Shown piece after piece: positions 1-64,000 of a stretch of 64,000 nt of DNA (the first letter of the stretch is position 1; the number at the start of each line of letters is the position of its first letter). Below the pieces are notes generated by a model that was not told the DNA's origin, ran no database searches, and saw nothing but the letters and a program-made list of their open reading frames with translations. Origin of the DNA: Hyaloraphidium curvatum SAG 235-1 (Eukaryota; Fungi; Monoblepharomycota); contig JAIVFI010000025.1 of NCBI GenBank assembly GCA_025558095.1, positions 496,001-560,000 on the forward strand. The letters run 5' to 3'. The position numbers and the translations under genes were made by a program.

Positions 1-2
1 TG

Positions 3-2427
3 GTGTTCGGGACAAAGGACGCGAACGTGCTCGACGGGCAGAAGAAGTTCTCGCTCGACCTGGGCGGCGACCGCGTGGCGTTCGGGCAGCCCCGGCCAAA
101 AGGGAAGCTGTACCTCTACACCCCGGGGGACAACCGCGTCTCGGTGCTGGCAGAGGGCATGTCGTGCTCCAACGGCAAGGTGTTTTCGCGGGCCGCAGAC
201 GGATCGCTGACCCTGTACGACATCGACTCGCTCCGGCGCAACGTGACCGCCTACCCGTTGGACATTTCCGCGCGCACCCTCGGCCCGGGCCGCGTGTCTG
301 CCGACCTGTCGCGCTACCGGGGCGTGCCCGACGGCATGTGCGCCGCGGGGGACGGCACCGCCGTCGTCGCCCTCTTCGACCCCTCGGCCTCGCCAACGGG
401 GCTGGCGGTGCGGATCGAGCTCGAGGGCGGGCGGGAGGTGGAGCGGTGGGAGGTGCCGGGGTCGCCGAGGGTCACATGCCCGCTTCTGGTGCCCGGGGAG
501 GGGGGAAACGGGGCGAAGCTGGTCCTGACGACGGCCGTCGAGGGGATGCCCGACAGAATGAGGGCGGTTTGCCCCGAGGCCGGCACGCTGTTCGAGGCCG
601 ACACGGACCTCCGCGGCGTCCCCGAACCCGCACACGTCGTCATGGGGTCCTTGCTCGACTCCCCGCCCGCGAACGGTGAGGCCGACCTTTCCAAGGATGA
701 GTTGGAGGACGACCCGCGCAAGCTCCGCGCGCTCCTGGACCTGGGCTCCCTCCTGGACGGCCTGGTCGAGGAGTCCCAGATGGAGCGCCGCTCCCTCGGC
801 GAGACGCTGGCCCGCGTGCTGCCCGAGCTGTGCGGGTTCCTCGGCGCCAGGGGCGCGTTCGTCCGCAGCTTCGGGGAGGACCTCGCGCTCGGCACGTTCA
901 AGCACCCGGCGGACCTGGAGATCCCGGACGAGCAGGGGGTGCTGCACGCCGCGGGGCCGGAGGAGAGGGGGGAGGTTGCCAGGATGGTGGGCACGGATCT
1001 GGTGCTGGCCAGGTCGATGGACGTCGCGGGGGAGTGGTTCGGCACCGCCGGGCTGGTGGTCCCGGCGGAGGCGATGCGCTGGGACGAGACGTTCATGGGG
1101 CGGTGCCTGCAGGTCGCGTGCGAGGAGCTCGACAACTTCCTCTTTGCGGTGGGTGGCGCTTCCGACGGAGCGCGCTGCGGACTGGTGACCGATATCCTTG
1201 TCGCAGATCCGCGCCGCCCGCGAGAAGCACCGCGTGATGATGGAGCTCGCCGACGCCCTGCGGCACCGCGTCCTCGGCGAGGGCCTCGTGCAGGCCGTCC
1301 GCGCGCTCTCGCGCGCCGTCCCGCTGGACCGCGTCCTGCTGGTCTGCGTGGCGGAGGAGGAAACCGCGCGCACGCTGCACGTCCAGCTCTTTGAGCAGGG
1401 CGAGCTCCGCGTGGACACGATGGGCTCGCTGCCGCCGCCCGACGACGAGAGTGAGATCAAGATGGAGGCCGGGGGGTACCTCCGCGGTGGGGACCGGGCG
1501 CTGCTGAGGCGGTTCGCGTTTGAGCACGCGCAAGAGGAGGTGCTGATCAACGGGGTGACGCATTCGACGGTCGTGGGCAAGGTGCTCGTCACGTCGCGGT
1601 TTGGGAGCTTCAACACGGTGGGCTTCGCGGAGAGCCCCATTGGTCTCGCATTGACACCCCCCCCCGCCCCCTCGTCCACGCAGTACGACCGCGAGCTCCT
1701 CGCCGGCTTCGCGGGCTTCGTCCGGCAGCGCGTGGTCGACTTCAACAAGGAGTGGCGCAACCTCGCCCGCAGCTTCCGCGCCGAGGACGTCGCCCGCCTC
1801 CTCCAATCGGACGATTACCGCCAGCGGTACCTCGGCCCCCGCGAGGAGGTCGTCGCGATGCTGTACGTCGACATCGCCGGGTTCACGCGGATCAGCGAGC
1901 AGGTCCTGGGCACGCCGAGCGCGGTGGCGGCGCTCGTGGAGACGTGGTCGGAGCAGGCGGTGCAGCTCGTGTGGGAGCACGGCGGGGTGTTTGACAAGAT
2001 GGTCGGGGACTGCATCATCGCGCTCTTCGGCCCGCCGTTCTACGACGTGCCGCAGGGCGGCAGGCTGGCGGCGGCGATCGCCTGCGCGGTGGCGATCCGG
2101 GACATGACCCGCGCGCTGCCCGAGAGGCCCGGGTTCGAGGCCATCCGCGCCGCGGGCGGGCTTGGCGTGAGCACGGGGGTCAACCTGGCGCCGCTGTTCG
2201 TGGGAACGTTCGGGCCAAACGACAACTTCACGGGCTTCAGCTCGGGGATGAACAACACGGCGCGGCTGCAGCATTGTGCGGAGAGGGACGAGATACTGGT
2301 CATGAGCGGGTCGCTTTCGGCGCTGCCCGAGGGGGGGCACGGGTTTGAGTTTGGGCCCGAGAGGGAGGCCAAGGTCAAGAACGTGGCCGAGCCGCTCAAG
2401 TTCAGGCCGCTGGTTTCGATGACCTAG
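3..2427 (+). CDS. SMP-30/gluconolactonase-like domain fused to class III adenylate/guanylate cyclase (5'-truncated by window edge)
   Basis: N-part has SGL motifs CSNGKVF, PDGMC, VTCP. C-part has cyclase motifs YVDIAGFT, FDKMVGDCIIALFG, NNTARLQ. GT-AG intron 1149-1206 joins ORFs 3..1394 and 1198..2427 in frame; second in-frame intron 1618-1683. Confidence 0.8.
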
Positions 2428-2457
2428 GGCTCACGTGATGCTGAAATGTACTGCATT

Positions 2458-2583
2458 CGGTGTAACATATGGCGAAGCTTTTCCATCTTCGATTGGCCTC
2501 GGTGCAACATATGGCGAAGCTTTTCCATCTTCGATTGGCCTCGGTGCAACATATGGCGAAGCTTTTCCATCTTCGATTGGCCT
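2458..2583. repeat. 42-bp tandem repeat, 3 copies (cggtgcaacatatggcgaagcttttccatcttcgattggcct)
   Basis: Directly visible; one mismatch in the first copy, no spacers. Confidence 0.97.
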
Positions 2584-3071
2584 CAGGTGGACATCGGTCA
2601 AGCATGCGGCCGATCCGTCATTTTTGTGGCGAGGCAAAGGCCTTCCTTGCATCCGAAACGCACAGGACCGATTCAAGCGAGCAGATCTGACATCCTGGAG
2701 TGCTGTGTGGTGGCATTTGGTGGTGGCTACTGTTCCTGGACGCTGGTGGGGATTTTTGAGGGGGGCGGAGAGAGTTTTGGAGAACTTGCCGCAGGGGCTT
2801 CTTGGCTAGTTTCCGGCTTCAGGAAACGAGAGGCCTTGCGACCTCGAATACTATCGGACCCAACAGAGAGCCCATGAGCTCCAATTATCCCAATTCTCCG
2901 TCGGTCGATTCCGGCGATTTTCAATGTGTCTTCTCGAGGCAAGTCGCTGACGTGGCGAGTCGAACCAGGTTCTGGACCGTGGACTCACAGCCCTTGCCTT
3001 CACAGCCCTCGCCTTCCCTCCGAACCCGCCGAAACCGGAACCCCCGCTCCCCCGCTCGCAACGGCGCCAAG

Positions 3072-4009
3072 ATGAACACTCCGCCCCGCTCTGCCGGCAG
3101 CTCGCCCGCCGCTCCGCTGGAGCCTGCGCTGTTCCTGCCCGAGCGCGCGTTCGCGCCGCCCGACGAGCCCGAGCTGCTGCTCCTCCCCGGCGGCCTCGGG
3201 CTCAGCCTGTTCCCCGCCGTGCGGCCCGCCGAGTTCGCCGCGCCCACGCCCGCGTCTCAGCTGCCGTCGCCGCCGTGGGACGCGCCCGCCGCGTTCCCCG
3301 CGCTGCCGCCGGTGCCGCCCCTCGGCCTCGCCGACACGCGCGCGCCGTTCGACCTCGACCCCGAGCTGCTGCACCTGTGCTCCTCAGGCCTCGGCATCGG
3401 CGGCCCCGCGGTGCCGCCCGGCGCGCTGATGCCCGTGCCGCCGGTCGACGAGCGCGCAAGGGGCACGGTGTTCGACGACGACTCGGTCGAGGCGTCCGAG
3501 GCCGGCGACAACGACGCGCAGGACTTCCACATGCCGAGCGACGCAAAGGCCGCACAGGGGGTGCTGGTGCTCGTCGAGAACGGGAGGCGCAAGCGGGTCT
3601 ACGCCAACTCGGACGAGGAGGAAAAGGCCGCGCGGAAGCGGGCCCGGAACAGTGCGTGGACGACCGATGCAATCCGATGCGCGCCCCATGCGCTGATCTG
3701 TGCATGGTTTGCGCAGCCGAGTCGGCGAGGAGGGCCAGGGTCCGCCGGGCGGAGCAGGTGCGCGGGCTCACGGACGAGATCGGCAGGCTCAGGGCGGAGA
3801 ACGCGGCGCTGCGGGCGCAGCTGGCGGCGGAGAGGAGGGCCAACGGGTGCGGAGCACTGCCGTCGGTCCGCGACTTGTTCAGCTGACCCAATAGTTGTTC
3901 CTCGCCGCACAGGCACGAACCGTTCCCGGACCACCTCGAGCAGCCCGACTACCACCTCCAGCCTGCCCCCTCCTCCCGCCGCCGCAACTCCAGGACCCTC
4001 AAGAACTAG
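3072..4009 (+). CDS. bZIP transcription factor with GCN4/Cpc1-like basic region
   Basis: Removing intron 3652-3716 gives KRARNTESARRARVRRAEQVRGLTDEIGRLRAENAALRAQL (basic region plus leucine heptads). Second intron 3847-3912. An alternative in-frame ATG lies at 2874. Confidence 0.8.
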
Positions 4010-4502
4010 CCCCGCTGGACGGGCTCGCTACAAGGCACGCACGACCGGGCACGGAACCCGCGCGGCACGAACTATACTGTCTCGGGATACAGAGTTGCGA
4101 TTCGTTGGGGAAAGTCGGGGACGGGGCGGATGAACCCGGAGGGAATCGGAAAGTGCATTCTTGTGCATAGTGATGCCGTAATGGGAAGCTCGGGGTCGTC
4201 GAACGGCGGGGGAGGGAGTCCGAGGGGGGACAAATTGGATGGGCGGAGGGAGAAGCCACCGCCACCTGGGCCAACCGCGGCTCGCAAGAAGCCAAGCATC
4301 GAAATACAGAGCTATCGGTGGCACTGAGAGTCCGATCCTTGTTTCTCTGAGCACAGTACGTTGGCCTTGGCTGATGATATACGGACCTGACCTGCCAAGG
4401 CGGGCATTGTTTATTCGACGCGCTGAACGCGAATGCCCGTTTCGGCGCCTTCTAGACCTCATCGCAACCCGCATCAGACATCTTCCCAAGCCTCAGCGCC
4501 AC

Positions 4503-5603
4503 ATGGCCTCCCAGACGCGCCCCGTGCGCGCCTGGCGCCTTGCCGCCGGCTCCCTCTCGTCCCTCCGCCCCCTTCCCCAGCCGGACATCTCCCCGCCCGC
4601 CGCGGGCGAGGTCGTCGTCGCCGTCCGCGCGTGCGGGCTCAACTTTGCCGACGTGTTCGCGTGCCTCGGCCTCTATTCGGCGACGCCCAAGGGGGAGTTC
4701 ACGCCGGGGTTGGAGTTCAGCGGCGCGGTGGAGGAGACGGGGGAGGGCGTGATAGAACTGCAAGTGGGCGACAGGGTGTACGGGGTGACCCGGTTCGGGG
4801 GCTACGCGACACGGCTGAAGATCGACGCGCGATACGTGCGCAGGATGCCGGAAAGCTGGTCCTTTGCCGAGGGGGCCGCGTTCCCGGTGCAGGCCGTCAC
4901 GGCCTACTACGGCCTGTTCAGGCTGGGAGCGGCAACGAAGGGCAGCTCGGTGCTGGTGCATTCTGCGGCGGGGGGAACGGGGCTCTGGGCGACCAAGCTG
5001 TGCCTCGCGGCGGGAGCATCGGTGGTCGGCACCGTCGGCAGCGCGGGCAAGGCCGCGGAGCTGCAACGGCTGGCGGGGCTCCCAGCGGACTGCATCGTGG
5101 ACCGCTCCACCGCGCCCTCCGCATCCAGGGAGGCCGCGCTGCGTGCCGCTGCCGAGGCGGCGTGCGGGCGGCCGACTTTCGACGTCGTCTTTGACTCGCT
5201 CCTGGGGGAGTGGTTCGCCCCCTCGTACGCGCTCCTGGCGCCCATGGGCCGGCATGTGGTGCTGGGCGCGGGCGCCATGACACCTCCCGATGCGGGCCTG
5301 GGGATGCTGGATTGGCTCAGGCTGGGGTACCAGTACCTGACGCGTCCCACAGTCGACCCGCTTGCCATGATGTCGCTCAACAGGAGCGTCATGGCGTTCA
5401 ACCTCATCTGGCTGTACGAGGCGGCGGACCTCCTGGGCGAGGTGTTTGCGGAGCTCGCCGAGGCAACCAAGGAGCTGGGGCCGGCGCACGTGGGGGCCGA
5501 GTTTGCTTTCGAGGACGCGCCGGCGGCGCTGCGGAAACTGCAAGGCGGGGAGACCGTGGGGAAGGTCGTGCTTATCGTGGGAGACCACGGGGGCGGTGCG
5601 TAG
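4503..5603 (+). CDS. MDR-family NADPH quinone oxidoreductase / VAT-1-like protein
   Basis: GLNFAD, PGLEFSG, LVHSAAGGTG, GETVGKVVL motifs; intronless. Confidence 0.9.
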   Translation: MASQTRPVRAWRLAAGSLSSLRPLPQPDISPPAAGEVVVAVRACGLNFADVFACLGLYSATPKGEFTPGLEFSGAVEETGEGVIELQVGDRVYGVTRFGGYATRLKIDARYVRRMPESWSFAEGAAFPVQAVTAYYGLFRLGAATKGSSVLVHSAAGGTGLWATKLCLAAGASVVGTVGSAGKAAELQRLAGLPADCIVDRSTAPSASREAALRAAAEAACGRPTFDVVFDSLLGEWFAPSYALLAPMGRHVVLGAGAMTPPDAGLGMLDWLRLGYQYLTRPTVDPLAMMSLNRSVMAFNLIWLYEAADLLGEVFAELAEATKELGPAHVGAEFAFEDAPAALRKLQGGETVGKVVLIVGDHGGGA

Positions 5604-5651
5604 GTGTACCTGATATTGAAGCTCATGTTCAACATGCATCCTGAGCCACCT

Positions 5652-7179
5652 TTAAAGGCCCTCGCAGCTCCCGTCGCTCGCGCACCCCGTGTCCGAATAG
5701 GGCGCCCACCCCTTGGGATCCTGGTGGTTCACGCACTCGTCGACGGTGACGAAGCGGTACCCCTTGGATTTGGCGAGGTCGATCACGCGCTGCGCGAGGG
5801 TGTACACGGTGGACGGGACCACGTCGTGGGCGAGGGTGATGACGCCTCCCTGATCGGAAATGGGAGCGAGAGTGAGCCAGAGTGCGTAAGCTGCGGAACA
5901 AAGCTGCCCACCTGCCCGGCGTTGAAAAACTCGTTGTACGAGTCCATCGTCTCCTGCACGGTCCTGTCCCCTTGCGCGATCAGGAAATCCAGCGAGTCGA
6001 TGCCGTAGAGCACCACATGGTACCCCAGCCTGCCCAGCGCGGCCCGCACGCGGTCGTCCCTCCACCCGGCCCCGAACGGCGGCCGCATGAGGGTCGGATA
6101 GACCCCTATGGCCGCGTGCACGGCGGCGGCGAGCCTCTGCATCTCGTCGTTGATCCCGGCCTCGTCGAGGTTGGCCAGCGAGCGGTGCGACCACGTGTGC
6201 GAGCCGATCACGTGGCCCTCGTTGACAGCGCGGCGGAGGACGTTGGTGTGCTCAGAGATGCGGCCCTTGTTCTCTCCGTTCTGAAAATGCGTGAGCCGGG
6301 TGCGAAAATCACTGCAGATCGACTCACCACAAAGAATGTCACTTTGACGTCGTTTTGCTTGAGGATGTCGAGCAGGTCGTTTGTGTACCGCCACGGCCCA
6401 TCGTCGAACGTCAAAGCGATCGCAGCGTCCGGGCAGGCGCCGAGGTAGTAGGTCGGTGCCAGGTCCGCGTACGGCCTGCTTCCGGTCCTCAGCGTCGGAA
6501 GCGCCGGCACCGGCCCCGGATCCTCGCTGCCCCTGGCCGGTGGCGCCGAGGTCCACGTTCCCGCAGAGGGTACGTCGCTTTCGCCCTCGCACCCGGCGGG
6601 CTTGCCGCGCATGGAGACCTCGTGCAGGCGGAACCGCGTGGCGGGGGGGAAGCCCTGGAGGGCGAACCACTGCATGTTCACCGAGCTTTCCCCCGGGAAG
6701 AGATCGGCGAACGGAATGGCGACCTCGGTGGGCTCCGTCTCCGAAGTCGGAATGAATTGCAGGGGAAGGTACCACTGCTTGGCCGGCTCGCCGGATTTGC
6801 AGCCGCCCGTCAGGGCGCCGATGCCGTAGACGGACGCCGGGCCGCGCAGCTTGAGCCGAATCGCATCGAAGCGGCTCATGTTGGCGCACGCGGTGTCGGT
6901 GAGGAGCCAGCTGTGCCCGCCGGCGGGGGCGAACTCGAGCGCGCCGCCGCCGCCCTCCAAGGCGACGATTCGGGGCGGCTCGGACATGCTTCCGCCGTCG
7001 GTCCACGCCTTGTCGTACGCATTGAGGCCGAGCGCCGTGCCCGGGGGCCGCGCGAATGCGTCGACGAGGAGGGAAGAGCACGTGCGGACCGCGCGCTCCG
7101 CCAGCGGGACCGCGGCCGCGGGGGCCGCCAGCGCGAGCGCTGCAAGACCCGCAAGGGCAGGGCCGCCCGGGAAGCGCAT
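5652..7179 (-). CDS. Secreted polysaccharide (chitin) deacetylase, CE4/NodB domain, with N-terminal extension
   Basis: Signal peptide MRFPGGPALAGLAALALAAPAAA; ALTFDDGP, IGSHTWSH, MRPPFG, TLAHD motifs; introns 6281-6327 and 5850-5911. Confidence 0.9.
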
Positions 7180-7779
7180 TTTCAGAGCTGCTGAAGCAGA
7201 CAGATGTCTCTTCTTGGCCCTCTGAAGCGGAGTTCCGGGGGGCATTCGTAGGGGACCCTTTGTTTCTTTGGCGTCCAGACCGCGCTGCTGCTGCTCAGGA
7301 CTCGGACGGAGCTCGACCCTGTCATGGGACCCTCGCGGAATGCAGACTCGAATAGTTAAATACAATAGGAACTGAGGTGAGACGTTGTATGGGGTCGCTG
7401 CAACGATCCATGCGCCGCGCTGTTGTTCAACGTTGAAGTCCACACACTTCTCGTCGAGACTTTCATGGCCTGGGAACCTTTCGCGCGAAAGCCGAAGCAC
7501 CTACAGGCTCCAGGAATATGTTTGGTCTGTGCTGATGCGGAATCGGGATCCGGGATGCGGCGGAGGTCCCCGAAGTGGCAGTGGGCGGAGCACCAGGCGG
7601 AGCAGGGGCGGAGCGTTCATCGCCGGTCCCTACGTCCCTGACACTTCAATGACCATGTAAGGCCCGGCGGCCCCATTGCGGCAACCAGATTTCCGGGATT
7701 CCGAATTCGGACATCGACAGACAGAGCTCCCGGGCGGACGACGTACGGCCGCGCCGGCCTCCTCTCGACCTCCATCGCC

Positions 7780-9174
7780 ATGCCCTTCCTCGCTGCGTCC
7801 CTCGCGGCGGTCGCCTTCCTTTCCGCCGCCTCGGGCGCCGCGGCGCAGTACACCCCGACCCCGCAGCTCGGCGGCTCTCTCCTGCGCTGGGAGTTTGCCG
7901 GCTGCGTCTCCAGCGAAGCCGCCAGCACCTACGACGGCTACTCTGAAGGCCTCGCGACTACCTGCGCCAACACCGTCGGACCGCGCTGGGTGCGCCCCTG
8001 GGCGACGAGCGAACTCAACGGCCGTCAACCCGACGGCGCCACCCGGTGCAGCGATCCAGCGGCGCCTTTTGCGGCTTGGTGCGCCGTGTCGACCGGCGCC
8101 GAGCGCAACCGCTGCGTCCAGTCGTGCGCCGACGGCGGGGCCTTTGTGCTGGCCACGGACACGACCTTCAGCGGCAATGGCAAGATTGCCTGCCTGGGCC
8201 CCGACTCCTACTCCTGCACCTGGTTCGAGGACGCCGAGTGCAAGATCCTCCGCCCCCTTGCGAAGCCCGCCATCACCGTCGCCGAGGGCGTGAGGTGCCG
8301 CACGGGCGGCAGGGGCTCCAACTGGTGCCGCGAGGCCTACGACCAGATCCACCTCGGCAAGCCGCAGACGGACTGCTCGGCCGGCCTTCCGCCCCCCGAC
8401 ACCACGTGCGAAGCCACCATCGGCGGTCCCGACCTCGAGGGCTCCGAGTTCGTGTGCTTTCAGGACGGCCACGGCTTGGACACCTTCGTTCCCGTCAAGC
8501 TCACCAAGTACAACCAGGTCGCCTGCCAGAGCCGCAACTCGAGGGACTGCATCTGGGTTTCCAGGTCTTGCTGCGAAAAGCTCGCCGCCACGGCCGACAG
8601 CACCACCCCTTACCTCGAGGCCGGCGTGCAGCACGAGGCAGTGTGGGGCGACGACGGTTTCGTCGACCCCCTGGGCTGGGCAACCCTGGCGCGGAACTCG
8701 TTCGCGGCGAACCCGCCCAAGCCCGCGCAGCGCCCCGACGAGTCGGGCGTGGAGGGCGAGTTCCGGGGCTGCGAGGCGGACATCACCTCGCGCTGCAACG
8801 ACAGGCCCGATACCCAACTGCAGCTCGCCTTCAGTACGTGCATGGGCCAGGCCAAGGCGTACAAGGGCTTCTCAGCCTACGGCGGCCCGCTGCAGTGCCC
8901 CGACAACGTCGGGAGGGTGCTCGCCTCGTGCGTCGCCGAGTTCGGATCGCGTTACAAGCAGCCAGCGTGCTCCCGGATCGGGCCCATGGTCAACTACAAG
9001 GTCCGCGCGCCCGAGGGCGACGGATGCAAGCTGGGACCCGACGGGGCCGACAGGGATCGGTCTCTGACCATTTGCGCCGAGGTCTGCGGGAACGTCACCG
9101 ACGGCAGGGGCTCCAACTACTCGGAGTGCAGGGAGGACGGGCTCTTCTGGTGCTACTGCACGAAATACCTTTGA
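7780..9174 (+). CDS. Secreted cysteine-rich protein of unknown function
   Basis: Signal peptide, numerous Cys, 464-aa intronless ORF with GC3-biased codons. Confidence 0.8.
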   Translation: MPFLAASLAAVAFLSAASGAAAQYTPTPQLGGSLLRWEFAGCVSSEAASTYDGYSEGLATTCANTVGPRWVRPWATSELNGRQPDGATRCSDPAAPFAAWCAVSTGAERNRCVQSCADGGAFVLATDTTFSGNGKIACLGPDSYSCTWFEDAECKILRPLAKPAITVAEGVRCRTGGRGSNWCREAYDQIHLGKPQTDCSAGLPPPDTTCEATIGGPDLEGSEFVCFQDGHGLDTFVPVKLTKYNQVACQSRNSRDCIWVSRSCCEKLAATADSTTPYLEAGVQHEAVWGDDGFVDPLGWATLARNSFAANPPKPAQRPDESGVEGEFRGCEADITSRCNDRPDTQLQLAFSTCMGQAKAYKGFSAYGGPLQCPDNVGRVLASCVAEFGSRYKQPACSRIGPMVNYKVRAPEGDGCKLGPDGADRDRSLTICAEVCGNVTDGRGSNYSECREDGLFWCYCTKYL

Positions 9175-9479
9175 AACAAGCTTCTTCTCCTGCACTCATT
9201 GCCCTCATTGCGCGGTAGACTGCTATACTTGCTATGTATGCCTCTGTCTCCATATACCACGTCGCCGACGCCGTGACCTAGCCCAAAATAAATCACTACG
9301 CCGTTCCACTTACTACAAAGTACGCAGCAACTCCGGACGCCCACCAACCCCGTCCATTCTCCACCCTTACTCTCTTTCCCTGCCGGTTGATCCCGCGCCA
9401 ACATTGCCCAATGCAGGCCACGATCACCATCACCGAAGGCGCCGAGCCCCGAAAGCTGCCGCCGTGGAAAGAGTCCCGA

Positions 9480-10310
9480 TCACACCGCCTCGCAGCTCCC
9501 GAGCAACTCCATGTTTGGGTACTTCACGGTTGCGGTCGACCAGTTCGCGCCGGAGTCGGTCGCACGCCTTTAGCGGGCTGGCAGCGCGTACGAGGAAGAA
9601 CGAGACAGAGGCCGGTGACCTGGCCACGATCCAGAAGACGGTGTCTGCGGAGTAGGTCGTCGCGGAGGCCGTGTAGGTGTAGGAACCTATGGGCCCGGGC
9701 GTGCCCGCAGTTGCGGCCGTCAGGGTGTCGAGAACCGTCGAGGAGGGGGTCCCGGAATTGTCCGCCCGGATCTCGAAGATGGGCATGGTCGCCGACATCA
9801 GCTGCATGCGCACCGTGAGGGAGGTGATCGCGCATCGGCTGTCCGACGGCATCCGGAACTGGTAGCCGCCCCAGATGGTCGGCCTCAGGTCGATCGGCGT
9901 GTCGTCGTTGTCCTGGGGCAAGTTCGAGGCGAGGGTCGCCGCGACGGGGGCGGCGTAGCGGCGGTAGAGCGAGATCAGGTCCGATTTGCCGATTCGAGGC
10001 AGGCGACGCCGTCAGGCGCGGCGCCGGGGTAGCCGAACTCGCTGTCACGTGGCATCGGGGAATCGTGAAGAGGTGAACGTGGTGTCGGCTGGCGCAACCC
10101 ACCAATAGTACTCGACAGGGCACTGGGCGCACGCGCCGGCAAAGATGACGCCCTTCGTGCCGGATGAGCTTATTCCGCCTGCGGGCGAGAGGGAGAGGGG
10201 CACGGGCCTGGCGGAGGAGGTCAGGCTGCGCGACGAGGATGGGGGATCAGATCCCACGAAGCCCTCGCGCTGGCGATGAGCGCCGCCGCCGCCAGCAGAA
10301 GGGCGAGCAT
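9480..10310 (-). CDS. Secreted protein with a beta-sandwich domain resembling bacterial choice-of-anchor R; exon structure uncertain
   Basis: Signal peptide MLALLLAAAALIASARA; intron 10208-10257 and probable intron 10042-10102; core SNL...YQF...ITSLTV...IRADNSGTPSSTVLDTL...TVFWIV. The remaining junctions are not resolved. Confidence 0.55.
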
Positions 10311-10868
10311 CGCGGGTGAAGAGCTCGAGTTGCGGGTCAACTCCGGGGGTGACCCTCCGGTGTCCTTGGTGTCCTTGCACCTACGTAATTCCAGGGTCGG
10401 GGACAGGAAGGCATCCAAACTACGCGAAGCACTGAGCGTATATGGTAGGAATGCATCTTCGTTTGCCCCGTGGGTTTCGTAGCCCCGGATGGCCCGAGGG
10501 ATTCGCCGTAGCGAAATCCGGTTTTCACGGAAGCCGCCCGTGCCGCCCCGGATTGGGGCACGTTTCGACATTACCTTTTGGGATAAATCTGCCTAATACT
10601 GGAGCCCGACGAGCGATATAGCTCGCTAGGTTCACTCGCGCTATGATGCGGGTCCCAGGACTCGCGCCACTGTATTGGACCGACCGAGCGCCAACAGCGT
10701 TGCAGAAGCGAAAGCAGAGGATCCCGCAGGTCGGATCCTGTCGCGTGTTGGCCTCCTAGCCCAATCGACGCGCGGGTCCGTATATCAAGATTGACGCGAG
10801 CTGGTGGACGGTCACGGCGAAAGCGCAACTGGGTGGCGGCCGACTGCTGCTCGCCACCTCACCACACA

Positions 10869-11399
10869 ATGGCCGACTCGGCCGCATCGAAAACGCGCGC
10901 CTTCGCCGTCCGCCTGCTGCATCGCGTTCCGTTCGAGGCGGCGCTCGTCTGGACGGCCGTCGTCGGCCCGTTCTGGCTCCGCTTCGGCCCGCGTTTCTCC
11001 CGGAGCCTAGAGAACCCCGACGCGCGGCGACGTTTCGCGCGCCTCGAAAAACTCCCGCTGCTTCTCGGACTCGCATCGCACCTCGCCGCCACCTCCGGTG
11101 CTCCGACGGACGCGTTCAGGGCCTACCTCACGCTGGCGGCCCTCCGCCACTCGCTCGAGCTCGCGCAGCACGAGGCTCACGACACGGTTCCCCGCTCGGT
11201 ACCTCCGTGGGCGCTGGTGCAGATCCTTGCGGCGGTAGTCTGCGTCGCGTCTTGCAGCGGCTGGGAAGGATTCGTTCGCAGGGCGAAGAAGGAGGGGTGG
11301 CGCGTCGCCGTTCTGGTCGGCTTGGACCTTCTGGCATCCACTGCTGAGGTCGGTGCGGACGTGTACACGTTCTTTGCGGGGCAGAGGAAGTCACTCTAG
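10869..11399 (+). CDS. Small hypothetical membrane protein
   Basis: 176-aa ORF with several hydrophobic segments. Confidence 0.6.
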   Translation: MADSAASKTRAFAVRLLHRVPFEAALVWTAVVGPFWLRFGPRFSRSLENPDARRRFARLEKLPLLLGLASHLAATSGAPTDAFRAYLTLAALRHSLELAQHEAHDTVPRSVPPWALVQILAAVVCVASCSGWEGFVRRAKKEGWRVAVLVGLDLLASTAEVGADVYTFFAGQRKSL

Positions 11400-11490
11400 T
11401 GCCGGGATGAGACTGTGAAGATAGATTGTCACGTTTCTCTGAACCGTTCCCCTAGGCAGTCTCTCCCAAATCCTGCCACCGGTCGCCCGC

Positions 11491-12942
11491 TCAGCACGTC
11501 GCAATGCCCTGGGCAGGCGAACCCACAGCACCGGGCAGCCTCAGCGGCGGTGCCGTGAACAGGAACGCGGTGCGCTTGTTCGCCGCCAGGTACTCCGCCA
11601 GCGGAGTGAGGTAGAAGAACTCGCCGAGGTAAACGCCGAGCCTGAAGAGCGCGAGGTTGTGGATGCCCATGAATGCGTAGGGGCCGTTGGCGTCCGGCGG
11701 CGGGTCCGAGTACATGGCTTCGACGCCAATCTAAAGCGCGAGTGAGCGGTCATGGTCGCACCCAGACGGCCCATGGTATTGACGCACCGTGTCGGAAATG
11801 AGCGCGACAAGACCCGAGTTGGTGATCCACTTGTGCAGCTCCTTGTCGCGGCCGTCGAGGCCCGCGTTCACCAGGGCAAACTCTTCGTCCGTCAGGTCTC
11901 CCTTCTTGTCGACGAGCACCTGAGCACACGAATGGTTAGCGAGAGAACCTGTCGTGCTCTCCAGTGCACGGACCTGGCCGCACCCATGATGGAACAGCAC
12001 AAAGTCGCCCTTGCGAACATCGATCCCATCCTTCTCCATCATCTCCTTGACCTCCTTCCATCCGACGACCTTGCCCGGTCCGTAGTGGCGGTGAACGTCA
12101 AAGAGGACGCCACGGCCCTGGACAACGTGCTCGGCCATGTTTTCCACTCCGAGCTTCTTGGCGCCACCAAAGGTCGGGTGCTCCTTGACAACGTCGCCGG
12201 AGCCGTCAGGCGCGTAAGTCACGGGGCCGAGGATGTCCTTGTCGCCTTGGTATCCATTGTCTGGAAACGTTTGTCAGCTAGACGTGCGGGTGATGGTGGC
12301 GGTCCCGAGCAACGCACAGTAGCACACCACGGGCTTGCCGTCACCGTTCACGTCAAACATGGCACCGACGTGGGCCAGCGTATCCCACTTGTTTGCGTCA
12401 GACGAATGCGCTGCCAGAAGACCAGTTGCGCACACACCTGCGTGCTGTACTGCAGCGTCAGCATCACGCGGTCGTCGCACACCACGTCGACAGCGTCCTT
12501 GGGCCAGCCCATCAGCGAGACCGGCGCATTGAAGAACGGCTTTCCGGTGGGGAACACGGTGGGCGAGAGCACGGGGGGCGGGCGCATGGGGAAGCGCGTG
12601 CCGCCGGGGAGGTCGAGCGGGAGCGAGAGGCAGAACGTCTTGCCCGTCTTGACCTCCTTGATGCCCTCGAGCACTTTCTCCGGCGTCACGAGGTTCAGCC
12701 GGCCGAGCTGGTCGTCCGCGCCAAAGTCGCCCCACTGGGGAAGCACGCAGCGCACGCGATGAGAAGCAGGCACAATTGCATGGTGAGCCGAATGCGTGAT
12801 TTTGGGCGTTTCGGAACTCACTGTCGAGCCAGCGGGCCGAACTTTGTAGCGCCCGTTGGCGGTGGGCGCGGCCTCGGACTGGCGGAACGCGCGCCGTCAG
12901 GGGCGCGATTCAGTCATCAGACGACAATGTCGCGACCTGCAT
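11491..12942 (-). CDS. Cyclase-family (kynurenine formamidase-like) metal-dependent hydrolase
   Basis: WGDFGADDQLGRLNL, QYSTQWDTLAH, GRGVLFD, LGEFFYL, FLFTAPPLRLPGAVGSP across about six introns. Confidence 0.85.
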
Positions 12943-13353
12943 GTTTCTGAAGGGTTCCCTGGAAAGAGCTGCGGGAGCGCGAGGGCACTGGAAAGATTCG
13001 CGGGAACGCGCGGGAGACAAGTGAGCCACCGCCGCCCACCACTTCGGCGCGTGTGGCAAGGAAAGGGCCAAAACGTGGCCGCCCCAGTACATACTGCAAA
13101 GGATGCAGATGTGCGGGTTTCGGAATAATCATTATGCATTGTCTTGTACTCTTGTCTCCTGCAACGACTGGTAGGTTCTTTCACAGGGACTAGCAAGGGA
13201 GGGTGGCGAACAGCGAACAGGCGTCCTTGCTGCTTTGGACCTTCCTCGCATCCAATGGCGAGGCCGGTTCGGATGTTTGCAGCATCGTTGCGAGCGGGCA
13301 AAGTCATTCTAATGTCGGAGTGAGATTGCGAAGGGCAAATAGACAATAGATCA

Positions 13354-14193
13354 TCACGTTGACGCGAAATCAGCGAGGTAGTCTGGTGGTTCGTCCACTG
13401 GTTCCTTCTCATCCTCCTTCTTGGCCGCTGCCGTGCCTGCCGTCGGGACCGTGTAGCCCGCCGCCCCCGCGATGGCCGAAAACGCCGACCACGCCGTCGA
13501 CGTCCAGCTACCGCCCGCCGACTCGCCGGACGCCTCCCCCGTCGAGGCCCTTTCGGCGGCCGCGGTCAAAACCACCTTGACCACGTCCTCAGCGGATCCG
13601 GAAGCCAAGACGAACTTCAAGCCACCGGGCACGTGCTCCACGTCCATCGTCGCTTCAACGTCCGCCTTGCCGGGCAGCGGAACCCGCAACGTCGCCTTTT
13701 CTCCGTCCCACGACCGGCCTTCTTTTAGCGGGGCGGAGAGAATCTTCCCCCGCATGTCCGCGCCGAAGAGTGAGGCGACAGTCGATAAGAAGAAACCCGC
13801 CGCTGGCCTGTCCGTGAGCTCCACGCCCGCGTGAGGCGCATCGGCCACAACGGTGATGACGCCCTTCGAGAGCGTAGCGTGCTTGAGCCTCGCGAGGCCC
13901 TTTACGGGCTTTCCGTCCAGCAGGCCCTTCACGAGGAACCCATCCTTGGCGGGATCGGTCCCCCCGACGCGTTCGATCCGCACATCGCACAGTCCCGACC
14001 CATCGGGCTCCTTCCCCGTCACGTGATCCACGAAGATGGCCAGTTGGACCAGCGCCGCGTCGGAGACGAACAGGGATACTGGGGGCTCGAATCTGACGTG
14101 CGCGGAGATCGCGTCCAAAGCTGTCCGCGCCAGCTGCGACGCGGCTGACGCGGCGAGCTGCCATATTCCGGCTCCGGTTTCAGCTGACGCCAT
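13354..14193 (-). CDS. Hypothetical protein
   Basis: Long ORF with coding-like composition; no recognised motif. Confidence 0.6.
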   Translation of the reverse strand: MASAETGAGIWQLAASAASQLARTALDAISAHVRFEPPVSLFVSDAALVQLAIFVDHVTGKEPDGSGLCDVRIERVGGTDPAKDGFLVKGLLDGKPVKGLARLKHATLSKGVITVVADAPHAGVELTDRPAAGFFLSTVASLFGADMRGKILSAPLKEGRSWDGEKATLRVPLPGKADVEATMDVEHVPGGLKFVLASGSAEDVVKVVLTAAAERASTGEASGESAGGSWTSTAWSAFSAIAGAAGYTVPTAGTAAAKKEDEKEPVDEPPDYLADFAST

Positions 14194-14342
14194 CCTCCGG
14201 ACGCGATGCGCTGCGTTCTTGTCTGCGATTGTCTCCTGGGCCGACGGTTCAAGGCGCGACGCGCATGTGGCGCCTGATCGCGCCGTCGAAACCAATCTTC
14301 CGCCCCCGAGCGTCTCCCACCGTTGCCTTGACTCCCGCGAAG

Positions 14343-16134
14343 ATGGCGCGCTACGAATCCCCCGAGTTTGCCGAGCTCGACATGCTCGAGGCGATCGACT
14401 CGCTCCTCGCCCGCGAGCGCGGCGACGACGCGCCGTTCCTGCCCCCCGCCGAGACTGTCCCCGACGCGCCCGCTGTCGCCCGCATCATGCAGCTGCACCG
14501 CCAGTTGATCGAGGAAGGCGGTGACGTGCCGCTCGCGCACAACTCGACGGTGTCGCCGTCGGGGACTGTCAGCGAGGTCGGCGAGAGCTCGCTCCAGTTC
14601 GAGATCCCGGACAAGCTCAAGCCGCTGCGCGAGAAGGTTCGGCACCGCGTTCCTGGCCATGAGCGCTTTCTAAAGGCGGATCGTTGTTTCCAGGTCCTCA
14701 AATTCATGGAGGAGCACGTGTATCCCCTCGAGCACGCCCTCCACGACGAGAACAGCGGTCTCACGCCTGCCCAGCGCTGGGAAAAGATACGGGCGGCGCA
14801 GGCCGAAGCCAAGAAGCAGGATTTGTGGGCCATCGGCCACCCCGTCGAGCTGGGCGGCAAGGGGCTCGGCTTCATGGTGTGCTGCGAGTTTCCCGAGGCC
14901 CTTATTGAGATACTGATCCCGCAACGCGCACCAGGACTACATCTTCGTAAACGAAGTCCAGGGCCGCTCGCAGCTCGGCCAGCTCTGCCTGGGCACCTAC
15001 TCCCTCCAGGACTCGCTTATGATGTACCGCCACGGCACCGAGGACCAGAAGCGCCGCTACCTCGCCCGCATCGTCGCCGGCGACATCCGGCCCAGCTTCG
15101 CCATGACCGAGCCCGACGTGTCGTCGTCGGACCCGACGCAGCTCAAGACCACCGCCGTGCTGCAGGGAGACCAGTGGGTGATCAACGGGCGCAAGTGGTT
15201 CACCAGCGGTGCCTCGTCCGCCGAGTAGTGAGTGTTCAGCTAGATCGCTGCTGGTGGCGACGATATGACAGGTTGCGCAGCACGGTGGCCATGATCAGGA
15301 CCGAATACGACGCACCCGTGCACGCCAGCTTCTCCATGATCCTCGTGCCCAGTGAGTGGACGTTAGTGGACCGTAGGCTCCCTTGCTCATGCCTGAATGG
15401 CGCAGCCAACACTCCCGGCTACAAGATCGTCGCTGACCCGGCCGTGCTGGGCATTCACGGCAACCGTGCGTGTTCCGCCCGGCCTCTTCTGCCTGATCCG
15501 TACTGACGGCGTTTGCGTCAGACGCCGAGGTCGTGTACGACAACGTCAGGGTCCCGAAGGAGAACCTGCTCGGCCCCCGCGGGCAGGGCTTCCTCATCGC
15601 GCAGGAGCGCCTCGGCCCCGGCCGCATCTTCCACTGCATGCGCTGGCTCGGCCAGATGCAGCGCGCCTTCGACCTCATGTGCAAGCGCCTCATCACCCGC
15701 GAGATCAAGGGCGCCCAGCTGCTCGGCAGCACGCAGCTGATGCAGAAGCACGTGTTCGACAGCTACTGCGACATCCAGTCCTCGCGGCTCATGACCCTCC
15801 ACGCCGCGAGCAAGATCGACAAGGGCGACTACGCCCGCGTCGAGATCGCGGCGATCAAGGTGTTTGGCGCGCACGCGCTCCACAGGGTCGTGGACCGCTG
15901 CGTCCAGGTATACGGCGCCGGCGGATTGACCGAGCGCTACGGGGTGAGTCGCGTTGCTTCCCGAGGCGTTTCGTCTGCTGATTGCTGCTTCTGCAGCCCA
16001 TCTCGACCATGTACCGCGAGGCCCGCTTCGGCAGGATCTACGACGGCCCGGACGAGACCCACATCATATCGTCCGCGCCGCGCATCCTGTCGGCTTACAC
16101 ACGCGGCAAGTCGTGGGATTTCGGCCTGAGGTGA
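14343..16134 (+). CDS. Acyl-CoA dehydrogenase
   Basis: FAMTEPDVSSSD, INGRKWFTSG, AQERLGPGRIFHCMR, RIYDGPDETH motifs across multiple introns; possible upstream start at 14265. Confidence 0.92.
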
Positions 16135-16288
16135 TCGAGTCCGGTGGGAAAGGCAGGCATTTGGAGAGCCATGTATCTCGTCGTCGACGGGCGCAACATG
16201 ATGCCGGTCGTCTCGCTGTAAACGAGGTCGTGGGCGGCGGGACGATCGATCTGACTTCATCGCGACCTCTAATCAACCGCTTCATCGA

Positions 16289-17728
16289 TCACCGCAGCTT
16301 GGCGCCGACCAACGTCGGAGCGATCAGGGTCCCCTTCTCGGTCCTCAGCAGCTTCGCCTTGCCGCCGTCGTTGGGATCCAGGAACACCGCCTCCCTCCCC
16401 TCCGACGTGCGCAGGTGGGGCTGCACCGCCTCCCACCGCTTGTGCTTGGGGTTCAGCTGCGCATCCGGCTCCCCGGTGTACCCCTCCACCGTCACCCTGT
16501 CCCCCGGCGCCGATCCCTCGGGCGCCAGGACCAGCTCCACCGTCGCCCCGTCCTCGCTCTCGGCCGCGAGCAGCATCGCCTGCGACTCGACGCCGCGCAT
16601 CTTGGCGGGCTTGAGGTTGGCGATGACGACGATCTTTTTGCCGACGAGGAGGTCGGCGCTGGGGATGTACTTGACCAAACCGCTGCAGACCTGGCGCGGC
16701 TTGGCCTCGCCGATGTCCTTGGGCAAGAGGGTCAACAAGACGGGCGGGGGGAGGTCGTGTCGCGACCCACGATCTGTTCGACGTAGAGGCTGTCTGCGTC
16801 GGGGTGCTTCGCGGCCGAAAGGATCAGGCCGACGCGGAAGTCGATCTTGGACGGGTCGGCCGCGCCTACAAGAACCGGATGAGATGCAGGCGGGCAATCC
16901 TCCGATCAAAGACGCACCAGCGGGGAGCCCCGAGCTGGGCGGTGCCGCTCCCGATCCACCCGCCTCTGCTTTAGCGGGCTTGTCCTCCTTGGGCGCGGCC
17001 GAAGCCTTTTCCTTCTTGCCCTTCTTCTCCGCAGCGGCGGCCTCCGGTGCCTTGGCCTCCGCAGCGACCGCGGCCTCCTTCGCCTTGGCCGGAGCCGCCT
17101 CCTTTGCCTTGGCCGGCGCGGCGGCGGCCTCCTTCTTCTCCTTCTTCGCCTCGACCGCCGGCCTGTTCAGATCGATCGCCAGCAGCGGGAACGGAAGCTT
17201 CGCGGGGCTCTTGGCAAGCTGGTCGTGGAGGAGGTGCTGGGTGAGGTCGAAATGACGGGCGACGCGGTTGACTTGGAAACGCTGCTGCGTGCTCAAACGT
17301 TGCTGAGGAAAGGGCGCGTCATGCGTCCCGCCGCCTCCCAGTAGAGATGCAAATCATACCATGGTCGGTGCCACGGCCGCGTAGAGCGCGATGTCGGCCA
17401 GCGTGAGCGCCTGCGACGCGAGGAATGTCGCCATGACGAGCGCCGCGTTGAGCTCCTCCAGGACCCCGACAGCCGCTTCTCCCTCCTTGCCCGCGAGCCT
17501 CCGCGCGATCTGCCCGCTCAGCGAGAGCCACTGGTCGAGCTGCGGCGCGGCCTCGGGCGGCGGGAGGAGCAGCCCGGCTTCGCGCGCGATGTGCTTCGCG
17601 ATCGGGGCCGCACCGCGGATCTGCGCTCCGCCGAGGTCCAGGGACGGGACGTCGGAGGAAAGATTGACGTTGAAACGCGCCGAGTCGTCGCCGATGACGT
17701 TCAGGACGATGGCGAGGAGGGCATCCAT
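16289..17728 (-). CDS. ARC1: Arc1p-like aminoacyl-tRNA synthetase cofactor (GST-C domain, K/A/E linker, tRNA-binding OB domain)
   Basis: TLADIALY (GST-C); [30 protein letters not shown] (Trbp/EMAP-II domain). Confidence 0.85.
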
Positions 17729-17841
17729 TCTTTGTTTTGGTTCTCTGCTCAAAGGTGCCGCTCCTCGTCCTTGCCCGCCGCCATCTCCCCGAATCCGAAG
17801 AAGGTCTAGTGCAATGCGGCGGGCCAGAATGTGAAAACTTT

Positions 17842-19383
17842 CTACATAACCACCTTGGAATGCGACTTGGTTCCGGCGCCAGCATTCTTCTGCTCGTCCA
17901 GCTCGGCGAGCCGCTTCCGCAGCTCCTCCGCGATGATCCGCTGCCTCGCGTAAAAGTACTTCCACGCCGGGCTCTCCTTGTCAATCTCGCAGCCCATCGC
18001 GCCCCACACCTTGAGCTGGTACCTGAACCCGGCGTTCGGATGCGCGACCGGCCGGCGGCGGTGGATGTACCCGAGGGCCTCCTGGAAGTCGGCCGTGCCC
18101 TTGACGCCGGTCAGCAGCCGGGCCAGGAGGGGGGCGCGCTTGGAGAGCCACATGAGGTACGCGGTGGCGACCGTCGCGGAGCGCGAGATGCCCATCTGGG
18201 TCGAGAATCGATGGAGGTTAACGGCGGCGATCATTCGTGGTTGCGACGGCCATACCTGGCAATGTATCAGCACGACGGGGTAGTTCTCGCCCTCGGCGCC
18301 GAGAGAATCCGGCATGTCGGCAACCTTGTACGGCTTTTTCAAGAACTCCTCGACGTCGTTCTGCCACTCCGCATACTCCGAGATCGTGGCCGTGGTGTCG
18401 CTCGGAGCCAGGTCGGGTTTCCTCGCATCCAGCGATGCTTCGTCGTCCTCGTGGTCTGGTTCGTGGAGGATATCTTCGGCTGCCTTCCGGAGCGCCTCCA
18501 CGCCCGCCCCCGCAAGCTGCCCGCCCCAGGTATCGGGAGCCCGCTGCAGCTCCGGCCTGGCCGACGGCATCCCCCTATCCACGGCCGCAAGCACATCTGG
18601 GTCGGTGATTTCCACCGGGGGGGGCAGGATCTTGTCGGCGCTGTCGGGCACGCGGGTGATGACCTTGAACCCGCGCTGGATGTTGTCGAGCGCCGCACCG
18701 GGAACAAAAGCGATCGCGCGGGCTTCGTTGGCCACGAGGCCAGCGCCGTGGGAGAGGACGCCGCCCACGGCCCCCGGTACCTGCGCGATCGCCCCCGGTA
18801 CCGAGGCGATTGCGCCGGGCACGCTCGCGATGGCGCCCGGCACGGCGCCCAGCGCGCCCGTGACGGCTCCGGGGACCTGCGCAATCGCACCGGGGACGCT
18901 GGCGATGGCGCCCGGCACGCCGGCGATCGCGCTGAATGCGGCCTTTGGGGCGGCGGCCAGCATGCCCACGATCCTGCTACTCGTTCGCGGGGCTTTGGCG
19001 GGCCACTTGGCCGCCACGAAATGCTCCGCCAGGGCCTGGAAATACGGCCGCAGCGCGGCGTCGATGAACGAGTTCGCGCGTTCAAAGCCTTCGATCAGCA
19101 GGCACTCTGGCGAGTCCCACGCCTCGGGCACCGAGATCCAGCCCAGCGGCCGCCCCAGCGCCTTCTCCAGGGCGGCGACATCCGGCATGGTTTCCGGCTC
19201 CGCCGCTACCGTGAGGATGTGCGTCACGCGGCGCGCGCGCAGGAATTCCACCCCGCCAAAGGGGTCCGGGTCCGCGCACACGGCGTTGACGCAGCCGAGG
19301 AACAGGTGCGGGAAGAGCATGCTGCCCAGCTGGATGTCGCTGATGTCGGCGGGCCATTGCGGGTTCGCGTACGGGACCGGCAT
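17842..19383 (-). CDS. Dual-specificity protein phosphatase with large internal insertion
   Basis: LFLG, VTHILTV; HCQ|MGISRSATVATAYLM after removing a 60-nt intron; HPNAGFRYQL. Confidence 0.85.
   Translation of the reverse strand: MPVPYANPQWPADISDIQLGSMLFPHLFLGCVNAVCADPDPFGGVEFLRARRVTHILTVAAEPETMPDVAALEKALGRPLGWISVPEAWDSPECLLIEGFERANSFIDAALRPYFQALAEHFVAAKWPAKAPRTSSRIVGMLAAAPKAAFSAIAGVPGAIASVPGAIAQVPGAVTGALGAVPGAIASVPGAIASVPGAIAQVPGAVGGVLSHGAGLVANEARAIAFVPGAALDNIQRGFKVITRVPDSADKILPPPVEITDPDVLAAVDRGMPSARPELQRAPDTWGGQLAGAGVEALRKAAEDILHEPDHEDDEASLDARKPDLAPSDTTATISEYAEWQNDVEEFLKKPYKVADMPDSLGAEGENYPVVLIHCQVWPSQPRMIAAVNLHRFSTQMGISRSATVATAYLMWLSKRAPLLARLLTGVKGTADFQEALGYIHRRRPVAHPNAGFRYQLKVWGAMGCEIDKESPAWKYFYARQRIIAEELRKRLAELDEQKNAGAGTKSHSKVVM
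18766..18930 (-). repeat. Degenerate 21-nt coding repeat (GAIASVP heptads)
   Basis: AIAGVP-GAIASVP-GAIAQVP-GAVTGALGAVP-GAIASVP-GAIASVP-GAIAQVP in the translation. Confidence 0.9.
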
Positions 19384-19815
19384 CGCGTTGGGTTTGGCGC
19401 GGTGGGGAGCTGTCTTCGGGGTCCCGCGCGGTAGACCACGTGGACGCGGGAGGACCTCCTCTCACCCCTCAACGGCTCCAACCAAGCACCCCAGTCCACA
19501 TCCCCCCAATCCCGCTCCTCGTCGTCGCCCTCCTCCTCCGGGCCCAGCATCCCGAACCGCGCACTTCCAACGAGCAGAGATGGCGAAGCATGGTGGCCAG
19601 CAATCGCTAGCAATGACCACAGAGAGAACCGATGAGTTTTTTCCCAGGCTTCGGCGCGTGTCTTTGAACTTCCCCGCAACAGGCATCAATCGAACTTCCC
19701 ATCAAGCATCAGTTACGTGATACTGGTAACCTACAAGTGTTTCTCGTCTATAGTTACGCCCCCAAAGCAAATGCCCGGCATCTGGAATAGGTAGCGAGGG
19801 TTCGGTCCTTTGCGA

Positions 19816-20700
19816 CTACTCCTCGCCTCCCTCGTCGTCGAACGAGCCCAGATCGATGACCTCGCCGCCGTCGCCGCTGTCGCCGCCATCGCCACCGCTG
19901 CCGTCGTCGACGTAGTCGCCGCCGTCCTCGATGATCTCGGGCCCGTCCTCGGTCTCGCTGGGGTCGGTCGAGATCGAGCCGTCGCCGCCTGAAGAGCCGC
20001 CCGAAGAGCCGCCGGAGGAGCCGCCGGACGAGCCGCCGGCGGGCCAGCAGTCGGTGTAGAGCTTGCAGTAGCCGTCGAGGCAGCAGGGGCACTCGTTGCG
20101 GTTGGGGTTGGAGTCGAAGCACTGGGTGCCGCCGCCGGGCGGGAAGACGGGCGGGGGCGAGACGCCGCCGCCGCTCGGGGGCGGGGGCATGTTGCCGAAG
20201 CACTCGGCGTAGGGGCGGCAGGCGGCGTTGATGCAGCAGGGGCAGATGGCGCGGGAGGGGTCGGAGCCGGTGCAGGTGTCGCTGGAGCCGCCGCCGGCCG
20301 TCGGGGGCGGTGTGTTGCCGAAGCACTCTGCGTACGGGCGGCAGGCGGCGTTGATGCAGCACGGGCAGACTGCGCGGGCGGGGTCTGAGCCGGTGCAGGT
20401 CTGATCGCTGCCGCTGGGGAGGGGGGGAGGGGAGTCAGCGGTGCGGGGGGGGGCCCGGGGAGCGGCGACTCACATCACAACCAGGCCGGGGCGCGGGCCG
20501 TAGCACGCCTCGTACGGGCTGCACGCGGCGTCGAGGCAGCACAGGTCGGCGCAGCCGCCCTCGGCGCCCGAGGCCTCGCAGCGGGCGCCGAGCGCGAGGC
20601 CGGCGGGCGCGGCGGCCGCGGATCCGGCCATCGCGAGCACGGCGACCCCGAGCAGCGCGGCGACGAGGGCCGCGGGCAGGGCGCGGCGGGTGAAGGCCAT
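19816..20700 (-). CDS. Secreted protein with four 6-Cys modules and an acidic Gly/Asp tail
   Basis: Signal peptide; intron 20414-20473 joins in frame; repeats of C-x8/9-C-x1/3-CC-x4-C-x5-C. Confidence 0.85.
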
Positions 20701-21210
20701 GGCGGACCGCTGTGGAGCGAGATCCGTCGGGTGGAAGTGAGGGGGATGGAGTTGGGATTCAGACGCCGCTCCGCCTCAAACCAGCAAAAAAAAAAACCAG
20801 CCGCAGCAAAAATGAAGCCAACCACTCGTCCCTTTACGGAAGGCGCCTGAAATGCCCTTGCCCCGCGCCCACGGCCATCAATTTAGAGCGGGCAGGTAGC
20901 CCGGTTTTATCGATCAGGGTCCCCGAGGGCGATTACCTCGGATGTCGCCGGGAGTTGAGTTGGGGACCGAGTGAAGCTCCCATACGGTCGAGGCCCAAGT
21001 GTCCCTCACTTGTAAGAGGTGACTCGCCATAAGGACAGGTGCGATCCCTCTCGCGTCTCTATTCTATCGGGCGGTTGCCACCAACGGCTCCAGCGTGATC
21101 ATTCCCCCGTCCCTCTCGCGGCCAGTATAGCCGCAGCCAGTGTAGCCGCCTCGGTCGGCATCGTCAAAGCAACACGCTGTCGACTCCAGCTGGCGGCTCG
21201 TCGGCCGCCA

Positions 21211-22397
21211 TCACCGGCTCAGCGTGACCATCCCCGCATCCCCCCTCTCGGCCAGTATAGCCGCCTCCGCCAACCTCGTCAAAGCGTACATGCTGTCCAC
21301 CCTCGGCACATCCACCCCGACCTTTGCCGCCCGCCTAACCACCTCCCCCACGATCGCCTCCACTTCGCACTCCCTCCCCGCGATGAAATCCTGCGCCATC
21401 GAGGAGCGGAACTCCCCCGCCGCCGAGAGGAACTGGTCCACGGCCGGCTCCCCCGTAGGGATGCCTTTAGGGGGGAACCGGTTCACACCGAGGGCGGCGG
21501 TGGCGACCGCGTACACTTCGGAGAAGATGGAGAGGACGAGGCGCCGCCCGGATGGGTTCTCGCGCCGGCCGAGGGAGCCGCAGGTGCAGTTGCCCAGCGC
21601 CGTCGTGGGGTTGAAGGCGTTGTTCCCTTTGGAATGATTGATGTCAGTGAATGAAGGACGGCGGCGACGGCTTCCGCACCGGCAAGCTTGTTCCACACGA
21701 AGGGAAGCACGTCCGGCACGAAATCCGCCTTGACCCCGTTCTCCTTCCACCTCTCCGCGATCCACGCCAATCTTTCGCCCGTATCCGGGCGCACCTCGAA
21801 CTGCCCCGCTTCCAGATCACCCTCCCCCGTGTAGTTCCCGATCACCAGCGCGCCCTGATGGACGTGGCGGATGATCCCGGGCGCCTCCCTGTCCGCCGCG
21901 ACGTAGACCACCGCCGTCCCGATGGAAACCCCCGCGCCGAAGCGCAGGGCGGTGGTCCGTTCGTTCCCGATCCCGTTCTGCATGAACAGCACCGCCGTCC
22001 TGCCCGGCTCGACGGCGGGGGCCACCAGCTCGGCGGCGTCGTGGGAGGGCAGCGATTTCGTGGCCAGGAGGACGTAGTCCCACCCCGGGCCGGCCTCCTC
22101 GACCGAGGCAAACACGTGCTCGGGGCGGAAGGAGTAGTCCCCCAGAGATTTGGAGCGCACGAGGTATTCCCCGCCCCGTTCGCGAAGCGCGCCGAGGTCC
22201 GAGCGGGCGACGGCGGATACGCGCACGGAAGGGCCGAGGCGCGAGGCAAAAAAGACGCCGACGGCGCCGGCGCCGACTTGTAGGGAAGAAGGGCGTTAGA
22301 CGCGTGGGGCGTGCGATGCCGGGAGAGACGACTCACCGAGGAGGACGCGCTTGGGCGCGGAATCGGAGGATGCGAACGCCGCGGAGCCGCTCATCAT
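21211..22397 (-). CDS. Ketopantoate reductase (PanE/ApbA family)
   Basis: VLLVGAGAVG after splicing, LLATKS, MQNGIG, WNKL..N..FNP, SSMAQD...E.E. Confidence 0.9.
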
Positions 22398-22479
22398 CGT
22401 CGACGGAGCGGATCGGCAGTTCCTGACGAGTTCCAAATGCCGGGATGGGCACTCTCCGATGTTCCAAACGGCAGACGCA

Positions 22480-23820
22480 ATGTCAAGCGTCGATCGCGCG
22501 CCGCGCGAGCTCGCGGCGATCTTGGGCGGCAAACTCGACCCCCCTGCTCGCCCGATTCCAACCTCCGAGATGCGCAAATATGCCAGCGCCTTCCGCCCGG
22601 GCCTCATGGACGGCCACGTCGTCCTCGTCACAGGTCGGCCGCGGCGGAGGCACCGGAAGGAACCCGCTGATGTCTCCCACTCCCCGACGCGTCTCCAGGG
22701 GGCGGAACCGGCATCGGACGGACGAGTGGGTGGCTTCCAACGTTGCACCTGGGCATTACTTGACGCGGGTCGTGGTATGTACGGCAACCAGTCGCCCACG
22801 AACTCGCGTCCCTGGGCGCGACCGTCGTCGTCGCCGCGCGGCGCCTGGAGCAGCTCCAGAAGACGCAGAACGAGATCCGGGCCCTCGGGGGCAAGTGCGA
22901 CGCGGTGCAGCTCAACCTGAAGGAGGACGAGAGCTGCCAGGCCGCCGTGAAGACGGTCATCGAGCGGCACGGGAAGATCACGGGGCTCGTCAACAACGCG
23001 GGGTGCGTGGAGCGGAACTGGGGCCTGCTTTGGCTTACCGTGGTCCAGGGGACAATTTACGGCGCCGGCGGAAAAGATCAACGCCAAGGGCTTCAAAACC
23101 GTCGTCGAATTGAACCTTGTCGGGACGTACCAGATGATCAAGGCTGCGTTCCATCTCTACATGAAGGATCACGGGGGTTCGATCGTCAACATCCTCGCAA
23201 ACTACGAGGCGGGTTATGTTTGGTATTCCCACACTGCTGGTGAGTTGCTCAGCAGCCCGGAACCTGTTTCGTTTAGTTGCTGAACCTCCTTCAAGCCGCC
23301 CGCTCCGGCGTGGCCAACCTCTCCTTCTCCCTCGCCCAAGAATGGGCTCCCTACGGCATTCGCATCAACAACGTCGTCCCCGGCGTCATCCTCGGCGGCG
23401 GCATCGTCTCGGGGCACTACCCGAAGGAGGTGATCGAGAGCATGTTCGGGATGGAGACGACGATCCCGGCGGGCAGGTTCGGCACCGAATCCGAGATCGC
23501 GGCGGCCGTGACGTTCCTCCTTTCGCCCGTGGCGGGGTACATCAACGGCGCCGTGCTCAAGTGGGTCCTCCTGCCCCGGCTTCAGCAGGCCGCCGTGCTC
23601 ACCTCGACCGGACAGGGTCGACGGCGGCTACGCGTTCCGACAGCCGGTCAACAAGGTCTTCGGGGACCTCGAGGTGCGCGAGCCCAAGATCCCGGCGTTC
23701 ACGGGCTGGGGCGAGTCGGACGAGGACGTGGACGCCATGGGGTTCGCGCCGGTGTTCGCGGAGAAGTTCAAGCAGTACATGCGGATAGGCAAAGGGGACA
23801 AGGGGACGAGCAAGCTGTAG
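22480..23820 (+). CDS. Peroxisomal SDR (trans-2-enoyl-CoA or 2,4-dienoyl-CoA reductase-like)
   Basis: TGGGTGIG after splicing, LVNNAG, GIRINNVVPG; C-terminal PTS1 -SKL. Confidence 0.88.
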
Positions 23821-23879
23821 GAGGGGTACTCAATTCACGGTCCCGCGTTTTCGTTGCTCCCGTCTCTGCCGTGCTACAG

Positions 23880-25331
23880 CTACCCCACCTCTCCTCTGCC
23901 ACGATCGCTCATTTCCGGCCCATGTTTGCGCTTGCCCTTCAGACTTGCCCCGGGTTGCTTGCCCTCGTCGGGCACCGCACCAACGCGTGGCCTTGGACAC
24001 CGCAGCACGGGCACCGCGCCTCCTCCACCCCTCCCATCTCGTGCGGCGGCTCCCTGATCTGCGCCGAGAACCAGAGCCTCTTTGCGCCCTCCCGCGACAC
24101 GGACAGCCACGACACCCGGACGTCGGTTTTGCTCGGCGGCGCCGCTTCCTGGGAAAAGAGCTCGAAACGTGCGGAAAAATGCTGGTTGGGCAGGATGGCC
24201 TGGGAGCGGCGCGCGAGCATCAGCTTGCATGCTTGCCAGAAGCACCGCAAGATCACCCACGTGGACCGTGCGCCCTCCCCAACCTCCGCGAAGCTCCGCC
24301 GGGATCCACGCCCTCAGGCTTGCGTCCGGAACTATCCATCCGCCGCTCTTGGCCTCCTTGGAGAACGAGTCGAACGCCTTGGGGCTCCGCCTCTCGACGT
24401 ACAACCGGATGCGCACGGGGAACTTGCGCTCCCGCAGCGCGCGATCGTCGATCCGCAGGGAGGCGAGGGAGGAGGATCCCGAGGGCGAGTCGGGGAGGAG
24501 GGGGAGGAAAGGAATGTGGGCGTCGGTGGAGCCGCCGGGCTGCAGGGCAAAGGGCCAGTACATGCCGTCCGCGAGGACGTCGGCATGCGAGGAAGGGTAG
24601 TAGAGATCGGGCTGCGCGCCGTCGGGGCCATCACTGAAGAGAAGATAATGAGTCAAACAACCCAGATCTCGCTCAAGTGGAATGTCAACTCACATCCAGC
24701 GACCGCTCATGACCAAGGCGAGCGAAAGGACGTAGTGGCTCTGCCAGTCCGACATGGCGCGGTCTTCGAAGAGGTGTCCGAGGGAAGTCCACGGGCCCCG
24801 CGCCGTCCTCGCCAGTCGCACGAGCGAAGAAGAGTCGAGGAACTTGGCCAAGCAAGCGAGAATGTCGCCGGGGAGATCGGCCAAAGAAGGGGGCTTGGTG
24901 AGATCTTCCGGTCCCTGATCCTGCCCGGCCGCGTCCCTCCCGAGCTCCCTCGAGACCACGCGCGGCTCGAAATCGTGGGAAAACTTGCAGTTCGTTCCCC
25001 TGCGGCAGCGTCCAATCTTGTAGTACCTGCACCTTTTCGGTTTCTCACGGAGAGCAACGCTCTCCTCCTCTCCAGACGCCCCTTCCGCGAACGCCGTCTC
25101 GGGCACCTCTCCAGCTCCGTGCTGCCCATTCTGCTCATCGCCTACTGAGCTCGTGGAATCGATGACGTGTGCGAAGCGGCATTCCGGGCCTCGACTGCAT
25201 TGTCCCGCCTGGAAGAGCCGGCACGGCGCGGAAAGGCGCTGGCGCGCGGGCTCGGCCCGGTGGAGAAGACGGCAGTGCCTGCCGAGCGGGCAAGTGCCGT
25301 TGAGGATGTACTGCGGGCACACGACGGCCAT
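23880..25331 (-). CDS. Protein with three CCCH zinc fingers plus an F-box
   Basis: Three C-x7-C-x5-C-x3-H motifs; SLADLPGDILACLAKFLDSSSLVRLARTAR (F-box); intron 24634-24693. The 3' end is uncertain. Confidence 0.75.
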
Positions 25332-25707
25332 TTTCGGGGTGGAGTTGGGGGCGCCTCTTTGTTGACAAGATGACTCGAATCGACGCAGACAAACCTAGCC
25401 TCGAAGTACTCTCGGACTCCAACGACTAGGCCACGCCATGATACAATGGCTTCGAAGACGCACGAGCTATCGAACCATTCAAGGTTCATCAAGACCGAGT
25501 TGGTAGCACAAATTGAAAAGCGCAAGCCGAATCAACAAGACTAAGTCGTGGATTGCATACTCAAAAGTGGATTGCATACTCAAAAGAAGCAAAAGATTAT
25601 TCGCATGGCCACAATTGTCTTAGCGATGGTTGTCGGAAGAATCACTGGCGACGTTGGGGAGAAGCCCGCTGCTCAACTACCGCTGACCTGTCATGCACCC
25701 ACACACA

Positions 25708-26218
25708 ATGCGTGCCGCCACGCCCTCCGCCGTCAACCTCCTGCGCCTCGCGGCCATTTGGAATCTCGTCACGTCGATCTATCCTCCCCTTAATGCCCGC
25801 AACACGTCGCCTGGTGGAGCGGCGTGGGCCGATTTGTTCTCTATCCTCAATCTGGGGTTCGGAACCGGTTATCTGGTGGCCTCGCGCGACCTGCGCACCT
25901 TCTGGCCCTTTGTCGCTCTCGGCGTAGCGGGAAAGTCGGCCGTGGCGGGGATTGGGGCCTGGCACTGGTGGAGGGGGACAGGAGATGCGGAGCTGGCCAT
26001 GACCGCGGCTGGCGAAGGAACTCTTGCCGTGCTTTTCTGGATGTTGCTCCGTAACCATGCAGAGGTGAGCGGCTTCTCTATCTTTTATCGCTTCAGCCCT
26101 GATCATTGTGGACAGGGCGGCAAGATGGCCTGACGAGACTGCTGCAGCCGGCAGTGCTGGCGTTTTCCTACTTCTTGATCCGATGCAATTATCTGGTTTC
26201 TTTTGCGAACATTCATAG
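25708..26218 (+). CDS. Small multi-pass membrane protein (3' end uncertain)
   Basis: Four hydrophobic segments; GTGAGC donor at about 26064. Confidence 0.55.
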
Positions 26219-26347
26219 ACGACAGCTGAGCTTCCTCTGGTGAACATTTGATTTTGACAGTTGATTAATTGCGGCTCGTCGGGCCGTCGTCAAACATCGC
26301 ACCACGAATTCGGCCCGCGTCCCTGCCCTCGCGGGTCCGGCACCGCC

Positions 26348-27987
26348 ATGGACTTCCTGTTTTCGAGTTTGCTGCTGCCGCTCGGCCGAGCTGCGGGCCT
26401 TCGGGGGCCCGCGCCGCCGGCGCCGGCCGCGAGCGCGTCCCCCGCGACACCAGCACACTTCGTCATAATCGACGACATAGTCGTCGACTCGCAGGGGAAC
26501 CTGTTTTGGAGGGACCCGGGAACTGGAGCGCGCACTCCAGTGTCGGACGCCGAGAACGCGGAGGTCCGGAGGAGGCTCCAGCACCGGCTGCTTGGTGGGG
26601 ACAACTCTCACGTGCGGCGTTGCTCCTACAGCCTCGATGCTAACCCACCGTGCTTCCTTTCTTCTTGGCTACTTGTTGCTCGCCGCAGCCTGCATGCTGG
26701 AGGTGTCGAACGCGACTTTTACCGACGAAGACCGCGCCGCGCTCGGCATGGTTACCCCAGCGGAGGGTGGCGCCTCTGCCGTCTCTTCCGCGCCCGCGTC
26801 GTCGAACACGGACATCCAGCTCCATCCTTACACGGCAGTGTGGCAGCGGATTGAGGAAACGTTCGACTTTGTGGAGTACTTTACTCCGGAGTCCCACCGC
26901 GCAAAGCTACACTTCGTCCGGGACAAACTGCACCTTCTGTGGCGGCTTAGCACGGACGAAGGCACGCTCAGGAACGTCGTGAAGGTCATGCTGGGGATGT
27001 TTTGGAGAAAGGTGGAGCTTTGGAGGCTGCGTGGCGCGGTCGCAATGAAAGCAAGTGGGTCCATCTCCGGCTCACATCTTGGTTGCGTCAAGCTCATGTC
27101 GTCTCGGTCTTCCAATGCCGCCATCAGAATCCATGATTCAGAACCTCATCGCTTCTCTCACGACGGACGACGTGGCCCTGCTCTTTACCCAGCGCATTTC
27201 TTTCGGGGAGTTCGTCGACCGGCACCTCCTGATGCCCTCGGAAAACCCCGCTCCCTCTCTCGCACCTCCCCCGCCGCCCCCGCCGCCGCCGCCGGCTGTC
27301 CCCCCTCCCCCGCCTCCTCCGCCGCTGGCTTCGGGCACGAATGCGTTTCCCAAGCTTCGGCGGGCTCCCTCCGGCTCCGCTCGCTCCGACTCGTCCGCCA
27401 CCCTCGCGGAACCCACGATCGGGTTGCGGGCCGCGCATTCGACGTCGTCGCTCCCTTCGCGGGTCCCACTCGCTTTCAGCGAGGAGCTCGCCCTCCGCAT
27501 CCGCGAGCGCTCGCTGGTTCGGACGGAGATCAAGTCGCCCGTCGCACAGCGGCGCCTGGCCCGCGAGCGCGACGGGCAAGCCAGGACCCGACAAGAGTTT
27601 GTGCTGGACTCCATGAAGCGCCGCATCATTGAACGCCGGGATTCGTTCCGCGTATCTGGATCCGAGAGCGAAGGCGAGGGCGGGATGAGGAAGAAGGCCA
27701 AAAGCGCCGCCGGGAGCGAAGACGAATGGGAGGAGCTGGATCGGCGCGTGAAGCGCAAGGGGAAGAAGGAGAAACGCAGGGCGTCGACGGCCAAGAGCCC
27801 CGGGAAGGAGTTGAAGGCCGATCTCAAGGCCGAAGACGGTGTGGACGAGGTCACGGACATGTTCGGTGGCATGGAGTTCAGCGTGCGGTGCGAGCTTGCA
27901 AAGGCCGAGGATGTGGAGGCTAGGGAGGGGCCGAGTTTTATGCTTTCGTCTCTCGCGGCCATCGGGGGGACTGTTTCCGAGCAATGA
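26348..27987 (+). CDS. Hypothetical protein with poly-Pro tract and basic/acidic C-terminus
   Basis: Successive ORFs (26261, 26592, 27055) linked by plausible introns. Confidence 0.6.
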
Positions 27988-28223
27988 TCACTTTGCATTC
28001 GATTGTAGTAGCTTCTTCACATTCTGTATTCAATTCACTGATCTTCCGGATCCTGTTGCGGCTTTGGTTTGGTTGTCGGCATCGCGGCCGTGGTTGTCGG
28101 CATCGCAGCCGCACCGAGGCCACGTCATCACGGCAAATCTCCAGCCGTTCAACTACAAAAGCAGAAGCGGCCAGAGACCGGACAAAGCTCCACTGCCCCG
28201 CGGAACTATTCAAGAGCGTCAAC

Positions 28224-28571
28224 ATGTCTCTCTCCACCACCTCCTCCGCGCTCCTCGGCCTCGCGGCCGACCTGGTTTTGACCGTCCTGGCCTTCGCGTT
28301 CCCTCCCCTCGCGTGAGCGTCTTCGCTCCCGCCGGGCGCGTGATCAAGCAACTGATTCGAGCTCGTTGCTCAGCGTCTGGGTCAAGCGCGGCATATTTTC
28401 GCTCGACACGTGGATCGCTGGAATCTTGACGCTCCTCGGCTGGATCCCGGGGTTCGTGGTCCCGCGGCCCATGGATACACAACTAACGTCGAGATCTTCA
28501 GGATTGCCTACGCTCTCTTCGTCGTCTGGATTAAGAGCTGGAACTCCATCTGGGCCCCATCTGTGATCTGA
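28224..28571 (+). CDS. PMP3: Pmp3/RCI2 family proteolipid membrane potential modulator
   Basis: Spliced LAFAFPPLA|VWVKRG...ILTLLGWIPG|IAYALFVV; two introns. Confidence 0.88.
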
Positions 28572-28796
28572 TCTCGGGCCGGGGTCTCGGACGGGGCATC
28601 TCGGGACGGGGCGGTTGGGTGGCCACTAGAACGGCGGCAAGTAGAAGCAATTGTTCTTGACAGCTGACGGCTCTTTTGAAGAATCTTGATGGGTTGAGGC
28701 TTGTGATCTAGCACGGAATGTCCTCGCCGCAGTGGGTGCGGCAGCGGCAAGTTGATGTTCGGCCCGAAGCGTCTCCCACTCCGACCATTCTCCACG

Positions 28797-29798
28797 ATGG
28801 CGCAAAGCTATGACTGCATAATCCTCGGAGGCTCTTACGCTGGCTTGTCGTGCGCTCTTGCCCTCGGTCGGGCCCGCCGCACTGTGCTGGTAGTGGACGC
28901 TGGGAGTCCGCGCAATGCCGACTCGAAGAGCATCAACAACCTCGCTGCGAGGGACGGCATCGACCCGCGAACGTGGAGAAGCAGCGTTCTGAGGGACATC
29001 AGCACGAAGTACACCACCGTGCGTGTCGCGGACGCGTCGACGGCCACATCGGCTCGGAAGGTTGCGGAAGGACGGTTCGAAGTGACTATCGAACCCAATG
29101 GCGATGCGTCGCGGGCCGAAACGGCGGTTTCAAGATCCGTCGTGCTCGCGATGGGAGTCACGGCTGCCTTTCCCAAGGTTCTGGAAGGACTCCCCGCGGA
29201 TCGAAGCCGATGGTGGGGCTCCAGGGTCTTTCACTGCCCTTACTGCTCTGCCTTTGAGAATTCGGACAAGCCTCTGGGGATCCTGATGCTCCCGAATGCC
29301 ACGCCCAACGACGCTGTTGCTCAAGCGGGCCAGCTCAGCGTGTGGTGTCCCGGTCAGGTTCACTTGATCATGGACGGGCGTCAATGGGATAAGGACGGAT
29401 TCAGCGAGGCTCAGAAGGCCGCGCTCGCTGCCAATGGGGTCAAAGTCATCAGTGCCAAGGTCGCGGCTGTCACCCAAGACGAATCGGGGGACATCCGTGT
29501 GGCCTTTGTGGACCGGGAGCCGCTGGTCCTTCATTCGCTTCATTTGCGACCTCCAACCTCCCTCTCCTCGCCTCACATCGTTTCGTCTCTGGGGCCCAGC
29601 CTTCGAGGCCCGTCGCTGATTGCTGTGGACGGCATGGGGAAAACGGACATAAAAGGGGTGTGGGCTGCTGGCGATTGCGCGGAGCCCAAAGCGCAGGTGA
29701 ACCTCGCCATTGCTGCGGGCAGCAACGCTGCTTTCGGCGTGGCAGGGGACCTGGGGATGGCCGATTGGAACGACGGGAAGCTGGGAGGTAGGCTTTGA
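28797..29798 (+). CDS. Thioredoxin-reductase-like FAD/NAD(P) oxidoreductase (TrxB/GliT-like)
   Basis: IILGGSYAG, FHCPYC (CxxC), TDIKGVWAAGD; intronless. Confidence 0.88.
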   Translation: MAQSYDCIILGGSYAGLSCALALGRARRTVLVVDAGSPRNADSKSINNLAARDGIDPRTWRSSVLRDISTKYTTVRVADASTATSARKVAEGRFEVTIEPNGDASRAETAVSRSVVLAMGVTAAFPKVLEGLPADRSRWWGSRVFHCPYCSAFENSDKPLGILMLPNATPNDAVAQAGQLSVWCPGQVHLIMDGRQWDKDGFSEAQKAALAANGVKVISAKVAAVTQDESGDIRVAFVDREPLVLHSLHLRPPTSLSSPHIVSSLGPSLRGPSLIAVDGMGKTDIKGVWAAGDCAEPKAQVNLAIAAGSNAAFGVAGDLGMADWNDGKLGGRL

Positions 29799-29999
29799 AG
29801 AGGGATCGTCTTGCCGGTTCCTGGGGTGGCCTGGATGGACTAGAGGGGAGTACTCTACAATCTAATCCCTCAAGAATAAAAGGAAAATCATGTCGGGCCT
29901 TCGGCTGTTGTTCATCGTAGGTAGCCGCGGGGCGAAGAAGGGTCCAACGATTGAAGACGTCGATCAGGGCGGCGACGCGTCCCCAACTCCCCCACCGTG

Positions 30000-31747
30000 A
30001 TGGCCGCGGCTGACGCCGTCGTGGTTCCTCCGCAAGAAGAATCTGTCGGAGCTCCTCCTCCTCTTCCGGAGCGGGGCACCGCTGGCGGCGGGGAGCCTGT
30101 TCCGCCCCTGCCTCGGAAATCCGCATCGCGGCTCAAGCGCATCTTGTTCTGCGGAGCAGCCCCTCCCAAGTTCGCGAGATCAAAATGGTACACGCAGCTT
30201 TGCGTTGCGGCAGGTCTTCTCGCGTTCACCGCGGCGGAAGGCGCCTTTCTTGGTTGCGTCGCGTTCATCGCGGGAGGCAACCTGGATCTCAATGGCCAGC
30301 AAGTCGCACTTTTGATGGCCGCGGCGCACGTTACCATGCTCCCGACTGCTCTTCTAGTGCCGTTGGTTGCCGATCCGTTCGCGTCGCGCCTCATCCCAGT
30401 CTTCATCTCTCTGCTCTTCTTGGCCGGCTCAAACTTTCTGGTCGGGTCATTCCAGTCTTCCTCCTACGGAATGCTCGTGCTCGCTCGCCTTCTACAAGGG
30501 GTCGGAGCCGGGATTGCATGGGACATGGTGGTTCCGTCTTTGGGTGACGCCAACGCGGCCGACGAGGCCTTTTTCAAGGCCGTTAGCAGAACGCTGCTCG
30601 CGGGAACGGCCGGCTTTCTTCTGGGGCCACCGTGCGGTGCGGCTTTGTTCCAAGTTGCTGGATGGGCATCGCCGTTCTTCATCTGCTTCGCCTTTTCCAT
30701 CCTTTGTGCGTTGGCATGGGCGGTACTGGACTTGGAAGGAGCTGCTGAAGAGCTGACGAAAGCAGCTCTGGAAAGCGGACCTTCGACTGCGCCCGAAGGG
30801 ACAGTGACTGAGCGACGGCCCCTATTCCCTTCGGCTGCCGGGGAACCTGTGGATACACCGGCTTTTGCGGACGACGTCGTTCAGCTGACCGCGCCGCAAG
30901 TCGAGCGGCCTTCCATCGCCCGCCTTCTCTCAATCGGACCCCACGTAGCGCCTCTGCACCCACGCTTCCGCCCGGATCAGGCCATTCTGCTTGGGTTGGC
31001 ACCGGAATCAACCAGTTCGAGTACGTACATTTGGATCGCGACGTCCTGCGTCGAAACATTGCTCTTTGCCGGCATTCTGGCGACCTTCCCTTACCGCCTG
31101 ACGGATTTCGGCGCGTCACCGGCCTCGGCTGGTGGACTGCTCTTCACTCTGCTCGGAGCAGATGCGTTGGTATCCGTACTCCTCGTTCGGCTGTCGCCCG
31201 GGCCTCTAGTCCGACGATATCTTCCGTGGATCGCGTTTTCGTGCCTTGGACTGTTTTCGCCGATGCTCTACGCCGTGACACCCGAAGCCGGAATCGGTTG
31301 GACGGTGCCACCGCTGCTCGGATTCGCGGTCTTGGAAGCATGTTTCAGAGTACCTGCTCACCTGGAGATTGCGCAAGGCGTAGCTGGAAGCAATGCCGTT
31401 CCAAGAATCTGTGAGTCAGTGCGCGGCCAGAATCTGCGACCGCTTCTCACCCTTTCTCCGAAGTTGGCATCTACATGACGCTCTCTGCTGTCGGCGCAAT
31501 TGCTGGCCCTCCGCTGTGTGCATGGTTGATTGACATTCGGACGCCTGCACAGGGTATCGGAATCGTTGGCGGCTGCGTCTGCGCTTGGGGCGTAGTTGTC
31601 GGATTCGTCCTCCTCGGCCTGGACTTGGCGAGACGCGAAGGCCGCGTGCTGCCTGGCACGGAAGCAGGGACTGTCGTTGAGGAAGCTAAGTCTGAGCGGA
31701 GAGCTGGTTGGAAGCTGCAGCGACGTGATACAGGCAGAACGTTCTAG
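30000..31747 (+). CDS. Major facilitator superfamily transporter
   Basis: About 12 TM segments, LARLLQGVGAG, GFLLGPPCG; intron near 31411-31463. Confidence 0.85.
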
Positions 31748-31776
31748 TGGAGACGAAGACAAATGCAATCGAACAA

Positions 31777-32428
31777 TCAAGTCAAACTTCCTCTCCAGGA
31801 TTCGCGAGCGAGACACTGCATGGCGCAGCTTAACGTCATGAGGAGGGAATCGAGCTCGGTCGACTCACGAGACGCCGCCGCACACGCTCAGTCCACGAAT
31901 AGTCACCCAGCGGTCCAGCAGCATTTCTTCTCCTTTCTGAGGTGGCCGTTGATCCGCTTGGCCACCGCAGCATGCTCCGCCGTCGAGCTCCACGCGCACC
32001 TCCCTCCGCGCCGTAACGTTGACACCACCGCAAATCGCTGCCGAGGCACGCGAGTCAGAGCAGCATAGCAAAGACATCGCAAGAAACCAACAGAAAGCGT
32101 CAATGACCGTCTCTCCCGGCTGCAGCTGCCCATCTCGGAGATCGATTTCGACTCCCCCGCACAGGGTCACGGCACTGAAGCGTTTCGGGATGACCTTTCC
32201 GGCCCACCGACTCAGAGAGCCGGAAAAGATGGCCAGATGTGTCTTCTTGGCCGGCGGTGGGCCGATGAACACGGCGGGCTGAGGGGGAGGAGCGGCCGGG
32301 AATTGCGAAGCCGTCAAAGGCAATGCCGCTTCGGGGGGAGCCGATGCTGCGCGTTGGGCTGCGGTCGCGGCATCGTAGGTCGGGGGAGGGAGCTCGCCGG
32401 CTTCGTCGTAAGGTCCTTTCGGCTGCAT
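31777..32428 (-). CDS. DUF1707/LiaF-C-like domain protein, paralog A
   Basis: AIFSG, CGGVEIDLRD, CGGVNV, IRGLSVCGGV repeats; N-terminal PPTY; two introns (last exon tentative). Confidence 0.75.
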
Positions 32429-32584
32429 TTTCGTTTGCTTTTGGAGTGATTCGGGCGGGGATTGCGGGCGGTCGAGTCGCTTGCGTGCACGTGCTGTGTC
32501 CAGGTGACTCACGTCCGGCCGTTCGTCCGGCCTCCATCGTGGATTATTTTCGATGGCAACATTGAAAAGCTACTCATCGTGGCT

Positions 32585-33226
32585 TCAGGTGGATGCCACC
32601 GTGGCCCTACCCGCCATTTGAGTACGGGTGTGAGGTCGGCAAGATCAAACTCACTCGACATGCCCGAGAATCGCCATGCCCTTGACCTTGACCCAGCGAT
32701 CCTTCCATACTAGGTCTTGGTGAGCACCTTGGTTCTCGAATGAACCCAAGACCGCGGCGCCCTCCGTGTCGATTCGAAGCTCGGGCGGGGAGATCACTTT
32801 GACACCTCCGAAGAGAGCTGGGACGTTCCAAGCGTCAAGCATATCTTCTGCAACCTGTTGGCCGGTAACGGATTCACCAAATGCGTGAATGATCGTTTCT
32901 CCGCGCTGGATGTGCGCTCCCCGAAGGTCCACTTCGACCTCTCCGAAGATCGCCGCCACGCGGACGTTCTTGGGCAACGCCTTCTCCGCCCATCTGCTCG
33001 TGATTCCCGCCAGGACCGAAGTCACGGTTGCTTTCGGGGCCGGAGGTTCCGAGGCGGGAGGCACGGAGATGGCCGAAAAGCGGCGGGCGGATCCCGGGTG
33101 CGGCGGCTCGACCTCAACGAACGTCCGGGAGAGTAGCCTTTCGGCGGGCAGGGGTTCATCGTAAGCCGGTGGTCGGTCCAGCGTAGAGCTTTGAGGCTCG
33201 AGGGCAGGTGCTTTCGTGGGGTCCAT
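32585..33226 (-). CDS. DUF1707/LiaF-C-like domain protein, paralog B
   Basis: AIFGEVEVDLRGA, FGGVKVISP, VKGMAILGHV; N-terminal PPAY; introns at the same positions as in paralog A. Confidence 0.75.
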
Positions 33227-33359
33227 GGCACGTTTGCACTTTTCGTCGCGTCATCGCATCGATCACTTCACACCGTCAGACCGCGGGACGAGCGAAAGCG
33301 GAATCGAAGCATTTGGTGGACCATTATCACATTGACAGCACCACTCCCGACAAAAAGCA

Positions 33360-35317
33360 TTACTTCCGAGAGCTCTTGATCGCCTCATCGACAACTTTCA
33401 TCACAGCGAGCACCTTCTCTTCGTCCAAGCGCCCTCCAACGACCTGCAGGAGAGGCTCAGCATATTGCGCGCCAGATAACGAAGATTTTCATCCCACCTG
33501 GATCGACACGGGGGTGTGCAGCATCGCCTGGGGCGAGTAGCTCCCCCACATGAGCGCCTCCAACCCTTCCTTGGGCGCGAACCCCGCCTCCACGACGTCC
33601 GTCTCGCGGACGGCAGTGCACGGCACCACCCCCGCGGTCCAATCCAGCACGTTGAACGCCATCGTGTACCCGCACGCCTGGATGTTGTCCCCGCCCTTGT
33701 GGTGCGGCGTCGACGGGAGCGCGGTGGCGGGGCAGATTACGGCGTCCAGATTGAGGGAGCGGAGGATGCGGTGGTACTTTTGGCGGAACTTGTCGCGGGC
33801 GGATTGGTAGCGCCAGAGGTCGCCGACGGTGGCTTTCGGCTGCGGTGGCGAAGAATCGGTCAACCAGCGAACAAATCGCAGCATCGTTGCGGCAAATCGT
33901 ACCTTTTCCCGGTCCGTTAGCCAGCTCATTGCGTCAATGAGGGGCTCTCCGCTCTTGCTGATGATCTCGTACAGGTCGTCGTCGTAGGCCCCAAACACGC
34001 GGACGGCAAGATCATACATCCCCGCCATGTCCTCCATCGGGAACTCGACCAGCTCGTGCCCCGCCGCCTTGAGCGCCGCCACCGTCTCTTCCATCGCCCG
34101 CCGCACGGGCGGCGTGACGCGGAGCATGTCCGTGTCGACGAAGTACCCCAGCCTCAGCTTTGCCGGCAGCTCCACCTTGCGCCAGGGGATCGGCACGGCC
34201 TCGGAGTCCATCTCCGGCCCTTTCTCGACCCACAGCTTGGTCAGCAGTTCCACGTCCTCGACCGACCGGCCGAAGGGCCCGTTGACGGGCTTGATGATCA
34301 GGGGGCTGCCTTGCATGATCGCTGTCTCTCCGACGTAGGCCAGCCGGTACGCGGAAGGGCGCAGGCCGTACACGCCGTTGACGGCGGCCGGGATGCGAAT
34401 GGAGCCGCCGATGTCGCTGCCGACGCCGAGGTAGCTGCCAACGAGATGGTACTGTCGATGAGGGGCCAAGGAGGAGAAGAGGAGGGGGGTACCCACGAAG
34501 CGCCGCAGGACATGATGCAGCCCTCGCCTCCGGAAGATCCGCCGGCGCCCATGTCGCGGTTGTGGACGTTCATGACATGGCCCCAGAGGAAATTGTCCGA
34601 TTCCCTGGCGGCGTCGTCCGTCAGCCACGCGCAAGCACCGCTCGGAGAATGACGAACCATGTCATTAAGTCCTGAGGGATGTTGGTTTTGACGTAGAGCA
34701 CCGCGCCCGCACCGAGCAGTATGTCCGCGATCGCCGAGTTGGACGCGGGCCTCTTCTCGGCCCATGCGACGATCCCCCACGTCGTCCTCTTCCCCTTGAT
34801 GTCGACGTCGTCCTTGACCGACACCGGAAGCCCGTGCAGTGGGCCCGTGGGCTTGTTCCCGTTGGCTTTGAAGGCGGCGTCGAGCTCCGCAGCGCGGGCG
34901 AGGGCTTCGTCGGTGAAGACTTCGGTCAGGCAGTTCGTCACCTGGTGGGCGAGGGCGGCGCGGTGACAGATGGCTTTGGTGATTTCGAGGGAGGAGATTT
35001 CGCCCGACGCGAGTTTCTGGGAAGGCAAGGGGCTCAGGACAAGGCCGCGGTAGCCGATGGGAGACAGAAGCGCGCGGCTCCGTCCATTCCGTCCCCGCAA
35101 TTCAACCCACCCGAACGGCTTCGCTGGCGGTCAGCCTCGTGAGCTCGAGCTCCCGCTCGCTCAGCTTCGACTCGATGAGCTTCAGCCCGCCATGCTTTCC
35201 GCACGTGTCCAGCTCCTCCTTGGTGAGCTTCCACTCCGCGGGGATGCGGGAATCGCGGTCCGCGCGCGTGCGCTCGGCGACGACCTTCCAGTCTTCTGTG
35301 CCCTCCGATTTGCCCAT
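33360..35317 (-). CDS. Amidase signature family protein (acetamidase/FAAH-like)
   Basis: PLHGLPVSVKD, GGSSGGEG, GSDIGGSIRIP (Ser-Ser-Lys triad); multiple introns. Confidence 0.92.
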
Positions 35318-35475
35318 CGTAGGTGGCAGGGGCGCGGGATTGCGAGGCCTCGGGTTTCGAGGCTGTTCCGCGTTCACAATGGCGGTGTGTGGCGAAGCTC
35401 GTCAACAGCTACGTCCGAATCCGTAAGCCAGTGGCATGAGTCTGCTACGGTGCCAGCCTTGCACAGCTCCTAACC

Positions 35476-38096
35476 TCAAATACGCCCGTATCCGGCCTTC
35501 CCGGGCCATCCAGGCACAAGAGACGACGCATCCTCCTGCTCCTTCCTTCGCCGCTCCTTCCCCCTCCGCAACGCAACCAGCGCAGCGACCGCGCAGCACG
35601 AAGCAGCCAACGCCGTCGAGCCAACCGCAACCGCCGCCGCCAGCAACGCCTCCGCGGTTCCCGCCGAGGACGCCGCATCCGGGGCAGAAGGCGCGGGCTC
35701 CGCCTGCACCTCCTCCTTCCGGGGCACCCTTATCCCAGCGCTGGCATCGGCGCCGATCGACGACGACCTCCGCAGGGCCGAGCTCGGCACCGCGACGTCC
35801 CTCGTCTGCAGCCTCCTCCACCTCCGCTGGCCCGAGGCCGCTTGCTGGTCGAAGTAGATCCTGAAGCTCGCGAAGAAGGAGTAGTCCGACACCGAATCGA
35901 AGTCGTCGGTGGATAGGAAGGCGACCGAAGATACGTCCGACCCGATGTCGGCAGGCATCATGTTGGGCGTCAGCTTCATGATGACCAGGTCCGAGCCGGG
36001 GAAGTACTGGAAGTTGCAGTTGATGGCCAACTGCGACAGCGCGCCGGGCGCGGACGGACCTCCCGCGGATTCGACGAGGGTCGAGTTGACATTGCGCGGG
36101 ATGGCCGTGTTGGTGCCCGAGTTCGGGGTGCGCAGGGTCTGCTTGCGGAGCAGCGTCAGCTTGGTCAGCCGCGACTCGTAGATCGGGAGGTCGGGCGAGG
36201 TGAAGCGGGTCGTCAGGGTGACGGTATCGCCGAAGAAGTATCCGGATTCGGTGTCGGTGGAGGCACGCCGCGCCACGGCGCCGGATGCGCCGTACTCTCG
36301 CCGCCGCAAGGCCTGGGCGGGCGTGCGCACGGCCACGCGCATCGACACGACGGTGTAGTCGCCCCCAAACCCGGTGCGGGCTGCGAACGCTTCGTAGGCC
36401 CTCGCGGCTGTCACGCCGGCGCACGTGGTGTTGGTCACGGCGGGATCCGACATCTCGTACCAGTTCTCGATCGACCTGACCACGGCCATGCCGTTGGACA
36501 TGTAGAGGTTGAGGACCTCGCCCTTGATCCATCCGTCGCAGCTGAACGCGATGTAGTGCTTGCTTTCCAGGCTCTGCGAGTACCCCGGTGCGAGGAAGAT
36601 CTTGCCCGCCATCTCGACGTTCGGCGGATCGAAGTAGGGGCTGCCGAAAACCGCTCCAGTCTCGATGTCGACGTAGCTCAGATCCAGTGCAGGTCCGATG
36701 ACGATTGGGTCACCGGATGTGGATACGTTGGCGACGGTGTACAGCACCGTAGTGCCGAACAGCTTCCATGACGGGTTGACGTAACCGCACTTCTTGGCCT
36801 TCCCAGGAGCGGGGTCCGCCCCCGCACCGATCCCGGCGGCGCTGCAGACGAACGGCCCCGCGACGGTGGCCTCGAACCACGAGCCCGTCTCGTCCGACCC
36901 GAAGCGCGCCAGGGCGCCCGCGGGAGCCCCGCAGGTCTCACCCTCCTGCGCGCAGAGGATCCACTTGGACGGCTTGTCGGCCTCCATGACGGCCGACACC
37001 GAGGCGACGGTGTTGTAGAGCGACGTGCACAGGTCCAGGCTCGGCACGCCCTGGGCGTTGGGGGTGCCGATGACGGCGTTGGCGGTGAGTACCTTGCCCG
37101 TGCAATCCTGAGTGCCGGCGGCACCGGGGAAGCAGTCCGTCCGGAAGGGGAAGCCGTACTGGCCGCCGACGTCACATTGCTGGCCAATGTAGATGGCGAG
37201 TTCGCCGGATTGGCAGCAGAAGTCGTGGGTGTCGAAAGGCGCTGTGCTGCCATCAGTCTTGGTGCACGTCGGGGGGTTGTAGGACGCAATCGATACGGTG
37301 CCTGGATACCCGGGCAGAAGGACCAAGTTGTCGGACAGGGTCAGGTTGTTGGGCCACCTGAAAAAACAGTGAGCGCACGATACATGTGCGCGTCGGTCCA
37401 ACCCGTACCGCGAGCACATCTGGAAGTCGACGAGAAGCGTCCGGTTGGTGGACGGGTCGTAGCTGATGCCCGTCACGTTGAAGTTCTTGATGCCTGACTC
37501 CTCGAGGATCTTGATGTCGGTCTGAACGTTCACGGTCGTAGGCAGGGCGATCGACACCGGGTACGCATAGCGCGAGGCCTGCCGGTTGCCGCCGGGGAAG
37601 ACGTCCTGCCATTCCAGATACACGGCATTGTTGCGGACCTCGTAACCGGGGCGGCTGACGGTGTCGGGGTTGGACCAGGCGCAGCCGCGGAGCGAGCGCC
37701 AGGTGCCCCGGAGGGTGTAGTCGTAGCGGCAGGTCGCGGTGCTGCCGACCGAGTCGGCCACGCAGGTGGCGTCCGAGTGCCTGTCTTTGCCGAGGTACAT
37801 GGCCACCTTGCGGCCGGAGACGGGCTTGGTCCAGGCGGCGACCGAGATTTCCGCGCGGGTCATGTTGGTGCGGCCCGCGTCGACCTGGAAGGGGCGGCCA
37901 GTGTTAGCAACCGATCCAAGATGCGGGCAAGCCAACAGCTGGTAGTCACCTGAGGGGCGTTGGTGCCGGGCTGGCCGGACGTGCAGCCAGCGAGGGCGGC
38001 GAGTTCGCCGCGCTGGGCCCAATCAACGCCCTGCGCATCCGAGCCGCCGACCAGGGCCAGCACGGCGGCGCCGAAGAGGGCCGCGAATCCGCGCAT
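35476..38096 (-). CDS. Type I membrane glycoprotein with cysteine-rich ectodomain
   Basis: Signal peptide MRGFAALFGAAVLALVGG; long ectodomain; TM segment followed by RRGKERRRK; introns near 37886-37949 and 37358-37408. Confidence 0.78.
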
Positions 38097-38722
38097 GGTG
38101 GTAGCGGCGGGCGAGCCTTTGCGGGTGATGCAAAAGCTGTTTTTGGCCAGCGTCCCTACTATACAGCGTCCCGGAGTGCGGGCGGCGCCCGCATATGGAA
38201 GACCCTATCGCCGGGCCTGGAACGTCGAGGGATGCCGCCGAAGCAACCAAAAGGGCGCACTCGCGCTGCGTACACTGCTCAAAAGAAGCCGCGTGCCTCG
38301 CGATTCCTCATTTGTGACCTGCCCGCCTGCTTGCTCGCACTTGGCACCTTCCTGTACCGTCCTCGACATTGGAGGCGATCTGCCCCAACGGATCCTCGTT
38401 TCTTCTGCTGCTTGGGGCCCTGTACGAAAGATCAACTTGTCGTGGATGTGCGTACATTGGTTCCAGTATCGCATCCGAAGCAGGAGTCTCCGGTGGAAAA
38501 TCATCAGCGCGTCTATGGCCGAGCGCATCGCCTGAAGCCCTGCACTTCATACAAGGCAAAAGAAAGCCAAGAACGCAAGGAAGAAATTGTTTCCACCTTC
38601 ATGCGATGGTCCAGTGATGTTGGTTGAGGAACGGGTCTCTTGCTTTAATTGAGCAGTTTTGGGCCGCGCGTCCCGCTCGCGCACTCTTTTATCGGGCTGC
38701 CCGGTCGAACCGTTCCGCGACA

Positions 38723-41700
38723 ATGAGCCAGGGCGCGACGGGCGGCTCGCCGCGGCGCCCGGGCCTTTCGCTGTCGCCGCGGCGGCCTCCGCTGCCCACC
38801 GCGGCGCGCGCCGCCGACGCGGTGACTCTCACCGAACGCGGCGCGGCGGCGCTCGCCCTGTGGGCGCGGATCCGCCGGCGGCCGCCCGACCTCGACGGCG
38901 ACCTCGTGCTGCAGGTGCTCGACGTCTACAGATGTGGGGAAGAATGGGACTGCCGGGGGACGCGCTCACACGAGTATCGCAGACACCGTCGATGGGAACT
39001 GGGAGGCCGCCACGGATCTAACGGCCAAAGGGCAATATGCGTACGACCTCGTGCTCAGCGACGGCATTGACAAGGTGTGGTCGCTGGCCATGTGTGCAGC
39101 GCGGCCCGTCGGCTCACTCCATGCCCCGGCACGCCCCGGCAGGCGAAGGTCGTGCTGGACCCCGCGCTGAACAACCTTGTGGCGACCGGCGCCGTCTCCA
39201 AGCTCGACTTCATCTGCCTCCGCGACCTGCGCCGCGCTTACGACTCGTCCAAGCCCAGCGTTCCCGGCGTCAACGTCCTCCTCGACTTCGAGGTCCTCTC
39301 CCCCCGCAGCGCCGCCGTACAGCTCGGCGACCGCAAGCCCTCCTACCCGCGCGGCACCGAGCTCCCCATCCGGATCCGCGCCCCCGCCATCGGCGGGCGC
39401 GGCGCGTACCTCCCCGCGCACGGGATCCACCCGCTTTCCTGGCGCAAAAGGAGCGACATCCCCACGCGCACCTCGCTGACCCTGGACATCGACGCCGGGC
39501 ATCCGGGGATCCCGGACGACCACCCGACCATTGCCGAGATGCTGGCGCTGTACATCGGCAAGAGGCCGCGCGGGTTCGGGACCGTCGGGCCGGGGGACCG
39601 CGAGGAAGAGCCGGCGATCCTCGGGCGGGTGGTCAAGAAGATGGCCTGGATGTGGTACGGGAAGCCGAGCGACGGCGGAGAAAGGTTCCCCTGCCTGTTT
39701 TCCTTCACCATCGGTGGGTCGTTGCCACCTGCATTGCGGCGTGCGAATCTGACGTCGTTGGACAGCCGACTGTTCGGCCGGCGGCGTCACCGAGCTGCAG
39801 GTCAACGTGTGGAACCAGCTCTCCATCGACCTGTTCCACCCCGTGCAGATCAACGACATCGTCTGGCTCGAGGGCTACAAGGCCCGCAACGTCAAGGACG
39901 GCGCCGGCGTCGAGGTGATGCTCAACACGAGGAACCCGAAGGGCGTCCTCCGGATCGTCCGACGTGCGTGGCGTGCCGTGCTTCCGCTCCCCGGTCGCCC
40001 TGACCCCGATCCCGCCAGCCGCCGCCCACCTCTCCTCCTGGCCCCCCGCCTACCTCACCGCGCGCCTTCCACCCCCCCTCCTCCGCCTCCCGGGCTCGCA
40101 CCTCCTCCAGCGCTTCCCCGACAACACCGAGCTCGAACACGCCGGCCTCCTCGTGCACGTCGGCCTGGTCGAGCGCGAGATCGCGGGCGGTGAGGAGGCG
40201 GAGTACCGCTGGTGCGTCGTGCGCGACCTCCACTCCGCCGGCGGCGGAGGCAGGGACGTCGCGGTCAAGGTGTACACGTCCGCGGGGCTGGGTGCGGTGA
40301 GGGGCAGGATGGCGCCCGGGTTCCACCTCCTCGCCACGCACCTCCGCCTGTTGTCCTCGGCAACCCCCGCCAAGAAGCCCGGGAGGCTGGGCGGGAGGGC
40401 GTTGTACCTCGTGGCAACCCGCGCGACGCAGGCGTGGTGCTTCGATCCCCTCGATCCCGGGGGTTGGTGGTTCCTCGACGGCGAACCCGGGGAAATGGTG
40501 CGCAAGATGTGCGTGCCGAGGGAGATGTGGGGGCAGGATTGGACCGTGGGCGGCAACGCGGATCCGGCGAGGCCGCTGGCGGATTACGGGGCGCTGGCGA
40601 GGATGAGGCCGAAACTACCGGATGCGGTGCCGTTTCCGAGGCTGGAGGAGGTGGCGGGGGCGTTGGTGCTGGGGGAGCGCAAGAGGATCTGGGTCGTTTG
40701 CAGGTGGGTGGTCGGGGCTTGCCGCCTTCTGGAAAAGGGGCTCATGCGGCCGATCGGCCAGGGTCAATGCCGTTTGGTTGCCTCTGTCGGGAGGAGGCAG
40801 CAGGCGTCTCCTCATCCGGAACACGGACGAGGCTGAAGGCGTGGAAGGGACGCCCGACGCGGATGCCCGGCCCGAGGCGGCCGAGTCCGAGCGGGACGCC
40901 GAGGACCAGAACGCCGCGCCGGAACCCGAGCCCGAGCCCGAGCCCGAAGCCGCTTCCGGCGCGCAGAAGCGGCCTTTGGAGGACGCCGCGACGCCGGCTT
41001 CCAAGCGGCCCAAGCCCAAGGAGACCCCGGCGTCCATTTTCGGGACGATAGGCTCGTTCTTTGGGTTCGGGCGCAACAGGAACGGGGACGTGGTCGAGGG
41101 CGGCATCGTGGAAGGCGTCGAAGAGGTTGAGAACGGGGAGGGGGCGGAGGGTGCCAAGGAGGCGCCGGCGGTGGAGGGCGGCGAGGGAGCGGAGAAGGAA
41201 CAGGAAGTGCTGCCGGAGGAAGGTTCGGCGGACGGTCGAGCCCCTCAGCCTGAAGACGATCTCGAGGTGGTGATCGAAATCAGCGAACCCGGCACGCCCA
41301 TGTTGTGAGTCGATCGTTCGGTTGTTCGGTCACGGTTTTGACGGCATGTTCCAGGGAACGGGGGATCCTGCGCGTCTCGACCGTCCCCCGCATATTCCCG
41401 CCGCCCCACCCCGATCCCAAGATCCTCGGCGCGCACCTTGAAGCTTCGGCCATTCTGCGCTCTTTCCCCGTGCTCGTCGAGCCCCCCGAGCTGCCCTCGG
41501 ACACGGGCGACCTGCACGACGCTGAGTCGCGCGAGAAGGAGACTGAAGCAGAGTGCTCCGACGCCGCCGCGGACCCGGACCGCCCCGATCCCGTCGAGGA
41601 GCTGCTCGGCGACAGCGCCGCCGATTCGGACCTGCTTCCCGCGTGCTTGGAGCTGGACCCCGTCGATTCGTTCCCGCTCCGATTGCGGGCGCTGGTGCTC

Positions 41701-42093
41701 CCGGACTGCCTGCGCCCCGTCGAAGGCAAGAAGGTGGACGCGGCCAAGGCCATGGACGATCCCGCCGGGTGGGTCAGGTCGGCGTTCGCGGGCGCCATGG
41801 CGCCGTGCCTAGTGCCGCGCATGTCCGAGGCGCTCCTGGCCTCGCGCGACGGCGAGCTGGGTTCGATGCTGGCCGACTCGTGGAACGGGCGCGCGTTCCT
41901 CGTCGCGGTCAACCTTCGCAGGGACGGGCCCGGGGCGGGGGGCGTAAGATGCGTGCTCAGCGAGGGGTACATGGTGCCCGAGGGCGAGCAGGAGGGGGTT
42001 ATGGTCAGAGAGGGCGGGGTGGCGTTCGTGATCAAGGACGGCGTCGAGGAGCGGATCGAGCTGGACGAGGAGGGGGCCGAGGAGGAGGAGTAG
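38723..42093 (+). CDS. RADX: RADX-like (RPA-related OB-fold ssDNA-binding) protein
   Basis: Spliced product VLQVLDVYRY...YAYDLVLSDGIDKAKVVLDPALNNLV, WYGKP...F.IAD...VNVWNQL, LNTRNP, C-terminal FLVAVNLRRDG. Intron 41305-41354 links to ORF 41305..42093. Confidence 0.72.
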
Positions 42094-42386
42094 GAGAATT
42101 GCGATACCGTGGATACCCTCTTGTAGTTGCGCAGCGTTGTTGTGATGCTTTTGGACGGCCTCAGCGCCAATGGCGCGCCTCCATCCCCGATCGCTCTTGG
42201 CGGGACGTGAGTGTCACCCAAACGGCACTATCCCTTGCCAGAAGGCCGCTCCAGTCGACCTTTGTCGGAGCCGCTTTCTAATCTCCCTCTGCCCTCGTCT
42301 GTCGGGCCGGCAACTCGCTCCGCGCCGTCCCTAGGCCATCCACAACCCCGTCCCCGCCCCGCCGCGCGGCCCGCCCGTTCGCGACC

Positions 42387-43649
42387 ATGGCCGCCCTCCC
42401 CGCGACCTACAAGCGCGTGGAGCTCGTCCTCCTCTCCAAGAACTTCCGCGATGCCACCAAGGTCATCGATTGCCCCACCTCGGACCTCGAGGCCGAGCTC
42501 GAGAAGAACCCCGCGGACTCGCTGCTCGTGAGGAACAAGTACCTGGGCGCCAACGCGTCCGACATCATCTTCTCCGCGGGGGGCTACAACCCGGGGCGGC
42601 CCACGCCGTACACGACCGGGCTCGAGGCGCTGGGCGTCGTGGAGAAAGTGGGATCCTCCACCAAAGGCTTCGCACCCGGCGACGTCGTGGTGGTCTTCAC
42701 CACGCTCGGCGGATGCAATTCCGAGCTGCAGGTCGTCAAACCGTCGACGGGCTCGGTGATCAAGGTCACCGGCGCGGCCGAACCGGACCCGCGCTACCTC
42801 GCCGCGGGGCTCAGCGGCCTGACCGCGTCGCTGGCGCTCGAGCAGGTCGCCCACATGAAGATCTGCAAGGGGTCGCCGCTGGCGTCGTACGTGCCGGCAA
42901 ACATGGTCGCCGACGACGCGGAGCCCGAAACGGTGCTCGTCACCGCCGCGGTGGGCGGCACGGGCCTGTTCGCCGTGCAGCTGGCCAAGCTGGCGGGCAA
43001 CACGGTGATCGGCACCTGTGGGACCGAGGAGAAGCGCGAGGTGCTCAGGAAGTGGGGGTGCGACGTAACCGTGAACTGCCGCACCGAGAAGCTGGCCGAG
43101 GTGCTCAAACACAAGTGCCCCAACGGGGTCGACATCGCCTACGAGAGCGTGGGCGGGGACCTGGTCAAGGCCGCGGGGACGAACCTCGCCGTCGGCGGGC
43201 GGCTGGTCATCATCGGCGCGATCGAGAACTACAAGGTGGGCGCCCCGCGCGTCCCGATGCAGCGACGTTGCATGCCAACGCCATGGTGTCGTCCGCAGGA
43301 AGACTCGCCCAAGGGCGCCATGGATGCCGCCGCCGAGATCCTCTCCCCGCTCATGTTCCACTTCTTCCTGCGCTCGGCCTCGCTCGCCTCCTTCTTCCTG
43401 CCCAACTTCTTCACCCCCAACAAGGCGAGCCCCGATCCGCTTCCCCTGTCGCCCGTTTCTGATCCGTGCCTCCAGGTGGCCATTTCGCAGCGCCACATCG
43501 ACCTCCTCGCCGCGCTCATCCGGGACGGCAAGCTCGACGTGCCGGTGGACTCGGAGGGCGGCAAGCTGACGGGAATCGGCGCGGTGCCGGCGGCGGTCGA
43601 GTACCTCCACACGGGCAGGAGCGTGGGCAAGGTCGTCGTGAAGCTCTGA
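42387..43649 (+). CDS. Prostaglandin reductase 3 / ZADH2-like MDR oxidoreductase
   Basis: GANASDI, VLVTAAVGGTGLFAVQLAKLAG, GVDIAYESVGG, GKVVV; two in-frame introns. Confidence 0.9.
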   Translation: MAALPATYKRVELVLLSKNFRDATKVIDCPTSDLEAELEKNPADSLLVRNKYLGANASDIIFSAGGYNPGRPTPYTTGLEALGVVEKVGSSTKGFAPGDVVVVFTTLGGCNSELQVVKPSTGSVIKVTGAAEPDPRYLAAGLSGLTASLALEQVAHMKICKGSPLASYVPANMVADDAEPETVLVTAAVGGTGLFAVQLAKLAGNTVIGTCGTEEKREVLRKWGCDVTVNCRTEKLAEVLKHKCPNGVDIAYESVGGDLVKAAGTNLAVGGRLVIIGAIENYKVGAPRVPMQRRCMPTPWCRPQEDSPKGAMDAAAEILSPLMFHFFLRSASLASFFLPNFFTPNKASPDPLPLSPVSDPCLQVAISQRHIDLLAALIRDGKLDVPVDSEGGKLTGIGAVPAAVEYLHTGRSVGKVVVKL

Positions 43650-43711
43650 AGCGGATCACCCGCCTCCCCTCGGGAAAAAAGCATGTATGCGGGTCCCAAC
43701 CCCCCGTGCAT

Positions 43712-45509
43712 CTAGACCTCGATCGCCTCGTCCCTCCAGACGTCGGCGTCCATCCCTTCCAACCCCCTCCCTCCGACGCTCTCCTCCCAGCCCCTCCTCT
43801 CCCCCTCCGCAACGGCAACGCCGACCTCGGCCGCCCGCATCGCCGCGTGCGCCTCGCCGCCAGTGTTCTTCCAGCTGCACGCCGAGATGGCGCCGGCGCA
43901 GCGGCGCGCGTCCCGGCGGGCGTCGTCCAGCGGGGCCAGGCGGGCGCACGCGGCGTGGAACAGCGCGGCGTGCAGCAGGGCGTGCGGGACCAGGGGGGAT
44001 GCGAGCAGGTACGCCGCGAGGGGGTCGCGCGCGTGGGCCAGGCGGAGGAGCCAGGTGGAGAGGAGCGAGAGGGAGATGCTGCTCGCCGTTGCCAGCAGGA
44101 AGCGCGGGGATCGGACGTACGCGGCGTCCGACGGGTGCGCGGGGGAGCCCAGGAACGAGTCGGGTGCCGAGAGGCGGAGGATCCCCGTGCGCAGGCCCGC
44201 GAGCGCCTCGCACAGCACGTACGGCGAGTGCACGTCCGGTCCCCACAGCGCTCCGCAGCCCGAGCGGAGCAGCGCGAGGTCCCCGGTTTCCTCGGCGGAG
44301 CGGAAGTGCGGGTGCAGCGCGGCCAGGGAGGAGATGAGGAAGCCGAGGAGGGCGTCGCGCCGGGGGGCCAGGGGGGACCAATCGGGGGGAGGGAGGGGGA
44401 GCGACTGCGATTCGGCGTCGTCAAAGAGCTCCGAGGTGCATGCGAGGGCCATGAGGACGGCCATGCGGAGGGGGTTGGGGCCGTATTCGGCCATGCGGAG
44501 CGCAAACAGGGGGGGGTGGCCGTCGTGCGGGGCGGTGACGGCGGCGTGGAGGGTGCCGAGCGTCAGAGGAGGGAAGGGCGAGCCGGGAGGGACGTGGTCG
44601 CCGGGGGGCAGGGGGAGGGCGGCAAAGTCGCGCAGGTCGAGGACCATGCGCGCGGCGCGCTGCAGCGCGACCCGTCCCCTGAGGCGCGGGAGGGTCAGAT
44701 ATTGGGCAGATCGGCGAGCCGCATGACACCCACATGTCGAGGACGATGAAACCCCACGCCAGCCGCACCCACTGCCTCCTGGCCAGCCACCGTTCCGCCG
44801 ACTCGCCCGGCTCCGCCGTCCCCATGCGGTGCGCGAACCTCCGCACCAGCCCCACCGCGATCCGCGCCAGCGGCATGATCGCGGCCACCCTGCCCTCCTT
44901 CATCAGCGCCCGCGGCACGATGCCCAGGGCGGCGAAGGCGGCGAGGTTCGCCGGGGCCAGGGGGTCGAAGTTCGGTGCCGAGACGCAGTTATCGATCCGT
45001 GCGAGTTCGTCGGCGAGCATGGCGGAGGCAGCGCGGCCCAGCAGGCCGGCCGAGTCGCCGGGCTCGACGTAGGTGCCGGTGACTGCCGCGAAGCTGGGAT
45101 CGGAGGCGAACGAGGCGCCGACCCACAGCTGCGTGGCCACCAGCAGGGGATGGGCGGCGAAGGCGGCCAGCGGCGGCGGCGGGTGCTGCGGCAGCGCCCG
45201 GTAGAGCGAGGCGAGGGCGGCGGGCAGCCCGGCGGGCAGCGAAACCTCGGCGAGCGCGCCGAGCGGGTGCGGCCCCCGTGCGGGCGGGGGCGACGGCGCC
45301 GAGCCCCCCGACGACAGCGACGCCGACGGCGTCAGCGTGCCCGGCGCACCCTCGCCGCCCTCGCCGCGGTGCTCTTTCCGCCGCCGATCGGGGCGCCAGC
45401 GGCACTCGTCGCCGCGCGCCGCGCAGTTGTCGCACGTCGAGCCGGGCACGCCGCGGCAGAACACTTTCCGGGAGCGGCAAACACCGCAAGCCCGCGTCGC
45501 GGGGCCCAT
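43712..45509 (-). CDS. Zn(II)2Cys6 fungal transcription factor
   Basis: ACGVCRSRKVFCRGVPGSTCDNCAARGDECRW; intron near 44679-44732. Confidence 0.85.
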
Positions 45510-46610
45510 CGCGGAGGCCGGGTGGCAAGTCAGCGTGAATCCCGGCGGGATCGCGACTTTTTGGCTCTCGAGACGGGACTGGCCGCCGCCCGCTCCAGAC
45601 TCGCCCAGCCCCCCGACAGGATCAAACGCCGAAACCCTTGCCCCTAGGATGATTTCTGGCCGCCAAGGAGCGGCGGATCGATCCATCGGACCGCTCCGAC
45701 GCGGGTTGGTGGCCGCCGCGCTCGCTGGGCACTCCGCACCGCTCGAATTTGCCACATGTAACGCAACGGCACATGTGGGGGACGGCGCCGACACGGCCGC
45801 AGCAATCTGCCGTCGGGTGGATCTGCGGGCGCGCGGCCAACCCGCGGGAGCTGCGGGGCGGGCGTTTGCGCGTCCGGTCTGTCCATTCGGCTTCCCATGT
45901 GCGTGTGCGAGCCCGGGCCCCCGCATACCCGCCCGGAACGGCCGCAGAACCCGAAGACCGCAGGCACTAGCTCACGAGCTTCGAGTAGGTGTTGTGAATT
46001 TGTTCTTTTCTTTGTTCCAATTGTTCGTTTGCTTCGGGCACGTTTTTGTGCGCCGTCCAGCATCCCACAGTCAGCATCCAGCCCTTCAAGTATCTCGTCC
46101 GAGCAGGGTACCCTCCCGGACCCACCGGACAATGCGCTCCAGCGGGCATTCCATCCGCCCGGCATCCAGGGGACCTGAATGTGGGCGAGGCTGCGGCGCG
46201 GCTGGTTTTTCCGGCTGCAACCACGGTGGGGCCACCTGCTTCGCTGCAAAGGGCCAAATACCGGGAACCGAGAAGCGCTCCAGGCTCTACTCATGTCCAT
46301 CCGCGATTTTGTGCGCGCCGGCGCGGCCCGGAGCGCGGCATCCGCGGGTGTGCCCTGCCACGCTCCGGCGTTTCCACGCGCGGCGGTGCGCTCCATCGTC
46401 ACTCAGCGCCGGGCGTTTCCACCACCCCACCCTCCCGCGCCCGCCCGCCGGGGCCGCGCCCTCCGCCGCGGCCCTTTGGCGCGCCCTCCGCGCCCGCGCC
46501 GCGCACGCAGCGGGCGACGGGCGCGCGCGGGCAGCCGCCCCGCGCCCGGGCACCGCCGGGCACCGTCCCCCCACTCCCTCCCCCGCCCGCCCCGCTGAGA
46601 CGCCGCCGCG

Positions 46611-49600
46611 ATGTCGTCGCGCGCGTCGACGTACGCCTACACGATCCAGTCGTGGGGGAAGCGGTTCCCCATCCTGCTCAAGACGCCGTCGCCGAAGGGG
46701 CACGTGGAGCTGATCGAGATCATCGGCAAGGGGAACTACGGGAACGTCTACCGGGTGGGTGGAATGTCCGCACCGGCGGAGGGCGGGGACGGCAGGGCGG
46801 GCGCGGGGACGGGGCGGCGGGCGGGCGACGCGGGGGAGGCACGGTGCACGTTGCCGCCGCCCCCCCCGCCGCCAATCACGCGCCGCGTCGGTCGTTCCCG
46901 CGCTCCTTCCGCCCCGCTCACGCCCCGCTCCGCGGCGCCGCGGGCGTCCGCCCCCCCGCCGCGCACGCGCACCCCGCTGACCCGCCCGCTCACGTGCCAG
47001 GCCAAGCTCACCGCCACCGGCGAGGTCTCCGCCGTCAAGGTCGTCGAGCTCAAGGAGGACGAGCTCCGCGAGACGCTGCTCGAGATGGAGATCCTGGCCG
47101 GGACCAAGCACATCAACATCACGCGGTTCATGGGGATGTTCCTCAAGAACCTGGACCTGTGGATCTGCATGGAGTTCTGCGGCGGCGGCGCGATGGATTC
47201 CATCTACAGGGGGCTGAAGAGGCAGCTGGATGAGAGCACGCTGTCGGTGATTCTGCACGATACCCTCCAGGTGGGGTCGCCTCGCACCGATTGCCGGACC
47301 TCCGCTAATCCTTGCCACGCCTGCGTTGCCGGACCTCCGCTAATCCTTGCCACGCCTGCGTTTGCCCACAGGGCCTCAACTACCTCCATACCCAGTACTT
47401 CCTCATCCACCGCGACATCAAGGGGGGCAACATCTTCCTCGCCGAGGACGGCGGCTGCAAACTCGGCGATTTCGGCGTGTCGGCAAAGCTGACCGCGGCC
47501 AACGGCCGCGCGCGGACATTCATCGGGACTCCGTGGGTTGTCGTGGGATCGACTGTTGACTGTCTTTCACTCAACATATGTTTCCCCTTGTGCCCCACAG
47601 GTACTGGATGGCCCCGGAGGTCATCGCCTGCGATCCTGACTCGGCCTCCTCCGCCTCGGCCTCGTACGACACCAAATCCGACGTCTGGTCCGTGGGCATC
47701 ACCGCGATCGAGATGGCGGAAAAGAACCCTCCCCTCGCCGAGATCCACCCCATGCGCGCGCTGCACATGATCCCCACCACCGAGATCGGCTTCGCCAAGC
47801 CCAAGAACTTCTCGGCCCAGTTCCGCGATTTCGTCGCGCAGTGCCTCGTCCGCGACCCGCGCAAGAGGCCCTCGGCAGCCGACATGCTCAACCACCCGTT
47901 CCTGGCCAAGGCCGTGCAGATCGGCCCCGACAGGCGCAAGGTGGTGCTCGCGGACCTGGTGGTCAAGTACCGCAAGGACCGCGAGCGGGCCAAGCAGGGC
48001 CTGCGCGGGCCGGCGCCGGACGAGGGAGAGGCGGACCCGTTCGCGCAGTTCGACCAGCAGCCCGCCGCGCAGGCGCAGCAGCAGGCCGCCGCGGAGCAGG
48101 CCCAGCGCGAGCGCGAGGCGCAGCAGCGCGCGGCCCTCCTCGCGCAGCAGCAGCAGCAGGCCCAGCAGCAGGCGCTCCTCGCGCAGCAGCAGGCCGCGGC
48201 GCAGCAGCAGCTCGAGGCGCAGCAGGCCGCGCAGGCAGAGTACCAGCGGCAGCAGGAGCAGGCCGCCAAGGCCGCGGCCCTGGCGGCGTCCATCACCGCC
48301 GCCGCGGTCGCCGAGACGCAGCCCCGTCCGGGCCCCGCGGTGCCGCAGATCAGCGTGGCGGCGCCCACCATGCCGTACGGGCAGGCCGCGGGCACCGCCG
48401 CGCCCCCGCAGCCGGCCTACGGCGGCGAGATCGCGGACCAGGAGCGGCAGATGGCCCTCGCGCAGGAGCAGCAGCTCCTGGCCCAGCAGGGCGTCGTGAG
48501 CCCGATCGGGTCCGTGCCGATGGGGCAGCTGACGCCGGAGCAGCAGCTGGCGCTGCAGCAGGGGCAGTACGGGCAGTCGGTCGGCGTGCCCGGGCCGGAC
48601 GACCTGCCGGCGCCGCTTCCCGTGCCGCTGCCGGCGCCGCTGCCGTCGCAGAACCTGCAGGTGCCCAAGACGCCGGTTCAAGGCGGGATCTCGGTGGGTT
48701 TCGCGGTTCGGCGGTGCGTTCCCGGAGAGGTTCTCATCCCAATCGGTGAATTCCCCAGAACAAATCCGTCATTGCCCGCTCCGACTCCTTCCAGCTCCTC
48801 ACCAACCCCTCCAACAAGCTCCTGGACCAGTTCACCGTGGCCGGCCTGATCGAGCACGACGTGCTCTGCGGCGACTTCCTCGGCCCCTACCTCCTCCTCG
48901 GCACCGAGCGCAACCTCTACTTCATCGACACCACGCAGCCCGTGGACAAGCAGCAGCCCATTAAGCTCATTTCGGACGTGCGGTTCAAGCAGATCCAGGT
49001 CCTAGAGGACTACGACGTCATGCTGGCGCTGTCGGGCCGGCACAAATGGGTCCGGCAGTACCGCCTGCGGAGCCTCAAGAAGCTCATCCTGCACTGCGCG
49101 GAGCAGGTGTACGGGCGCGGGCCGGACTCGCACGTCGGCACGCTGAAGGGCACGGGGACGCAGGAGAGCGCCGGGACGGTGGTCAACGGCAGCCTTGTCA
49201 TGGCGGCGTCGACGGACGAAGAGTACCGCAAGGCGCAGCTCGGGGAGACCGTGCCCGAGAACACCGAGGAAAAAGTGAACCGCTGGACGATGGACTACAT
49301 CAAGCTGTCGCGGACCAAGTTCGCGCAGAAGTTCGTGGTGGAGCGGACGACCAACTCGATCCACATGCTCGTCCTGCTGGGCCAGGACCTGGTGCTCTAC
49401 GAGTGGGCCGTGGAGCCGTACCTGCGGTTCATGCAGGTCAAGGCCTTCTGGCTGCCCGAGCTGCCAAAGTACATGTCGCTGCTCAACGACGGGTTCTACA
49501 TCCGGGACATTTGGCTCGGCTACGACAACGAGGCCAACCTAATCCGCGTGGACGACGCCCAGGTGGCCGAGCTGACGGTGCCGACGGACCTGCTCAACAC

Positions 49601-50168
49601 GCAGCAGCGCTCGGGGTCCAAGAAGCCGCGCTGGGAATCGTGGATCCAGATCCCGTTCGACGACACGATCAAGAACAAGCTGTCCACCTTTGGCCGCTCC
49701 AGCTCGACCATCAACAAGAAGATCCGCGCCGCCATCGCGCCCACGGCGGGCGGCAAGGGCATCGGCGACGTGCCGGTGCTGCTCCTGGGCACGTACGGCA
49801 ACGTGACGCGTGTCATCGACATGGAGGGCAAGGTGGTGGACACGACGGGGTCGGGCAACTCGAAGAAGGGCGGGTACATGATCACGTGGAGCAACATCCC
49901 CAAGGAGGTGCTGCTCCGCCCCGGCTCCTACGTCATCGCCATCACCAACGACACGGTCGAGGTGGCGTCGTGGAAGACGGGCGAGGTGCTCCAGATCTTC
50001 AAGACCCCGAGCTCCAACATCGAGCTCCTGACGTACCGCGACAACAAGGTCTACATCCTCACGGGGAAGAAATCAACCGGATTCCGCGTGCTGATGCTGC
50101 AGGACGTGAAGCACACCACCGGGACCATTGTGGGCGAGAGGAACCGGGCGGCGCCGGCGCCGGCATGA
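46611..50168 (+). CDS. Ste20/GCK-family MAP4K kinase with Q/A-rich linker and C-terminal CNH domain
   Basis: IGKGNYGNV, HRDIKGGN, DFG, FIGTPYWMAPEV; CNH-like LLLGTE, RFKQIQVLE, LALSGRHKWVRQY.L..L; introns include 46755-47000 and 47271-47371. Confidence 0.92.
47291..47360. repeat. Perfect 35-bp tandem duplication inside a kinase intron
   Basis: ttgccggacctccgctaatccttgccacgcctgcg twice. Confidence 0.95.
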
Positions 50169-50303
50169 GGGCGCGGATGTGCTTGGGGCGGCGAGGGGGG
50201 CTTGGGAATCTTGTATGGGGCTTTAGAAAAACCCGGCCGCTTTGTTAAGGCTCGCTCGGTCATAATTCGAGAACGGTATATTGGTCTTCATTGCCGTCGC
50301 GCC

Positions 50304-53300
50304 TCACAGAGCCCCGTGCGGTTCGTCCTCGAAGTCCTCGTCCGCGAACTCGTCCTTGAACTCGTCCTTCGGGGGAACAAAACCGGCCAGCGCGGTCTTG
50401 CCCCGCGGAAGGATGGAGAACATCATTCCCGGCTTCGCGAGCGGCGGGTCCGCGGGCTTGCGATCGGCGATCCTCGTCCTCGTCCCGAACCTCGCCTGCG
50501 GCGGCTTCTGAATCTCGTCCGCGGCCTTGGTCTTTGCCAGGCGCTCCTCGAACTTCTTGCGGGCGATCTCCTTCATGTTGGCCTCGGCTTCGGGGCCCGA
50601 ATCGTGCACCATCCGCGCCAGCCAGCCGTTACTCGGACCCCTTTCCAGCAGCTCGTGCGGGTGGCCGAATTCAACGACATTGCCCTGGTCGAGCACGAGG
50701 ATACGATCGTAATCAATCACAGTGCCGAGACGGTGAGCACTGTTGAGAGCGTCAGGAAGGCCAGACTTCGTCTGGTCCAACTAGAGCAACCCACATTGTG
50801 ATGACGGTGGCGTCCTTGAACAAGCCCTCCTCCGACCGCAAAGTCGTCTGGATGAGCCTATCTGTGCGAACGTCGATGTTGGCGCCGACCTCGTCCTGCG
50901 ATACAAGGCATCAGCAAGGTATCGTGGAGAACGGGCCGAAACGTGCTCACCATCACGACCACGCGGCTCCGCTGCATGAGCGCTCTCGACAAACAGATGA
51001 GCTAGCGTTCCCGAGGTAGATTAGTTTGTCTCCCGTGGACCTGCCGTTCGAAAAACGAACCTGCCGTTCCCCGACGGACCAGTTGGATCCGCCGTCCGAA
51101 ACCTGCATCTCCAGCTTGTCCGGCGACGATTCGACCTTTTCTTTCAACTCGACGGCTTCCAGGGCACTGTTTAGAGACGTGATCAGGACTGTGTCTCGAG
51201 ATAGGAGGGTGGAGCTCAGACCTCCAGATGGCGGCGTCGTCGTACTTGTTGAAGGGGTCGATGTTGAAGCGCAGGGTGCCCTTAAACTGGAAACATTCAC
51301 GTCAGCGGACTGCCCTCACCAGCCAGCGCCACGTACGAACCAGATACGGCTCCTGCGGTACGATGCCGAGGTTCTGTCGGAGATCCAGCAGTCCAATGTC
51401 GGATGTCGCGACGCCATCAATGACGACCGATCGTTCAGGCGACGGCTCGACAAGCCGGAACAAGGCGGTCAAGAGCGACGATTTCCCGGCTCCCGTTCTG
51501 TTGGGCCAGCAAATGAGCGGATAATCATTTGGGAACGCAACAGACAAACAGACCTGCCGACCAAGCCGACCTTCTCGCCCGCGGCAATCGAAACGGACAG
51601 ATCTTTGAGCACGGTCTGGCCCGTGACCGGGTACGTCAAGCTCATCTTGTCAAAGACGATCGCACCGCCCGTCGGCCAGTCCGGGGGCGGCCTGACGTCG
51701 GTTACGGAAGGCGGTTCTTGGGGCACCTTGGTGTAGTCCAAGATGCGTTCCACGGACACCTGTCGCGATGGAAATCAGCCCAACGCCGCCGATGGTGAAA
51801 GGTTCAGCGACGAACCATCAGGTTCTCCGCTTCCACGCTCTGGCGAACGCCCCATTGGAGCGTTCCCATCAACTGCAGGACGTAGGCCAGTAAAAGGCCG
51901 ACGGTAGGTCCCGAAAGCGACGAAACAAGCCCGGCCGACAGAAATGCCGTAAAGGTGAGCAATGCGGCACCGGAGATATCCAAGCTGGGGAAACAAGATC
52001 AGCCTCGAGCAAGCGTAGATCATTGAAGACCCACCGGAAGCCGAGCCAACGGGCGCTCGAGATGAAGCCGAACCACTGGCTCGTATTGGCGTCTTGGAGA
52101 CACGAGAAGCTGTCCACGAAGCGATTTCCGGCCTTGAAGGCCCGGATCACGGGCAATCCTTCCAAGGTTGTCGGGATCGCCGAGTAAACCTGTCGCGAGA
52201 TGCACATCGTAAGCGGCGACTGGGAACGGCACCAACTGGCCCACCGGTGACCGCGAATTTGCTTCAAGGCGCTTGATTTGCCTCGAGCCCGTGACGTAGA
52301 CCCTGTCGGGATCGTTGCTCAGCACAGTAAACAAACACCCGAAAGGCGACGTCGCACCGACCTTCGGAGGACGTAGAATACGACGAGGAGGATAGGAATG
52401 AAGGAGAGGGAGATCGGCATGATGACGGCCGTCAGGATGAGGATACCCAGGACCATGAACACCGTCTGCACGCGGCCAAGCAGTTGGTAAGGGCAATATC
52501 AAAGTGTCATGTGCGATAATGCTCACCTGAGCAAGGTCGTAGAGCACCATCGGCAAAAGCTCGTCAATCAACGCGATGTCCTTGCTGAATCTGTTTAGCA
52601 AGCGACCGAGAGGATTCACTTGAAAGAAGAAGATGGGCGCTCGAAGAATGGCCTTGAGCATGTCGTTGAAGAGCGTCGTGCTTGCGGTGAGGCTGCCAAC
52701 GCGGTCCGAATGAAGTCAGCCAACGACGAACTGGATCCCAAACCACGAGCCACGAACCACATCCAGAAGAAAATTTGAGCCCGAACGACGGCGACGGAAA
52801 CGTTCGCGGCGGTCAGCCCGGCAAACACGGACACATAGATGGAGTTGCGCTGATTCGTCGGGTTCTGTCGCGACCAGACCGCAAGCCACCAGTCGCAAAG
52901 GATGAGGCAGGCCTCGCCAACGCAGAGCATCAACAGCAGAGTGGCCGAAAGCGGCCAGCCTCCAGCCGCTTTGCCGAATGCGATCCACACTCCCAGACCG
53001 ACATCCCCAAGCTGGCGTTCTTCGACAACGAAGCCACCTCCTGCTGGGGCTGCTTTGGCATCTCCGACGTCCTTCGCGGCGGACTGATCGGCCGGGATGG
53101 CCTTGCTTTCCTCGGCTTCCTTGTCCGCGACCTCGTCCGTCTCCTCCGAATCGGACTCAGAGTCGTCCAGATCAAGTTCGTCCACCGTTTTGCCGTTCCC
53201 GGCCTCCTTGAAAGAGTACTGCCGCAGCACGTGGGCAAAGCTCTGCCTCCGAACATCGCGGATGTTTCCGCTCGGCACTCGCATCGATTCGATCTCGGCC

Positions 53301-55660
53301 CATGTTCCCTGCCGGCTTATCCTTCCCTTTTCCATGATCAGAACCTGGTCGGCATCCTTCACGAACTGCAGCTGGTGTGTCACGATGATGACAGTTTTCC
53401 CCTTGGTAGCGACGAGATCCCGTAATGTAGCCCAGAGGTGCTTCGCGACCCTGGAATCGACGGCCGAAAGTGGATCATCCAAAAGGTAAAGATCCGGGTC
53501 TGCATAAATGGCTCGAGCAAGGGCCGTTCGGGCTCGCTGGCCTCCGGAGAGCACGACACCCCTATCGCCAATGACGGTGTCCTTGCCGTTCGGCAGAATC
53601 TCCAAATCTCTAGTCATGGCCGCCATCTCGACTGTTTCCGCGAAACGCTTCTCGTCGTACGGCAAACCGAACAGGATGTTGTCCATGACCGTCCCGTTCG
53701 TGATCCAGGGCGATTGGGTGGCCAGCGCGATCGACCGAGCTCCGACCAGGACCGATCCTTTCGTGAGACTCATTTCCGAGAGCAGGGCGAGGAGCAACGA
53801 CGACTTTCCGGCACCGACCGGGCCCACAATCGCCGTCGTCGTGCCGCGCTTGACCACGAAATCGATGGATTCGAGGGAGAACGCCCGCGCCGTGACGGCC
53901 ACCTCGTCAACTGTCGAACTGCCATCTCCCGACTCGGGACCCTCCGTTTCGTCCTCCGAAGAAGAAGCTCCGTCGGGTCGAGGGTCCGAAACCTTGGAGA
54001 CGTCCTTCATCTCCATGGCCCCGTCCTTTGGATGACCGTTCGCCGCCGGCTCGGAAACGGCGGCACTCGTGGACGCCTGGTCCGAGGCCCACGAAAAGCT
54101 GGCTTCCCGCACCGACACCAGAACCTCACTGCCGGCCTTATGACCCAAAAGCCGAGCAATCTCGGCGCGGTCCTTTTCCGGATCGTGCTCCGTGTTGGAC
54201 ATTTCGGGCAGCGAAAGGAACTCCGAAATGCGAGCGACAGACACGTTCGACTCCGACAGAAACTGCACGGCCTTCGAAAAGAAGTTGGAAAGTGTGAGGC
54301 GCACGATGTTGAAGAGGTAGATGGTGACGAAGACGCGGTCCGCCGTGAACGTGTTGCCTGCAAGCACTCTGTAAGCGATTGCCAAGCACGAGTTCGATCA
54401 GATCCGACGTACCAAGAGCCCAGTAGGTACCGAAAGTCGCAAGACTCGTCAAGGAGGGCGTGACGATGTACATGGCCTGAAATCAAGGAATCAGAGGCCT
54501 GCTTTCCGCAGATAAGTCGGACATCGACATACCTCGTTGAGAGCGCGCAGGACACTGGCTTTCCGGATGTAGCTGATTTCAGCGTTCCGTAGCTCAGAAA
54601 TCTTGTCTTTCATGGCCTCTTCCCAGCCATAGAGCTTGTGCGGGATGTCAGCAAACTTCATGGGAAACCATGTTCTACCGGAACCGACCTTGACAACCTG
54701 AATGCCAGCAAGCGCGTCCGAGATGTTCTTGATCCGTTCGTCACGCTCCCTCACCGTGTCGCGCCTAAGAGCCCCGAATCGCTTGGCAAAGAACGACTGC
54801 AGTGGGATCGACAGGAACAGGATTGCAAACCCCACGAGCGAGCTGACACCGATCAAGAGGTACATGATGACAACGCTGATAGCGGCCTCCAAGGGCCCGA
54901 GGAGGATGAAGAAAGCAAACGGGGCGGCTTCCTCGAAGCGCTGGGTGTCGTTCGCCGTCAGGTTCGTGATGTAGCCCGTGCTGGACGTGTGCGTAATTGA
55001 AAGGCGGAGGCACTTGCGGTAGATGGTCGAGATGAAGCCGACCCGCATCCTGAATCCGACCCTCATCGACAGAAAGAACAGCACGTGGTGGAGGAACGCG
55101 TGCCAAACGACCGTCAACGAAAGGAGGCCGGCCCAAAGGTACCCCGAGTTGTCGCTCACGCCTGCCGTCCAGGCCATGAACCAGCGAACGAGGGCTCCGA
55201 GCAGCAGAGCCTCGAGAATCTTTGCGACCGTCTCGGCGGCAGCTGCCAGCGTCGCCCAGAAGTACTCGAGGCCAAAGATCCGGAGCATGACGTACAGCAG
55301 CGCCGCCTTGGGCGTCCTCGGCTGCCGTCCCGCGGCCTCATCGCGCTTCATCCTCTCCTGCTCCGCCGCCCATTCCCGCAGGATCCACGAAGACAGGACG
55401 TCGGCAGAATCCCGTGCCTCCGCAGCCGGAAAGTCCGAGTCCTCCAGCGCCGTCCCTTTCCGCGCCCGCCTGTTGGCCTCGATGATGATCCATTGCGGGT
55501 ACGAGTACGTAAGGTAGACCACGAGCCACCGTAGAGGCAGGAAGAGCTGCTGCAGCGCCGACAGCGGGTCCCCCAGCTTCCATTTCAAGAAGCTGACATA
55601 AGAGCTGTAGTCCGCGCCCCAGTACGGCCGTGTGGCCGGTTTCTCCGGCGCTCCGCTCAT
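50304..55660 (-). CDS. ABCC/MRP-type full-size ABC transporter
   Basis: NBD1 GPVGAGKSS and LSGGQRAR; NBD2 GRTGAGKSS and WSVGERQ; two TMDs; many introns. Confidence 0.93.
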
Positions 55661-55821
55661 ATCCGGAGCGGCTCCGGCCAGACGAGGCGGGTGGAGAAGC
55701 CGATGGATCTTGGATCAACCGCGAGTGAGCCGCCGTCCGGCCGTGTCAACAACCCCACAATCCCGTCGCGTGTCCCCCGGATTCCGAGCTTTGGAGGTTC
55801 TTCCGGGCCCTCGAAGACGCG

Positions 55822-56988
55822 ATGAACGTGCCGATCTTTGACTGGAAGGAGCTGCAATACCGCTCGGACCTCCGACCGGGGCTGCGGAAGGCGGTCGTCG
55901 ACACGGGCTACCTCTACCTCGTCCGGCACGGGATTCCGACCGACCTGCTCGCGTCTCTCGCGGACTGCACGCGTGCGGTGTTTGCCATTCCCATGGAGGA
56001 GAAGCTGCGGACGGACATTGCCAACAGCCCCCACTTCTACGGCTTCAACCCGATGGTCTCCGTCCTCACGCAGAGCAGGCCTGACGTGAGGGAGCACTTT
56101 GATTTCGGGGACGACAGGCCGTCTGCGTGGACCGAGGGGCAGGATCTGTGGCGGCGGATGAGGCCGGGGCCGAACCAGTGGCCGTCGCATCCGGGATTGC
56201 CGCCAGAGTTTCGCGCGACCGTGCTGAGCTACTTGGAGCACATGGCAAACTTGGCGAGGGAGTTCACGCGTGTGCTGGCGCTTTCCTTGGGGTTGTCTGC
56301 CGACGCGTTTGATTCGCTCGAGGGCGGCGGCCGGATCAAGCTGTGCCGTTACCCTGGGCTAGATGAGATCGAGGCCGACGTCAGGCAAAGGTTGACGGTG
56401 AAGGGGTCCCACATTCGATCCGGATTGAACATCGTGGACGAGGATGTTGTTCTCGGAGTCGGCGAGCATCGCGACGCGTGGTTGACGTTCACACTCGGGG
56501 TTCCTGCCCGGGATACCGCCGGCAAGGCAACCGACAAGGGCCTATCCGGCCTCCAGATCCGCCAGTCGCCCGACGATCCCTTTACCCCCGTGCCCGACAT
56601 TCCGGACGGGTGCGACGACCCCTTCCCGCTGATCGTCAACTTCGGCCACCTTTTCACGCGGCTCACCCACGGCTGCGTCAGCGCCACGCTGCACCGCGTG
56701 GTCCTCGGTAACACGGCACGGTACAGTGTGCCGTACTTTGCCGACATCGACTTCGAGGCGGACCTGTCGCTGGGCTGGCACATTGGCCGCGAGGCGGACG
56801 CGGACGGGGATGATGGGGGCAAGCAATCGGGGCCTCCTCCTCCTCCGCCGCCTGGACAGCCCCCGGTTCACATTGGGGAAGCGTACCTGGTCAACCGATG
56901 CCGTTCGCACCAACGGGTCGGGTGGAGGTGGTATCCGCAGCTTATGGAATGGCTTCAGAGAACGAACCAGCTCGGCGACGCGGCTTGA
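55822..56988 (+). CDS. 2-oxoglutarate/Fe(II) dioxygenase (IPNS-like)
   Basis: GYLYLVRHG, GPNQWP, GEHRD, ATLHRV, RYSVPYF; intronless. Confidence 0.9.
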   Translation: MNVPIFDWKELQYRSDLRPGLRKAVVDTGYLYLVRHGIPTDLLASLADCTRAVFAIPMEEKLRTDIANSPHFYGFNPMVSVLTQSRPDVREHFDFGDDRPSAWTEGQDLWRRMRPGPNQWPSHPGLPPEFRATVLSYLEHMANLAREFTRVLALSLGLSADAFDSLEGGGRIKLCRYPGLDEIEADVRQRLTVKGSHIRSGLNIVDEDVVLGVGEHRDAWLTFTLGVPARDTAGKATDKGLSGLQIRQSPDDPFTPVPDIPDGCDDPFPLIVNFGHLFTRLTHGCVSATLHRVVLGNTARYSVPYFADIDFEADLSLGWHIGREADADGDDGGKQSGPPPPPPPGQPPVHIGEAYLVNRCRSHQRVGWRWYPQLMEWLQRTNQLGDAA

Positions 56989-57073
56989 AAAGGGATCGTG
57001 TTGAGGAGAATACAGAACGTCCCATAACATGCCATCCCTGAGGCACCAGTCCAGAAGTCGCACCGTGCCCTCT

Positions 57074-57550
57074 TCAAAGCCCGTGGTTCTTTTTCAGGTG
57101 CTCCAGGAAGGCCTCCGATGCCTTGGTCACCTGCTTGAAGTTGATCTCGAACCCCTCAGGCCCGCCGTAGTATGGATCCTCGACGATCCCGACGTCGCCG
57201 TACTTGCCAAAGAGATCCAGCTTCGCCTTTGCCTCCTTCGGCGCGATCCGCCGCGCGTTCGACACGTTCTCCGTGTCCATCGCCAGGATATAGTCGAATT
57301 CCTCAAAGTCCCGCGGCTTCAGCTGCCGCGCGCGGTGGTCCACGGGCACCCCGTGCCGGCGGCACGTCTCTGCGCTGCGCGGGTCCGGGGACGAGCCGAT
57401 GTGGTACCCCGCCGTGCCCGCGCTGTCCACCTTGATCCGGTCCGACAGCCCGCGCTTGCGGACCATATCGGCGAACACGGCCTCGCACATCGGGGAGCGG
57501 CAGATGTTGCCCAGGCAGATGAAGAGGACCTTGATCGGCGGGTCCCCCAT
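57074..57550 (-). CDS. LTP1: Low-molecular-weight protein tyrosine phosphatase
   Basis: VLFICLGNICRSP and DPYYG motifs. Confidence 0.95.
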   Translation of the reverse strand: MGDPPIKVLFICLGNICRSPMCEAVFADMVRKRGLSDRIKVDSAGTAGYHIGSSPDPRSAETCRRHGVPVDHRARQLKPRDFEEFDYILAMDTENVSNARRIAPKEAKAKLDLFGKYGDVGIVEDPYYGGPEGFEINFKQVTKASEAFLEHLKKNHGL

Positions 57551-57791
57551 CGCGGTCCGAAGCGTCCGGGAAAGGAAGAGGCGATTAAAAAAATCGACGC
57601 AGGTCGCAGAAAGTCCGCCTTCGAAGAAGACAACGCGGCCGGACGCGTCGCGTTGTTGTCAAGTTGAACGGCGTTGCGCGCTCAGTCCGCGCCGCCGCCG
57701 CGGGTAAAGACCCGCTCCGCTCCGTCTCCCGCTCCGGAGCTCGAACCTCCCTTCTTTCCAGAGGAAATTGATCTACTCGCCCTCCTTTGCC

Positions 57792-58202
57792 ATGTCCTCC
57801 CCCTCCGCCCCCGCGATGGGCTTCGCCCGCGCTCCCTCGATCCGCGGCCCCCTCCCCGCGACCCCCGGCGCCCCGGGCCGCAACCCCACCGGGATCTCGG
57901 CCTTCGCCAACGACGGCTTCTCCGCCGGCATCTGGGAGTCGGACCCGTACAAGGTTGATCTGGACGGCTACCCGGTGACCGAAGCGATGCACATATTGGA
58001 AGGGGAGATCGTGGTGACGCCCAAAGGCGGGCAGCCGGAGAGTTTTGGGCCTGGGGACTACTTTGTGCTCCCAAAGGGCTGGGTGGGGAGGTGGGTCGTG
58101 TGCGCGCTGCTTGAAAGGAAGCTGCTGATGCGCCGCCGCGCGTTGGGAAGGTTCGAGGTGACCAAGAAGGTCAGGAAGGTGTACGCCATCTCCAAGCTCT
58201 AA
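57792..58202 (+). CDS. Cupin_3 (DUF861/EutQ-like) small cupin
   Basis: AGIWES.P, EAMHILEG, GPGDYFVLPKGWVG, KVRKVY; intron 58091-58150. Confidence 0.85.
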   Translation: MSSPSAPAMGFARAPSIRGPLPATPGAPGRNPTGISAFANDGFSAGIWESDPYKVDLDGYPVTEAMHILEGEIVVTPKGGQPESFGPGDYFVLPKGWVGRWVVCALLERKLLMRRRALGRFEVTKKVRKVYAISKL

Positions 58203-58257
58203 TTCCCAAAGGCATGGGTCCCACGATTGTATTGCGTTCATTGGAGCACGTTGCCCA

Positions 58258-59076
58258 TCACTTGGGCGCGATCTTGCCCGCCACCGCGTACGGGAACTCC
58301 TTGAGCGAGCTCCCGCCGTCCACCACCAGCGACGTCCCGTTGCAGAACTTGGCCGCGGGCGTGGCGAAGAACAGCATCGCGTCGGCGATCCACTTGGGGT
58401 CGCCGCCCTTGCCGCTCGGGATCTCGACCTCGAACTTCGCCAGGTCCTCGGCCGAAAGAAGGCCGTGGATGCCTTCGGTCAGCACGAGTCCCGGCTCGAC
58501 ACAGTTCACGTTGATGCCCCAAGGCGCGAGCTCCATCGCCAGGCCCTTGACCAGGCCGTTCACCCCGCCCTTGGAGGCGGCGTAGGCGGTCAGGTCCTGC
58601 GTGGTGACCTTGTTGCCTGTGACCGACGAGGTTATGACGATCTTGCCGGACCGCTGCTGCTTGAAGTGCGGCGCAAACGCGCGGCAGATCCGGAAGGCCG
58701 ACTTGAGGTTGAGCGTGTGCACGCGGTCCCACATCTCGTCCGTCGTGTCCTCCAGCGACGCCGAGGGGTAGATACCCGCACAGAGGAACAGGGCATCCGC
58801 GCGGCCGAACTTTTCGATGCACGATTTAAGAATCCTGTCCCCAGCATCGGGAAGCGTGATGTCCAGGGCCAAGCTCTCGGCGCGGACCTCCCCGGCCTTG
58901 GCCACCTCCGCTACGGCCTTCTCGGCGCCCGCAGCGTTGAGATCGACGAGCAGCACCTCGGCGCCGGCCTGCGCGGCGGCGAGCGCGACGGCCTTGCCGA
59001 CGCCCTGCGCGGAGCCGGTAACGACGGCGACGGTGCCGGCGAGCGCGCGGCCGAAGGATTCGTGGGAGGGAGGCAT
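58258..59076 (-). CDS. Short-chain dehydrogenase/reductase (FabG-like)
   Basis: TGSAQGVG, YAASK, INVNCVEPG, VVDGG; intronless. Confidence 0.92.
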   Translation of the reverse strand: MPPSHESFGRALAGTVAVVTGSAQGVGKAVALAAAQAGAEVLLVDLNAAGAEKAVAEVAKAGEVRAESLALDITLPDAGDRILKSCIEKFGRADALFLCAGIYPSASLEDTTDEMWDRVHTLNLKSAFRICRAFAPHFKQQRSGKIVITSSVTGNKVTTQDLTAYAASKGGVNGLVKGLAMELAPWGINVNCVEPGLVLTEGIHGLLSAEDLAKFEVEIPSGKGGDPKWIADAMLFFATPAAKFCNGTSLVVDGGSSLKEFPYAVAGKIAPK

Positions 59077-60126
59077 ATCTGTTCGGGGATGAGGTGAGGC
59101 GGGGACGGCGGGGCGAGGGGACGGGCGCGTACCGAGAAAGCAGGAACACGGAGAAGCAGCCGGAAAAGGCGAACGACAGGCCGGATTGCGATTGGCGCGC
59201 GGGGCGGAAGGTTGGCGCACGCGATCGAGAGCGATCGGTGTCCCCCGCGCGGACGTGGCGGCGCCTATATCAAACCCTCCCCATCGCCGCACACCTTAAA
59301 AAAGATTCGACATCTAGGGGCGAACAATGGAGCAGATGGTGGATGGCGGAATGAGCTGGGCTGTCGACAAAAGGGACGGCGAAGGGGGAGGGGGCGGCAG
59401 AGGGCACCTGAGAGGCGGAAGTGAGCCGCCGAGCTGGTCGAGCTCGTTTTCGGGAAAGTGGTGGGAGATTGAGATCATGGCTTCGCGTGCTGTGCAGAGA
59501 GGGCTTGCGGGACCGGACCACGACGGGGACGGGGCTGGAAGGTGCCCGAGGGGAGGGGGACGCCGTCCGGCACCCTTTCCAAAGGATGAAACAGCTGCGT
59601 CCGGCAGCCGCGACATCAACGGACCTGCGGAGCGACGGAACGTCCCTGGCAGTAGCGCATAAACCGCCTGGCCCCGGGCGGCCGGGGGTAGCCGCCCGCC
59701 CCCTTGTGGAAGCCCGCCCGAGGTGCCGGACGCCGCGGCCGCCCGGGGGAGAGTCGATCCGGGCGTACCGGAAATTCGCCGACCATCGTCGGGCCCGTGC
59801 GGCCGCGCCGACACCGGTCGGCCATCGGACGGGATTCGGCTCTGGAACCCCTTCTGGACGACGCCGTCCCTAAGGGCCTGGGATGACCTATTTTGGGGAC
59901 CGCGGAAAGGTGCGTGCCCCAGCCCCTCGGGATGCCTGAGCCCCGAAGCGGTGCCCGCCTTAAGCTCCGATAGATCAACACCGCGCGCTGTTGCATTGCC
60001 GGCGCGGGCACGCGGCCATTCAGCCCCGGCGGGGTACCAATTTTGGCTCGCAGGCTTAGCTGACGTTCTCGCCGGGCCGACCCCCCACCAGCCCGTCATT
60101 CTTACTCAATCGTGCGGCCTCCGCAG

Positions 60127-60960
60127 ATGTGCGCGACGCCGGATCCCCCCGCGATGGGGCCGCCGGCGCAGCGCGACTGCACGTTCGTGCGGGGGCTGAT
60201 CGGCGCGGGCGACGGCGAGGCGGGGGCCGAGCCGTGGTCGGCGTCGGTGGGGTCGGCGTCGTCCCTCGCCGGGTCGGACGCCACGCTGTGCGCTCTCGAG
60301 GCGCCGCAGTGGGGCGCCTGGGCCGCGCTGCCGACCAGGGGGTGCGGCGACTGCGCAAAAGTCGCCCAGGACGGGCAGGGACTGTGCTGGTCGTGCCTCG
60401 TTGCTGCGGACTCCGATGCCAGCGACACCGAGCACAACCCCGACAGCGCCGACGACGCCGGCGACGAGCACATCCACGATCCCGGCGGGCACGCCCGGCC
60501 GCACTGGACCGGCCTCCCCACCGCCCTCCCCGCCTCCTCCCCCACCCGCGAGTCGCTCCCCCGCTCGCCCCTGGGCACCCCGTCCCTCCCGCCCGCCTCG
60601 CGCCTCGGGCTGCTGCCTCCCGTCGCTCCCAAGGACTCGTTCTCCTTCCCCCGCCCCTCCCCCGCGCGCACCGATCTCCCCCGCCGGCCCTCCGATCCAG
60701 GCCGCCCGCGCACCGTCTCCTTCGCCGAAGCCGTCTCGTGCTTCGAGACGTGGGGCAAGGACGAGTACCTCCGCGCAAAGACCCCCGAGCAGCCGGACTA
60801 TGGCGGGGGGGAAGAGGCCGAGTGGGAAGCCGCGCCGCTCGTGCCTGTGCTGCCCACGGTGCACCTGCCCGCGAGGGCCGCGCCGCCCCCGGTGCAGTCC
60901 CCGCCGAACCCCAAACCCAGGGGTCTGATGCCCAGCCTGCGGAACATGCTGAGGGTGTGA
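60127..60960 (+). CDS. Low-complexity protein with a putative PP1-docking module
   Basis: RTVSFAEAVSCFETWGKDEYLR resembles an RVxF plus downstream EY.R module; start codon uncertain. Confidence 0.5.
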   Translation: MCATPDPPAMGPPAQRDCTFVRGLIGAGDGEAGAEPWSASVGSASSLAGSDATLCALEAPQWGAWAALPTRGCGDCAKVAQDGQGLCWSCLVAADSDASDTEHNPDSADDAGDEHIHDPGGHARPHWTGLPTALPASSPTRESLPRSPLGTPSLPPASRLGLLPPVAPKDSFSFPRPSPARTDLPRRPSDPGRPRTVSFAEAVSCFETWGKDEYLRAKTPEQPDYGGGEEAEWEAAPLVPVLPTVHLPARAAPPPVQSPPNPKPRGLMPSLRNMLRV

Positions 60961-61689
60961 TGCGCCGAAGTTGATGCGAAGATTGGGCTCCTTGACTGTT
61001 TCGGGACAAGTAATTTGGGAGATGTGGATGCGAGGTCGGGCCCAAGGAGACATGTACATATGCGAGCGGGCCGGGGCGAGGACTGATGCATGGTGGTGAT
61101 CGTATCGGGAAGTTTTATTGTCTGTGTCTATAGATGATGATCGGCTCTCTCCGGATGATGTTGTGGCACATGGCGTTCGGAGTGGATATCGTGCACGCCG
61201 CTTTCGATGGACACCCTGCCGCACCGCTTCGTCGTGCATCGGTCCACGTCGTGAAGTTTACGGGCAATCACGTTGGGAGGGATGCGGCGCGGACCGGGGA
61301 ACGAAGGGGAGGAGAGCGGGTCGCCACGTCACCGGCTCCTTCTGCTTCGAAATCCGTTCAGCGACGCCGGCATCGGCAGGCTCCGCGGTCTTACTCACTC
61401 GGAGAGAAAGATTCCACATGCAAGTTGTGCGCGCTGGCTGTCGGCTCGCGTGCAGGGAGACGTGCATGACAATCCCTCAGTCGGCCCGCTTCCTTTCGAT
61501 TCGGCCGCGGGTGGGGTCCGCCCTGCGATGAAGAACAAGCTCCCCTCGCTCTTCCACCGCAAGGAAAAGGGCGCGGACCCCGCTCAGACGGCGCCGCCCG
61601 TCCGCGGGGCCGGGCCGCCGGCCTCTGCCCCGGCGATCCCGCGGCGCCAGCCATCGCCGGCCGAATCGCCCGAACCGTCCGACGACGGG

Positions 61690-62290
61690 GCACCGGCCGA
61701 CTACATGAAGCCAATAGGAGGGCGTCCGGTGCCCGTTGCCAGGCATCTCGCGCTGCAGAGGGCGCGCGATGCGCTGCCCGGCGTGGACGTGCTGGCCGAG
61801 GCGTTCGGCATCCTCGTTGAACGCTCCGTAGCTCTCCATGATGGCCGGAACAAGGCGCGCGGGGCCAACCAAAGCGAGTTGCCATCCAGCCTGGTACTTC
61901 ATCACCTTCCGGTTTCGGGCTTCCCCGGCGGCGTGGAGCGGCATTGTGCGGCACTCGGGGGTGGTCCCTTTAGGTGCGTGATGGAGACGTCGACGAATAG
62001 GCGCTCGTTGGTGAGGGAGTTGGCGATCAGGAGGTCTGCCCGATTCTGCTCCGCCGAAGAAGGGCTGCCAGCAGGTCCCGAAGCGCGTGGGGTTGCAGGT
62101 GGTGCTTTCTGGGCCCGGAGGATACCTTCCGAGGCGAGGTTGTGCAGTCGCCGCTCGTCCGCGTACGCTGGAACAGCGCACCCTAAGGCGAAGGAGGCCG
62201 CGCCATTAAGCAGGCGCAGGCCTCGGGCAACGCGCCCGATAGGAGGTCCGCAAACTCCCACGAGGTTGGGCTCGAGCTTGGCGTGGCGCC
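61690..62290 (-). mobile_element. Degenerate 3' fragment of an RLE-type non-LTR retrotransposon
   Basis: RADLLI...LFVDVSITH in one frame, then PLHAAGEARNRKVMKY...LVPAIMESYGAF in another, with a frameshift near 61970; boundaries approximate. Confidence 0.7.
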
Positions 62291-62308
62291 TACCACGTAA
62301 CCTCTGGA

Positions 62309-63919
62309 ATGGACCCGCTGCTGGAGCTGTCGCCGCCGCGAAGCCCACCCGTCGCAGGCAGCGACTTTTCGCCCGAGGAGTGGCTCGCGCTGCTGCCGTC
62401 CGCGCCTCCGGACCTGGGACCACTGCGGCTCGCGCCGGGAACGGAGCCGACCGAGGATCCCCGCGCCGCCGCCCTGCGCAAGGAACGGCCGCTGACGCGC
62501 TCGGCGCTGCTGTCGGGGCTGGCCGCCCTGTCACCGCCGCTGCGAACGCTGGCGCAGCTGCAGTTTGCCGCGCAGCCTTTCGGCAGGCGCTTCCCCGCCG
62601 CCATCGTCTTCGACTTAGTGCTCATCGCTGCACTGCTCCCGTTCGTCTGGCTCGCTGGCGTATTCGGGACGATTCAATTCGCCGTGGGAACTGCGGCTCT
62701 CTTCGGGCTGCTGCTGGCCTTCTTTGTGTCGGCCATCTGGTCCACCAGCTTCCGCAGCCGGTTCACCAACGCCGTGGGGAGGACGGCCTTGTTGGCGGGC
62801 GCGTCCGCGGGCAGCGCCGAACCCGAAGTCAGCAACCACGCGCTCGCCGCTTTTGTGCGATACCAAGAGCTCAAGGAGTCGCGCGCGTCGCCAAAGGGTG
62901 CCTTCTCCCAAAGTGCGCCGCGTCCTGCCGAATACCCCCACAAGAACGGCTATGTGCTCCTCGAGCACGACTCTGGCGACCCCATGTGCCCCTGTGACCT
63001 CCCTTCCTGCGCCGGGAAGCTGCCTCGTCAGGCCGTCTACTGGCGGCTGGCCTGGGTGGTCACTCTCGCCTCCCTCAACTACGCCCTCTTCCTCTTCTTC
63101 GCGTACACCCCGTTTGTCACTCTCCGCGCTACTTTTTGGAACACAGCCTGGTGCGCGGCGGCCGCGGCCATCTACTGCGCGTTCAATCTCGTCTTCTACG
63201 GCATCATGGCCAACGCGAGGTTTTCGGCCAACGTGTCCGCGCTCTCTCTCGGCTCGCGGCTCTCGCACCGTGCCATCGCCGCGTCTCTGCGTTCCCTCCT
63301 CTCTCGCCTCCATACCGCTCTGGAGGCCGGCCGTACTGCCGACGTTACATCTGCCCTGGCATCATCCGAAGAGTCGGACGAGCTTTACGTGCGTCTCCAC
63401 ACGATGCTCGTTCGAGCCTGGCGATCGCGCATTACCACATTATCATCGGGAGGCGGCTCTTTCCTCGTACTGTATTTCGGCACCAGCGTCGTCTGCGCGG
63501 TCGCCAACATCGCCGCAGGCAACTGCATCCCCGGCTACGGCGTCGTCATCTTTTCCCTGGGCATTTTCAACGTCCTCTGGGACATAATCCACTTTGCCGT
63601 GTCCAACTCAGGCGTCGATGGCGCCAGGAGACTGTACCTCGCGGCGCGGACCGACCTGCGCAAGGTGCTCGCGAGGCTGCCGGTCCCGCTGGACCCGGCG
63701 CGCGCCGAGTGGGCGGCCAAAGTCGAGCACCACGAGAGGCTGCTGTCGGCGTTTGCAGAAGTGGACGACTGCAGGTCGAGGTTCCTCGGCTTCGCGGTGA
63801 CCTACGGCACCGCGAGGACGCTCGTCGTGACGGGGCTGACGGTGTTCGTCGGGCTCTATTCGATCCTGCGGGGTGTCGGGGTCAGGGTCGTGGGCGATTT
63901 TGCGTGCCCGCCATTATGA
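62309..63919 (+). CDS. Hypothetical multi-pass membrane protein
   Basis: 536-aa intronless ORF with about seven hydrophobic segments. Confidence 0.8.
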   Translation: MDPLLELSPPRSPPVAGSDFSPEEWLALLPSAPPDLGPLRLAPGTEPTEDPRAAALRKERPLTRSALLSGLAALSPPLRTLAQLQFAAQPFGRRFPAAIVFDLVLIAALLPFVWLAGVFGTIQFAVGTAALFGLLLAFFVSAIWSTSFRSRFTNAVGRTALLAGASAGSAEPEVSNHALAAFVRYQELKESRASPKGAFSQSAPRPAEYPHKNGYVLLEHDSGDPMCPCDLPSCAGKLPRQAVYWRLAWVVTLASLNYALFLFFAYTPFVTLRATFWNTAWCAAAAAIYCAFNLVFYGIMANARFSANVSALSLGSRLSHRAIAASLRSLLSRLHTALEAGRTADVTSALASSEESDELYVRLHTMLVRAWRSRITTLSSGGGSFLVLYFGTSVVCAVANIAAGNCIPGYGVVIFSLGIFNVLWDIIHFAVSNSGVDGARRLYLAARTDLRKVLARLPVPLDPARAEWAAKVEHHERLLSAFAEVDDCRSRFLGFAVTYGTARTLVVTGLTVFVGLYSILRGVGVRVVGDFACPPL

Positions 63920-64000
63920 CCAACGTCGGTGGCATTAGGGTGTAATGTGATTTGAGCTCTGGATGACGATCAACTGCGGGATGGCTGCGATTCCTTGAAT

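Follow-up and report, generated by a model that had tools for sequence, protein, structure and literature searches.

Human RADX (CXorf57; Pfam PF17659; structures 8U5Y and 8U61) binds ssDNA almost solely via its OB2 domain, couples DNA binding to oligomerisation by way of OB1-OB4 contacts, and has been proposed to cap RAD51 filaments. It has four OB folds, the last of them split by a long disordered insertion, and it binds RAD51 directly and stimulates the RAD51 ATPase. The ssDNA-binding residues of human RADX OB2 are R232, R248, Y250, Q262, F264, W279, Y301, K304, Y307, F309, N331 and R333 (PMC10962997). RADX has been called mammalian (PMC7430644), its orthologues outside mammals have an identity of at least about 50% (PMC10962997) and no counterpart in yeast is listed in a review table (PMC12810152); our literature search found no paper linking RADX with chytrids, Hyaloraphidium or PF17659. 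Other proteins with which a member of this family might be confused are RPA70/RPA1, which has a multi-OB ssDNA-binding architecture, and the telomeric proteins POT1, Teb1 and CTC1, which likewise carry tandem OB folds.

Here we describe a gene at positions 38723-42093 of the forward strand of the window, that is, of the whole stretch of 64,000 nucleotides of Hyaloraphidium curvatum (Monoblepharomycota, Fungi) that was analysed. We consider, with a probability of roughly 0.8, that the gene is native to H. curvatum, expressed and present in one copy, and that it encodes a RADX family member of 1012 aa. Its product displays the same OB1-OB2-OB3 order and spacing as human RADX, is similar in size (1012 against 855 aa), keeps five of the OB2 DNA-contact residues and also carries a long non-globular insertion, which starts after residue ~607 (~566 in the human protein). 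Motifs common to both proteins are Y.YD..SDG, LDP.LN.LV, YGKP, AD.S, WN.L, DY..K/R and E.xLN.R.P, together with RLP before OB3 and YRW and LYL..T, the former of these lying in OB3. On the other hand, this protein comes from a fungus, shares only ~20% identity with human RADX, differs at 7 of 13 contact residues and does not conserve the QVPK stretch; moreover, the insertion is ~250 aa long and strongly acidic, compared with 110 aa in human RADX, and OB2 has a shorter L45 loop, without the segment that holds Y307/F309.

Gene structure and transcription

A frame check and a transcript contig both resolved 38723-42093 (+) into a single gene of seven exons, with a CDS of 3039 nt (1012 codons and a stop) that runs from the ATG at 38723 to the stop codon at 42091-42093. 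The features are listed below, the OB regions being named as predicted from the sequence.

Exon 1, 38723-38933, + strand: aa 1-70 and one base; start codon, start of OB1 (VLQVLDVYR)
Exon 2, 38983-39074, + strand: aa 71-101; core of OB1 with YAYDLVLSDGIDK, a region that pairs with human RADX 70-120
Exon 3, 39143-39713, + strand: aa 102-291; rest of OB1 (LDPALNNLV), linker, first half of OB2 (PAILGRVVKK..WYGKP..FSFTI)
Exon 4, 39766-39963, + strand: aa 292-357; second half of OB2 with W307, Y329, R332, N345 and R347
Exon 5, 40019-40703, + strand: aa 358-585; ARLPPP linker motif, OB3 (EYRWC 419-423, LYLVAT 486-491), start of the C-terminal domain (RIWVVCR)
Exon 6, 40762-41304, + strand: aa 586-767; short strand-like stretch, then an acidic low-complexity segment from ~40823
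Exon 7, 41355-42093, + strand: aa 768-1012 and the stop; the first ~95 residues are more of the acidic segment
Introns, 38934-38982, 39075-39142, 39714-39765, 39964-40018, 40704-40761 and 41305-41354, + strand: GT..AG, from the transcript contig

All six introns (49, 68, 52, 55, 58 and 50 nt) have GT..AG ends and keep the frame. In the N-terminal stretch of exon 1 there are two SPRR sites (38747-38785), and this stretch is kept in two of the relatives described below (L002 and L003). The acidic segment of exon 6 has a D+E share of 24% by composition and holds an NLS-like KRP..KRPKPK at 40967-41020 and an island, IFGTIGSFFGFG, at 41036-41071 that is kept in L002. From ~41641 the product of exon 7 is conserved and more hydrophobic (PACLELDPV, WNGRAFLVAVNLRRDGPG), and this stretch presumably makes up the second half of the C-terminal domain.

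A 2974-nt contig from one public run, with sequencing adapters on both ends, covers 38900-42159 and differs from the window by exactly six splice joints and nothing else, the junctions between exons 1 and 2 (38933/38983) and between exons 6 and 7 (41304/41355) being among them. The type of this run is only guessed to be RNA, and the spliced status of the contig is read from its six absent introns; a contig that has lost all six is a spliced transcript, thus the exons are co-transcribed. The region has a G+C content of about 66-73% and contains several long open frames, which the initial annotation had proposed to join into one protein by removing GT-AG introns. The contig bears out this view of a single transcript: two of the three introns named there, 38934-38982 and 41305-41354, are exact, while the remaining one ends at 39142, one base later than was thought.

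The protein is also present in the public databases as KAI9014271.1 (P0001), a "hypothetical protein" of H. curvatum with 767 aa that is identical to the window. This model joins exons 1-6 just as the transcript does and then reads through the last donor site into a TGA at 41306-41308, and therefore lacks exon 7, that is, the last 245 residues. Our analysis corrects the public gene model by adding these residues and the last intron. The record already bears PF17659 as its precomputed Pfam label, so a user of the database could have noticed the family.

Sequence similarity to human RADX

Searches and folding were carried out with P0001 (exons 1-6, 767 aa) and with exon 7 separately. When P0001 was compared with Pfam, RADX (PF17659) was the sole family above its cut-off, by a margin of 1.6 bits (35.0 against 33.4 bits, E 5.3e-9), with its best stretch at residues 63-115; the runner-up, Rep-A_N, which is the N-terminal domain of RPA70, stayed below the cut-off (residues 60-128, 17.4 bits, E 0.0045). 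Two of the relatives, P0004 and P0003, independently match Pfam RADX over OB2 (E 1e-7 and 0.0044, respectively). A sequence search of the PDB with P0001 gave human RADX, chain 8u5y_B of 8U5Y, as the sole match (E 1.5e-6).

The signal increased when P0001 was combined with exon pieces of three relatives into a profile (A2), for which 8u5y_B was the sole PDB match at E up to 10, with an E of 1.2e-16 and 63.5 bits. The alignment is collinear with the human protein over ~340 residues, pairing 64-120 with 70-124 (OB1) and 237-521 with 228-512 (OB2-OB3); by sequence, the three predicted N-terminal OB-type regions are thus collinear with OB1, OB2 and OB3 of human RADX. Chains of RPA70, POT1, Teb1 and CTC1 were absent from this profile search even at E 10, and neither the RPA Pfam domains REPA_OB_2 and Rep_fac-A_C nor RPA70 PDB chains were among the matches of P0001 or A2 at E <=10. 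Single exons matched no Pfam family and phmmer against the PDB with exon 3 or exon 4 alone gave no match; the RADX signal emerges only with the joined protein or with a profile. Comparison of language-model features in the ESM Atlas placed the protein closest to three clusters, all of them RADX (0.91-0.92, 175-178 shared features).

Taken from the translated exons, the motifs on which the initial annotation had based its proposal of a fungal RADX occur in the order it gave: VLQVLDVYRY (62-71), YAYDLVLSDG (89-98), LDPALNNLV (106-114), GGRGAYL (185-191), WYGKP (272-276), FTIAD (289-293), VNVWNQL (304-310), LNTRNP (344-349) and, in exon 7, FLVAVNL. The human counterparts given there (VLAVQRY, YCYDVTISDG..LDPSLNSLV, RYYGKP, ADSSG, MWNAL and LNLRDP) appear in the HMMER alignments to 8u5y_B. 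The proposed identity also stood against the other OB-fold families, as the best and only significant matches are PF17659 and 8U5Y and none is to RPA1, CTC1 or POT1. The matches do not extend to a full-length orthologue: homology to human RADX spans OB1-OB3, up to about residue 520, whereas the C-terminal exon is without any match. We conclude that the H. curvatum protein very probably belongs to the RADX family (PF17659).

Structure models and the C-terminal region

An AlphaFold2 model of P0001 was built from a shallow alignment of eight rows and reached a mean pLDDT of 43, OB2 alone being usable (60-85). Even this poor model, when submitted to Foldseek, returned chains A, B and C of 8u5y at ranks 1-3 (E 1.8e-11), ahead of RPA70. 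VIA-align likewise placed 8u5y_B at the top, superposing residues 206-362 of the model on RADX 202-348 (Z 13.3, rmsd 2.9 A, 131 residues), followed only 1-2 Z units lower by Teb1 and RPA domains (Z 10-12.5), among which RPA DBD-A/B share the fold of the modelled OB2 at Z 10-12. The OB2 model is of moderate confidence and has RADX OB2 as its best match, while the assignment of the predicted OB1 and OB3 is supported by the sequence alignments only; as a whole, the structural evidence from the model is consistent with RADX and not decisive.

After about residue 606 an acidic low-complexity segment of roughly 250 residues is followed by a conserved, more hydrophobic C-terminal region. This segment interrupts the C-terminal region where OB4 of human RADX bears a disordered insertion. 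Exon 7 gave no Pfam family, PDB sequence hits at chance level only and no usable ESM Atlas cluster, and its AlphaFold2 model, again from a shallow alignment, was unusable (pLDDT 37).

DNA-contact residues of OB2

The human contact residues were mapped via the HMMER alignments and residue numbering, a position being called invariant when it is the same in all four fungal-type sequences. The result for each residue was as follows.

Human Y250, here Y273: conserved, invariant
Human W279, here W307: conserved, invariant
Human Y301, here Y329: conserved, invariant
Human K304, here R332: conservative change, invariant
Human N331, here N345: conserved, invariant
Human R333, here R347: conserved in H. 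curvatum only
Human R232, R248, Q262, F264, Y307, F309 and R396: no conserved counterpart (7/13 of the human DNA-contact residues)

The pairing of N331 and R333 is based on the motif EVMLNTRNP / EICLNLRDP; it agrees better with the VIA-align range than HMMER's own placement does. At the position of the human QVPK stretch, the one mutated in a published RADX variant (RADX QVPK), H. curvatum has KKPG and the relatives have AVP(T/G).

Relatives and other OB-fold genes

With exon 3 as the query, an exhaustive HMMER search recovered the protein's own record and three relatives, all of them fragments from sequencing runs and metagenomes; no named fungus besides H. curvatum appeared in this or any other search. 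Searches for homologous proteins with P0001, profile A2 or exon 7 returned the query's own record or nothing, and a metagenome scan with the OB2 alignment gave no confirmed relative. The contigs of the relatives have a G+C content of ~55%.

The most complete relative lies on a 101.8-kb contig (L002) and comprises the entire gene in the same order at 29-49% identity, the last exon included; the counterpart of exon 7 is found at L002:8353-9024, downstream of the rest of the orthologue, with 46% identity by tblastn and 50% by MAFFT. Introns after "D(V/I)YR", after "SDG(I/V)DK" and after "RIV" are common to both genes; only H. curvatum has the one inside OB2. L002 also bears an R3H gene that shares 61% identity with one located on the same H. 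curvatum contig as the RADX-family gene, ~88 kb from it, which suggests that L002 derives from a related fungus.

With regard to other genes, the H. curvatum genome has its own RPA1 (C25:370464-370779), a locus to which the family profile gives no more than 0.4 bits, and a POT1 gene (C6:600431-600586), while the gene studied here is present as a single copy. The genome further contains RAD51-family genes along with a BRCA2 OB1 domain; H. curvatum thus possesses the pathway to which human RADX belongs.

Origin of the gene and alternative explanations

One alternative is that the protein only resembles RADX and is a multi-OB ssDNA-binding protein particular to this lineage, deeply paralogous to RPA70, POT1, Teb1 or CTC1 and acting, for example, in telomere end binding or meiotic recombination. 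OB1 resembles the N-terminal domain of RPA70 through the sub-threshold Rep-A_N match (E 0.0045), the OB2 model superposes on Teb1 and RPA at Z 10-12.5, near the 13.3 of RADX, telomeric proteins are among both the structural and the language-model neighbours, with POT1 and MEIOB clusters of the ESM Atlas at 0.90-0.91, and the C-terminal domain is matched to RADX by neither sequence nor model. However, neither RPA chains nor RPA Pfam domains match the protein significantly in sequence, and POT1, Teb1 and CTC1 give no sequence-level match to it; in the PDB these families are missing at E 10 where RADX is found at 1.2e-16 over three domains. Moreover, RPA1 and POT1 are already present elsewhere in the genome, whose RPA1 the family profile misses. 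We therefore regard a deep OB-fold paralogue as unlikely.

Alternatively, this RADX-family gene could have entered the genome by horizontal transfer, with an animal or some other eukaryote as the donor, or could stem from contaminating DNA; either would fit a distribution that looks very patchy, the exon 3 search having given three relatives and no other named fungus. Nevertheless, the gene lies inside a contig of 653,716 bp, its G+C content of about 68-70% matches that of its flanks, it has six short introns and it is transcribed; at only ~20% identity to human RADX any transfer would have to be ancient, and the intron positions in common with L002 together with the R3H gene point to vertical descent within a fungal clade, making this origin quite improbable in our opinion. 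The 767-aa end of the NCBI model and the long acidic low-complexity segment could also give the impression of a decaying or non-functional remnant, a reading that is hard to credit given a spliced transcript with an uninterrupted frame of 1012 codons and the conservation of all domains, including the last exon, at 40-50% identity in the relatives. A native RADX-family gene remains our preferred reading, and since it carries introns and is only 20% identical to the human one, descent from the common ancestor of animals and fungi is the simplest way to account for it. The proposal that RADX is no vertebrate invention but predates the animal/fungus split, persisting in the Hyaloraphidium lineage and disappearing from almost every other fungus, yeasts included, falls in our judgement slightly short of an even chance. 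The initial annotation had spoken of an ancestral opisthokont factor lost in yeasts, which would be reasonable to suppose from two lineages.

Proposed function and significance

Membership in the RADX family and predicted ssDNA binding form the well-supported part of our explanation. By comparison with human RADX, the H. curvatum protein would bind ssDNA mainly via OB2, through Y273, W307, Y329, R332 and N345, and would probably oligomerise. It would then limit RAD51 filaments on ssDNA at stressed forks, opposing BRCA2; we propose this RAD51 antagonism tentatively and by homology alone, with the odds leaning somewhat against it. The acidic insertion also contains a conserved motif of PCNA type (x-x-x-[IL]-x-x-F-F), which may offer the fungal proteins a further route to forks.

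What we report is a known family in an unexpected lineage, a RADX homologue of ~20% identity in an early-branching fungus, and by itself the finding opens no long-standing question. RADX has been treated as mammalian and without a yeast counterpart, yet a fungal member is described here, and for this reason the family probably goes back much further than has been supposed; if true, the fungal homologue would give this RAD51 regulator a far earlier origin. Such a very distant sequence would also help to tell essential residues from lineage-specific ones: if RADX does predate the animal/fungus split, then Y250, W279, Y301, K304 and N331 of OB2, together with the RLP and YRW motifs near OB3, would constitute the indispensable core of the protein.

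Gene model and transcript evidence

The public record of the RADX-family gene, KAI9014271.1 (767 aa), reads through the donor of the last intron and ends at a TGA; within window 41305-42093 it thus lacks exon 7 (245 aa), which is backed by the spliced 2974-nt transcript contig from the public run X1 and has a counterpart kept in L002, a 101.8-kb contig of a related eukaryote carrying the whole orthologue. Further X1 contigs match short stretches of the window at 41170-41192 and about 41982, their long ends being unmatched; these matches probably reflect low-complexity GAG/GGA repeats common to unrelated transcripts.

Genomic neighborhood

35476-38022, - strand: intronless open frame of 848 aa, directly upstream of the RADX-family gene and on the opposite strand

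The sequence it encodes is rich in Cys, has a hydrophobic stretch in its C-terminal part as well as a basic tail, and resembles a cell-surface protein. An R3H-domain gene adjoins the L002 orthologue (L002:397-1182) and shares 61% identity with an H. curvatum gene (G000:C25:625809-626567) located about 88 kb from the RADX-family gene on the same contig; the pair represents a loose conserved linkage between L002 and H. curvatum.

Short sequence elements of the protein

38747-38785, + strand: two SPRR sites (CDK-type S-P-x-R), N-terminal tail, aa 9-21
40967-41020, + strand: bipartite nuclear-localisation-like pattern KRP...KRPKPK, acidic segment, aa 655-672
41036-41071, + strand: conserved hydrophobic island SIFGTIGSFFGFG, acidic segment, aa 678-689

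At the place equivalent to the bipartite pattern L002 has KRK...KVKKKK. The island, whose L002 counterpart is GIFGFLTRFFG (L002 about 7860-7895), lies in an otherwise divergent acidic segment and matches a degenerate PCNA-interaction pattern x-x-x-[IL]-x-x-F-F; its role as a candidate PCNA-interaction motif is speculation. In the N-terminal tail, the stretch LSLSPRR.PLP is kept in L002 and in L003, a sequence from another relative, and this conservation hints that the tail may undergo cell-cycle phosphorylation.
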